Source: Tricharina praecox (taxonomy: Eukaryota). Taken from it: DNA of 64,000 bases. Below the pieces are notes generated by a model. It was not told where the DNA came from and did no database searches. It saw nothing but the letters and a program-made list of their open reading frames with translations. The DNA is taken from positions 186,001-250,000 of the forward strand of contig NW_026250407.1 in NCBI RefSeq assembly GCF_024521635.1. Reading direction: 5' to 3'. Below are positions 1 to 64,000 of the stretch, in pieces. Made by a program: the position numbers and the translations under genes. The stretch's first letter is position 1; each line of letters begins with the position of its first letter.

Positions 1-3000
1 GGCGAAGGGGTACATTTGTCCGCCGAATTCGCTGTGCATGGTCGTTGGGAATCCATATGCTGGCACTGTCAGCTTCGACAATATCGTCCAGAGTCTGGAA
101 CTCGTCTTTGTTGTCATGACGGCGAATACGTTCTCGGACCTCCTGTACTACACCGCTGATAGTGATTACTTGGCTGCTTCTTGCTGTGAGTGCGCTTGAG
201 TGAATGCGAGGGAGTGGTTGCTGATTGGACACAGTTTTCATTGCGGCGATTATCATTCTGGCGTTTTGGTTGGCGAATTTGGTAAGTGTTCAGCTCTCTG
301 GGATCAGCGGACAGCTCTAATGGTGTGAACAGTTGATTGCAGTCATTACATCCTCGTTTCAAGTCATCCGGGAGGAATCCAGTAAGAGCGCCTTCTCCGC
401 AGACGACGTTTCATCCGTCCACAACAACGACGGCCAGGCGGAGCGGAAGCCGAGCACGCTCAAGAAGATCTACGATCTCTCGCGCCACCTCTGGATCGTC
501 GTCATCGGGGCGGGATTGTTTGCGCAGACGTTCCGCAGTGCCCGGATGCGCGAAAGGGAAGAGAGGATGATTGATCGGGTTGAGGCCAGCGTCACGTTGA
601 TCCTTCTCTTCGAGATCATCTTCCGGTTCGTCTCGGACTGGAGAGGGTTTCACACCAAGCGGAGGAACTGGGTGGATCTTTTCCTGGCCGTCATCACCTG
701 CATCATACTACTCCCGCCGGTGCGACACGGCGGAAGGATCTACGACTGGCTCACCGCCTTCCAGATCCTGCGGGTATACCGGCTGGTCTGGGCGATTCCG
801 GTGACGCGGAACCTTCTGGCCAAGGTTTTGGGTAACGTCTCGGGCCTGTTCAACTTGATATTCTTTGTGATCCTCCTCACGTTTCTCTGCGCGCTGTTTG
901 CTGTGCAAATCGTCAGAGGCGATATTCCGGCAGAGATCGGGGGCGAGACGACGCCTGTCAGCTTCTTTACCATCTTTAATGCCTTCCTGGGAATGTACCA
1001 GGTGTTCTCGAGCGAGGATTGGACGTCGCTGCTGTACATGGCTACTGAGGCACAGCAGCCGTACGGTGTCGGTTGGATCAGTGCTATGTTCTTTATTGGG
1101 TGGTTCATTCTTGGGAACTGTAAGTTGTCCCTCCGATCTTCCGACGTGATTTGTGCTGATGCGGTCTACAGTCATCGTGTTGAACATGTTTATTGCTGTC
1201 ATCCAGGAGAATTTCGATGTTACAGAGGACGAGAAGCGGATGCACCAAGTCAAGGCGTTTCTACAGAACAAGAGCTACAGGGCGCCCACCCAAGGACTCA
1301 AACTCTCGTCACTGTTCTCGTCAAAGAAGAACAAGATGAACACGGAGGCCGCGCAATCCAAGCAGGCCGCGTTCGAGATGTTGACCAAACAGGCGATCGT
1401 CGAGTCGTTCCTCGACGAGGGAGAACACCAACATCGCCAGGATGTCACGGCAGGAGCCAAGTTTGCCGTCGCCGCCGCCGTCGAGAACCTGCAGATGCAG
1501 GAGGAGAAGCGGAAGAGGTTCTATAAGCGGTGGTTTGCCAAGGCCAAGGGCGTGTGGAGGGATCGCGAGACGAACCCGTTCTACTCGTTCCAGTCGCGGT
1601 CCGTGGCGGATCTGGCGCCGACGGCGCTGGCGCAGGAGGTGGTCACTGAGGCGGAACGGAGGAAGCGCGCACAGAGGGAATACCTGGCTAAGCACCCTAA
1701 TTACAATGTCTCGCTGTTCATCTTCGGTCCTCAGAACCCGATCAGGCGCATGTGTCAGAGGATGGTGGGGCCCAGTCGTGCTAACGTCAGATATGCTGGT
1801 CTGCCTCCCAACACCACGATCAGTTACGCGTTTTCGATCATCATCTACTGTGCCATCGTGGCCATGGTTGTGTTGGCTTGCTTCACTACGCCGCTCTACC
1901 AGAAGGAGTATTTTTCCAAGAATGGGAATTCGCGCAAGAACTGGTTTACTCTGGTGGACGCGGGATTTGTGGTGCTGTTCACGTTTGAGTCGGCAATCAA
2001 GATCATCGCGGACGGATTGATCTGGACGCCGAATGCCTATCTGCGCGGATCGTGGGGAATCATCGATTGTATTGTGCTCATCACGCTGTGGATCAGTGTT
2101 GCGTCGTCCCTGACCAACAAGGATGAGATCAGCAGGGCTGTGGGTGCGTTCAAGGCGCTGCGTGCGCTCAGGCTGCTCAACATCAGTGGTACAGCGCAGG
2201 ATACGTTTCATTCGGTTGTGATTCTGGGCGGAAAGAAGATTCTGTCTGCCGCGTTCGTGTCGCTGTCGCTGATCATCCCGTTCGCCATCTACGGAGTCAA
2301 CCTGTTTGCCGGCCAGATGGATGCGTGCAACGACGGCAACGGCATAGTGAACCTTACCGACTGCATACACGAGTACGCCAGCCAGCCGTTCGAGTGGGAC
2401 GTCCTCGCGCCAAGAGTCGTCGAGAATCCGTACTTCAACTTTGACGACTTTGGCACCAGCTTGTTTATTCTGTTCCAGATTGTCAGTCAAGAAGGCTGGA
2501 CTGGGGTCATGTTCAACGCGCAGAATGTCGTCGGAAAGGGAATGCAGCCGCAACCGTTTCACTCCCAGGTCAACTCGCTGTTCTTCCTCGTCTTCAATCT
2601 GCTGGGAGCTGTCTTCGTCCTGACACTGTTCGTGTCTGTGTTTATGCGGAATTACACGGAACAGACCGGTGTGGCGTTCTTGACGGCGGATCAGCGCACG
2701 TGGCTCGAGCTGAGGAAATTGCTGAGACAGGTCTCGCCGTCGAAGCGGCCGGATAAGAGTCCCGACTCGGAGTGGAAGGGTTGGTGCTATCAGAGGGCGA
2801 CGCACAAGCATGGGTATTGGCAGAGAGGTGTTACCGTTCTATTGATGATCCATGGTTTGCTTCTGCTACTGGAGTACCATCCTTCGCCTGGCTCGTTGGA
2901 CAGGACAAGGGACTGGCTGTTCCTGGTGCTGAACATCGCCTTCATCGGCAACCTGGCTGTGCGCGTGGTGGGGCTGACATGGTCGAATTTCATCAAGAGC

Positions 3001-5131
3001 AAGTGGGACATCTACGCGCTGCTGTCGGTCAGCGGGACGTTCGTGACGACTCTCCTGCTGCTGGCTGGATACGCCAATCCGATGTTCGTCCAGCTGCAGA
3101 AGCTGTTCCTGGTGTCGGTCGTGATCATGTTGATCCCACGCAACGACCAGCTGGATCATCTATTCAAGACTGCGGCCGCGTCGTTGACCTCGATCGGGAA
3201 CCTGATTGCGACCTGGTTCGTGCTATTCTTGGTTTATGCGATAGCGTTGACGCAGACTTTCGGTGAGTGACCCGATCCGTTTGGTTTATATTGGAAGATA
3301 TTGATTGGGTTTTGGGGTACAGGCTTGACGAAGATCGGCCCGAACGGTAACGGTAATATGAACTTCAGGACCGTGCCAAAGGCTTTGATCCTGCTGTTTA
3401 GGATGACGTGCGGGTAAGGGTTTCTCCGATCCATGGGTGATGGAAGTCCCATGCTGATGTGTGAAATAGAGAGGGATGGAACGAAATCATGAGCGACTAC
3501 GAGGTGATCGAGCCGGCGTGCGTACGTGGCCAGACATTCTTCGACAGCGACTGTGGCAGCGAGGTTTACGCCCACGCACTGTTTGTTTCTTGGAACATTC
3601 TGAGCATGTACATCTTCGTGAGCATGTTCATCTCGCTCATCTTCGAGAGTTTCAGTTACGTGTATCAACGATCGGGCGACTCGTCGCAGGTGTCGCGCGA
3701 GGAGATCCGCAAGTTCAAGCAGGCCTGGGCAACGCTCGATCCAGACGGCACCGGGTACATAGCGAAGGACAGGTTTCCGAGGCTGCTGGGTCTGCTCTCG
3801 GGGATTTTTGCGATGAGGGTATATGAAGACCCGTTTACGGTGCATAGTATCCTCGATGACTGCAGGGTCGATCCGAATAGCGCCAAGGGTCGCAACAAGG
3901 GGACGGCGGCCGTGCATGGGATTGACCTGGACAAATTGAATAGGCGCATCGCGCAGATCCCCGTTCACAAGATCCGCAGGCAGAGGCATACCTTTACGCT
4001 GTTCTTTGAGGAGTGTTTGGTCTCGGCGGATAAGGACTATGGTGTCTCGTTTGAGTCGGTCCTGCTGATTCTCGCGCATTACAAACTCATCAACGACAAC
4101 AAGAGTCTGAGGTTGGTTTTACACTTGAAGCAGATGTGAGGGATTTATCCGGTGGTTGACTCTGTGACACTAGGCTTGAGGAATACCTGCGTCGACGATA
4201 CAGGTTGCAGAGAGTGGAAGAACAGGTGCAGCGAAATGTCGTGACGAACTTCTTCCTGACCCTGTAAGTTCCTGTTTCACATGTGCCGTCTATCCCTGCA
4301 TTAGTCGACACGCTGACAGGCAGTTACAGGTACTGGAGCAAACGCTTCAAAGACCTCAGGCTCGGCCGGATCACCCCAGGCACGATCAGTCGCGCACCGT
4401 CCACCACCGTGCCGCAGATCCGCGTCGACAACGCCAGCGACATAACCGACATCGTCCCCCACAACTCGGACATCCCCCAGATCACGCTTAACGAGGAAGG
4501 ACCCGTCGTGCCCCCTCGCCTCTCGTTCGACGACAGCTACCACAACACCGGAGAATCCAGCGGTTTCAGCCCCATCGACTCACCCACCGATGCAGCCGGC
4601 GGCGGCGCGTTCAGCTTTGGCGGCGTGAACCCGTTCTCGGACGGCAACGAGCCACTCAGCTTCCTCCGCCAGCGCGGTCCGGGCCGGCGCACGCCACCGT
4701 ACATATCGACGCCCAACCTGTCTCCTAGTACGAGCCCGATGATCTCGCCGGCGCTTAGTCCGCGCGTGGGCGCGGGGCCATCCGACGGCTTTGGCGGCAT
4801 CGGCCTGTGGTACGGCGCCGGCGCGCAGTCACCCACCACCGCGGAGCGCCAGACAAGTGAGGTCGCCCCCCAGGTCGTCATGGACGCCCTTGACGACTCC
4901 GAGTGGCGCGATCAGATCAGGTCGTTCATTGAGAGCCAGATAGGTCCCGGCGCGGGGGGATCCCCAAGTGTCAGCAGGAATGGAAGCCGCAATGGGGAGG
5001 TTAGTAGACAGGGTAGTCGTAATGGCGGTGGTGGCGGTGGTGCTGGTGGGAATGCTGCTGGTGGTGGTGCTGGTGCTGGTGGTGCTGGTGCTGGCGGGAG
5101 TGCGAGGGGTGATGCCAGTCCCAGGTCCTAG
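1..5131 (+). CDS. CCH1: Fungal four-domain voltage-gated-like Ca2+ channel Cch1, 5' part outside window, multi-exon
   Basis: ORFs 333-1526, 1153-3270, 3489-4139 and 4283-5131 join through GT-AG introns (about 186-234, 282-331, 1120-1171, 3264-3322, 3414-3470, 4112-4173, 4264-4330). S4-like segments FQILRVYRLV and FKALRALRLL. Pore loops read MTANTF / SSEDW / SQEGW / TCGEGW, the N-E-E-E filter of fungal Cch1. EF-hand-like DPDGTGYI and a Gly-rich C-terminus. Confidence 0.95.
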
Positions 5132-5282
5132 ACAGTAGGTATGCAGTTGATGATTGTAATAATGAAGCAGGTGGCAGGTGGCTGCTGGGAGGGGGGCGTT
5201 TGGGTGGGGGCTTTTTGTTTTGTTTTTGTTTTGTTCTGTTACATTGATGTTTTGGCTCTTGAGACTTCCTTTTACTCTACTC

Positions 5283-5303
5283 GTGTGTGTGTGTGTGTGT
5301 GTG
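5283..5303. repeat. (GT)n microsatellite
   Basis: About 10 GT units read directly from the sequence. Confidence 0.9.
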
Positions 5304-5373
5304 GCCATGGGATGGGATGGGGGATATGGGGTATAGAGTAATCACCTGCTATGATAGAACGGTGGGAGGGTGG

Positions 5374-5436
5374 GAGATGCGTGCGAGATACGTGCGAGAT
5401 GCGTGCGAGATACGTGCGAGATGCGTGCGAGATACG
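5374..5436. repeat. 11-bp tandem repeat GAGAT(G/A)CGTGC, about 5.7 copies
   Basis: Read directly; G and A variants strictly alternate. Confidence 0.9.
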
Positions 5437-6443
5437 ATACGTAGACTTAATTATTGCATAATATTTAACTATGATACCTATGATATGTTGATATGTATGA
5501 TATGTTGATATGTACAATGTACCAAGTATGTACTACATGAAGCATGGAGCCCGTGAACTCGCTCGCCTTATCGCCAGTAGGTAGGTAACCAGTAACCCCT
5601 TGATATACACGGGAGTGCCTGGCGGGAGGGGATGTGATGTCAAGGTATACACGCTCTACACAGGAAGCTGGCAGGTGACGGACGGGTGCACATTTTACCG
5701 GCTATAACGGCCGGCCCCAGCTGCGAGGTTGCTGGGTGGGACGTGCGAGATGGGTTTCAACGTGAAACGTGGAGTGATACCTTGACCTGGACCTGTGGCT
5801 TAGGCTTGGGCATGGAAGGATACCAGGTACCAATATAGGGGGGTGGAGAGGTGGAGAGGTGGGGGGGGGGTGCTGGGATGGGGGTGGTGGTGCTGGTGGT
5901 GGTACGTGATAGGTGGGCTGTGCACTGTGCACTGTGTACGGGGTACGTACCCGTAGCATTGGGAGTAGGTAGGAGAGGGAGGGGGAGGGGGGTATTTACT
6001 ATATGATGGAGAATTCCTCGTCCTCGTCCTCATCCGAATGTTGAAGTCTGTAGAGTATCTACTACTCACTGAAGTGCTTGGGTGGTATCGTTCTTGTCAC
6101 TCGCTCTCTCTCTCTACATCGGCAGTATAAATCGAAGAAAGCAAAAGGAAGCAAAAGGAAGGCTGCGCCTCCTCCACAGACTCGTCTACACACACACACA
6201 CGCTCATACGCTCATTCACGCTCACAAACACACATACACGCTCACTCACACTCAATCGCACCTTCACGTCTCATTCACATCACATCACATCACATCACAT
6301 CACAACCTGCACAAAGGAACGAACGAGTGACGAACCGCACAGCATCCCGCTCCGCTCATCGACGCAAGCCCACATCCACCCACATCACCCCGATACCCAC
6401 CCACCCCCGCCCCACCTCGCCCCAACCAGACCAACCAAACATA

Positions 6444-6980
6444 ATGCACATCCCCACCATCCACCGACCACGCGCACTATCCCGAGGCCGGCGCATCTCC
6501 CTAACTCTAACAACGATCTTCCACCGCTCTTCCTCCTCAACTTCCACCAGCAGCAGTGTAGCCTCACCAGATTCGGCCACATCTACCAACACCACCCTCT
6601 CCCTCTCTTCCCCCGACTCCTCCACCGACAGCCGTAACCGCGGCAGACGAAGAAGCGGCGGCAACGGCGGCGACAGGAGCAGAAGACAGAGCTTGTACTC
6701 GATCTTCCCGCCGCCGGAGCTGGCGTTTGCGCAGCCGAGTGTGCATCCGTGGGGCGTGGAGGGGGAGGGGATGTATAGTGCCGAGGAGCTGTGTCGTGCT
6801 GAGGACGGGGATAGTGCTGAGGACGGGGAGAATAGGGATGGGGATGCAGAGGCGTGGGAGAGCGTGTGGGGACTTGTTGGTGAACCGCGGCCGGCACGGG
6901 GACTGGGGTTGGGGGGTTCCAGGAAGGGTAGGGGCACGGTCGAGGTGATCGGGGTTATGGAGGTGCTTGTTGGCTGGTGA
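6444..6980 (+). CDS. Hypothetical 178-aa Ser/Arg-rich protein, single exon
   Basis: ATG at 6444 (context ATAATGC) within ORF 6078-6980, preceded by a C/A-rich UTR-like tract. No recognisable domain. Confidence 0.5.
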   Translation: MHIPTIHRPRALSRGRRISLTLTTIFHRSSSSTSTSSSVASPDSATSTNTTLSLSSPDSSTDSRNRGRRRSGGNGGDRSRRQSLYSIFPPPELAFAQPSVHPWGVEGEGMYSAEELCRAEDGDSAEDGENRDGDAEAWESVWGLVGEPRPARGLGLGGSRKGRGTVEVIGVMEVLVGW

Positions 6981-7379
6981 GCTGGAAAAGCGGATGGGGG
7001 GTGGTAATGTACATGGATGTGGATGGGATATCACTCGGCTGATTCACTCGGCTGATGGGAGTAGACGGCAACTGCTATAGACGGCTTTGATAGCTGTAAA
7101 TATTACCTACTAGTACTGTGTTCAACCCACATGGAAACCTAGACGGTGACTGGTGTTTCGTATGGTATGGTATCGGTCATTCGGATTCCCGGAGCTCCTC
7201 ATGATGCCTCAACCACAGTCCCGGTTTGAATCCGCCAGATGCCCTGTGTCTGTTTGCCCGAACCTCATGATCGTATTCGCCAAATGCTGCAAAACGCTGA
7301 ATGCACACCCAACCCAAACGCCGTAGACCTCCCTCCCTCCCGCCTCCCCGCCTCCCACCCATCCCTCCCTTCCCTTCCC

Positions 7380-8147
7380 TCAACTGAGCTTCTGCAAGAA
7401 CCCCTGCTGGATCAACCTCTCGACATCGCCCTGCCTGACAAAGAACTGGGAATTCTTCGTCAAATTGATCGCGCTGCCACCTTTATCAGCACACATCCTC
7501 CATCCCACCCCTCCCCCCTCCCCTCCCCTCTCCTTCCAGGACATTTTCACATACCCATACTCAGTCTGAATCTCACCCGCGTCCTTCAGGACCCTAACAT
7601 CCACAAACAGATCCCTGGGGGGCTCCAGACTGCCCGTAAGATCCACATCCGTCCACCTCCCCTTCGCCGCAGCCAGCAAGTCCGCATACCCACGCGCATA
7701 CTCCTCCTCCTCGGGGGAAAGCCTATCGCCCTGCGCCTCGCCCTCCCCCCCGTCCCCACCCCACATCCCGCCCCCCTCCCCCCCAGCACCCCCTTCCCCC
7801 CCGCCCCCGCCCCCGCCCCCGCCCCCCTCCCCTCCCCCACCACCCCCACTCCAACAAACCCCCTCAATCCTCTCGACCCTAACTTTATGATACGCCAGCA
7901 GACACCGTTTATTCCGGCGCATACACAGATGGTGTACGAGCAGCGTGTACGCTGTAGCCGGGCTGGCGGCGGGGTCGAATCCGCCAGCGTCGGTGAAGGG
8001 AGCAAGAATGCTGGTCACGTCGCGGTCGAGGTCGCGGACTTCGCGCGTGATCGAGCGGACGATCTCAGACTGGTAGGGGGGGAGGTAGGATAGGCTCAAT
8101 GTCCGCTTCGCGTGCGCGATGAGGGTTTGGGAGAGGTCGCCGTACAT
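7380..8147 (-). CDS. PSF1: GINS complex subunit Psf1
   Basis: Motifs HHLCMRRNKRCLLAYH, LSPEEEEY, DLTGSLEPPRDLFVDVRVLKDAGEIQTEYG and NLTKNSQFFVRQGDVERLIQQGFL. One 81-nt intron predicted at 7554-7474. Confidence 0.95.
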   Translation of the reverse strand: MYGDLSQTLIAHAKRTLSLSYLPPYQSEIVRSITREVRDLDRDVTSILAPFTDAGGFDPAASPATAYTLLVHHLCMRRNKRCLLAYHKVRVERIEGVCWSGGGGGGEGGGGGGGGGGEGGAGGEGGGMWGGDGGEGEAQGDRLSPEEEEYARGYADLLAAAKGRWTDVDLTGSLEPPRDLFVDVRVLKDAGEIQTEYGYVKMSWKERGGEGGGVGWRMCADKGGSAINLTKNSQFFVRQGDVERLIQQGFLQKLS

Positions 8148-9281
8148 CTTTGTGGTTACTGGAGGGGGGAGACAAGTTGTTGGTTGGTTGCTGGAGGGGG
8201 GACGCGTGCGGAGGCGGTGCCGGCCGATCAGCCTTATGCCTTATGCGGCATGGGTATCACTCTATCACTCGGCAGAAGGAGGTCGTAATCATAGTCGATC
8301 ACCCTGTAACTCGGCATACTATCACTTCAGCCTTAGGTGTCCATTAACACTCTGCATGCGACAATAAATTGATGTTCTCTCTCTCTGTTCATTTACACTC
8401 ACCTCACCTCACCGCATAGTATTCCCTGTTGCCATCCATCTTCACAGTGCAGTACACACCCAAAACTAGCACCACCGCCATCGGAATCAGAATCGCGATC
8501 ATGATCATGTTACAACCTAGATACAATAGGTATTCTACACCCCGCCACCCCTTCCTCGCTGCCTCCCATTCCTCTCCGCCTCCCTGCCTCCATTTTGTCC
8601 CACTACCTACCACACTACCACACCAACCTTCATCTTCATCTTCCAAAACTCTCCTCTCCTCTCCCCTTCTCTCCTCTTATAGAAACCACAATAAGAACAA
8701 GAACAAGCCATCGTTTAAACTGTAAAGTAGTAAAGCACCATTTTTCTCCCGCGCCGAACCAACCACAAAAACACAAGCAGACATGACAAGCAAAGCAAAC
8801 CCTAGCCCAAAAAATCATTCTTCCCCTCCGCCGCCATGTTGGGGAAAAAAGCAGAAAACAAGATACGGTTGTACAAGAAGGAGGAAAGGAAAGGAAAAGG
8901 AAAAAAGATAAGGTCGTGATACATGGAACGTAAAAGATGAAGCAAAGCAAGCAGGTAATACACCACACCACACCACACCAATCCCCAACCCCGTTGTTGC
9001 CGCATAGCGTGGTATAATAAAAATGAAAAGCAAGCTACACATGAAAGGAAGAGGAAGAGGAAAAGTAAGGATTCAAAGAAGGGTTGAAGTTGAAAGAAGG
9101 AAGGAAGGAAGGTATTATGTAAGCTGGTCATTACACAAGATATACTTTCTAGATGTTTAGTTTCGCGACACGAAAGATGCCCCATTTAGTAGAATAAGAA
9201 TAGGGTAAAAAAAAAAAAAAAAGCAACGCAGAGCAGGATACATTATGGCTAATGCACGCGCACACAGCGTTTTGAGTTCTC

Positions 9282-10616
<1,335 letters not shown>

Positions 10617-12024
10617 GTTGGTCTGATGATGGGGGCGGTAGTGGTGGTGGGGGCTCGTGACAGTTGCTGGCGGTAGTGGTGGTGGTGGTGCGCGTTGAGC
10701 CGATCGGCGAAAGAGAGGAGTAGTTGATTCCGTGGTTGGTGTCGAGAAAAAGAAGAAAGGAGCACGAGGTGGTGGCAGTGGAGATGGTCGGTCCGATGAG
10801 GAGTACTCAAGGTGCTGTATGTATGACTAGGAAGTGTTGACGAAGCTTGGCAATCGGCGGCTATGTCCCACCCGCATTTAGGTAGTTTTATACGGAAGAG
10901 CGCTAGCTCAATAGCACCAAACAAGAGCCCTCGACGATCAAACAAGCCGCTTCCAAGCGCATCGAAGACTTCCCTTGCGACGCAGCATTAAATGCTTCGA
11001 CCTGCACGCAATAGCAGTGCTAGTCTTCCAGTATTTGCGTAAGAACAGTCATTTAACTTTCCGTTGAAACGCTCGCTCTGGTTTACTCGCTCTGTTGCGA
11101 ACCGAGGCTAGCTGCCTTCTCCCGTTGCCTTCTCCCGAGTCTAAATGGCGTCTGGTCAGTGGTGGTGGCGAAGGGATTAGGGTTCAGGAACCCGTCTCGT
11201 AGGTACATCACATTGATTGATGTCAATCCGCCATCACTATCAGAAGAAGAGGGCCCCGTAAATTACATTACAGCAACTATCGCATTCCTACTAGGCTACT
11301 CCTACACAATAACCACAGCACATCACTCCATTTTGCCTCGCATTCATAAGATAGATACACAGAAACAAAATCGCAACAGAACAGCCATCCAGCCAGCCAA
11401 CCATAGCAATATACCACAAGTCAGTCGTTCGCGAGAGGGAGGGAGAAAGAGAAGAAAAAGAAACAGACATAAACACATGAGGGAAAAAAAGAACCCCACA
11501 AACCAATCGCCATCCACCATCCACCACCCGACCCCCGACACCTGAACTAACAAATCGTGGAATCCCGTAATCAACAGTCCGCTCATGTGAAAGGGATATC
11601 AAGACGATTTACATGAAAGAGCTTCAAAACGGACAACACCAATTACACCCGCTGAAGAGAAGGCAAACCAAAAAAAAAGGAAAGAAAAAACCGAAACCGA
11701 AAACATGAGAAACACTGCAGAGTAAACAGCTGACACCACCTCCACCGCCAACCGTGAGCCAAAACAAGATGAAAACAATCCTATACAGAGGAGTTGCATG
11801 TGCTGTATGTAAAACACAGGAAGAAACCGTATGCCAAAAGAACAAACATGGGAAATAGTTGGAGAGGAAAGCGCCACGGAGAAAAAAAACTTGACACTCG
11901 AATCCATCCTGTGGGAGATTCGCAGATGATTAAAGGATCCTATAATCGGAGGAATGCGATAGAAGCGCAACAAAACACACGGAACGGAAAAGACAGAAAG
12001 CAAACTTCTTGGCATGGCTACCCT

Positions 12025-15000
12025 CTACAGCTTCAACTCTGACAGAATCCGACTCGCTAAACTCTTGTACTGCCATGTGTTGGTCTTGTTGTGACTCTTG
12101 AACTGGATCCCGTGGAGCGAGAGCAGAGGAACCTTGACGATGTAGATCTCGAACTGCAGGATCAAAGAACCACCCAGAACACCGTCGTTGACAGAGTCGT
12201 TCGATGCATCACTGTTAGTGTAGCTGGTATCCGCTCTCTGTCGTCGTGACGATGTCTGTTTTGACGACGAGCCCTGCTGACTACTGCTGCCGCCAGTGTT
12301 GCCAAACGAAATTTTCCGCCGGTGTGCCGAAGTCGACACCATGTTGGTCGCTTCCGTCTCAGAGCTGCCTTCGACGACGCTCTTAAGGTCGATACTGGGC
12401 CGATGGACGCAAACGAAGCCGCCCTTGATCTCCCTGTACGAAACACCCAGCTGATCCAACACCCTGATGATATCCTTTCGAATCTCGATTGGAGGTTTTG
12501 TGGAAGTCGTCGATACGCTGAAGAGACCCTTGAGAAACACAGGCTTGACAAAGTCCGATGACGGTGTCGCCGATGCATTGGGGTCTCCACTGCCCATGGA
12601 AGTAGCGACATCTGCATTGTCGTCCGTTGCGACATCGTCGGGGTTGGCAGCCATGCTCCCCGAGTCGTCCTTCCTTGTGCGGCGGCTTTGCATCATGTCT
12701 CGCTTGGCATGTCCAACCGATTTCGCTCGTTGCGCGAAAGATTTGGGGTTGTCCGTTCCCGCCACCGATCTCTCCGAGCCACTGGTGCCAGGAGGTTCCA
12801 TTGAAGCTCTCGGCCGACTGTACTTCCGTCGCCAGTCAACTTCCGATACACTGGTAGAACGTCCCAGAGGCTTAGTCTTTCTGGCGCCGGCATCAGCGGT
12901 GGTCGGAGGCGTCAAGAGGTCGGGCTGGCCAGGCTGAGATGTGTCGTTGTGTGTTGGGCGAACCGGTTCCTTTTGCCTCCTCAGCGAAAGACTGGTCTTG
13001 GGTAGATTGGAAGGTGGTTGGTCTGGAGGTTGTAGTGAGAGGGTTGGTGGTGCGGCTGCCTTGCTTAGATCCCCCTTCGTTGACTCCCCACGATGATGCG
13101 ACTGATGACGCCTGGTGCTCAACCGGCGTAACATGCCCCCAACCGAGAGATCCTTTCTTGAAGATGGCTGCTCCACTTTTGGGGGAGCTACAGAAGGCGC
13201 AGGCGAGACACCACTGCTATTGTTCATATTGATATTCTTGACCGCCTCCGACACCTCGTCATCTCCATGCGTCCGAGCTCTAGGTCTTGTCCTACCGGAT
13301 GTAGCGGCCGGCTCGCCCCTCACCTCGTAGCTCGTCTCACTGGTGTGAGCGGCCTCGGGCTGTCTGGGTACCGACATGTGTGGCACCTTCTCGGTCTCTG
13401 AAGCCGGAAGTGTCACGTGTGATCCAGGAGCTGCCTTCTGGCGATCCCGTTCGAGTCTCTCGCGGACGAGATAGTACACCGAAACAAGCGGATTGTACGC
13501 GTTGATCGGATCCGTCTGTGTGTATGGCAGGACCTCGGTGCTAAGGTTCGTGAGTGTGTCCTTCGAACTCGTGGATGACCGCCGCTTGTAGAAGTCGAAT
13601 GCGAACGGCTTCTTTCTCTCCTGGTAGGATGACGCCAGCGGAGCATCTCGCTGCGCTTGCTTGACCGCATTCTGATATTCCTCGGAGGACACGATCTTTG
13701 TCAGCTGGGACGTGATGATCTCGGACGACCCAAACTCGAATCCGGTCATGCCGCTAATGACCAGAGGGTCAAGCGGGAGAGTGAGTGGCTCCCGGGCCGG
13801 CAGACAGTTCTCCGGTGGAACGGAATAGCCCTTCATGAGCCAGGGATGCGTCATGATCTCTTGAAGGGTTGCACGTTGCCGGGGATCCGTCACAAGCATT
13901 CGGGAGAGCAGATGCCTGCAATCTAGAGTTTCCGGTCAGTGCGCGCTCCCAACTTCGGAGTGTAGGGGGGGATCGCGGCCTACCATTCGAGAGCCATTGC
14001 GGGTAGTCCACCATTCCGCGCTTGATCTTTGCGTGAAGCGCAGGCATGTTCTGGTCGTCGAAGGGCACCTTTCCGCAAACCAACACGTACAGCACGATGC
14101 CAAAACTCCAAACATCAACCTCCGGTCCGATGTATTGCTTCGCCTGCAATAACTCCGGTGCCGCGAAATACAGAGATCCGCAGAATGTCCGGAGGTGTGA
14201 ACGGGGCGAGAACAGATTGGAGAGGCCAAAGTCGATGATTTTGATATCACCGGTCTTGGAGATGAGGATGTTCTCGATCTTCAGATCCCGATGGACGATC
14301 GAGTTTCTGTGACAATAATCCAGTGCGCTTGCAATCTGCCTCCCGAACTTCCTAGCCTGTTTCTCCTTCAGTCTGCCATGAGAGATGATGTAGTCCAGCA
14401 TCTGACCACCGTTGACGTACTCGCACAGCATGTACCAGTGATTGTTGGTCTTGATGACATCTCGCATGCCGCAGATGTACGGATGGTCCAGTAGGGTGAC
14501 GATGGCCGCCTCCCTCGCGGTGCGTATTTCTTTGCTGTCGTCATGGCGAGGAGGATACGGTTGACCTGTAGCGGGGTCGATGCCGTGTTCCTGAATAAGC
14601 TGCCGAGGTACGATCTTGACGGCAACCTGAACAAACAAACGATAAGCCTCTCAACGTCCTCCGGAGTGATTTACACTGTGTGGTTACCTGTTCCGACCCG
14701 TCGGCCCTCCTCGCTAGCTTGACCTTGCCCATACTACCCGCGCCAATCGTCTTCCCAAGATTCCAAGTCCCGCTTGGGCCCTGAATGGAAGTCTTCCTAG
14801 GGCGCTGCTGCGCGTGAGGCACCTGCCTACCCGCTTCGTCGATGACGACCGGCGGTTGTGGCGGAGCGTGTGTGGCGGCCGACATCGCCGATGATTGTCT
14901 CGAGTGGGATGGTCGGTGGGACGATGGCGGATTGCCAGACGCAGACACGAGGCGGGACGTTTCGGCGTCACGGGCGGGAAGCTGGCTCAGACCGTGGTCG

Positions 15001-15131
15001 CCTTCTCGTGAAGACGGAGCCGTATTTCTCGATGTCGAAGGCTGGCGCTGGTGTTGTTGCTGCTGCTGCTGACGAGTGCTATGCTGGCGTTGGAGCACAA
15101 CGGGACTCTGATGCGTCGCGGGAGCTGACAT
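12025..15131 (-). CDS. KIN1: Kin1/Kin2 (MARK/PAR-1 family) Ser/Thr kinase with C-terminal KA1 domain, 3 exons
   Basis: [24 protein letters not shown] and [12 protein letters not shown] kinase motifs. KA1 motifs [16 protein letters not shown] and [19 protein letters not shown]...[16 protein letters not shown]. Introns at about 14687-14627 and 13983-13924. Confidence 0.95.
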
Positions 15132-15980
15132 TATGGTTGTTCGGGAGGGAGGGAGGGAGTTACTGGTTGGTAGAGTTGAACGCGATACCTGACGTCAGGG
15201 GGATCGAAGGGTGAAACCCAGAGATAAGGAGTCAGGGAGGGTGGCGTGCTTCAACGGCGCGCCGCAAGACAATTCAGGGAAAAAAAACAAGTTGAAAAAA
15301 AATGAAGAACTGTCGGTTGGCGAAATGGATATCGCGCAAAGGAAAGGTTGTGGATCTGAGCGACGGCTGGTCGAATGGTGCTGATATGGCCGAGGTACAG
15401 AGTATCGCGGAGGGAAGTAGCTCGAGCACAGATCGGTAGTCTAAACGCGGATGGTTCTGAGGGTAGACTGGGCGCGAGATATGTAGAGTTGCTGATGGGA
15501 TCGCAGAGGGACCGGCCGCATCGAGTGAGGTTGCACCGAGAGGGAAGAGGGGCGGGTTAGGTCGGTCGCAGATGGTGCTGTTTGGTTGGACAAGCTGTTT
15601 CGTGTATTCCAAGTGAAGGAGGGAGGGTCGAGTGCGGTATTGCAAGCAATCACGAATGGGGAATGCGTCTGTCTCTGACTTTCTCTCTTTCTCTCTCGGG
15701 GGTGGTGGGGGGGTGGGGAGGGAGGGTGAAGTCGCCTTTGTTGGAATGAGGGGAGGCAAGCGGGGGGTGGGATAGAAGGACGCGGGGGGGAGGGGATCTT
15801 TATTATGATGCGGATCTCGGATGGTTTCGCTTGGAACTGCGAAAGGAAGACAAGAGGAGCAAGAGGTCTTGGGGGTGGTGGGTGGGAATAGTTTGGTAGG
15901 AGATGGTGAGGAGGAGGAGGTAAGGCGGTGGCAGACAAGAGGAGGAGGACGATGAGAAGGTGATAGTGGAGGAGGGATGT

Positions 15981-16041
15981 GGAGGAGGAGGAGGAGGAGG
16001 AGGAGGAGGAGGAGGAGGAGGAGGAGGAGGAGGAGGAGGAG
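15981..16041. repeat. (GAG)n/(CTC)n microsatellite, about 20 units, upstream of KIN1
   Basis: Read directly from the sequence. Confidence 0.95.
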
Positions 16042-18833
16042 GGAGGAGTTGATTGTGAGAGCAGATAGAGTAGAGACGTGGAGGAGGGTGGGGATGCGGA
16101 GACGAGTTGGAAAGCAGGGTACAGCAACAGGGGGTGGAGGGAGGACAGGAGCGCGAGGGATGATTTGATGCGGTCGATTGGTCTGCTTTGGTTTGCCTGG
16201 TTGTGTGGTCCTGTCTGTCTGCGTCTGCTGGGTTCTGCTGGGTATGAGGTATCTGCTTCTTTTACAGCTGCTGCTATTGCTGCTGCTGACGGCCTCCTGC
16301 CGGGGCGAGGAAGGGTCGAAGACGTTCTGACGGACGGTATCACCACCCCCCCTTCCCCGTCCGAATAGCAAGGACTTACATACCCGGTATGTAGGAGGAG
16401 GATATCGAGCCAACCAGCAAACACCTTGGCTGCGCCCGCATGAGGACACTACTAGCAGATACTAGAGAGACACTCTCGCTTGTAGGGGCAGCACATGTGC
16501 CATTTCGTACCGGTTTGGGGTGCATACGGAAGGGCGCATAATTCTTACATTCGTGCTTAGTTTAGGCATCTCCACGAGTGCCTTAGGGTGGTTGCAACTC
16601 GCAACTCTTCAGACTGGCTGGCTGGCTGGCTGTTCGTGTCGGCGGAAGAGCAGCTTGGCAGAGAGATTGAAGAATCAGACGGATAAGATGACGGGTGCGA
16701 GGGAAGTTGACCGGAGTGGATGGATCGCCCCTGCACGTCTCCACAACAAGGAACAGGAACATTCACAGGAACGCGGGTCCAGCCAGCCATATTCCACATT
16801 CGACCGCTTAGTGAATATTGCTTTTCCGCATGCGTGCGTGCGTATAAAAGCTCGTGCTCAGTCAGCCGGGGGACGGCCGGGGCGGAGCGTGATGGTGGTG
16901 GTGGTGGGTGCGCGGCCGGCGTGGACGGTGCATCAGGTACTTGCCTACATACCGGTACACTAGAGTACTGATACTCTACATACAGGCCGGGCGAAGCATC
17001 ATTGCCAGTCCGAACCGGACTCGAGAGTCGAGCATGTGCGCCGATCAGTGACGCAACCGCAACCCCGTGAGGATATCAGCGATTCCACTGAGTCGCAGTA
17101 TGTGCGGTAGGTAATGCCATGAAACGGATTCTTCCATCCCAACCGTCTCCGACGTCCCCGCATCCGCAACAAAGCTCGCGGTAAGCTGCATGCCGTACCC
17201 GTCCTACAGATGAGAAAGAGCACTGATATCTGTGGCAGATATCATATGTAGGCTGGCGAGCGAGGCCACGCATTGACAGAGATCGATCATCGATCTCCAG
17301 GCACCCCGGCGAAATGCATAACAATCACCTTTGACAGGAAGCATGTACCTATCGAAGAGGGGGATGGGGGAGGGGCCGAAGGGAGCGGGGTAGCGCGAGC
17401 CGTTGCGGACGCACAGGGAGCAGTTTGAAACCGTCCAGCCCGGATAGAACAGGCGCCGAGCAGTAACGCCGGCTGGCGTCGCGGCCGAGAGCGCGGGGAC
17501 ATCTACTACCATACCCAAATAGTTGACCACGAATGTGTCGGTGCGTAAGAAGCGGACGAAGCAGTAAAGGAACCACCCGACCAGCCGAGACCTACTGATC
17601 CATTCATCCATCGCCATGGCCCACTCGAAACGAACACCCCCTCCTAGGAACGAAGCGCCTACCAATAGTTACTAGGCAGCAGGCCAGTAGACGCAGGAAG
17701 AATAGCAAAACCCCCCTTCATTGAACGAAGGGATTCGCCCACCTGCTCCTCCACATCTAGGTATCACGGGTACTCCAAAGTCGAACGACGCATGCTATGT
17801 AGGCGCAGAGACATATACCACATATCTCGAGAAGCGGCTGGTAGATCATAGTAGCAAGGCGATCGTTTAACACGAAACACCGCCGCCGCCATAGACGCGC
17901 TATCCGCCCGTGCGCCCCTCCTCCTCGCCCCCCACTCCGACTCCACATGCAAAGTATGTATCAAATCTCCTCCGAAAAGTATATAAGGACTCCCTTATGT
18001 ATGCCTCAAGTATCTAGCCAGCCATGCATGCACAAGCCGACGCACGACTTCGTTGGACGTGGTTGGGTGGGGCCACTTACTCCACAAACCTACTCCACAT
18101 AGGGGGGTAGGTATAAATGAAATTGAAGGGGATCATGGGTTGCGCGAGATAATCAATTTGTTGTCACATGAAGTCGCATGAAGTCGCATAAAGTATAAGA
18201 CGGACGGACCATCATGGGTTGTTTGAAAATCGATCCTGACGAGCTCGGCTGATATCCGATGACGTGAGGCCACTGACACGGCGACACTGGACACTGGACA
18301 CTGGACAGGCTGGGACCTGTGCGCGGGTTTTGGCAGCTGCAGACCTGCGGTGGAGGTTGGTTGGATATCGTGAATGATACCGATTATGTGGTACCTGCTC
18401 CACCAGTGTTGGATGCCCGAGAAAAGGTAAAACCCACCGTTGAAGGGTGTCCTCTCGGCTATCCACCGGGGGCTCTGTACCGTCCGGCGTCCGTTACGCC
18501 AGTTCCGGACGGGCTCTAGAGAAGCCGGGCCGAGCAGCAAGACTCACGTACAATACACTGGTAGGAAGGTACCGTATGTACCGTAACTATCTGCATCGCC
18601 GGGCCTTTGAAGTTTAAGTTGTGTATACGAAGCCGCAGATATCATCATATCATAGCTAAAAGCTCTCCGTCTGTTACCCGCCAGCCAGCCAGCGGCACCC
18701 CAGTGCGTGCGCACGCGAGTGTCTCAGTGTCTCACACGCGGAATCTCAAATCGCGGATCCCAGCAGTTGGATATCTAACTAATTCCAACTACCTACTTTA
18801 CGCAACATCGCCTCGAGCTCCCACAACACTCTC

Positions 18834-21051
18834 ATGGCGCAAAAACGCCCCCGCAGCGAATTCGAGCGTCCGCCGCCGGCGTCATTCGCAGTATACGGGC
18901 GGGCACTGCCCGCACTCGACGCCGCAACCCGCGACGACGGCTCCTACGTGCCCGTGTGGAAACAAGAGGTGGTCGATGATCGCGGCAGGAAACGGCTTCA
19001 TGGCGCGTTTACGGGCGGGTTTAGTGCTGGGTTAGTTGCCTCCTTCCTACAAGCAGCGGCAGATGGTATACATGATGTCGGAGCTGGAGCTGACGCGTGC
19101 ACGCACACATACAGCTACTTCAATACCGTAGGCTCGAAAGAAGGTCAGCACCCACTCCACGCTCCGGCTAGGCCACCTCGCGGCCTCTCGTGGTCGTTTT
19201 CGTTTTCGTCGACGTCATCACTAACCTGATGCGCGGAATCAGGCTGGACACCAGCGACATTCAAGTCTTCGCGGGGGGCGCGGGCGACGAAAGCCGGTGC
19301 CGCGAAGCCGGAGGACTTCATGGACGAGGAGGACCTGCGGGAGGCGGAGGAGGCGCGGCAGCTCGAGACGAGCGAGAGTTTTGCTGGGATCGGCGGGGTC
19401 GGCGGGACGGAGGATGTTGTTGGCCAGCGGAGATCGTTGATGGATCTGTTGGTGCCCGCTATGCAGGATACGATGGGGACGAAGCTGCTCAAGAAGATGG
19501 GATGGAAGGAGGGCCAGGGGATTGGCCCGAAGACGCTGAGGAGGGCGAGGGATTTCGATGGTGACCTGGCGGCGACCGCGGCTAAGGAAGATAAGGCGTT
19601 TTTGTTTGCGCCCGAGAACTCGAGGTTGATTGCGTTCAAGCGCAAGGATAACTCCCAAGGGCTGGGATACGCGAAGGAAGAGTCGATTGCGAAGAAGGAG
19701 GAGAAGGATGAGGAGATTGCATTTGGTACTGCTTCGAGACCATCGACGTCGAAGCCCAAGAAAGCCTCCGGTGCCGCGTTCGGAGTCGGTGTGCTCAACG
19801 ACGACGGGGAAGATGAAGAAGACATCTACGAGATCCGGCCAAAGTGGACGTACAACAAGGTCATCGGAGGAGACAAGCCAAAGAAGAAGAACCCTGTGGC
19901 TCGGCCGTCGGTGGGAAAGCACGTGTTTGTCCCCAAGAAAGGGACAACGCTGAAGAGCTACCAAACGGCGCGCAAGTGCCACGATGGCCGACTGCCAATA
20001 CCAGGCTTCATCCTCTCGGACGCTTCCGTGCAGCTGGCCGAACCTCGCTATCCACCGCCGGTAGTTCCAGACGGCTGGAAGGGGACGCCAGAAGAGGCGA
20101 GCGCGCCAACCGCCGCATCCACCACTGCCGACAAGGCGGCCGCAAGTCTAAATCCCAGAGCGCGCGGGGCTCTATTGGGGGAAGCACCTCTGCCTGGAAA
20201 GTCTGTCTTTGACTTCTTGACTCCCGATGCCCGCAACAGAATCGCGAATCTCACCGGCAAAACCAACCTTCCCCAGGGACTCGGTGAAGCCCCGGTTTCC
20301 GCTGCCCGCCCCTCCATCGCAGATATAGTCCCGCCGCTGGACTCGGAAGCAGCAATAATGGCACTGAATGGTGGATACATGCCGTACGGCGACGACCCGG
20401 ACAAACAGGCGCGGTACAGGTCATTTCTCGAAGTAAAGGCTGGGCTCAAAGAAGGCCTCCCCGATAGAGTGAGTATCACCTCTCCCCCATCAACCCCACC
20501 GTCGCTGACACCCTTAGAAATACGGCATGAACACACAAGATTGGGCCAAAGAGATGGGCGAATTTGTTGGCGCAGCGCGGATCTTCAAGCCACTGACCGG
20601 GTCAATGGCCACACGCTTCACGACCTCGACCTTCGCATCAAACATCCAGGGGAACATGGACCGTGGGCTCGACTCGGACGTGCTCCTCCACCGTCCCGCC
20701 GCGAAAGAGGAGGACCCTGCGGAAGCAGCCGCAAAGCTTGGCATATATGGGCCCCTCACTCGAAGCATCATCGAGTTTGCACCCAATAGGCTGCTGTGCA
20801 AGCGGTTTAATGTGCAGTTTTTGGGTACCACCACGGCCCCCACAGATCAGGCGAAATCAGCGGCCCCGGGCTACAGTGCTGGTGGTAGCAGCGCTGGAAT
20901 AGCGCCGCCGGTTTATGAAACGGTCAAACCACCGGCTGTGCTGCAGGTGGACGCCGATAAGAATGAGGCATTGGAAGCAGAGAAGGCGTCGGAGGAGGTG
21001 TTTAAGAAGATCTTTGGGGATTGGGACGAGGATGATGATGAGGACGATTAG
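18834..21051 (+). CDS. G-patch domain protein with N-terminal DUF1604 (GPATCH1-like splicing factor), 4 exons
   Basis: The spliced N-terminus reads [39 protein letters not shown], using a 29-nt exon at 19115-19143. G-patch [17 protein letters not shown]. Later motifs [12 protein letters not shown] and [13 protein letters not shown]. Confidence 0.9.
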
Positions 21052-21982
21052 GAATGATAAATTTGTGGCACGCTCAATATTATTAGAGGACTGTTGTTGA
21101 ACTACGGTAGGTACTGTTCAGAAGATACCGCAGATCGCGAGTGCAAATCTATGATACAGGACCGCGATTGAAATTTGAAGCTGTGAGATCTTCTACGCTT
21201 GAGTTCTAGATGCAGTCATTCTTCAGTATGTACATAGAACTTGGACGGCCAAAGACATCCAGGGAACACGTACTCTACCATTCAGACAACGCGCCTTGGT
21301 ATGTGTATTCACATGGTTGGATGTAACATTGTACCCAAGTACCATTGGTACCATCAAAAGGAGTCTGAATGGTTCATTGCAGCCTTTCGAACCGGCAAAT
21401 TGCCTCCAGGGAATCTTTAAAGGGCATTATGCATGTATACTTCCAGCCAGCAGGGCCACCATGAAGCAGCCTTCAACAGGAACGGCTACCGTAGCATACA
21501 TGTCACTAGAGTACTTTCTGGCCCCCACGCTAATTAGCGCCACACACATCGCGTGCTTCCTGGTTCAAGCGCGTCCTCCTGGACTTATCTAGTGATCGGC
21601 CGCCGTCCGAAGCTACATACGACACCGACACACGACGTCAACGTCCTCCCTCCACACATACTCTACTCTACATACCCTCACACACCATCACATCTCCCCC
21701 CCTCCCCTCTTCAGGACCCCTAAGCGAATTCTCTTCCCTTTCGTTCGGCTACCCACTTCGGCATAACTTCGAGCAGGGGTAGTAGTAGGTAATTGCCAGT
21801 TCTTACAGACGGACACCGCCCGAGGAAGAGAGGGAGGGATCCAGATATCTACCGTACCTACTATATACTTTACGCGCTCGGAAACCCAACCCAGCAGACA
21901 ACAACAACATCGAGTTCCACCCACCACTCGACAACTTTGCCTCCTCCACCCACTTCTCATACTGCTCCCACTCACAGCGGAC

Positions 21983-23905
21983 ATGTCGACACAACCACCG
22001 CCGTCTTCGGCGGCAGACCTGGAGCGCCTCCGGAACCTGGAGGAATTCGCCGCGCTGGGGCAGTTCCTGTACCTTTTCGGCACGGATCTGCTGGGTCTTC
22101 CGGACTCCTTCAGCCTCGAGGTGAGTCCTACGTACCGCGCACGCTTCCTCCGCGGGGGTATATATCCCGCGCCACTATGTTAATGCTAACCCGTCCGATA
22201 TGTACATAGGACCTCGAGACGGAGCTATTCACGGCGCAGTCGGAGATCATCGTACGGATCAGCATGGGCCTTCTGCGGGCGGTATCGTCGCACCGCGGGC
22301 TCGTGCCGGAGCAGTTCGAGGAGTACGCGCGCCGCCAGTATGTCGCGCGCAAGCCGGGGATGCCGGACCCGTTCGGAGATGAGGCCGAGGGCGCCGCAAG
22401 AAGGTTCGTGGAGCTGGATGTCTTCACGCGCGTGCGCATTCTGCACCAGCTCAGCGTCTGGGCATTCCAGCACCCCGAGAGGGTCAGGGATAAGGTCAAG
22501 AATGCGGGTGAGAAAGAGCAATTGCTGTGGGTATGTTTTTGGGTGCAGCTGCGAAGTGGGATCGGACGGAACGTGCTGGGCGAAGTGCGCTGGGTTGGGC
22601 TACGCTAACGTGTGGTCTGCTCAGAGAATGGAGCCTGCGGGTTACGATAGGGCCGGAAATACCTACTACATCCTCGATGATAACCGCTTGTATCGGCGCA
22701 CACCTTGGACTGCAGAGCCGCCGCCGCCGCCAAAGAAGTCAAAAGCCAAGAGGAAGGCAGCCAAGAGACGTCGGGTGTCGACGGCGGAGGAGGACGGAGA
22801 GGAAGAGCGGAGCATCGGTGGACTCTGGTCGTGTGTATGTGTTTCGCTGCACGACTGGACTGTCTTCGTCAGTAGCTTCGACAACTCCAAGGATGTGGAC
22901 GAGAAGGCACTTCGGGCGTACCTTAAGGAAGAGGTGGTACCGGACTTGACCAAGACCTGGCTGGAGAAGGAGAAACAGCGTCAGTTGCAGGAGGCGGTTG
23001 CCAACAGGAAGAGGTCGGGACGGTTAGACGCCAAGATTGCTCGTCAGAAGGAGGAAGAGCAGAAGGCGGCTGCAGCGAAAAAAGAAGCTGAGGCGGCGGC
23101 TGCAGCGAGAAAGGAGAGACTCGAGGCCGAAAAGAAGGAGAAGGTATGTTGTCGTGGGAACACGGGGATTACATGCTTTACATTGCTGATATGTCATCCA
23201 GGAGCGAGCGATCAGAATGAGGATCAGGCAAGAGAGACTCAAAACGCAGAGTCACTCAATGATCACTTCCAAGGCCAATTCCAGTCGCGGCACTTCTGCT
23301 GATGACTCCTCATCCTCCGCCATGAGAAGGTCGTCCAGAAGAGCTAAAGCTGAGCCCCCCAAAGAGGAGAAGATCGAGGATTGGGTCTTTGATTGTGTAT
23401 GCGGCGCTCACGGAATCAACTATGTATGCTTGAGTGCTGAAGATCTAACCAGTAGCACTTGCGTAACTGAATACTGACTGTCTGCCTCTAGGAAGATGGA
23501 ACGAACATCATCGCCTGTGATTCCTGTGACGTCTGGCAGCACCTCAAGTGTGTGAAACTGCCGCCAGGTGGTGAGGATGCCGACTTCATCTGCGACCTGT
23601 GCTTGCGCTACAAGGAGAGCCGCGAGGGACCGGTAGAGCCGAACGGATTGCCACCCAGCCCGCAGATCATCAAGCTCCGGGTAGGCCCTCCTTCGCCCGA
23701 AAAGGCCAGAGGTCCGTTCGACGAAGCTGTTGGTTCGGCGGTGACTGCTAATAGTTCGCCAAAACACTCCGAATTCACGGAGCCGATCGCGATGGATATC
23801 GAGAACAGTGCTACTACTATTGGAAAACCGCCCTTGGGTATGGCAGATGTTGGCGGCGGCGGCACGTCTAGGGACTTACCAACTGGAGAGCCCGATCAGA
23901 ATTAG
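21983..23905 (+). CDS. PHD-finger chromatin protein with N-terminal DDT/WHIM-like region, about 5 exons
   Basis: Segments LRNLEEFAALGQFLYLFG, RVRILHQLSVW and RMEPAGYDRAGNTYYILDDNRLYRRT, then a coiled coil. The PHD finger is split by an intron: WVFDCVCG...IIACDSCDVWQHLKC...FICDLC. Confidence 0.85.
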
Positions 23906-26900
23906 GACCTCTGCCTAATAACCTTTAGATAGGCAGCGATGCAGTTTCAACGACATGTTTTCGATGTTTTCTTGTCACGGGTGGGGAATTTCTGAGATGG
24001 GGAGTTTGGGATGAAACAGATCACGGCGTTCGATGTCTCATATCTTGTCAGTTTTACAGCTCTAGAGTCCAGAAACCTTAGATCATACTTTTTTAGAGGC
24101 TTGATGGAGGTTGCGTTGCGTCGTTGAGTTGTGTTGCACTAATTGCGGACCGCGGCTCGAATGGGAAAATACAATATACTATTTGGGTGGTGGTGGTAGA
24201 TCAAATCAACCTTCCTTCCTTCCTTTCCTCCTCCTTCCCTCCTCCTTCCCTCCTCCTTCCCGCCGAGAGGTTGGATGTTCTAGAACACACAAGGATTGCA
24301 GCAAGAAGGGGCCTCCTCACATGGCCGATGTGCACTTTCCCTGAGTCCCTCCCTCCCTCCTCCATCTTCTCCGTCCTCCGGCCTCCGTCCTCCTTCCTCG
24401 TTCCTCCCCCCTCCTCCGCCGTTCGTTGCTCCCATGCTTAGCATCATTCTGCTGCTCAGAAAATCATCCGATTTTGACATTTTTCCGTCAACGACCGAAG
24501 CTTTCGGATCTCATTCCTACGCCTGTGATCATGGGCTTCCATCGAAGCCCACCGGGCCAACCAACCAGATGCTTTCCCCCTCTCCCCGCAACTACAAACC
24601 ACAGGGATATGTACGTGCATGTGTGTGTGTGTGGGTCCCTGCCAAGAGAGTGAGCACGCAAATGCAGATGCAAATGATGATGACGGTGGTGATATGGATG
24701 GTGATGGTGATGTGCATTGCACAGGCACACGCATCACGCATAGCCGAATTAAGCTTTGATGTTGGATCTTTCACTTCACTTCGCCAAACGGCGCCCACGA
24801 ACCGCCGCCGCCGCCGACACCACGACTGTCAGGTACCTCCGTCACGCTGCCAGGCTGGGTGGGGCACACATGTATCTAGCATGAGCCTGCCGGCAGTTCG
24901 ATGGCAGATTGCCTATATCTATACTATATATGTGGAAGCTGGCCATGCAGGGTGAGGGGGGGGCAGACAAGTGCCAGCACTGGGCTGGAGCTCGTGCTAA
25001 CTGCTTGGGTGCGTTGTGGCCACAGGAGATGTGTATCACGAACATGAAGTCTGCAGGCAGATTGGCTGGCTGGCTGGTTCGTTGGTTGGCTGACCGGCTG
25101 GCTGGCTTTGTGCTGGCCGGCCGGTTTTTCCGTGAGGGGAACTTGCTGCCGACCAGAGCTAGAGGCCGTTGGTTGACAGGTGGGAAGTGGGAGAACGAGC
25201 GGGAGGAGATTGCTGCATGTGCAGTTCAGTGGTTGCAACTTGCGGCCGTTTTTGTGGTAGTTGGCGGAGTGCGGCCACACTGCGCGTGCCCCCCCCGATG
25301 GTTGGACCCTGCTGGAGCTAGCTAGCTGGCTGGATGGTTGGATGGCTGCTTATGGGTGGGTGGATGGGTTGGTGGGTGGATGTCGTGCAGGTGCCCTTTG
25401 TGGCTGGCTGGCTGGAAGCAAACTGTACGGAGGGCAGTAGCATGTTCCCTGCCTCGCCGACATCCCCCCGGGATCTCCCCCCGCCGATACCCCCCGTGAT
25501 CAGAATTCCTGCGCAAGCCCGTACCAGCCCGCACAGCTGTGCTGTCAGCCGAAGCGATAGGTATCAGCGCTGCATGTCTGGCTCTCGGCATCCTGCAGCT
25601 GCAAAGCACCCCGCCGCCGCCGCCGCTGATGCTGGATGTTGCCTACCTCCGTCCACGGATCGGATTGGCCCTTCTTCTGCCTTCTGCGTCTTCCATCCGT
25701 ACACGCCACGGATCTCGTCCGGAGCGTGGATGATGGGTGAAGTGGGTGGTCATGGTCGTGTGGTGGTGTGGTGGGGGTCAAATTTGCACCTTTCTCTAGG
25801 CCGTTTTTTGTATCGGCGGGAGATATGATTTGCACCTCCGCCATGAATGATTGAATCAGATATGTGATTACGACGGGGTGGGAGTTCTTCTCCGAGAGGT
25901 ATGTGCGCTGGATCGAAGCCGGGGCGAAGGTCCGTACCGTGGCCGAAATCCGGACCACGCCCAAAAATAATAATTATGTGACACAGCTACTGCGAAAGGT
26001 TGACTGGAGTGGAGCCACTAGATATCCCGATGTCTAGATTCCCTCGTGCGGAATGCGCGTTCCACAGTGGGCATCTAAGATGGGTGTGGATCGATGCAGC
26101 ACTCATTCACGTGGTCAAGATCCAGAAAAAGTAATCTGATCGTCGGGCCTGGCCGTTAATTGAGTCCAGACACGTCCTGCGGGCGGGCGGGCGGAGCGGG
26201 CGGAGCGGGCTCGGACCGCCACCACCACCGCCGATGAGGAGGCACTCAGCTCCTCCTCCATTCCGCTCCTCCCGCTTACGCGTATGTATGTACATTTCGT
26301 GTCCATCGGCGCTTCTTTCCCCTTCATGCCTTGGCATAATTCCCTTTCCCTTCTCCTTGCCGGCGAGTGCTGTTCTTCCGGCCTCCAAACCGTATCGGCG
26401 AGATAGGCTATGTATGTCCCGGCCGTTTGGATACTCGCTCAGCCGATCCTCTCGGAAGATCTGGGGGGGGAGTGCGCCAACTGTGCTTTCTGGAGGGGGA
26501 GTGTGTGGTATGTCCAATCGATCCTGATCGAGGTCCAACGCTCCCTCTCTCTCCCCCCATCTCTCTCCCAGGTGTCAGTACGAAATCGAACAAAGACTGT
26601 ACCTGCTTACCGCCCCGGCCTGTATCCACCTTCTCAACCCGAGAAGCTGGTACCCCCGACCGACCAGAATCATCCAGCAAAAACACCGCCGCTATCACCC
26701 ACCCCCCCGCCTCTCACGGGACTCAACCCAACCCAGATATTTGCCGCCCGAGACGCTGCAACAAAGAAGTACGAAACTGCTCTCTCTGTGGAGGGGGTGG
26801 GCAGCTCACTCACAGGCTCACAGGGCTGCGGGAGCGGCGAAGGAGGGAAGAGAGTGCGTCGGCGAAGAAGGAATCGGGTTTTGCTCCGTTCTAACTCAAC

Positions 26901-28505
26901 TGCCCCGAACGCGAGGTTCCTTTGCAACAGCAACACAACTGGCCGAGCAGCAAAACATACTGTGATCGTTCTAGGTACTGCGGGAGTATCGGCATCGAAA
27001 TCACACACTGCGAGGTTTCCGTTTCCTTTCCCCCGTTCGAGATTCCCTCCTCATACTCCCCCCTCACCGTACCGGCCATCACTAGAAGTACTGCCACTGG
27101 AAGTCGTCCACTTGGCCAGTGATACTAGGAGTTCTGGCCCGGTATATATCTTATGCAATACTGTCCCAGTATCTAATCCGACCAACCTGGAAGCCACGGT
27201 GTTTCCGTATTGCATTGCGTGCGAGCGTAAAAGCCAACGTCTCCGAAGCAGGAAGGAGGAAAAGAAGGAAGAAAAAAAGGACCAGTTAGCCTGCGGTAGG
27301 CCAATCGATTGCACCGGTCCGCCAGATCCCAATATCAGCTGCACCTATCCACGTCCCCCCCACTCTCTCCCACCGCTCGAGCTTCTGCATTGCATAACTC
27401 CCAGTTGTCCTGCAAGATTGATTTCGGGTTTGGACCATCTTCTGCCTTCTGCCTGCTGTTGGGTTTGGACCATCTTCTGCCCGCTGTGGAGTCTGGCCAA
27501 TCGGACAACAGAGGTATTTTAGTGAATCGTAGGAGCCAGTTGGAGGGTCGCCAGATGGGAGTAGATTCGTGTCTGTGGCTCAATTTCTGTTCTATCTCTG
27601 TTTCCTAAAGTGAGGTTGCTGGGGAGGGGGGAAGGGGGATTTTTATTGCGGAATACATCCACCAGACCTGGTTTTCCGAGACGAAGGACTGACTCCCTCA
27701 CCCACCCGCCCAACGGGCAGCAGCAGGAAGCCACATCTGACGACAGTCCACTCCCCCCCTCCTCGCCCAACTCACTACCTGTCAGGACAATCCACCCGAC
27801 CTTCCACACATCCATCCGTCCATCCCATCTGCAACTACCTCCAGGCCATCCATCCCAACAGGAAGAAGTCCGCTCCTTCCAAGCCTGTCAAAAGTGGTAG
27901 CGGTAGCCACCGCGGCTATTAGTAGGGCCCGATTGGGGGGTGCGCATTTTCAACTTTAATAGCCCTGTAGCTCCATAGAGGAAGCGTGCACAACGACAGA
28001 CGGCGGACCTCCATCGACAAAGAGGTATTGGCCCCAGTCACACCAATCACACGCTGCTGCGAACCACCCCGGATTGGAACTGAGCACTGTCCAGTTCACA
28101 CCCCGCCCGCCGCCCTCCCCCCCTCCATATCCACTTCCCTACCTTCCTTCTGGTCACCCTCCCAACAAAGCTGGCCGGAATCCACCCCCCCTTCATCTCT
28201 TTTCACTACTTTACCCCACACACACTCTCCCCATACGCCCTTCCGACCCTCCTCCACCAGCCATCACCCACCCGTTCACGGGCATATATACGTCGTCCAA
28301 ACACTCCCCCCCCCCCCTCCCCCCCACACACAACACTTCCGGCTGGCAGGCTGAATAACATCGACATCACGACTGTTATCATCTCAGACGATCGTAGCTC
28401 CAGCCTCTTTGTTCGTCATTCGTTTGGCATAGAGGTTGAACGAGCCGATTGGCAACACGATCCCGCGAACATACACATATTCAGCAAACACCACGAGTTC
28501 ATCCC

Positions 28506-30739
28506 ATGTCATCGGAGGAAATAGAAGCAGCAGTGCCGCACCATTACACGGTGGCCCGGGCCAGTGACCACAACAACGCCCCATCATACACACCTTCATC
28601 TTCCTCCTTTCACCACCACAACCACCACCATCACCAACACCACCACCACCCCGTATTGGATCTGGAGAGACTCTCTCCGCCCAACTCGTCTACATCTTCG
28701 ACCGCCGGAGAAGGGCCAGGCCAGCAATCATCAACATCTTCCTCATCATTCCTGCAGACCACGCACCCATCAACACCACAGGACCTGAACATCGGTGGGA
28801 ACGGATATTTTTACTCCCCGGCCCAAACACCGTACAAGCTTGAAGGCTCGCCGATTGTGGATCGGCACAGCAACTACGAGCTCAGCACGTCAAATTCACC
28901 GGCATTACCTGTGGGTCTCTGCGACCGCAACGGGGACGGTGGTGGAATGGTGGAATGGAAATCCGACGTGAATCAGTTCGATCTGTTTAACCCCCCAAGG
29001 TCGGCCATGTTCTTGAAGGATGATGATTTGATGGTAAGTTTTTGCTTTTTGTTGGGTATTGAAGACCACCCGGCTGGGATTGTGAAATGGGCACTTACAG
29101 TTCTCTTGTGAGTGTAGGGCGGCGAGGGATATATGTTGACGGATCATCATTATATGGATTCAAGAGTATGTGTAACCTAACCGAACAGATCTTCCGTTCG
29201 CAAGGGCTAATCTCGTGTGGTTTTGCAGGACAACGGTGATCACGTTTGTGATGCATGGGAAAGAGTAATTCCAACTTCTACACTTCGCCTGCAATATGCA
29301 CGGGCTCCGATAGGTCAATACTGACGTCCCGTCGTACCGAATAGATTGATCATACTTTGCCATCACCCACACCCTCTGAAGATGTTCTGGAATCCCTCTC
29401 GGGCTCAATCAACACAGCTGTCGCTGCCGGCAAAGACAAACAAGGGCCCAAACCGAAAGCCGTCCGAGCACCACGCAAAAGGAAGGCTCCAGGCGAGAAG
29501 GCAGACAGACTAAAGTTGCCAAAGCTCACCAAGCCGTTGAGTGAGCTAACAAGAGACTACCACCACCTTCCCGTACGGAATATGGAGAGCTGGGTCACTC
29601 GGTCGGCCGAAACACGCTGGCAGGAGGTCGAGAAGCGAGGAGGATACGTCACTCGGCCCATGAACTCGTTTATGCTGTACCGTTCCGCCTACGCCGAACG
29701 CACAAAGTTGTGGTGCTTGCAGAACAACCACCAAGTGGTCTCCTCCGTCAGTGGCGAGAGTTGGCCGCTGGAACCGCCAGCGGTACGGGAGAAATACAAC
29801 GAAATGGCGAAACTGGAACGGTTCAACCATCAAGCCGCACATCCCGGTTACAAATTTTCTCCCAGCAAAGCACAAAACAACTCCCGCAAACGCAAGTGTT
29901 CCAAAGCCGCTGCTGAAGAGAAGGCGGCCGGGGCTGAAGGCGATATCACCGATCTCGACGACCTAGACCTAGGCCTAGATCTCGCCCTCGTCGGTTCGGC
30001 CTCCAGCTCCTCTGCTAAGAAACCCCCTGCGAGCAGAAAACGCCCTCAGAAATCAACAGGAGCAGGAGCAGGAGTGGGAACAGGAGTAGGAGCAGGAGTA
30101 GGAGCAGGAGCAGCGGGGAACAACTCATTGGTATACCTCAATTTCCCCTACGACCTCGAAGCGGGAGGTGCCCACCGCTCGTCTTTCAACCACACAAACC
30201 CTGGGAAGACCCCACCGGCGTGTATGGGTACACAGGACATGGCGGGACAATACTACCAAACCACGGTCCGAGCCTCGTCGTCTGCCGTCCCGATCTCAAA
30301 CCTTGATGGTAGTGCGGTAATAGAAGACGTAACCATCCGCAGAGCGCAAGCACCGGGTTCAGGCTCACACTACATTCCGCAGCAGCCACGAACGCACGTC
30401 AAGACGGAGGCCTTCGACGACGGCGATGATAACTCCAACGTCGACCCGCTGCTCCTGGGCGACCAGTACCAGCTCCTGCCGAGCCACTACATGCACGACC
30501 CTAACGGCGGCGGAGACGGAGACGGCAGTAGAGCAGTCGACTTCGAACCGCTCTTTGCCAGCCAGATCTTGGAGAGCGCTGGCACGGAGGGGCCGTTCGA
30601 TGCCGAGTTTGTGCGAGAACTGCCGGGATACTGCGACGACATGGAGGGATTTCTGGATGATGTCGAGCCCTGGGCGGTCGAGGGCGCGGATGGCGCTGAG
30701 CTCTGCTACGATGAGTGGCTAGAAGGCAGCGGTGTTTGA
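28506..30739 (+). CDS. Sequence-specific MATA_HMG-box transcription factor, about 4 exons
   Basis: HMG box VTRPMNSFMLYRSAYAERTKLWCLQNNHQVVSSVSGESWPLEP...YNEMAKLERFNHQAAHPGYKFSP. His-rich N-terminal exon from ATG 28506. Introns at about 29034-29117, 29166-29228 and 29265-29344. Confidence 0.9.
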
Positions 30740-32594
30740 TTTTTCTGTCCTGTTCCTTTGTTACTTCACTTTACTCTTCCGTCTTTACTTCCGTCGAGAT
30801 CTTGTCGGTTTCCATGTGCTTCTTTTAGATGGAATTTTTCTGGGTTGTTGCTGAGATTTGTGTTGTTTACTTTACTTGACATACCGGTACCGGCGTAACG
30901 AGAGTGGGGCAAAGGAAAATGGGCTTTGTTTTATTGAGTTTTCTTTGGATTGTTTTTTCTTTCTTTTCTTTTTCGGGTTTGATCTTGGTTTTTACGGTTC
31001 ATGATGTTTGGATTTTGCCCACGATCTTTGTGAAATGTGCTTGCTCTCTTCGGCTTGCTAGATAGATAGATAGGATAGGGTACTGGATAGGGTACCAAGT
31101 ACGTGCATGAATGAATGAATGGCATTCGGTTTTCTTTTTCCTTTCTTTGGTTCTTTAGGAGGCTTTGGAAGGCTTTTGGCTCCATTGTTTCTTTCAGCTG
31201 GTTGGCTGGGCTGGTTGGTTGGTTGGTTGGTTAGATGGACGGTGTTTTCGAGGGTTGTTTCTAGTCATTGAGTGGAGTACATACCATGGATAGATGATAG
31301 ATTTTAGACTTTGAAGTTTGAATAATTGAATAGAAGAGCGTTAGACTAGGCTGACCGATCTTATGGACGACGTTGCGGGTGTGAGGTGCGCGGGAGGGCT
31401 GGAGGGATGGAGGGCGGACGGGCGGGAGAGAGGGAGGATGGGCGGGCTGGCGGGTGGGTGGGCGGGCTGATGGTTCATGGATATCACTCGCTGATGCGGA
31501 GTGACCGCTCATGGTACATATTTACTTGAATCCCCCTCTCGGTGACAGCCGGGTGGAAAAGGATATGTAATCCGCCATGATCTAATAAGGTTAAATGAAA
31601 TGATGATTAAACAAAACAAAAAGTGGAGTACACACTCTCGTCCTTCCCACGATGCCGCATCTCCTCACCTCCTGGCCTCATCGTCAATCGCGGGGGAATT
31701 TGCAGACTAGGTACCTGAGTAGCTCCAGGCAGAGAAGGCGCTCGGTCTGTGGTTCCTATTACATTACATTACATACTCCACCTTGTATGTACCTCTGTCT
31801 CTGCGCCTACATACCTCTGTCACTATGTCTGTCGTTGTGCCTAAATCTGTACCTAGATCTGGGAATATTCATACTCTGGTAGGACTCTGGAGCAGGTACC
31901 TCTTACTTCTTAGGTACGCATGACTACTACCTACCCAGATGGTTGTGTGGGTATCCGGACAGGCTGGGTGGTACTAGTGGAGTGGCCGTCCGAATATATA
32001 CCTAATACCCACGCAACGATCTAGAAGTAAATCATCGCCATCATCGTCGTCCGTCGTCCAACACTCTAGCTTCAGGCACCCGCCGAGCCGCTGAGAGTTA
32101 ACGCCTCATCCCTCCATAGCGGCGGAGCACAGTCCGGCTGAAAAATCATCCGCCTCGCTAGAAACGAACCTCACGATCGTCGATTCACGGTAACTATACT
32201 AGAGTAGTTCTTACTTTAGGTGGACTACTACTAGTATCTTCTAGACGGCAGGCACGGAAGCGATAGTTTCTGCAAAATGTTTTCATTCGCATTTGCAGCC
32301 CCGCCATGGAGGCACCCTCAGAGTAAAAGAAGAAGGTAAAAGAAGAAGAAACCACAACAAGAAATAGGTAGGTACGGCCGTCACAGAAACAGGAAAGGGA
32401 AAGAAGACGTGATTTCCAATTCCATCCAAAAAAAACAACTAAAAGACGCATGATAGCGAACACCGGAAGAGAAATTCGAAGCAAGAACGACCAAAGTCGA
32501 GAGCACACCAGATAAATAGCGACCCAAAGAAAGAAAGAAACAAAAAGGAAACTTTTATGTGCAAGAAATAAATAAATAAAAACTCCCCGATCGT

Positions 32595-33425
32595 TCACAT
32601 CGCCTCCTTGTTGAGCGCGATGTTCTTCCAGTGCTCGACCTCAGCCTGCAACCTCTCAATCATGACCTCCATCTCGTCCATCTTCTCGGCCTTCTTGGCG
32701 CGGGACTTTCGCGCGGCGAGAGTGTTGCGGGCCCGCTTCATAGCGATGATATCGCTGGGGTCCTCGACAACGATGGGAGGGAGGGGCATCGAGCGCTTGC
32801 GGATGCCCGAGGTGGAGGAGCGCTTCTCTCCGCGGGACGAACCCGAGAACTTGGGCGAGGTCCCGGGGGAGTCGGATGAGTCCCGCGAGTCCTCCTCCTC
32901 CATCATCTCGTCACCAGTGTTCTGGTGGGGCGAGTGCTGTGTGTGGTGGTGGTTCTGTGAAGGGGTGACGAGACCAGGCTCCTCGGAGTCCGGGTTGGTG
33001 TCGGGGAAGAGACTGAACCAGCCGTTGCTGTCGGAAACGTCATCGACGCCAAAGAGAGGTGATGTCTCGTACCCCTCCGACGGTGAGTCGAAGAGGTACG
33101 GAGACGAGAAGGTCGGGGTCGGCATTGTGGGGTTGTTCATCAGTATCTCCGAGGGAGATACTGTGCTTCCCGAACAGATGTCGACGCTGCCGATGTTGGG
33201 GGAGAACTCAGAGCCTGTGGCGGCGAGATCGTGTGCCCACAGATCCTCGTTCCACACGTCCGGATCGACGAATTTGGTCTGATCTGGATAGCAGCGTGTG
33301 TTAACCATCATGATCATATTCATGTTCATTTCCATGGTTTCTTGCGGTGGGCGTCGCGAGGATGGCAGAGAAGAGGAAGTGTTTGGGGCAGCGAGCGAGG
33401 CGGGTATTATATTACCTTGAGTCAT
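32595..33425 (-). CDS. cpc-1: Cross-pathway control bZIP transcription factor (Gcn4/CpcA/CPC-1)
   Basis: bZIP region LPPIVVEDPSDIIAMKRARNTLAARKSRAKK...LQAEVEHWK; CPC-1-type motifs GSTVSP, YETSPLF and WFSLFP. ATG at 33425, 10-nt first exon, 132-nt intron at 33415-33284. Confidence 0.95.
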   Translation of the reverse strand: MTQGNIIPASLAAPNTSSSLPSSRRPPQETMEMNMNMIMMVNTRCYPDQTKFVDPDVWNEDLWAHDLAATGSEFSPNIGSVDICSGSTVSPSEILMNNPTMPTPTFSSPYLFDSPSEGYETSPLFGVDDVSDSNGWFSLFPDTNPDSEEPGLVTPSQNHHHTQHSPHQNTGDEMMEEEDSRDSSDSPGTSPKFSGSSRGEKRSSTSGIRKRSMPLPPIVVEDPSDIIAMKRARNTLAARKSRAKKAEKMDEMEVMIERLQAEVEHWKNIALNKEAM

Positions 33426-33708
33426 TGCAGACCTGTGAGGAGCGATCCGATTATAGTATCTCGCAGCGACCTTAGGATTGAGGATAGGCGAGAGTTGCTG
33501 CTGGGGCTGATGGGGCGAAGTAGCGTCGGGCTGATACTGCTGGTGTACGTTGTCCGACAGGAGCTGGGGCTGGGTGGAAGTTGCTGGGTAGGAAGAAACT
33601 GAAGACCGATGGCTGAATGAAGACGGCGAAGTGGTGTATCCGAGACCGTGAACGATTTCGCTTACTCTACGGTTCTGGGGCAGAGATGCGTTTCGAAGCT
33701 GTTGTTGA

Positions 33709-33870
33709 CTAGGGGTCGATCTGGGAGACGGGTGCGCCGGAAAGAGCACGTGGTCGTTGAAGCTGATGGATGTGCTGGGACTTGGAGGGTGATCGAGTTC
33801 TTGTTGTTGATGTTGATGTTGTTGAAGTTGCGGCGAATGCCTCTGGAGCTGAGGGGTGTGGGGCGGCCAT
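33709..33870 (-). promoter_or_regulatory. cpc-1 uORF2 (53 codons, MAAPHPSAPEAF...QIDP*)
   Basis: ATG at 33870 in ATCATGG context, TAG at 33711-33709. It is out of frame with CPC-1 and is the only AUG between uORF1 and the main AUG. Confidence 0.85.
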
Positions 33871-34052
33871 GATTGGAGGTTGTCGTTAAAGGGGGGTACT
33901 TCCGGGGGAAGAATGGTTGCTGTCTGTAGCGGGGTACGGTCGCGGAGCGAAGGTGTTGAAGACAGAAATCCGGGGATCTCTGGGGAATGCGTGGTTGCAG
34001 AGTTACTCTTGAAAAGGTTGGGTGGGGGGTTACGGGGAACGGTGGTTCCTGA

Positions 34053-34064
34053 TTAGGCGTCCAT
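34053..34064 (-). promoter_or_regulatory. cpc-1 uORF1 (ATG GAC GCC TAA, Met-Asp-Ala)
   Basis: Three-codon uORF in good context (ATCATGG), matching the short permissive uORF1 of GCN4/cpc-1 leaders. Confidence 0.85.
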
Positions 34065-34164
34065 GATGGGCCAGAAATATACTTGTATGTTGGGTATGTA
34101 TGCGTGGTGTGGGATGTTGGTGTGATGGAAAAAAAAGAAGAGGGGACGTGAATGGGGGGGGGGA

Positions 34165-34181
34165 TGAGTCAAATACTTATA
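34165..34181 (-). promoter_or_regulatory. Gcn4/CPC-1 response element (TGACTCA) next to a TATA-like box in the cpc-1 promoter
   Basis: The minus strand reads TATAAGTATTTGACTCAT about 100 nt upstream of uORF1. Confidence 0.6.
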
Positions 34182-34312
34182 CGCAGGGCCAAAGCGAGGC
34201 CAGGCAGCAACCGCGTTGCTCGGGCGTGGGACCCAACCAAAGTCAAAGGAAGGGCTTACCCACCCACCCACCCACACTCCAAGCCCACACTCTAACCCAC
34301 CACCACTAGTTA

Positions 34313-34353
34313 CCACCACCACCACCACCACCACCACCACCACCACCATCACC
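34313..34353. repeat. (CAC)n microsatellite
   Basis: Read directly from the sequence. Confidence 0.9.
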
Positions 34354-35038
34354 AACTCCTCATCCTCCACCACATCCTCATCCTCCTCCTCCACCGGCAG
34401 GCCACACGCACACACGCACACACACACACTGGAAAGCATGCACACAACTTCCTGGTCTTACTGTCCACTAACCAGATAGCCTAGACTATAGAGTAGAGGT
34501 TACCACAGCTGCCTGCACTGCGCACACCCACACTGCCCGCCCGCCCGGCCTGAAAATGTGCACTGGCAGGGAAACGGCAGCAGCAGAGTTCGCAGCTCGC
34601 CGGTGGAAGTGGTACACACTCTACCTACAGTCGGGCTGAGTTTCGACCGGCGGGCGGTCGGCAAGAGAGAGCCGTTTTGGCCAGAGGGATAGAAGGCCAA
34701 CCCTCGGAGCACGCCGGCGTGGCGCTGGATATGGGCACCTAGGTAGAGTAACTTGCTCCGGTGTTGAGTGCTCTACCGTAGTCTCCCGCACAGGAGTGGG
34801 GGTGAAGACAAAACAGCTGCGCACATCTTCCCCAGACCGCGCACACAGAGCCCACAGGCGTAAGACTGTAACTATGTACGGCGTACGCATCGTTTCTCTG
34901 GCGAGGGAAAATAACTTGTGTGCCGGAACATCCAGACGACAGGCGGCCGAGAGTAAGTATAGTACCAGTACATGGGGAAGGTGCAGATGGAACTTGGGGG
35001 AGGGGGTTTAGTGCGTCGTAGGGTTTGTGCGAGAAAAA

Positions 35039-35047
35039 GTGACTCAT
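35039..35047. promoter_or_regulatory. Second Gcn4/CPC-1 response element, GTGACTCAT
   Basis: Near-optimal RTGACTCAY 9-mer about 1 kb upstream of uORF1. Confidence 0.55.
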
Positions 35048-36450
35048 TCCACAGGGGTGTAGAGTACGGTGGGGGGGAGGGATGGAGGGATGTGGGAGAC
35101 TGCGAGTTCGAGGATCGATCCTCGCGATGCAGGTGGTGGTGGTGGTGGTGGCCACGCAGGATACGAATAAGTTTTGTACGGCCGCCATCGACTCTGCAAC
35201 ATCTCTCCGTTCGCGGACCTATCACGACGCGGCGAACACGAGTCGCAGTCGACGTGAAGCCGCAACGTCGTCGCGTTCCCTGTCTGCTCCCTTCCTCGCT
35301 CCCTCACCCCTCCCACGGTGGCTGCCTAGAGCACCTCACTCCTCGCCCTCACTCCTCCCCTCACTCCCCTGACTCTTTTCGAGGTGCTTTCCAATACTGC
35401 AGCGACCTGAGTGATGGGCTGCACTGCGCCCCCCGCAGTTTTCTTTTTTATTGGCCGGCGCACATACTCTAGAGTACACACATCTTACATCGACCCCTCG
35501 GCTGCGACCCAATGATCAATCAGACTTATTTTCCGTTGCAAAGTAACCGGAGTACAGAGAAACTCACATGTGTCCGAGTTCCTGTTGCGAATAGCCGCGT
35601 CGCCGGTTGACGAGTAACTAGCGAGCTAGGTTGGATCGTGTCTTCAGGCAGCAGCGGCGGGAGTGATGCGTGGGAGTGGTGATGCCGATATCTATCCAAT
35701 GCGTAACCCCCATCAACACCGCCGACGCCGACGTCGACGCGGAGGCTCAAGAGTGAGGATCTTCATGTATGAAAGACGCAGATGTACTCCACTCTGCCTA
35801 CCTATATAGAGTGCATGCGCGGAGCCACATGCTGCCGTGACAGAGTAGGTGCCGGTAGCTAAGCCTCCACCACTACTATCGCTGCTGCCTATTCGCCATC
35901 GGTCGCCATCGGTCGCCATAGGTCGGTTGGTCGTTAACTAGAGTAACCACCGGCCTTCACCGACTTTCGAAGGCAGCAGCCATCTCTACTACCAAGCAGG
36001 TAGCCATCAGACGTCACTGGAGCGCCAAAAACTAGTTAGTCCTAGTTACAAGAACACAGCCATCACTCGCTCCAAGAGTCCAAGCTCCAACTTCCAAGCC
36101 CCAAATCCCAAATCCCCAAGAGGTTGAAAGATCTTCGCTTTCGGTTGTCGAGTTTGAAGGGCGATACTTTCCAGCACTCTGTGCCATGTAGTGCTCACCG
36201 AACCTTACATACGACCGAGAAACCCCCTCCACGGGCGGCGGGGAAACACGCCGAAATCATTCCGACCCGGCCCTTCGTAGCACGGAAAGTATAGTGGAAG
36301 ATAGGTAGAAATATCCGGTCGGCGAGCTGCAGTACAGTACAGTGCGGCGGTTTTCGTTTCGTTTCGTTTCCGAGAGGCGAGGGCGAGGGCGAGATCCGCC
36401 GAGATCCGCCGAAGCATGCTGCACCACACCCCCTCGGCGGAAGTTACAAC

Positions 36451-36530
36451 TTCCAAGTTCTAAGTTCTACATAAGTTCCGAGTTCCGAGTTCCAAGTTCC
36501 AAGTTCCAAGTTCCAGGTTCCAAGTTCCAA
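36451..36530. repeat. Degenerate 7-bp tandem repeat (AAGTTCC)n
   Basis: About 10 imperfect copies read directly. Confidence 0.8.
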
Positions 36531-38330
36531 CAGCGGGTGCGGTGGATTTGCAGGATCTTAGTGCTCGCCGCTTCCCTGGAGTACAATATACCTAACTGGT
36601 AGCCCCACCACCCCGCCCCTATGTGCATAGATTAACTCCCATGTCTAGACACGGGACTCGGGACTCGAGAATCGTCCGGCAAAGCAAGCGAGAACACGCC
36701 GAAGACGAAGCCGGAGCCATCTTCACCTCCACCTCCACCTTCAGCCCAGCCCGACCCGAAGCCCGCTCTTACCTAGAGTACGTGCGTATGGTAGAGCCTC
36801 GAAAGTTGAAACCCACGAGTCTAGGTTCTCGAGTCTCGACCGGCGGGTGTACAGTACCTACATTGTGCACTCGCCACTCGGGCATCGATATGATTATGCA
36901 CTCGCCACTTGGGCATCGACAATCGACATAACTATACCGGTACTCTACTCAGGCATCGATGGGTGTGTACTCAGGCATCGAAATCTACTACCTGGTAGTA
37001 GTACTGTAGTAGTAGTAGGTAGTAGTAAACGCAAACAACCGCGAGAGCGCCTGAGCACACAAACACAAAACTTTAAACCCAAACTGTAAACATAAGAAGC
37101 ATCAAAACATCAAGAACGTCCCGTCCCGCCCCGCCCCCACCGCGTGGGGTGTGCACTGTCTGTGCACTGTGCCCCCGGAACTCGAAAGTCGGGAGTCGGC
37201 GGGAGTAGGGACGCCTGGACCTATACTTAGCCGTCATTACCGGCCGCCAGATCGTCCCTCCACAACCCCACGCACAATCCAAAGCTCGAACTGATCACGG
37301 CGCACATCCACGTTCACCCCCAGGCTCGCCTGAATCACACTGTCAGTGATCACTTGTCGCACTGATACACCGATACTCTAAACCTTGGTCACCGGTGACG
37401 GAAATAGTCTGGTCATTGGAGATCACTCGGGTTCGTGGTCTCCAGTTCCCGGGGGTTGAAAAAACACTCCGCCTATGTACTGTACAGTACAATACCCTGA
37501 GTAGTCTGTAAAGTGTCAAGCTTCAAGTGTAAACCCCCCCCCCCCCCCCCCTGCGAGATCACACATTACGCATCGGATAGGTATCGCATATTGCATATCA
37601 CTATCAATATCACTCGTGCGCTTTTTACTCTAGCTGTGGGCTCGATAGAGCAAGTCCAAGCCCGTCTGATGAACGCCGGGTTGGACAGTGTACTCTAATT
37701 ATACCGGTATAGCAGCGGAGTGTGTATATTGCCATCATCTACCTGGATGGGTCGCAAGCAATTAACGACAAACCAAACAAACCCAAGTCACGACTCACAC
37801 GAGCGCGGGGGCAGGGAAAGTGGATCGCTGCCTCAACCTGGTTATTCGGACGTAGACAGGGTGCCTACTACATATAGAGTGCGCGCATCATGATTTAGAC
37901 ATAGACATTGACAGGTCGGATCCACATTCATGAAACCCCCCTCCCTCCCCAGATCAAACGTGGTGGTGGTGGGGTAGGTACCAGATATCAATGTGCTCAT
38001 ACCTACTCTAAGAACAACCGAACCGAACCGAACAAGATAACAAGAAGACCAGACATCGGTAGACAAGTACATACGAAAAGCAAGCAAGCCAGACAACGAC
38101 AGACAACGACACAGACAGAACGACAGAATCAAGCCAACCGATCAGAAACTCCATCCCATCCACCCAATCCATCCAATCCACCCAATCCACCCAGTTTACT
38201 CAGGAGTTCAACGCAGCCAGAAGAAAAAAGGAAGAAGAATAAGAAGAAAGAAGAAAGAAGAGAGAAGCCAGAAAAAGAAGCTAGAAAAAAAGAAAGAGGA
38301 AAACTACACATGTATCACCTAGCTAAGTAG

Positions 38331-40336
38331 CTAGCTCAAATGCTCCTTCTCCCTGATTGTGTACTCGAACCGATTTCCAGGACCCTCCGAGACCCTCTTC
38401 CACTCGACTTCTGGACGCGTTTCCGGGACCATTTCGTGCTGGAGTGTCCAGCCGGCGAGACGGCAGAGTTCCGCGACGCACCCGTCACACTCGCCCAGCA
38501 GCTCCACGTCGAATTCGACATGCTCCACCGGCTGCGGTCTGTTAGTGTATGCAACGTATTTGAGGGGGAGGGGGGGAGGGGGGGAGCTCACAGTTTTCGA
38601 GATGTAAATCTGCGGGACATCTGGCGGCAAGAATCCTATAATTTCCGAGACTGGAGCCACCTTGAGGCTCGTGCCGATGCAGATGAGAAGGTCACACTTG
38701 TAGCGGTCATGGTCGACGAGACGCTTATGAAAGGTATCTGGGAGCTGCTCGCCAAAGAACGTAATGTCCGGCTTCATGACACCCGCCTCGCGGAAATTGC
38801 TCTCCTCCTCGTCGGCGGAGCTGTCCTCGCTATACTTTTTCTTTTTGGTCCAGTTCTCGGGGTTCTTCGCGCGCTTGCGTTTCTTCCGCCATTCCTCCGC
38901 GCTCTTAGCACGCTTCCGTTTCTTCTCGGCGGCGCTGCCTTCCGCGAGGAGTTTGAGGCAGTTGTCACACTTGGCTACTACGCCGCGACGAAGCTCGGGA
39001 AAGATCTCTTCGCCGGGAACCTTGTGCTTGCATTTCACGCACGTGGCCGACGCGAAGCTGCCGTGACACTGGATCAGTTTTTCGGGCTGGATGCCGGCGA
39101 GGATCTCCAGGTTGTCTATGTTTTGGGTATACTGTGTGAGCAGCTTGTTCTTCTTTTGCAACAACTCGATGAACGCGTGGGTTGGCGAGAACGTCTTTGT
39201 CGTGGGGAGAATGTCTTTCGCAACAGAGTAGAATATTGTCGGATCGTCGTTGAATATGTCGATGTCAAACACCTCCTGTGGGTCGCTGAGACCCAGCCCC
39301 TCGAGCCGAGAATAGAGACCGCTTCCCTTAGATCTGAAGTCGGGGATTCCGAGCGAAGTCGAAATCTAGTGCCCGTCAATGGACCGTCTCCACGAACCGA
39401 AAGAAACAGTCACTTACGCCTGCTCCCGTAAGAACGATGATGCTCTTGGCCTCCCTCAGAAGCTCTACAACGCGCTCGACGGTATTGACCTGCGGAATCC
39501 GTGTCCGCTTCATCATCTCGCGGCCGACAACGATTCGTAGTAAGCCCACGAGAGACCTATCAGGAGCATCTTCCATGAAAGCAGGCTGTCACAGACAAGT
39601 CGAGTTAGGAATCTCGATATGAACATCTCCGAGTCGCTCCACCGGCATAATGCGATCCCCGCCACCGCAATGGCCGATCCACCACTCTCTCCGAGAAATA
39701 GCACTGGAGTACATACCGGTCGAACATTGAACGCCGTCAAGCATTTGCGTACGGACATGCCTCCCTTGACAATGACGGCGTGGATGAACCCCTCCTCGCC
39801 CGTCTGCTTGAGCAGGGCCCTCAACTGCGTCCTCTCCTCCTCCGTAACGGCCTCCTCATCTAATTGCGCACATCAGCCTCAGCCCCAATCCCTCCTTCCT
39901 TACAACCCGCCCCCCCCTCTCCTCCGCCAGCCCGCCAGCCAGCCAGCAGTAACAACATACCATTTCCGATCTCCTCAGCCGTCAATTCATCGAGGACATC
40001 ATCAAAAATACTCTCGGACTCCCAGATATCGTCGTGGTCGTGGTCGTCGCCATCCACATCCACATCGCCATCGCCATCGCCATCAACAACAACATTTCCA
40101 TCAACATCAACACCGACAGGAAACTCCTTCGCATACTCGTCGGTATTGTACCCCTCGAGATCCGACACCTCCGAGAGCTCTGAGAGCTCCGACAGCTCCG
40201 TCAGGTCAGACTCCGAGTCGGCCTCCGAGTCTGGTATCACCAGCGAGTGCGAGTGGGAGTGTGTTGCGTGCGCGGCGGCCGGTATGTCTGCCGGTATGGC
40301 TGGTGCGGGCGGTGAGTAGATCATTGGATCATTCAT
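38331..40336 (-). CDS. SIR2: NAD+-dependent deacetylase Sir2/Hst1, multi-exon
   Basis: Motifs [50 protein letters not shown], Zn-ribbon [19 protein letters not shown] and [10 protein letters not shown]. Acidic N-terminal exon. The start codon is uncertain (first in-frame ATG is 40336). Confidence 0.93.
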
Positions 40337-41529
40337 GTCGCTGCTGTCGTCGTCGCAGTCGTCGTCGCCGTCGGGTCGTTGCCGTCGGGTCGTGTCGCGG
40401 GCTGTCGGTGGTGGTGGTGCCGGCGACGGAGCGAGCGAGTGTGGGTGCGGAAAAGCCAACAACAGTAGTCCCGTACCGTGTCGTGGGGAGCTCGGCGTGT
40501 GAAGTTCGGCGTGTGAAGTGTGAGTAGTCGCAGAGGCTGATCCGCAAATTGCCACGAGCTCTTGTGCGAAAGCGGCGCGCGGCGGCAAGACCGAGTAGAG
40601 TAGGTACACCCTAGTGGCGTTCAGCCTCGTGCTTGTTCTTGATCTTGCTTTCGCAGAGAGCGTGGCTAGAGAGTGGACGTGGGAGTGGCTCGGCCGGCGC
40701 ACGACGATGCGGATGTGGATGTGTAGAGACCCGAAGGTAGGGGGACCTGATCGAGCGAGCAAGCGGGCGAGACGCGTGTGAGGACTGGAGGAAGACGTGT
40801 CGATGTGTCGTCCTCCGGGGGGAAGATGCGTTGGGAGTGTGGACGGACGTCGCTAACTAGCTGGAACGGGATGGGATGATCGGCATCAGGTCGCACAGGT
40901 TGCACACGCATGCGCTATAGAGTAGTTAGTAGGGGGACTATGATAGGGACTATGATGAGGACTCTACCAGTCGATGGATGGTATGGATGGTGAATTATTG
41001 CTGCAGCGGCGCCGGTGCTGGGACAACACATTCATTGATCGAACGCGCCGTAAGCGATTGCTTATCATATGATATGTACTTTACAGGCAGAGCTTTGAAC
41101 AGTTCCTCGACGCGACGTGGGCAGTGAGAAACCAGAATAGCCGGTAATCGGAGACTTACTCTAGATGTTTCTAATTGCGAGCCTCAGTGTCAATTAGATG
41201 CAGTTCGACGAGTGCTCCCCCATGACAAAACCCTTCAACCCGGGATCAATATTGCGGAGCATTTCGAAGCGCGGGGATAAAGTGTGCAGCTGCAAGGTTT
41301 GAACGGCTGATTATGTTGTTGGAAACCTCAACACCCACCCTCGGGGCTTCCTTCCACAACCAGTGTGTCGGACTCGCAGTTGGCCATCTGAGAAAATGCA
41401 ACTCTTTTTTTTTGTTCACTCGCAGTGTATTCGATCGTGTCCGATCATGAAAGTATTATTCTTCATCCTGCTTCCTCTAAATAAGCGCAATATGTCGCTA
41501 CTACCTATTAACCCAGCGCCCAGTAGGAC

Positions 41530-42020
41530 GCCGCCGGTTGACAATCTTCGGGACTATGTATTGTTCATTACCTGTCGAGAGGAATGTTCGAAACCGTCCT
41601 GCCGCGATCAAATGGTGGCTGGAACCGCGGCAGCAACGTCATTTACCTAACCTCAACCGAATGGCCATTGACAGTCTGTCTATTCTAGCTAGCCATGCCG
41701 GCTGAGGTTGAACGGCTGTTCTCCTCGGGCAAGATGATTCTGACTGATCATCGGCATTCACTAGGTATCATACCGAGAGTGTTGAAGCTCTGGAGAGTAT
41801 CCAAGCCAACGATATCGATCTCCGTGGTTGACTGGGTGCCATCTCGAGTCAATAATCGTGATTGACTCCGATTGACCCCGGGACACGTTTAGTCAATAAA
41901 CGTAATTGACCCTGGCGCGTCCCAAGTCAATAATCCTGATTGACTCACATTGACTCGGGTGCATGTTTACACGGTCAGTAACCATAATTGACTCTGCGCC
42001 GTCAAGAGGTTCAATCGCTG
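41530..42020 (+). mobile_element. Degenerate hAT DNA transposon 3' end: dimerisation-domain fragment plus subterminal repeat array
   Basis: 41604-41805 translates with frameshifts to AIKWWLEPRQQRHLPNLNRMAIDSLSIL/AMPAEVERLFSSGKMILTDHRHSLG/VEALESIQ, the hAT C-terminal dimerisation signature. It is followed by AGTCAAT/ATTGACT arrays and a possible terminus ...CAATCGCTG at 42020. Confidence 0.85.
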
Positions 42021-42589
42021 TGCTCCCATGGGTAGGTATGTAGCATTAGAGTAGTAATTCAAATCTAGTATCTACCTACTGAACCCATTTTCCACCCCCT
42101 AGGGTACAAGGAATGCGGCAAGCCGCTATTGAGTAAATGCGAGCCTGCTTGTAAACCGGCTCCTGACACAAAATGCGGCTCATTTGCTCTGGTATTTCAG
42201 GCTTCTGCTAGTAAATTGGCCTAAGCTGAGCCTATAGGCGTTTGGCAATAATTGCGGCCAGTTTACGATAGTCAAATTGGGCTCTTATACTTAATTTGGC
42301 TGCCAATGCTGAATATGTCAATTGGACAGAAGCCTGATTTGGCGTTTAGGTGTAAACTGGCGATTAGTAGTAAATGCAATGTCTCTCCACCACTCTCTTC
42401 GGGCATCCGTTGGTAAAACGATCCCTTACCGCTCATTAGGCTTCCGGCTCGAGTGATGAATAGGGTTCGATTTATAAATGGAGAATTTTCTCCTTATTCG
42501 GTCGACCCACCATGCGTATCCCCCGACATTCCCCCAGCCATGCCCACCAATGTTGATGCCCGCAGCCACTACTAACCACATGCGCTTCC

Positions 42590-43190
42590 TCCCGCCGACA
42601 GCTCTTCCATCACTTCCTCATCTCAAGAACAGCTCCTCCAAGTTCCCTTCCTCCTCTCGCCAACAACACCTCCTCTCCTCCTTCTCCCGAACATCTCCTC
42701 CTCCACTCCCTCCCCTCGCTGACAGCTATCCCATCACTTCCTCATCTCGTGAACAGCTACTCCTCTCCTTCTCGCGAACATCTCCTCCTTCACTTCCTCC
42801 TCACGCTGACGGCTCCTCCATCACTACGTCATCCTCTCACCGGCACGGTGGCACCCTCAGCTCCTCCATCACTTCCTCCTCCATCACTTCCTCCTTCATC
42901 ACTTCCTCCTCTTGCACTGCAGACAGCTCATTCCTAGCAGACAGCTCCTCCTCCTCCCGCCGACAGTTTCTCCTCCCGCCGCAACTACTCTCGCTCCTCC
43001 TCTTGCTAAAAGCTCCTCCTCTCCCAAAAATCTCCTCCTTCACTTCCTCCTCTCGATGGCAGCTCCTCCTCACCCTACCCCTCTCGCTAACAGCTCCTCC
43101 GTCACTTCTTCCTCACGCTTCTCCTCTTGCTAACAACTTCTCATCTTGCTGACGGCCCCACCTCTCGCCGAGCCCTCCTCCTCTGTCACT
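42590..43190. repeat. Degenerate CT-rich minisatellite of about 30 bp (CTCGCTGACAGCTCCTCCATCACTTCCTC-like)
   Basis: Recurring ACAGCTCCTCC and TCACTTCCTC submotifs inside the TIR element. Confidence 0.75.
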
Positions 43191-43370
43191 CCACCACACA
43201 GTATTTCCCTTCGCCGTCGTTCGCCCTCGCCTCTGGTCTTCCTGCAGCAGGTACGTATTGCGCTCCTAGACCTAGCTCGCTGCGAATACCCACTGTCCCG
43301 GTACTAACAGAATGTCTATTCAGCACGCCGGTCATGTTGAATATGTGCTAAGGTACCCGGGTGAAGGCTG

Positions 43371-43426
43371 GAGAGGCGGGGAGAGGCGGGGAGAGGCGGG
43401 GAGAGGCGGGGAAATGCGGGGAGAGG
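43371..43426. repeat. (GAGAGGCGGG)n 10-bp tandem repeat, about 5 copies
   Basis: Read directly from the sequence. Confidence 0.9.
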
Positions 43427-43979
43427 ATGGGAGGGGAGAATATATATGGGGTGAGCAGCAGTAGCTATCATACATAGAACCACAGCAATTTCAAGCAGCA
43501 GTTCGCGCTCGAGTAATTGTTGAGGTTAGCCATATTATCAACTATGCCCTTTTATAGCCGTATCAGTGACAGCGCCATTTTAGAGCCCTTGTATGTAGAG
43601 CCTTTTTAGACTATGGAGCCCTTAAGCCTATGGAGCCCTTTAATAGCCGGATTAGGGCCTTTTTAGGAGCCCTTTTAGAGCCGTTTGACTGTCATCCTCC
43701 GAGGCCGTATTAACTCGTGCCCATTTAGTTAATACGGCAGTGCCGCATTCCTTGTACCCTAGGGACCGCTGTTCCCGTGACCATGGGAGCCTAGATATCT
43801 CGCCCATTTTGGCTGGCAGTTTTCGCGGGAACAACTGCCAGGCATACCCATATACCTAAACCAACTGGGAACTGACATGACAGCCTCTGTTCCCAACTGA
43901 ACCGAGAACGAAATCAACCAAAACTGACCTGTTTAAAGTTTAAACCAAGTGTTCCCATGTCAACTGACTACCTAACTAT

Positions 43980-44690
43980 TGGATGGTCTGCCACCAGACA
44001 TCCGCCACCCCCATCGCTTGCCCTACCTATCTGAAGCGCGGGATCGATCTCGAAAGCCAAATGGAAGGAAGCCAAGGCATGGGCTGCAGACAGCAGAGTC
44101 ACTCACACTCACAAGAAGTATCCATCGGTACAGCCGGAAATCCGGCCAGAGACCTGCCGCAAATCCAGCTCGGCCCGCAAGCGCCCGGCTCGAGAATCGA
44201 GATTCTACCAACTCAAGCACCACAGGACACAGCCTCACCGTCCAGTACCTAGAGTACCTCCAGTGGACGAAAAGCCGCCCGGATGCCCAGACGCCCGCTG
44301 CGGATGGATGATGCCGCTACGTACAAGACACAGACTCGAGCACCAGCACCTCTTCAGAAAGTGTGGGCAGACGGATGCCAGAGGCCACGGAGGAAGATGC
44401 AGCGAGTGGGGTATCCGAGTGGGAGCTCAGGGAGCGGGAGGAAATGGAGGCGGACCTGAGGCGAGAGGAGGAGGGTGCTGAGGGAGCGGCGCCGACTAGT
44501 GACTTGCAGTGAGGCAGGGACGAGTCGAGGGAGTGGAAGTTGTCTTTTCCTAATGTCATTTCTTTGGTGCGCTCATACATTGTTGGGACAGGCCACGGCG
44601 GGGGCAGGGAAAGCCACATCGGGCCGCCTGATGAAAGTTGGGTTGGACAGTGGCGGAGAAACCGGGGGGGGGGGGGGGGGGTGAACGGGT
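43980..44690 (+). mobile_element. Degenerate 3' fragment of a LINE (Tad1-like non-LTR retrotransposon)
   Basis: Frameshifted translation from 44200 gives RFYQLK/TGHSLTVQYL..QWTKSRPDA/RCGW/CRY/QTR/EH..HLFRKC, resembling the ORF2 C-terminal CCHC region. An acidic tail (SEWELREREEME) follows. Boundaries are approximate. Confidence 0.75.
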
Positions 44691-45171
44691 AGACATTACC
44701 ATGATCTAGATAGGTCGCCTGCAATCAATGAATGAACAAAACAAAAATCTGGTAGGTGAAACGAGTTTCCAAAACGAGTGATACCTAATATTGACCGATC
44801 CCCAACCCCAATGCCCAACCCCGATCCCCAACCCCAATACCGAAACCCACCAGTGCAAACCCCATCCAACACCTCCTCCGTACATGCCCGTTCATCTTCA
44901 TTCCCCATAGTTACTTAAGTACTAGTAGTGGTGTGTCCGCTCCGATCCCGGAGTCCCCAATAATCAATAAACAATAAGCAACCTCACGCGCCAGAGCGAT
45001 AAAAAAAAATCAAAAACAACAATTACAGGAAAAACAACCGCGCCCCGAAAACCAAAAACAAAACCAAGACCAAAACCGAAAACCGAAAATCAAATGCTAG
45101 TGCTAGTGCGTATCATAATGATGGAAAGAGTGCGTGGGAAAGGAGAGTGAGAAATGACCGAGTGATGCAGC

Positions 45172-46836
45172 CTACAAAGCGTGAGGCATGATCATCTGCG
45201 GATAATGGATCACCATCTCGAGAGGAACATAGACATCGGGCCCTCTCGGCGGCCTGGACGGACTAGCCGTCTTCGGCCGCGGCGGGGTATTCGGTGGGGG
45301 CGGCGTAGTCGTCACCGGAAACCTGGGCTGTGGCTGCAATGTTGGCGGCGTCATGTGGGCAGTCATCGGCCGTTGCGGCGGCGTCAACTCGCGGGGAGCA
45401 GGCTGCTGAGACCAATGGCCCCGGAGTGGACTCAGTGGGGGTGGAGTACGAGGCGAGTGGTTAGGTGTCTCGAGTCTTTGCGGAAGTGACATGTCCTGCG
45501 GGTAGGTCGGCGACGGGCAATGGATCTCGAGTGAACCTTGCGGGGCATAGGAGGCGTAGATGTCGGCTGTGTCCGCATAGGAATCCCGTTGCTTGTTGAA
45601 ACGTGGTCCTCCTGGGGCTGGGAACTCGGCCTGCTGATTCCACATGCTGGGGGACTCCTCAATGTACTCCTCTTCCATATCCTCCTGAAAATCTTGGAGA
45701 TACTCTTGGAAGATATCCTGGTTGTACTCTTGAGGCGTGAGTGGCGTGCGTGGCGTGTGTGGGGGTGGGTTAAAAGGAGGGGTCTCAATCCGAGGAAGCG
45801 AAGACTCCTGTGGACAAAAGCCGTTGTCTCCATTGCCGGCAGTATGTCCACCATCCTCCAGTGGCCCTGCCGCCTCTTGGGGTGACATCTGAAGGCATCC
45901 AGGGCTCTCGGGAGAGTAGATATCATAAGACTGTGGTTCGAGAAACTTTGAAAAGGCCGGATGCAACTCGATTGGTGGGGCCAGTTGCATTTCATTCTCG
46001 GTCTCGCCACAACTCGCCGGCTTCAGACATGGCTTGCACACAGTGATGCCAGCCTCGACGGTCCCAGCTGGATTTTCAACCTGGACGGTCGGAGCATGAT
46101 CAGTCTCCTTGAGGCCCGCTGGTTTCAGGGACATGGCCAGTACATCGTCCGAGAGGGTTGCACGTGCTGTCGGCGGCGGTGATGGCAATTCGCGTAGAGA
46201 CAATGCCTTCTCGCCCGACCCAAGAATGACCGATCCATAAGGCTTCCGTTTCGGATCCTCATATGCGGCCAGCATCTGCCGACCTTGCTTTCGCTTCCGA
46301 TAGCAGAAGTAGGAGACAAGTGTGATTATTAAGAGCGAACCGGCGCTGGCCGCAATTGCTATTATGATGATGGGTGGTTTAGCGGACTTGTCTTGTCCCA
46401 GGGTCGCAGCGGCGGTGCTTGCGGTAGCAGTGGGATTGGCAGTCCCAGATGCGAGTGACGATGGGTAAGCACCGGATGATATGCTGGGTGAGGGTGATGA
46501 TGTGTTGATGCTCTTGGTATCGGCGACGGTATTGCTAGCGGTGAGGAGTCCCGTCGGCGACGCTTTATCGATGCATGAATTCCGTACAGTCCCGCATTGC
46601 TAATATCAAATTGTATGAGTGACCAACCCCAACACATGGACTGCATGGAGGCATACCAGCGATGCCGGGCAACAAAACTGCGGAGCGCCAGCAACGGTGC
46701 ATCTGAGCTCGGAAGCACTACAAACAACCACCTCTTGTCTTCGGCCTAAAACCGCGGCCGAAGTGCTCGCAAAGAACGACAGTGTCCACAGCAGGCCGAG
46801 GGTTGTATCCGCCGATCGATATCCGAATAGTCTCAT
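45172..46836 (-). CDS. Type I single-pass membrane protein: signal peptide, small Cys-rich domain, Ser/Thr stalk, TM helix, long Pro-rich cytoplasmic tail
   Basis: ATG at 46836 (MRLFGY...LLWTLSFFASTSAAVLGRRQ). A 57-nt intron at 46656-46600 (GTATGC...TAG) joins in frame to QCGTVRNSCIDK, the S/T-rich stalk, IIIIAIAASAGSLLIITLVSYFCYRKRK and ORF 45172-46275. Confidence 0.8.
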
Positions 46837-47506
46837 TGTGAATGACAGGACTGTCTCCGTTGGCGGGGACGATGAAAAGATTGTTGGATGAAAGAATGGA
46901 CGTCTGAAGAGACAAGGAAGATAATACTCTACTTCACTTCGGGAAGAGAAAGCTGAAGGAGAAGGAGAAGAAGGAGAAGAAGTAGAGGAAAGCAAACAAG
47001 CAAGAAAACAGCCCACCAGTGTAACAATGCCTTCTCAGCTCTCAAGCCGAACGGGAGGGTGGGCGGGACAATGGCATCATAAGTAGCCTACGCACCCGAG
47101 TACTCCACTCACTCACTCACTCACCTACACCACACACGCACGCACACATTGGGCGAGCCGCTCCGTCGAGACAGACAACCCGTGAACCAACAGCGTCGGT
47201 GTCATGCAATCGCTAACATATGCATCTCGGTAGTCCTAGCCTCGCTCGGCACCCCTCCCTCCCAGGCACCCTCTCTCCACACCCCTCCCTCTGCCCGGCA
47301 CCCTCGACTGTCCACTGCTTGTTGGCGGAGAAATAAAAGAAAACGTGCACAGCTGCCAGCGGAAATCCCATCAACACAAGCGCCACTACTGAAGCTGTGC
47401 ATGCCTAGCGCCGTTGTCCCGCAGGGGGGGGGATCGTCCGTCCGTCCTCACGGAGCAGGGAGGGAGAAATAATATGCAGAGTGCAGAGTGCAGACTCTGG
47501 GTGACG

Positions 47507-47627
47507 TGAGTGAGCGAGTGAGTGGGTGAGTGAGTGAGTGGGTGAGTGAGTGAGTGAGTGGGTGAGTGAGTGAGTGAGTGGGTGAGTGAGTGGGTGAGTG
47601 AGTGGGTGAGTGGGTGAGTGAGTGAGT
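47507..47627. repeat. (GAGT/GGGT)n tetranucleotide microsatellite, about 30 units
   Basis: Read directly from the sequence. Confidence 0.95.
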
Positions 47628-50600
47628 GCCAGTCCCCCTTTTACCAGTATGCAACCTCTCCGCAGGAAGGAATCCTCGTGGAACTTCGGGAGCGGGCAAG
47701 CACGATACTCTGCTCTAGAGTACTAGCACGGCGGCAGCGCTTTTGGTTATGCTATGAGCCACCTCGAGGCGCCCCCCTCCCCCGCCCCCGAACGGTCGCA
47801 ACGAACTCCTCCATATGCTCGACCGACTGGAGATGCATTCTAGGTACATCTGCCTAGGTAGAGTACTCTACATGCAGCCTGCAGGATCCGAGGCGGCAAC
47901 AGCGAGTATCGCCTCGATCGGATGCTATGCACGCGAAGACAGCGAACGATGCATAAGTCGGAGGTATCTAGAGCCCGTGTAACCAGGGCTTTCATGTTTA
48001 CACGGGTAGGGTAGCAGGCATACATATGAACAATCCTACCTGCCGCCGGAGGGCATTAGGCTAAGCATTCGATCGCGAAACTTCTGTTGACGTATGTAGA
48101 GTACAATAGTAGAGTATATGGCAGCCGCCGATTCTACATAATCCTGACGGTTCGAGGCTTTTCCGAGTGAACTTGAGACTTCTCGAGCTTCGTCGCGAAC
48201 GTGGGCCGTCCACGCTGTTTCCGAGGAGGATACTCTATCAGCCAACCACCCCTCCAGCCTCCAGAGTCCAGCTCGTACCGTACGCCAGCATCCAAAACCA
48301 CCCCTCGAGCTCGGCCATTAGTTACCGTGTGTATGATGGGTCGCACAGTGGCGAAGTGTTTCGACACTCGAGTCGAGTCCCACAGTCCCACAGTCCCACA
48401 GTCCCACAGTTACACAGTTACACAGTTACACGGCTGCCCCTCCCGAGGGAGGGAGGCTGTCGTGCGCCGCAAACGAGAACAGGCACGACAGGCACGGGTG
48501 CATTTCGCCGCAGGTACAAAGAGTAGGGGCGGTTCCTGTGTGGAGCTGTGCGCGCTGACTCTACTGACATCAGGTTTCGAGCATCAGTCCTCCTACTAAT
48601 ACTCCACCTATTCTACCTATTCTACACACATATGATATGTAGATATTCCAGATCTCTCAGCCCTACTCCAGAGTCCAGAGTCCAGTCTCCGACCGCTGTC
48701 TCGGAATCCCCCGAGTGATTGGCCATGCCATGTCATGTCAACTACTGACAAGGGGTTAGCTCAACCCGTCTCTTCCTGCCTCTGCCTCTGCCTCCCAACC
48801 GCATCTGGTCGGTCTCAGCTGACATACGTGCCCCCCTTTTTTCTTTAATCGTGGAGAAGAAGAATAAAAGTATCCAAGTGAAGTGAACGGGAGGCTGTGA
48901 AATACGAAACACGAACTTCGCCAGCCAGCCAGGAACAAAGGGCTGATACGTGGGCGGATTGATATCTGCTGCTGCTGCTGCTGCTGCTGTGGCTTTTTTC
49001 TCCTTCTTCACATACATATGACCGCGTCTGCAGTGAAGAAAAATAAAAAAGCAAACTCTGCACACCGACAGTATGGTATGTGCATACACACGGAGGCCAA
49101 ACACGCAGTCTGGTCGTAGTTATGTATGCACATACACTGATACGGTAGATATCGGGTTTTATGTACCTATGGAGGTTTTATGGAGGTTTTATCCTCCCCT
49201 CCCGTCATCCTCCCCTCCCGTCAGAGGCGATCGGCGGCCGGCCTCGGAAACTGTGGCCGAGTCTCGAGTCTTATGCATAAAATCCTTATCCGGCGGTGGA
49301 AGCCGACGTAGGTAGAGTACTTTACTGGTTGTATAGTCGAGAAGCCTCAGCATGTATGATATGTAGACGTCGTTTCGGATTCCACAGGGCGTGCGTCGAA
49401 AACTCTGCACTGCACGACCTCCTGGCCGCTGCAGCTCTATGTAGAGTACTCCGCTCCAGGCTTTGGGGCGGCGAGGCTTCGAGGCTTTTCTCCTGATCCC
49501 TGATTCCCGATCTTGATTCTGATTCCTGATCCGGAGCTGAGGGCGGAAAAAAAACTAAAAGAACTCAAAACTGTCAAACGTATTGATGTTGAGGTACTAA
49601 GCTTGAATAACTATAGGGATGTACTGTATATTAGAGTAGGTATTGAAAGTTCAAGTTTCTCCTGCGCCGTGGGGCGATTGAATTTGCTGCTCCTATATAC
49701 CGACCGACCGCATCTCGAACGAGTTCGGAGGCCACGCTTCGAGGTTCAGTCCGATGATTGATCCAGGGCATAACTACCGTACCGTACTGGGTGGTATTAT
49801 AGTAGGTAGATCCGTGCAGTTATTACCGACCGCACATAGATACCGGTAACCCGCGCTGAAACCGATGGTTAAGTCGTTACTCCTCTGGCCGCTCCGAGCT
49901 CCGAGGATTCTTCCCCAGCGATATACCGGTACCGGTAGTAGGTACATAACCGGCAGATGCAAAACAGCGAGTGGGCGAGTGCGCTGCCGTGATCTACGCC
50001 GGGAATACAACCAGCCAGCCAGCCTGGAGGATTGTATGTACTCTACATACCTACTCTATGTACGAGCTGAATGTCTTTTAGATATATGTAGTAGATATCT
50101 GCCCACCGGCAACTATTCCCATGTTGGGTATATGCGTCCGGATCCGTTGGTGGTGATTTAGGTACTCTATCTCCGGTGCTCGTGTGCCCGGGAAACAAAC
50201 ACCACAAGTAGTCGCAGTGGGTGGTCGCGGTGGGTGGTCTGTTCACCCACCACCCACTACCCACCCGTCGCCCGTGAATCCGTGATGTGAGAAACATATC
50301 TACTCAGTACTTACAGAAGTTATTATCCTTCTTGGCGATAGAAGCTACGATATCCGATGTTTGATCATCGCATACTCTACTCTTGGAGCGGAGTGGTCTG
50401 GCCTCAGTAGAGTGGTCTGGAAGCGCCGGATACAGCCAGCCTCCAGGGGAGCCCGGGGGTTCCGTTGGTTGGTTCTTTTCCCCAAGTTCCCAACTTGAAC
50501 TTGAACTGACTTGAACTGGACTGACTCGTCCTAAATTGAACCAAACAACGCAACCAAACAGCACAACCCAACAGTGCGCGCTGTTGATAACTTGATATGC

Positions 50601-51836
50601 ATTTCCGGTGTCTGTCTCTCTCTCAGTCTCTCTCTCTGTGTGTGTAAGGGAGGGAGTTTTTCGGCGAGGTGCTTTTGCACCATAGGTACTCTACAACCCA
50701 ACTTATGTCGATACTTCGAGCCTTTTGTGTGTCCATACGATAGATACTCGCAAATAACCCAAGTCGGTCCCTCACAAAGTGACTGCGCGCCGGTGAGCCT
50801 CGGCTTCAAGTGATATTTATCTCGAGGCCAGAGGTCGCAGTACCAGTGCTGTGTACCAAGTAGAAGAGTATGCATACATACCGGTACATGAAATGTAGGG
50901 AGAGGAGCGCAAGTATGCACCGTATGATTCCAGATATCTCCATATAAGCTGCACTGGTCGCAGTGGTCGGGAGCGACTCCCGGCGCAAAAACATGCGATG
51001 TATTGTACCTATTGTACATAGAGTATCGGGGGCTGATATGGTACGGTAATAAAGTTAAAGTTGTGCGGAGTACATACGGGGAGTGGAGTGGAGTGGAGGG
51101 TATGATAGTTAGTGGAGGGTCTGTAAATGGACGAGTGGTTCGTGTTTGTATTCGTTACGAAGCTGGAGTGGAGGTTCATGGGTATTTGTGTTTGCGTGTT
51201 TGTGTGTGTGTGGGGGGGGAATAATGGATTGACTGGTGGTGAGCGTCTTCGTTTGTTTACGTCCCCTGCCCAGCGCCCAGTAGGTGCCGGCAGTGTGGCC
51301 GGCCCTCACTCGTGTGCTATTCCGGGGGCCTGCCCTGTCTTTTCGCCTCCCCTCCAGAGTCCCCCCCCTTCTCCGCACCCTCCCTCCTTCCCCACGGTTT
51401 TCTACGGGAAAAATCGACTCCGAGATTCGTGTCCTGGTTGATGGGAGCGTGACTTTACTCTTGTCCCCCTTGCTTGCTTGCATACTCGGTTCGTGAAGAA
51501 TGCAGCCTGGTTGGATAGATACTAGGAATCTAGGTGGGATAGAGTGCTCGATATTAATTGCGCGGAAGCTGGAATTTTTTGGGCACTGGCATTGGGATTG
51601 GGCACTGGGCTGGGCTTTACCGGTAGCCATTCACGAGTGCAGTCAGCTTGACAGCTTCCTTCCGCTCTTGATCACGGTCACGGTTGGTAGGGGGTTTGGA
51701 GCAAGTAAGAAGAGATGAAGAGAAGAAGGAGAGTAGATATACGCGAGCGGAATGAGGGCAGAAGGTAGAACTGCAGCAGCAGCGGCGTCGGCGGCGTCGG
51801 CGGAGGTGTTGTTTCACTACAGAGAGCGGTGACCAT

Positions 51837-51865
51837 GAGGAGGAGGAGGAGGAGGAGGAGGAGGA
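51837..51865. repeat. (GAG)n microsatellite
   Basis: Read directly from the sequence. Confidence 0.9.
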
Positions 51866-52356
51866 TGCACGGACTCTCTAGAGCACTATGAGTAGTAACA
51901 ACCTATATTGAGAGCACCAATTCGACAGTGCACTGCAAACTCCGAACTCCATCGAGTCTGCTCCCCCACGAACTCTCCAGGCTCCCACCCCTCGTCTGCC
52001 ACCAACACGACACGACTCGCACCGTCCACTCGTCCAGCGCGCGACAAATCTTTGCCGCCGTATGTATCGCGTCCTCACTCATCCATTCGCTTCAATCCAA
52101 TCGCACACAGCCACTCGTTTAACACTCACCCACTTCATCATATCATCAACGACGATTTCGATTCGATCTTTAAATAACCACTTAGATACTTTAATCACTT
52201 GCCAGCCAGCACAGTGCACACATACACACGACCCACTCGCGGAGCCCGACATCAATCACCATCACCATAACCCCCCCTCTCCCCCCTCCGCGTCCGTCGC
52301 TCTCCTGCACCGGAACATCCGCATCCACCACGCACGCACGCACCCACTCCGCCTCC

Positions 52357-54252
52357 ATGTTTGCGCAACCCCCCGGGACGACGTACCGCACGCTCGCGCC
52401 GCGGACGCTCGCGCACACGCGGACACCCACGCTGCTCCCAGACATAGCCGAGCACTCTCCGAACCCGGACTCCGAGACGCGCACGCCGTCGCCCGATCCG
52501 TCCGCGGGGAGTGGTGGGCGGGCGGTGCGGTCTGTCTCCGTTGCATCGTTCATGTCGGACGGCACGATCGAGATCGAAGGGTTCGGCTTCGACACGATCT
52601 CGGAGTTTGGCGATGACAGCTCCGTGTGGGGCGGGGAGTCGATGTATGAAGGGAGTGTGTATGATGGTCAGGAGGGATCCGGTGAACCCGATATCTCGCG
52701 CCGCGCGGAAAAGGTCCTCGCCAGCGCAAAGAGGAGGCTCGATCTCTGTGGCCAGAATATCTCCCGCGCCAGGAGCTCGCTCATTCTGTCGCCGTCGGCG
52801 ACGCCGAATGCGCTCCTGGAGCATTTGGACGCTGTGGGCCCCGTGGTCAGGAGGAGAGCGGAGAGTGCGGGAGGCGCGAATTCGCCGCATTGGAGGTATA
52901 ATAATGCCAGGACAGGGAATGAGGAGCGCGGGGTGACGGCGACGGGCATGGCGCACGTCAGGACGGCGAGTGAGAGTGCGGTTACAGATGCGCGCTCGTT
53001 GGGCATCGGGAGGTCGTTTGGGGACTTGAGGGGGCTGTCGGATCTGGTCGAGGACCCGCGCGAGACGGATAAGCAGCAGCAGCAGCAGCCGGCGCGCACG
53101 GTCAGTAGGTGTAACAGCGCGCAGCAGATGCGCGCGTTGAGGGATCAGATGAAGGATCTGCGCGGCAAGATTACAACATTGCAGGAGCAGACCAAGACCG
53201 TGAAGGGGCGGCAGAGCGGATCTTCGCTACGCTCGAGTTCGACGCCCGGATCCGGATCCGGATCGGAAGAAACCACTCCGAAATGGTCGCCGACATCGCC
53301 GAATCTGGAGGAGATCCGTGAGAGCAGAGCGTTGAATATACACACTACGATCGAGCAGGAGTGGGAGCACGTGGCGACCCAGCGGTCGTCCAGCCAGTAC
53401 TCCGTCGACGGATCGGATTGCTCTGGGACCCCGACCGGGCCTCGGCGGGAGGAGGTCAACTCTCCGGTCTTTGCACGCCAGGAGATCCGCTCGGATGCTT
53501 TCTCGTATGATAATTACTTGTTTGGGGAGTCGTTCTTCAAGGGCATTCGACCGGCCTCCCTGAGCAGCGACGGGACCGAGTCGACGGCTACAGCCACGCT
53601 CCCTCCCCTCGACCCGCCGCGCCTACTCGAGAGGAAGGACTCGTTCGTATCGATATCATCATACGCCACGGCAGACGAAGATCGGGAAGATTCCGCACGA
53701 GCAAGCCCCAGCCTGGCGGACCAACTCCTCCAGCTGCGCGCCCCCTCGAGCACACCAACGATACCAGGAGGATGGCTGACCGCCAGTTCGCCCGGCGACG
53801 ATGGGTACCACTCAGCACCGCACACTCCCCACGTCGACAAGGAGCTTCCGCAGACCCCATCCGACGAACCACCGCCTCCGGTAGCGGCATCCTCATGGTA
53901 CCGCGAATCCGTGGACACTACAAAGACGCAATCGATGTTCATCTACGAGGATGATTCCGACGTTGAGGGAGGGGGGGAAGGAGGGCATGGCGGCGGAGTA
54001 CCTTTGACGATCGCCACGTCGACAAGAGACAGCCAGACAATGGTGGTCGGCGGCATGGGCGTCGGCGGCAAAGAAGAGGTCGAGTTGCGGATTGGCCGCT
54101 CGGACCGCGTGCTGATTGAGGGCGTCATCGAGGCGCTGGGACGGGTGTGCTGCGCTATGGAATCGGAGGGGGAGAGGTCGCGGTCGGATCTAAGGGAAAG
54201 ACTGCGCGAGGCTATGAGAGTCCTCGAGGGCGATGATGGGGAAATGTTTTGA
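52357..54252 (+). CDS. Hypothetical 631-aa mostly disordered Ser-rich protein with coiled-coil segments, intronless
   Basis: Long ORF with an ATG start. Helical segments ISRRAEKVLASAKRRL, QQMRALRDQMKDLRGKITTLQ and DRVLIEGVIEALGRVC...LRERLREAMRVLEG. A T-rich 3' UTR follows. Confidence 0.85.
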   Translation: MFAQPPGTTYRTLAPRTLAHTRTPTLLPDIAEHSPNPDSETRTPSPDPSAGSGGRAVRSVSVASFMSDGTIEIEGFGFDTISEFGDDSSVWGGESMYEGSVYDGQEGSGEPDISRRAEKVLASAKRRLDLCGQNISRARSSLILSPSATPNALLEHLDAVGPVVRRRAESAGGANSPHWRYNNARTGNEERGVTATGMAHVRTASESAVTDARSLGIGRSFGDLRGLSDLVEDPRETDKQQQQQPARTVSRCNSAQQMRALRDQMKDLRGKITTLQEQTKTVKGRQSGSSLRSSSTPGSGSGSEETTPKWSPTSPNLEEIRESRALNIHTTIEQEWEHVATQRSSSQYSVDGSDCSGTPTGPRREEVNSPVFARQEIRSDAFSYDNYLFGESFFKGIRPASLSSDGTESTATATLPPLDPPRLLERKDSFVSISSYATADEDREDSARASPSLADQLLQLRAPSSTPTIPGGWLTASSPGDDGYHSAPHTPHVDKELPQTPSDEPPPPVAASSWYRESVDTTKTQSMFIYEDDSDVEGGGEGGHGGGVPLTIATSTRDSQTMVVGGMGVGGKEEVELRIGRSDRVLIEGVIEALGRVCCAMESEGERSRSDLRERLREAMRVLEGDDGEMF

Positions 54253-55092
54253 TTCGAAGTTGATACCATTTGATTTGATTTGTTTAATTTTGCTTTGGAG
54301 TTGGGCTGTACTGCTGGGAGTTCGCATTTTCTATTTTCCTTTTCCGTTTCCTTTTCCTTTGTGCGGGGTGGGTGGGTGGGTGAAATCGCTGGGGAATGGG
54401 CTGTTGGCAGGGAGGGGGGGGGGGGAGGGGCGCTCATGTTGGGATGATATACGCAGCGTATGTGTTTCTTTTGGGTTTGCTTACGTTCTGCCTTGCTTGC
54501 TATCAGTCTCGTATCGTCTCGTCTGTTTTGCTCTATATATATATATCATCTCCTTTATACTTTACTATCATAGTGTCGATTCTGTTTTTTCTTTGGTCTT
54601 TTGGGAAGGGAAGGGTAGAATTTGAATTTTGCTGCTTGTTTTGCGTGTTTTGCTGGTTCCGTATGATCTTTCGCGCTTCGCTCTTTGCTAGTTTTGTATG
54701 TCTTTGGGAAAATCAGATATTCAGATGTCCATGTTGCAAATGGTGATGTGATGGAGCAGTGAAGTGTGAAGTACGGTGTGTATTTCCATCCAGACAAGAA
54801 GGCTTCAGCCTCGGGAGTGTAGGAAAAGGGGTGAAGGCCTCCGCTGTGACCAAGCAGTCGAGTGACATATTTACAACCCATTGATGATGTGCGAGTGCGA
54901 AACCATGATCTCGTCACTCGTGCCCTAGTCTACTCGTGTGTCCATATAGAGCCTAGCCTCTCGAGCCTCACCATCCCAGGTCAACCGGCAGCCTGGGTAC
55001 CTACCGACTTACCCAGAGCTTCCACAGCTCCTCCAAGCTACCCCCACACATCACGCAACACCTCCCCGCACCCGCGCCTTCACACCTTCAAG

Positions 55093-55613
55093 ATGTCCAC
55101 GCACTCAGGTACCCCCGTCCCCTTCCCTCCTCCCTCTCCCCCCACCCCCCACCCCCCACTTCCGCCGCTCCTACTCACAACCCCAACACCAGATGGCGAA
55201 GACTCGCAAATGCACGACAACGCGTCGCTGCCGTCCTCAACGCCGTCGACGCCTCCCGCGAGCAGCCACCACCCGGGCGGTATTCCCACGTCTCCGCCCG
55301 GTAGCCAGCAGCAGGCCGGTCCAGGCCCCGCTACGTCTTCGGCTTCGGGGCTGGCGCACGATCGCATGACGGGGCTGTTGGGTCTGGCGGGTCAGGGACA
55401 GACGGGGCAGGCAGGGCAGAATCCGACGTGGGCCGGGAAGCGCGCGCAGGAGGAGGCCGATCATGCTAAGGAACGCTGTGTGGATAAGGTTTTTGCTATT
55501 CGTAAGTGGGATTTCCGGGGGTGGGGGATGGGAGTGTGGGATGGGGGGCTAATGGGGTACAACTAGGCTGGCTGGGTGATCCGTTCGATGAGAGTGATAT
55601 GTGGAAGGTGTGA
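55093..55613 (+). CDS. Small hypothetical fungal protein, 3 exons
   Basis: ATG at 55093 (AAGATGT). Introns at 55109-55192 and 55502-55566 (GTAAGT...GCTAAT...TAG) give the C-terminus NPTWAGKRAQEEADHAKERCVDKVFAIRWLGDPFDESDMWKV*. Confidence 0.7.
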
Positions 55614-55745
55614 TGATTTCATGGCATGGCGACGGTGTTTCTTTAGTAATGAATGACGAAGGGATATCTTTGATTTGTTGGTAGGAGGGAAATGACTACA
55701 ATATCTCCCTCTGCATGCACGGCATGTGCAATCGCACATCCTCAT

Positions 55746-56524
55746 CTAGTTTGACAGCTTCAACTTTGCAATATCCACCGTCTCCTCGCCCTCCTCCTCC
55801 TCCTCATCCGCATTACCAGCCAGACCCCTCTCCCAGAGCTCCTTCCCGGTCAACTTCTTCTCCTCAACCTTGATATTGGCTTTCTGACCTCTCTTCCCCT
55901 CCGCCTCCTCATCCTCGACAATCTTCCTCTTCGCCTCTTCGGCCTCGCGCTTGAACCTGTCCCTCCACTCGATAAACCTCTCACTAGTCACCAACTCTCC
56001 ACGGAACTTTTCCATCTCCTTCTCCTCCTCGAGCCGCAACTGATCCTCACGGGCCTTATCCTGCTTTGTCGCGCGCTCCAGGATCAAGTTCTCGGCCGCC
56101 TCCTTCAGCGTGCTAGTCAACGTAAAAACCATCGCCATGCCTAGATTCTCCTCGATCGTCTCCCGGACCGCGTCCAGCAGCACCCCCTTGTCCTCAGGAA
56201 ACTCCAGCCATGACGACGGTGACCCCTCGTCGAGCGTCACGTCGAGATCGGGCGCTACCGAGGGGTACGTGGGCGGGTATGACACGTGTAGAAGGATTAT
56301 CGGCTCGGTCTCGATAGAGTCCGCGGATGCGCCTGGCAGAGGAGGTGGGTCGAGAAGGAGCTTTATCCGGAACGAGGTCGGGGTTAGAACTGTTTCTGTG
56401 TCAGTGGGCGCGCGGGGTGATAGGAGCGCGGGAGGAGCGCGGGGAGGGAGGTGGTACGTTGGAGCTCGTCCGGGTAGATCGACTGCAGGACTTCGATCTC
56501 TTCGAGTTGTTCTTCGGACGCCAT
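55746..56524 (-). CDS. GIR2: RWD-domain protein Gir2/RWDD1 (DFRP2), 2 exons
   Basis: MASEEQLEEIEVLQSIYPDEL, YPPTYPSVAP, EENLGMAMVFTL and the DFRP C-terminal motifs KFRGELVTSERFIEWRDRF and KKLTGKELWERG. Confidence 0.9.
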
Positions 56525-56793
56525 GGTTGCACGTATATATTGGTGAGCGGTAGTGGGGAAGGTGGGTGGTGGTGAAGTGCGATGTGCGATGTTGGCGTGA
56601 AGCTTGTATGTTACTTACTCACATAGCAGAACTAAATGGCGGGGCATAGGAGTTGGTCCGTGCACACTATCACCAACCCTGCAGGTGTCGCAAAAAAAGA
56701 TAATTCCCCCACCACCAGCGACCCTCCTCATCCTCCTCGAATACCGCACTCCCCCCCCCCCCACCAACACCACCACCAACACCACACCCAGCA

Positions 56794-58055
56794 ATGGCGA
56801 AAACAAAACCCAGCAGCAAAGACAAAAAAAAGTCCAAGACCCGATCGCGCGAGAAATCCCTTCTACACAGCACAGGCGGCCTATCCAGCAACCCTCACGC
56901 CACCCCTTCCGCACCCACACCCGCACCCGCCGAGTCGACCGCGACCCTCCTCGCCGCGGCGACGGCACTGCTGCACACAAACAACGAGCCCGACCAAGCG
57001 CTCACGCTTGCAACACAAGCACTGCAGCAATCCCCGACGTCCCTCTGCGCCCTCGAGCTGCTCGCCGAGATCCACGTCGAGCTCGGCGACGTAGCCACGG
57101 CCTACACGCTGTACACCCGCGCTGCAACCCTTGACCCCAACGGCGCACACGAGTCCGCCGGCGGCTCCGGCCCAGAAAAGTTTCTCTGGCTGGCGCAGCT
57201 GTGTCCCGAGGGGGGCGCGGCAGCCGTGCGTTGGTACACGACGGGGGTGGAGGCTTTGCAGCGGCTTGTCGCGCTGCGGGACGGGGGAGTTGTCGGGGGC
57301 GCGGCGCAGAAGGAGCTGGTCGAGCGCGGGCTGGAAAGGAAGCTCGTGTCGGCGCTGTGCGGGCTCGCGGAAATCTACATGAGCGACCTGTGCATGGACG
57401 CGGACGCTGAGGCGCGCTGCGAGGCGTATGTAACACAGGCGCTGTTGGCCGTGCCCGATAGTGCCGAGGCGCTGCAGACCCTTGCCAGTGTCAGGATCTC
57501 GCAGCAGAGAGTGCAGGATGCTGTTGCGGCATTGGAGCGCGCGGTGGGAGCGTGGAAGGAGCTGGAAGCGGAGAGCCCGGAGATGCCGAGTTATGCGGCT
57601 AGGATATCTCAGGCGAGATTGCTCATCGAGACCGAGCAGTATGAGACCGCTGTGGAAGTCCTGGAGAGACTGCAGGCCGAGGATGATCAGTTGCCGGATC
57701 TGTGGTATCTAGGTGGCTGGACGCTCTTCTTGCTGGGAGAGAGGGAGAGGCCCAGGAGGGAGGGATGGGCGGAGCTGTGGGAGGCCGCCAGGGAGTGGTT
57801 GAAGACTTGTCAACAGGTAGGCGGCGGCATTTCTGTTCTGTTTCGTGGGTTGCGTGGGTTAAGTGCTGATGTGTGGAATAGCTTTATAACGCCCTTGAGT
57901 GGGAAGACGAGGGGATCCGGGAACATGCTGAGGAATTGCTGGGTAAGATCCTGGAAGTTATACCCGAGAAGGAAGGCGAGGATGAGGAAGAGGCGGACGG
58001 AGATGAGGAGGAGGAGGAGTGGGAGAGCGATAGTGCAGATGAGGAGATGTCGTGA
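56794..58055 (+). CDS. ACL4: TPR-repeat assembly chaperone of ribosomal protein Rpl4 (Acl4), 2 exons
   Basis: Motifs GPEKFLWLAQL, ALCGLAEIYMSDLC, EALQTLASVRISQQR, PSYAARISQARLLIE and DDQLPDLWYLGGW. Intron 57817-57881, then an acidic tail ending EEMS*. Confidence 0.88.
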
Positions 58056-58304
58056 CGTGACGAGACGTGACGTGGGTACTTATTTCCTGGTGTCTGGGTT
58101 TTGCTTTGCTTTTCATCTCTGGGTTTGGTTGCTTGCTTGCGGGGGTTCAGCTTCACTTTACATATCTATTTGTATAGAGAAAAAGTTGTCACAAATAATC
58201 ATGGATGGATCATGGGATCGCAAAGTAATAGAAAGCGGACATCTATTATTCACATTACACAACCCAAGTCTATCTACAAGGTACGTATACGGTAGGTGCG
58301 TACT

Positions 58305-60340
58305 CTATACCACACCTTCCCACCCACCTCCGCGTCCCAGAGCCGCCTCTAGAATCAACTCCCACACGCCGGCAAAGCTCAGTACCACATCGTCCAACTC
58401 CGCTCTCCAAAACTCGCCCGAGGCACTAAACGTGATCTCGACGCTGCCGTCGTCTTCCTCCTGGTCTTCGTCGACCTTTGCCAGGTAGCAGGCGACCAGC
58501 TGCTGCTCGAGGTAGAGATTGCTCGACGCGGCAGCGACATTGTCGTTTTTCGAGATGGTGAACCCCGTGAACTGCACGTTGCTGCCTGGCTGCTCGCATT
58601 CCACCGGTGCGCCGGACGCGACGTGGAGCACTGCGAGAATCGTGGATAGCTCGGGTGATGGCGGCAGCATTGAGAACGAAGGGTGCAGGAATAGGTTGCG
58701 GTAGAAGGGGAAGGTATTTGCTGTTCCAGTGTTAGCGCCGCTCGTCACTCGCACAAATTGTGGGTGTGTGGTAGGAAGAGGCAAACATTTTATCCTCTCT
58801 CCCCTCGCGGCAACCGCTACCTGAAACGCCGTCTCCCTTTCTTCAGGCGGCACATCCGCGTCGGCGAGCATCTCGATGAACCTCACGCCCTCCTCGGTGA
58901 CTGCCATGACCGGCTCACTCCTTGCATTCGCGGTGCCGCGCTGATACACGCTCTGTGTGATGGGAGTATCTCTACCCACGGCCGCCTGCAGCGCCAGCTG
59001 CAGCGTCGCATCCACCAGCCGCTTCTGCAGCAGCTCCTTGGGCAGCCGCAAAGACAGCGTCCGCACAGACCGCGCTACGTTGTCGGTGTACCCCCGTGGC
59101 ATCGGTGCTTTGCGCGGCGCGGGAGTGAACAGCACGGGCTCGCCCGCCCGTGGCCCGTTGTACATCGGTAGCATCTTGCATGCGGTGATGAGGGCGGGGA
59201 AGGAGAGCTCCTTGGGTGGGCGTGCCCGCACTTGGTATAGGCGCCGTCCTACGTCTGCTTTTGCGGCGAGCTCGGATAGCCAGAGTGCGGTCTCGAGCCC
59301 CGCGGAACAGTCTGCTACGGTGTGGTCGGTCGTCATCCCCACTGCCCCGTCGGAGTATACGACGAAGCTGAGGGTTTGGTCGGCGAAGCGGTTGGGCGAG
59401 TCGCAGTTGCCGCGGATGTCCTCGAGGGCGTCTGACGTCGGGTGTGGCAGGACGTAGTCTTCCAGTGCTAGGGTGGTGAGCGAGCTGTAGAGGCGGTTCA
59501 TGGTCATGTTGGTCCGCGTATCTGACGAGAGCGAGGCTTTGGTCTTCGCCCATAGTTCCCGCGGGAGACGATGTGACAGCGCCGCGACGGAGATGTTGGC
59601 CGTTTCCTGCACTCCATTAGCTTTCGCATCCACGACAACGGATAGTTAGATGCATGAAGTCTCACCCGCCCAGCCGCCTTCCTCACAATCCCCTCCAGCT
59701 GCGCCCTTATCTCCTCCACGCTCACCACCTCTCCCATCCTGAACACCTCTACGGCCCACGCCCTCCCAGCGACCCACACCACGGCCTCACCCAGGTCCCC
59801 AGAGGCCAATTGTACATTATCGCACTCCCTACCCGGCACATGGAAGCCCCCCAGCAGGCCATCCGTCTGCCACCCAATCTCCTTAGACTTCCTGCCACCG
59901 AAGCCATCGCGGCGCCAGACGCCCACGGCCCAGAGCACGCGGGCGGCGGCCTCCTCGCGCGAGCGGCTGCGCCCCGCAAGCAGAAAGCTCGCTTTCACGT
60001 CTGTGGCGAGGGTCCAGCGCCCCGAGAGCTGCAGCGCCGTGATGAAATCGTGGGTCCAGTTTGCAGACTTGGGGAGGAGCTCGCGGAGGCGCGCATCGAT
60101 CGGGTCGAGTGACGGGAGCAGCGCCTGTACTGCTGTGGGGTAGGCGGCCACCAGGTCCGCGGGCAGGAAGGGCGCCACCAGTGACGGCAGCGAGAGCAGT
60201 AACGAGTAGATCGGTGGGATCGCGGGGTAGCTTTTGGCTGCCTGCGAGTCGTCCGCTCCTGCTGCAGCCGCCGCCGAGGTGGAGGAGGTGCTCGAAGATG
60301 TTGTGCAGGTGGTCGGCATGTCGGTTTGAGGGCTTTTCAT
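58305..60340 (-). CDS. Highly divergent choline/carnitine O-acyltransferase family protein, about 3 exons
   Basis: Collinear matches to family blocks: GGFHVPGRECD, VSVEEIRAQLEGIV, PRELWAKTKASL, NRFADQTLSFVVYSDGAVGMTTDHTVAD (HxxxD), DATLQLALQAA and ARSEPVMAVTEEG. Introns at 59665-59607 and probably 58786-58721. Confidence 0.75.
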
Positions 60341-61597
60341 TTCTCGATTGAATGGATGGGGGAGGGCCGAACACGGTTTTTATACATGAAGCTCCCACCC
60401 CCCCCGCACGCCCCACCCCCCCACCTCAGTCCAGCCCAGCCCGGCCCGTCATTTCTGACGAGGTGGCCAATCTCTGTATACAGATGAATCATGATTGCTT
60501 GCTATCACTACCTAATCAACTACTCCTCGCAGCTTAGTTAGTTAGTTGGATACCGTACGTAGTTGTAGCTCCGATCCCTCTGACATAAGCACAGCTGCAG
60601 CGGAGCGTTATACATATGTGCAAACAAGCTGGCGACTTTGATTATCCGCAGCAGCAGCAGCAGCAGCATGCACGTGTAGAGTGCGCAGAGTAGCCAATCG
60701 GACGGGACGATCGCAAGCGAAAAGCGGCCGGGCCCCCAATCGCAGTAAGTACTGAGTACGTGCGCCGTGCGGGCGAGGGGGAGTCCGTCCCGATAAAGTG
60801 GAAGATAAACTGCCCCACTTCCGCTATCTCTGCTTCTCGCTCTGCGGGATATACATAGCAGTGTATGTAGGGGTGTGTAGTAGATACTGTGCAGTAGACA
60901 CCCCGCCACCACCACCACCGTCACCACCGTCATCCGGGCCCGGGTCCTCAGATGATAGAGTAGGTATGTAGAGTACCGTAAGTACTCGTACATACCAGTA
61001 GAGTAGTGGGCGATACATCATACATACCCACCCACCTACCTATCGATATACAGCGGGCCCGCACCCGTAAAAAAAAAAGTCAATCAAGTACCTACTCTAC
61101 TTGTGTAGAGTAAAGTGGTGTCGTGTGTTGTTCATATGTATCCACAATCCGGATCCGCTGCGTGCTGTTCTCATACCTATTCAATCAGTTTGATGTGCGG
61201 GATGGTCCGGACGGTAGCTGCGGACCTGCGGTTGTGGGTAGTGATCATCCCATCGTTATGTGGAGTACTGAGTAAAGTGCGAGGGGCAAAGTCCGGAGGC
61301 GGGGGAGATCTATAGTATACCTACTAGGTAGAGTGCCTAATCTGATGGATTGCAAACAGCGTGCGCGAGTGAGAAATCTGGGGGGAGGGGGATGTCCCGC
61401 ACTTTTAAGGTGGTTCGCCTCTCCTCATCCAAGCCGGTACACACTTCTGCTTGGTGCCCATTCACACTCCCTATGCTCGACCTACTTTTTCCTCACCACA
61501 TTACTACACCCTCAATCGCAAGCCTGAATGAGACTTGCGAGACTCAATTCCATCCGGATCTCCACCTCCATATTGAGCCTCATCGAACCTCATTGAA

Positions 61598-61652
61598 CCC
61601 CATCTCAGAACCCATCTTGGAACCCCATCTCAGAATCCATCTCAGAACCCCA
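61598..61652. repeat. Short tandem repeat CCCATCTCAGAA-like, about 4 copies
   Basis: Read directly from the sequence. Confidence 0.7.
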
Positions 61653-62097
61653 CCAGATCCGCAATCGCAACATCACGGCCCACATCGAGCCAGGTAAGTA
61701 GTCACAACCAATCTTCAAACGAGTACTTAATAGCAGTATAGGTAGGTATGGGTGACAGCACAGCAGCAGCAGCAGCAGTAGTAGTAAGTAAAGTAGCGAC
61801 TGATATCAAGAACGGCAATCGAACAGCAAGCAATACAGCGGAAAAAGGAAAACGAAAACGAAACGAAGGGGGGGATACAGACGGACACAAGAAAAAAGAA
61901 CACGCGCGGTGTCGCCATCGACGGAAACGAGAAGAGAAGAGAAGGGCACACAGAAAAAGAAGCAGAAAGAAGAAAGATTCCCCTCGGGACACAAACACCG
62001 ATCATTACAACCAAACACCCCAAACCCCACTTGATGGGCCATATATAATCACCAATTTGTAATAGCACTCCGACACGGCATCACGTCCGCTTGCTTG

Positions 62098-63380
62098 TTA
62101 ACGGAGGCCAATGACGCTCTGTAGTAATGTCAGTATGGAGTAGGAAAGACGGTGTAGGGAAGGGTAGGCAGACCATTTCGAGAGTCCAGACACGACGGAT
62201 CCACACTTTCAGCTTTCCATCCACGCCGTCGACGCCCTCGAGCTCGAGGCCTTCCCACCAGCATCGACGCTAAAACAAAAACATCAGCATATGGCAGCAC
62301 GGCAAAAAGGTTATGGTACATACTGCGGGCTTCCTCCAAAACAGCAGCAGCTTCTGCGCCATTCCAACCACGTTGCTGTCATTCGAGTCCTTGGAGTCGG
62401 TTCTCAACCTGGCCAGAGCCAGACTACAGATCACGGCCTTGTTCGGCTCTCCGGCGCGGTGTCCCCAGGTATCGTCGACGTTGAATCCTCTGCCATAGTT
62501 AGCAAGACAAGATCCCCCGGCAGCTGTTACGTGCCATGTAGAATGCGAGTAGATCTAACCCAGCGGTCAACATCTCGATGAGATGTTGCTCAGTAGTGCC
62601 GGTATCATCGGTCCTCCTCAACCCCGAAAAGATACCATCCTGCTTGAGCAGGACTCTCCCGGCAGCGCGCTTGACCTCCATCATTTCCTGGCGCGAGATG
62701 TCGCGCTTCGGCGGTATCGCGTAAAAATCCAGGTCTTCCCGCAGGACAATGATACCAGCACGGTCCTGCAGGACATTGGCAGGGCTCGTTTGCAATTGGT
62801 TCACCTCCTCGTCCTCGTCCGCCGAAGCCACCGTGATCGTCGACGAGACTTTCCGGAAGAAGTCGAGCATAAATTTCAGGCAATTCGGATCGAACTGTGG
62901 CGGGTGTCAGCGATTGGCGCCATTGCGTTATGTAGGACAAAGGCAACAACAACATACGTCGACTATGTAGATTCCATCGTCATGATACGAGTTCTGCTGT
63001 CCGTCGGGGAATAGACCGTTGGGGAACAGCGACAACAACACAAACTCGGGCAGCGTCAGGAGTTCGTCGCGCGACAGAATGAACGGGGTACCTCTGTCAC
63101 AAACACACGCACGCGACTTGATAAGCGAGGGGTCTTTTCGAGCCAGAATGGAAGGAAAGCGCGAGAAAAGCTACCGTAGGTCCAAGGTCAAGTTCTCTTC
63201 TCCAGTGCCTGGTGCATCTATGAAATCACAATGTCAGTTGGGATCTGCCCGAACAAAGGATGAAAAAAAGAACGCCGGCGCGCATATATCTATCGGGCCC
63301 GTACCTGCCAACGTGTTGAGCGGTGGCCCTCCTTGCTGCACCTGCGTAATGATCGACCCGGAACCTCCTGCGGCTGCCAT
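62098..63380 (-). CDS. WHI2: Whi2 growth/nutrient-stress regulator (BTB-like), multi-exon; N-terminus may be longer
   Basis: Spliced motifs IITQVQQGGPP, ENLTLDLRGTPFILSRDELLTLPEFVLLSLFPNGLF, RAGIIVLREDLDFYAIPP, TTEQHLIEMLTAG, MAQKLLLFWRKPARRCWWEG and LKVWIRRVWTLEMSVIGLR*. Confidence 0.92.
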
Positions 63381-64000
63381 AGCGAAAACGAATGAATCGA
63401 GCGGTGAGAGTGCTTCCGTGTAAGGTGGCGGTGGCTGCTCAGGATCCTGTTTGCTGTACGATGGCGAGGGGACGAGAGATGAAGGACCGACGACGGCGAC
63501 GAGACTCCCCGGTTGCTGCTGTTTCTGCGATTCCGCGGACTTGGACGAAGGTGATTCTGGCGGTGATGGGGGTGTGCTAGCAGACTCGGCGATTACTTCG
63601 GCGTAGGAAGACGGCTGCTGCGTGGAGGGAGCGTCCTCGGCGGTCGAGAAGTGCGACTGTAGGTGTGTAGAGGACGACACGTCGGGGAAGGCAAGGAGTG
63701 TTCTGCGGTGGTGAGCAATGTAGGAGGAGGCGAAGGAGCGAGGGTGGATTCGGAGTAGCCGTCAACGTGCATGCAGTCCAACGACAGCTGATCTGGCGGC
63801 GAGCGGAGGGCGGGCGGGCGGGAGGGCTGGGGTGTATAGTACCGAGTACGGACTTTGGGGTATCCAGATGTCGCTGGGCTGGGGCTCGATGAGGAGGAGG
63901 TTGTGTCTAGTGGTCGAGGGTTTACTTTAGGGGCGGATTGGGGTAATTGGGGTGTGTGATAGCCGCCGAGTTGAAGTTATCCTAAGCACCAACCAACCAG

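Follow-up and report, generated by a model that had tools for sequence, protein, structure and literature searches.

The cpc-1 gene of the amino-acid response, as described for Neurospora crassa and Pezizomycotina homologs in the available text of Ivanov et al. (2017; PMC5487733), has a long leader that is open in the main frame, with conserved near-cognate codons in good context and an N-terminal extension that is conserved across the Pezizomycotina. All 100 homologs possess a pair of uORFs (upstream open reading frames) whose AUGs stand in optimal contexts, and the near-cognate codons (ACG, AUU and CUG), being located upstream of the AUG of uORF2, bypass the latter. A second case is human KCTD11, a functional counterpart of Whi2, for which a role in TORC1 (PMC6126876) as well as a long form started at AUU (PMC6566181) have been reported; there, the 39 extra residues complete the BTB domain.

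Whi2 orthologs themselves have been studied as regulators of about 295 aa with respect to TORC1, cell fusion, clock output and infection structures, and binding of Psr1/CSP-6 as well as restraint of TORC1 are known for the family from the literature (PMC5800702, PMC6126876). As far as the available text of the family papers goes (PMC6987382, PMC4184795, PMC5800702, PMC8295519), they deal with the short AUG-initiated form only, and an extension, an isoform or a PY motif is not mentioned there. For CSP-6, the partner phosphatase of Whi2 in Neurospora, two translation starts have been reported as well (PMC5800702).

The mechanism itself, i.e., a non-AUG extension, is already known; the case of WHI2 was not found in print, no description of such an extension being present in the literature searched, the coverage of which takes in few subscription papers. 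The gene lists or supplements of Wei et al. (2013), a study reportedly devoted to start-codon stringency in Neurospora, and those of initiation-site profiling studies in yeast may name whi-2.

The WHI2 locus and its unspliced leader

The window analysed here, a stretch of 64,000 nucleotides, belongs to a 38.4-Mb eukaryotic assembly. The region of interest is the 5′ end of WHI2, a gene of seven exons that is encoded by the minus strand and represents the only WHI2 locus found in the genome. The exon model yields a product of 290 aa that is identical to a protein annotated in Tricharina praecox (P0282), its other closest named relatives being from Pyronemataceae such as Sphaerosporella and Pyronema. 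By sequence comparison this product is a clear, full-length ortholog of the named Whi2 proteins (Whi2 names being among the matches), a family including yeast Whi2, Neurospora WHI-2 (NCU10518, 297-298 aa) and MoWhi2; a Pfam search gave no match, neither for pieces of Whi2 nor for whole proteins.

The first exon of the main mRNA extends unspliced from 63965 to 63305 and comprises the main AUG together with the first coding part (63305..63380), where the 290-aa short isoform starts with G at −3 and G at +4. Exons 2 to 7 are located at 63217-63175, 63093-62958, 62894-62560, 62489-62324, 62269-62174 and 62118-62098, and are separated from each other and from exon 1 by six GT..AG introns. Four runs from four studies were aligned to the locus, comprising one DNA contig (X1) and three spliced contigs from three studies (X2, X3 and X4). 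As the latter skip all six introns, with all six joints present, they are derived from mRNA, whatever their labels. They reach 63965, 63819 and 63813, respectively, and cover the leader without gap or mismatch across a run of four C, the candidate start codon GUG and the upstream AUG (uAUG) discussed below; the X2 contig (2806-3466 in the coordinates of the fetched window locus L001, to which 60499 is added to obtain window positions) spans the entire first exon with 0 gaps. The leader thus has at least 585 nt 5′ of the main AUG, all of it unspliced.

The lineage of the window is represented by four loci, namely L001, L068, L069 and the distant L062. In the window, the WHI2 frame is open from 63761 down to the ATG at 63380, i.e., for 127 codons without stop or ATG, as originally predicted, and it is closed upstream by an in-frame TGA (63762..63764, minus strand) that lies 8 nt past the uAUG and is found at the same place in all four loci. 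The context of the uAUG at 63772 is poor, with U at −3 and C at +4. This uAUG opens a uORF of 59 aa (63593..63772, minus strand; stop TAA at 63595-63593) which reads over the GUG and overlaps the extension; from its frame, a shift by −1 would lead into that of WHI2. The description of this uORF as overlapping holds for the extension but not for the main AUG, 212 nt upstream of which it ends, and the claim that its ATG is the only upstream one holds within the window, another ATG being present just outside at 64003-64001. The latter starts an ORF of 8 aa (64003-63977; L001:3504-3478, minus strand) that is present in L068 but not in L069 and is located further upstream than the deepest mRNA contig reaches.

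The C run is genuine and lies at 63684..63687 (minus strand), one base away from the predicted 63683-63686. It shows no gap in any of X1 to X4, with X1 reaching 63728, and it is of equal length in L068 and L069 but missing from L062.

Beyond the window end, the upstream neighbour of WHI2 is a PEX20-like gene (L001:4029-4916, minus strand), whose weak match to the PEX18/PEX21 C-terminal domain (E 1.3e-4) stays below the cut-off; the gene order looks old, since several public models fuse a similar protein to WHI2. On the other side, a carnitine/choline acyltransferase-like gene occupies 58305-60379 (minus strand) in two frames probably joined by an intron, and a gene coding for a TPR-repeat protein with an acidic C-terminal exon is found at 56794-58055 (plus strand).

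Conservation of the extension and of a near-cognate codon

Related loci were fetched with a degenerate pattern covering nothing but the opening codons of the main ORF, and the resulting 99 metagenome loci together with the window locus comprise 69 unique ones, three of which are too short upstream and were left out of the following count. In all of the 66 unique loci with at least 20 upstream codons, the upstream frame (last up to 85 codons) contains neither stop nor Met and harbours a PPxY motif. Because this was found in 66 of 66 loci although the pattern covered the main ORF start only, the conservation of the extension goes beyond chance.

Candidate start codons were picked, with a filter on their context, in 50 of the 52 unique loci having at least 570 nt upstream. 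These 50 loci form 20 clusters at 85% identity and are therefore related, so that counts among them are not counts of independent events; the group names used below (e.g., Leotiomycete-like, Sordariomycete-like) are labels by resemblance to named proteins. The arm is 89-215 codons long, and among its 7,789 codons there is no in-frame Met, while out-of-frame ATGs number 11 compared to 106 ± 9 expected. This near-absence of ATG, in all frames, between the near-cognate codon and the main AUG is the pattern to be expected if most ribosomes must scan through. CTG (40) and TTG (24) are rare among the 437 Leu codons of the arm, perhaps because additional near-cognate starts are avoided.

Eight of the 11 out-of-frame ATGs stem from one Tyr-Ala/Asp/Val-type junction in an APAY motif about 180-210 nt before the main AUG (L008, L025, L029, L034, L035, L037, L050 and L067); they mostly open ORFs of 3-8 codons in poor context, and Sordariomycete-like fungi possibly tolerate, or make use of, a small uORF there. 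In the lichen-fungus-like locus L024, an in-frame ATG is found 732 nt before the main AUG in an open frame of 257 codons, at a great distance 5′ of the conserved TTG; this ATG may precede the start of the transcript, or else be a true AUG start.

Comparison of 14 close pairs of loci reveals a coding signature that sets in at the near-cognate codon. Mismatch rates at the three codon positions amount to 0.30/0.28/0.25 on its upstream side and to 0.11/0.08/0.26 on its downstream side, and gaps in multiples of three account for 2 of 19 upstream but for 23 of 25 downstream. In the window, the predicted extension comprises 100 codons (63381..63680, minus strand), is rich in Ser and Pro, lacks Met and is predicted to be disordered. 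Its last 29 codons (63381..63467) are strongly conserved and contain the PY motif (PPPPY, 63434-63420); mismatches by codon position are 1/1/7 with respect to L069 and 2/1/14 with respect to L068. Over the first 70 codons past the GUG there is no third-position bias (5/6/6 and 6/3/6 with L069; 6/11/9 and 2/10/8 with L068). Pooled over the 14 pairs the signature is present, but within the lineage of the window it is clear only in the last 30 codons, the front part of the extension being weakly constrained there.

With respect to the start codon, TTG is the candidate in 39, GTG in 9 and CTG in 2 of the 50 loci. In these context-filtered picks position −3 is always a purine (A in 44, G in 6), and TC mostly follows the codon. 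TTG makes up 39 of the 41 Leu codons at the start site as opposed to 24 of 437 elsewhere in the extension. In a blind test, five groups comprising 48 of the 50 loci were aligned as proteins, the remaining group of two being left out; the boundary column where alignable sequence begins has an NTG codon in 4/4, 3/3, 13/14, 8/8 and 18/19 loci, and the exchange of L and V in that column occurs only among TTG, GTG and CTG. A conserved near-cognate codon in initiation context hence sits where coding conservation begins, the exception being L071, one of the two loci without a pick, which has ACG and no NTG; in the other, L013, the corresponding position is TTG. An ACG immediately precedes the TTG of the Leotiomycete-like group and may serve as a start too.

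In the window, the corresponding codon is the GUG at 63678..63680 (minus strand; G at −3, UC at +4/+5). GTG is present at the alignment boundary in all four loci of the lineage, and together with its 9 flanking bases it is invariant even in L062. Of the two near-cognate starts originally proposed, both of which, like the PPxY motif, lie where they had been placed, the GTG at 63680 with its conserved context is retained, while the ATT at 63719 was rejected, being CTT in one relative. It is therefore at the GUG that, judged by sequence and conservation, initiation of a long form very probably takes place, with G instead of A at −3 and the ACG of L071 weighing against it. A stimulating hairpin after the start was considered and rejected, as the drop in raw folding energy coincides with a rise in GC content and amounts to a mean z of only −0.41 ± 0.13 against dinucleotide shuffles.

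The uORF has a narrower distribution. Its AUG and its stop are found at matching places in L001, L068, L069 and L062, with distances of 92, 92, 116 and 68 nt from uAUG to GUG and lengths of 59, 59, 67 and 60 aa, and it ends in the matching segment of the arm via ATA or GTA codons, which are minor choices there (ATA 23 of 105 Ile; GTA 50 of 339 Val). The peptide is not conserved, its changes being mostly non-synonymous, and a homology search, which is weak for so short a protein, gave no candidate homolog. That its frame stays open for 29 codons past the start is unremarkable, as the same applies to 31 of 46 other loci. Since a uORF overlapping the start was found in only 8 of the 50 loci, here in four loci, three of them close, it is a feature of the lineage; three Tuber-like loci have a uORF of 7-8 codons instead, ending 5-15 nt before their TTG. 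The original suggestion of control by a uORF is therefore plausible for the window lineage but does not extend to the family, and for a regulatory role in the former the chances are about even. A family-wide uAUG some 90-110 nt before the start was rejected: an ATG lies within 150 nt in 33 of the 50 loci, but positions and frames vary, and ATG density in that interval (0.12-0.43 per 50 nt) is below the value of about 0.9 further upstream. Comparison of the uORF-frame peptide with the in-frame extension of Dothideomycete-like proteins, as a trace of an old frame break, likewise gave no score above shuffles.

The reading favoured here, with a probability of roughly 0.83, is that one mRNA would provide two in-frame Whi2 starts by leaky scanning. 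Its basis is the sequence, the intact mRNA, the conservation and coding signature of the extension, and the conserved near-cognate codon. Scanning ribosomes would first meet the weak uAUG at 63772, and those starting there would translate 59 codons out of frame and past the GUG; they would terminate 212 nt short of the main AUG, and some of them might then reinitiate. Of the ribosomes leaking past the uAUG, a minority would start at the GUG at 63680 and produce a Whi2 of 390 aa (predicted 42.6 kDa) with a disordered arm of 100 aa ending in the PY motif, whereas most would cross the AUG-free stretch, start at the AUG at 63380 and produce the form of 290 aa (predicted 32.2 kDa). The short form is likely to be the major one. 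Findings from Neurospora weigh against a long form: WHI-2 with an internal HA tag, expressed from its own promoter with about 1.5 kb of upstream sequence, ran close to the predicted 32.2 kDa, and the available blot text mentions no larger band (PMC4184795); a Pccg-1-whi-2-gfp construct complements the deletion (PMC6987382), and a mass-spectrometry table lists WHI-2 as an entry of 298 aa (PMC5800702). Since the blot and the entry indicate the short size although models from relatives, such as Neurospora tetraspora and Sordaria, carry the arm, a long form would be minor, conditional or unstable.

Other routes to the extension

Among the alternatives to leaky scanning with initiation at the GUG, a start lower down survives best, although it is improbable. 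According to this explanation, the long form would begin at the ATC at 63593, which overlaps the uORF stop, by a stop-restart event, or only a short PY-bearing piece would be made. In all four loci of the lineage an in-frame ATA, ATC or ATT does overlap the stop of the uORF, and the clear coding signature here is limited to the last 30 codons. However, the identity of the overlapping codon varies, and a stop in the uORF frame forces an NTA codon anyway, whereas the GUG and its 9 flanking bases do not change even in L062 and match the family-wide NTG-TC pattern.

Alternatively, the extension might be reached via a minor splice from an upstream exon supplying an AUG, or from another transcript start. 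A CAG preceded by CTCAC is located at 63703, in 27 of the 50 loci a YAG precedes the candidate codon by no more than 20 nt, and contigs lose rare variants. The three RNA contigs, for which this last limitation holds, contain no splice joint in the leader, and a branch-like motif accompanies only 2 of those 27 YAGs as compared to 27 of 35 first-intron acceptors. Furthermore, in L020, L035 and L075, spliced loci from other groups, the extension is present and no in-frame AUG reaches it. A leader intron was accordingly rejected, there being no joint in the RNA contigs and mostly no branch motif at the candidate acceptors, and the explanation as a whole is very improbable.

Just as hard to sustain is −1 ribosomal frameshifting, by which translation of the uORF would pass into the frame of WHI2 and give an AUG-initiated long form. 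It had been offered as one option in the original prediction, is left open for cpc-1 in the available text of Ivanov et al. (PMC5487733), and would be in keeping with the distances from uAUG to GUG (92, 92, 116 and 68 nt), which are always in the same phase. There is, however, no slip heptamer of the form X XXY YYZ in the uORF of the window and none common to the four loci, and the C run is missing in L062; without a shared slip site, frameshifting is unlikely. As a possible stimulator, RNA structure after the GUG is weak (mean z −0.4). Moreover, the changes in the uORF peptide are mostly non-synonymous, and 42 of the 50 loci lack a start-overlapping uORF, yet all have the extension, so that recoding is not needed either.

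That the extension is an untranslated relic in this species, or is translated as noise only, is hardly credible. The weak constraint on its front part and the Neurospora blot near the short size (PMC4184795) would fit this view, but the last 30 codons change almost solely at third positions, the frame survives several indels, and AUG is avoided. Finally, a one-base assembly error in the C run, with the gene truly starting at the ATG at 63772, can be dismissed: one added base would indeed fuse both frames, but the DNA and RNA contigs of four runs from four studies cross the C run without a gap, and the frame break recurs in two related species (L068 and L069).

The PY arm and comparison with known systems

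PY motifs bind the WW domains of Rsp5/Nedd4 ubiquitin ligases, and partners of this kind include the arrestin-related adaptors and Bul1/2. The motif of the arm, [P/L]PxY, lies in a conserved segment predicted to be disordered, and the same genome encodes an Rsp5-type protein with three WW domains and a HECT domain. In the AlphaFold2 model of a close relative (P0001), residues 1-128 mostly have a pLDDT below 50. For residues 128-200 of this model, a BTB/T1-like fold is weakly supported: the best Foldseek E value is 0.0055, and the best VIA-align Z is 4.9 (rmsd 3.3 over 62 residues), with BTB/T1/SKP1 proteins in most rows, both being weak matches of a low-confidence model with a mean pLDDT of 55. 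Neurospora WHI-2 is found at the cell periphery and affects endocytosis (PMC6987382). By analogy with such partners, the PY motif of the long form probably binds Rsp5, and the long form would be either a substrate of the ubiquitin ligase or an adaptor that recruits this ligase to the plasma-membrane complex of Whi2 and Psr1, a role that seems likeliest because PY-WW biology is established and WHI-2 acts on endocytosis at the periphery.

The arm is widespread in proteins, too. A search with an internal exon yielded 120 protein homologs, 86 of which have a recognisable core start, 29 beginning at the core Met and 57 being longer. All of these 57 public models have a PPxY motif, and there is no Met in the 5,659 residues before the core Met; a further 117 of 117 proteins with PPxY had been fetched with the extension as query and are thus not independent support. 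Among the longer models, 14 of 57 carry more than 400 extra residues and represent fusions to neighbours. Many long models are either fused in this way or marked partial, which is how gene callers deal with a coding stretch without AUG. A conserved non-AUG arm would explain a recurring annotation error, in which public models either take the short AUG as the start or join WHI2 to the upstream gene (dipeptidyl peptidase 3, an ABC-F protein, a G-patch protein or a PEX20-like gene).

Twelve distant homologs, picked from 52 distant or partial proteins of which most others begin at the core Met, have a PY motif that precedes the core Met by 12-17 residues, and a single Met in 1,584 upstream residues. 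For Saitoella complicata there are models of 282 and 343 aa, the longer one having LPAY. A yeast cluster is annotated at 423 aa with members of up to 564 aa, and the annotated model of Blastobotrys adeninivorans starts at a Met 80 residues upstream. These data, which for the wider range come from proteins alone, point to the presence of the PY arm in all three ascomycete subphyla, and most ascomycete fungi apparently make Whi2 in two lengths, the longer one from GUG or UUG.

Regulation of the choice between the two starts can be proposed more tentatively. Control by amino-acid supply is possible but rather doubtful, and the same caution applies to the wider proposal that a two-start switch predates the split of the three ascomycete subphyla, such that initiation stringency (eIF1/eIF5 balance, eIF2-alpha phosphorylation), tuned in the window lineage by the conserved overlapping uORF, might set the share of Whi2 carrying an Rsp5-binding arm. 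If so, initiation fidelity would be coupled to ubiquitin-dependent endocytosis and to TORC1 restraint, and an isoform of low abundance or fast turnover would have been missed by every tagging and complementation study of the short form. If the conserved second isoform has an Rsp5 docking motif, this would also connect it directly with the endocytosis phenotype that whi-2 mutants of Neurospora display. What is new is the mRNA evidence, the variant with GUG and overlapping uORF in Pezizomycetes, and the reach to Saitoella and budding yeasts at the protein level.

Compared to the PY partners of Rsp5/Nedd4, the WHI2 arm likewise has [P/L]PxY in a disordered arm of a cell-periphery protein with a role in endocytosis, with the difference that in WHI2 the motif is predicted solely in the non-AUG isoform. 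KCTD11 also has a non-AUG long form (PMC6566181), but while it is the BTB domain that its extra residues complete, the fungal arm of 90-215 residues is predicted to be disordered, precedes an intact, putatively BTB-like domain and bears a PY motif; the non-AUG starts of the two are a likeness only and do not imply a common origin.

With cpc-1, WHI2 shares the long leader open in the main frame, the conserved near-cognate extension, membership in the amino-acid response and, in the window, a uORF that is similarly long and covers the extension out of frame (PMC5487733). The 'cpc-1-like layout' originally noted therefore applies to the extension, whereas the geometry is reversed. WHI2 has one dominant UUG or GUG and, in the covered leader of the window, a single uAUG in poor context instead of the two uORFs characteristic of GCN4 and cpc-1, the layout of uORFs varying between groups and a start-overlapping one being confined to 8 of 50 loci. 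Moreover, no near-cognate start lies upstream of the uAUG as in the bypass of uORF2: the GUG is 92 nt downstream of it and covered by the uORF, with the in-frame TGA in between. Judged from these sequence features, WHI2 would work like the conserved near-cognate extension of cpc-1 and not like a two-uORF switch of the GCN4/cpc-1 type, and would then represent, beside cpc-1, a second deeply conserved non-AUG extension in the fungal amino-acid response.
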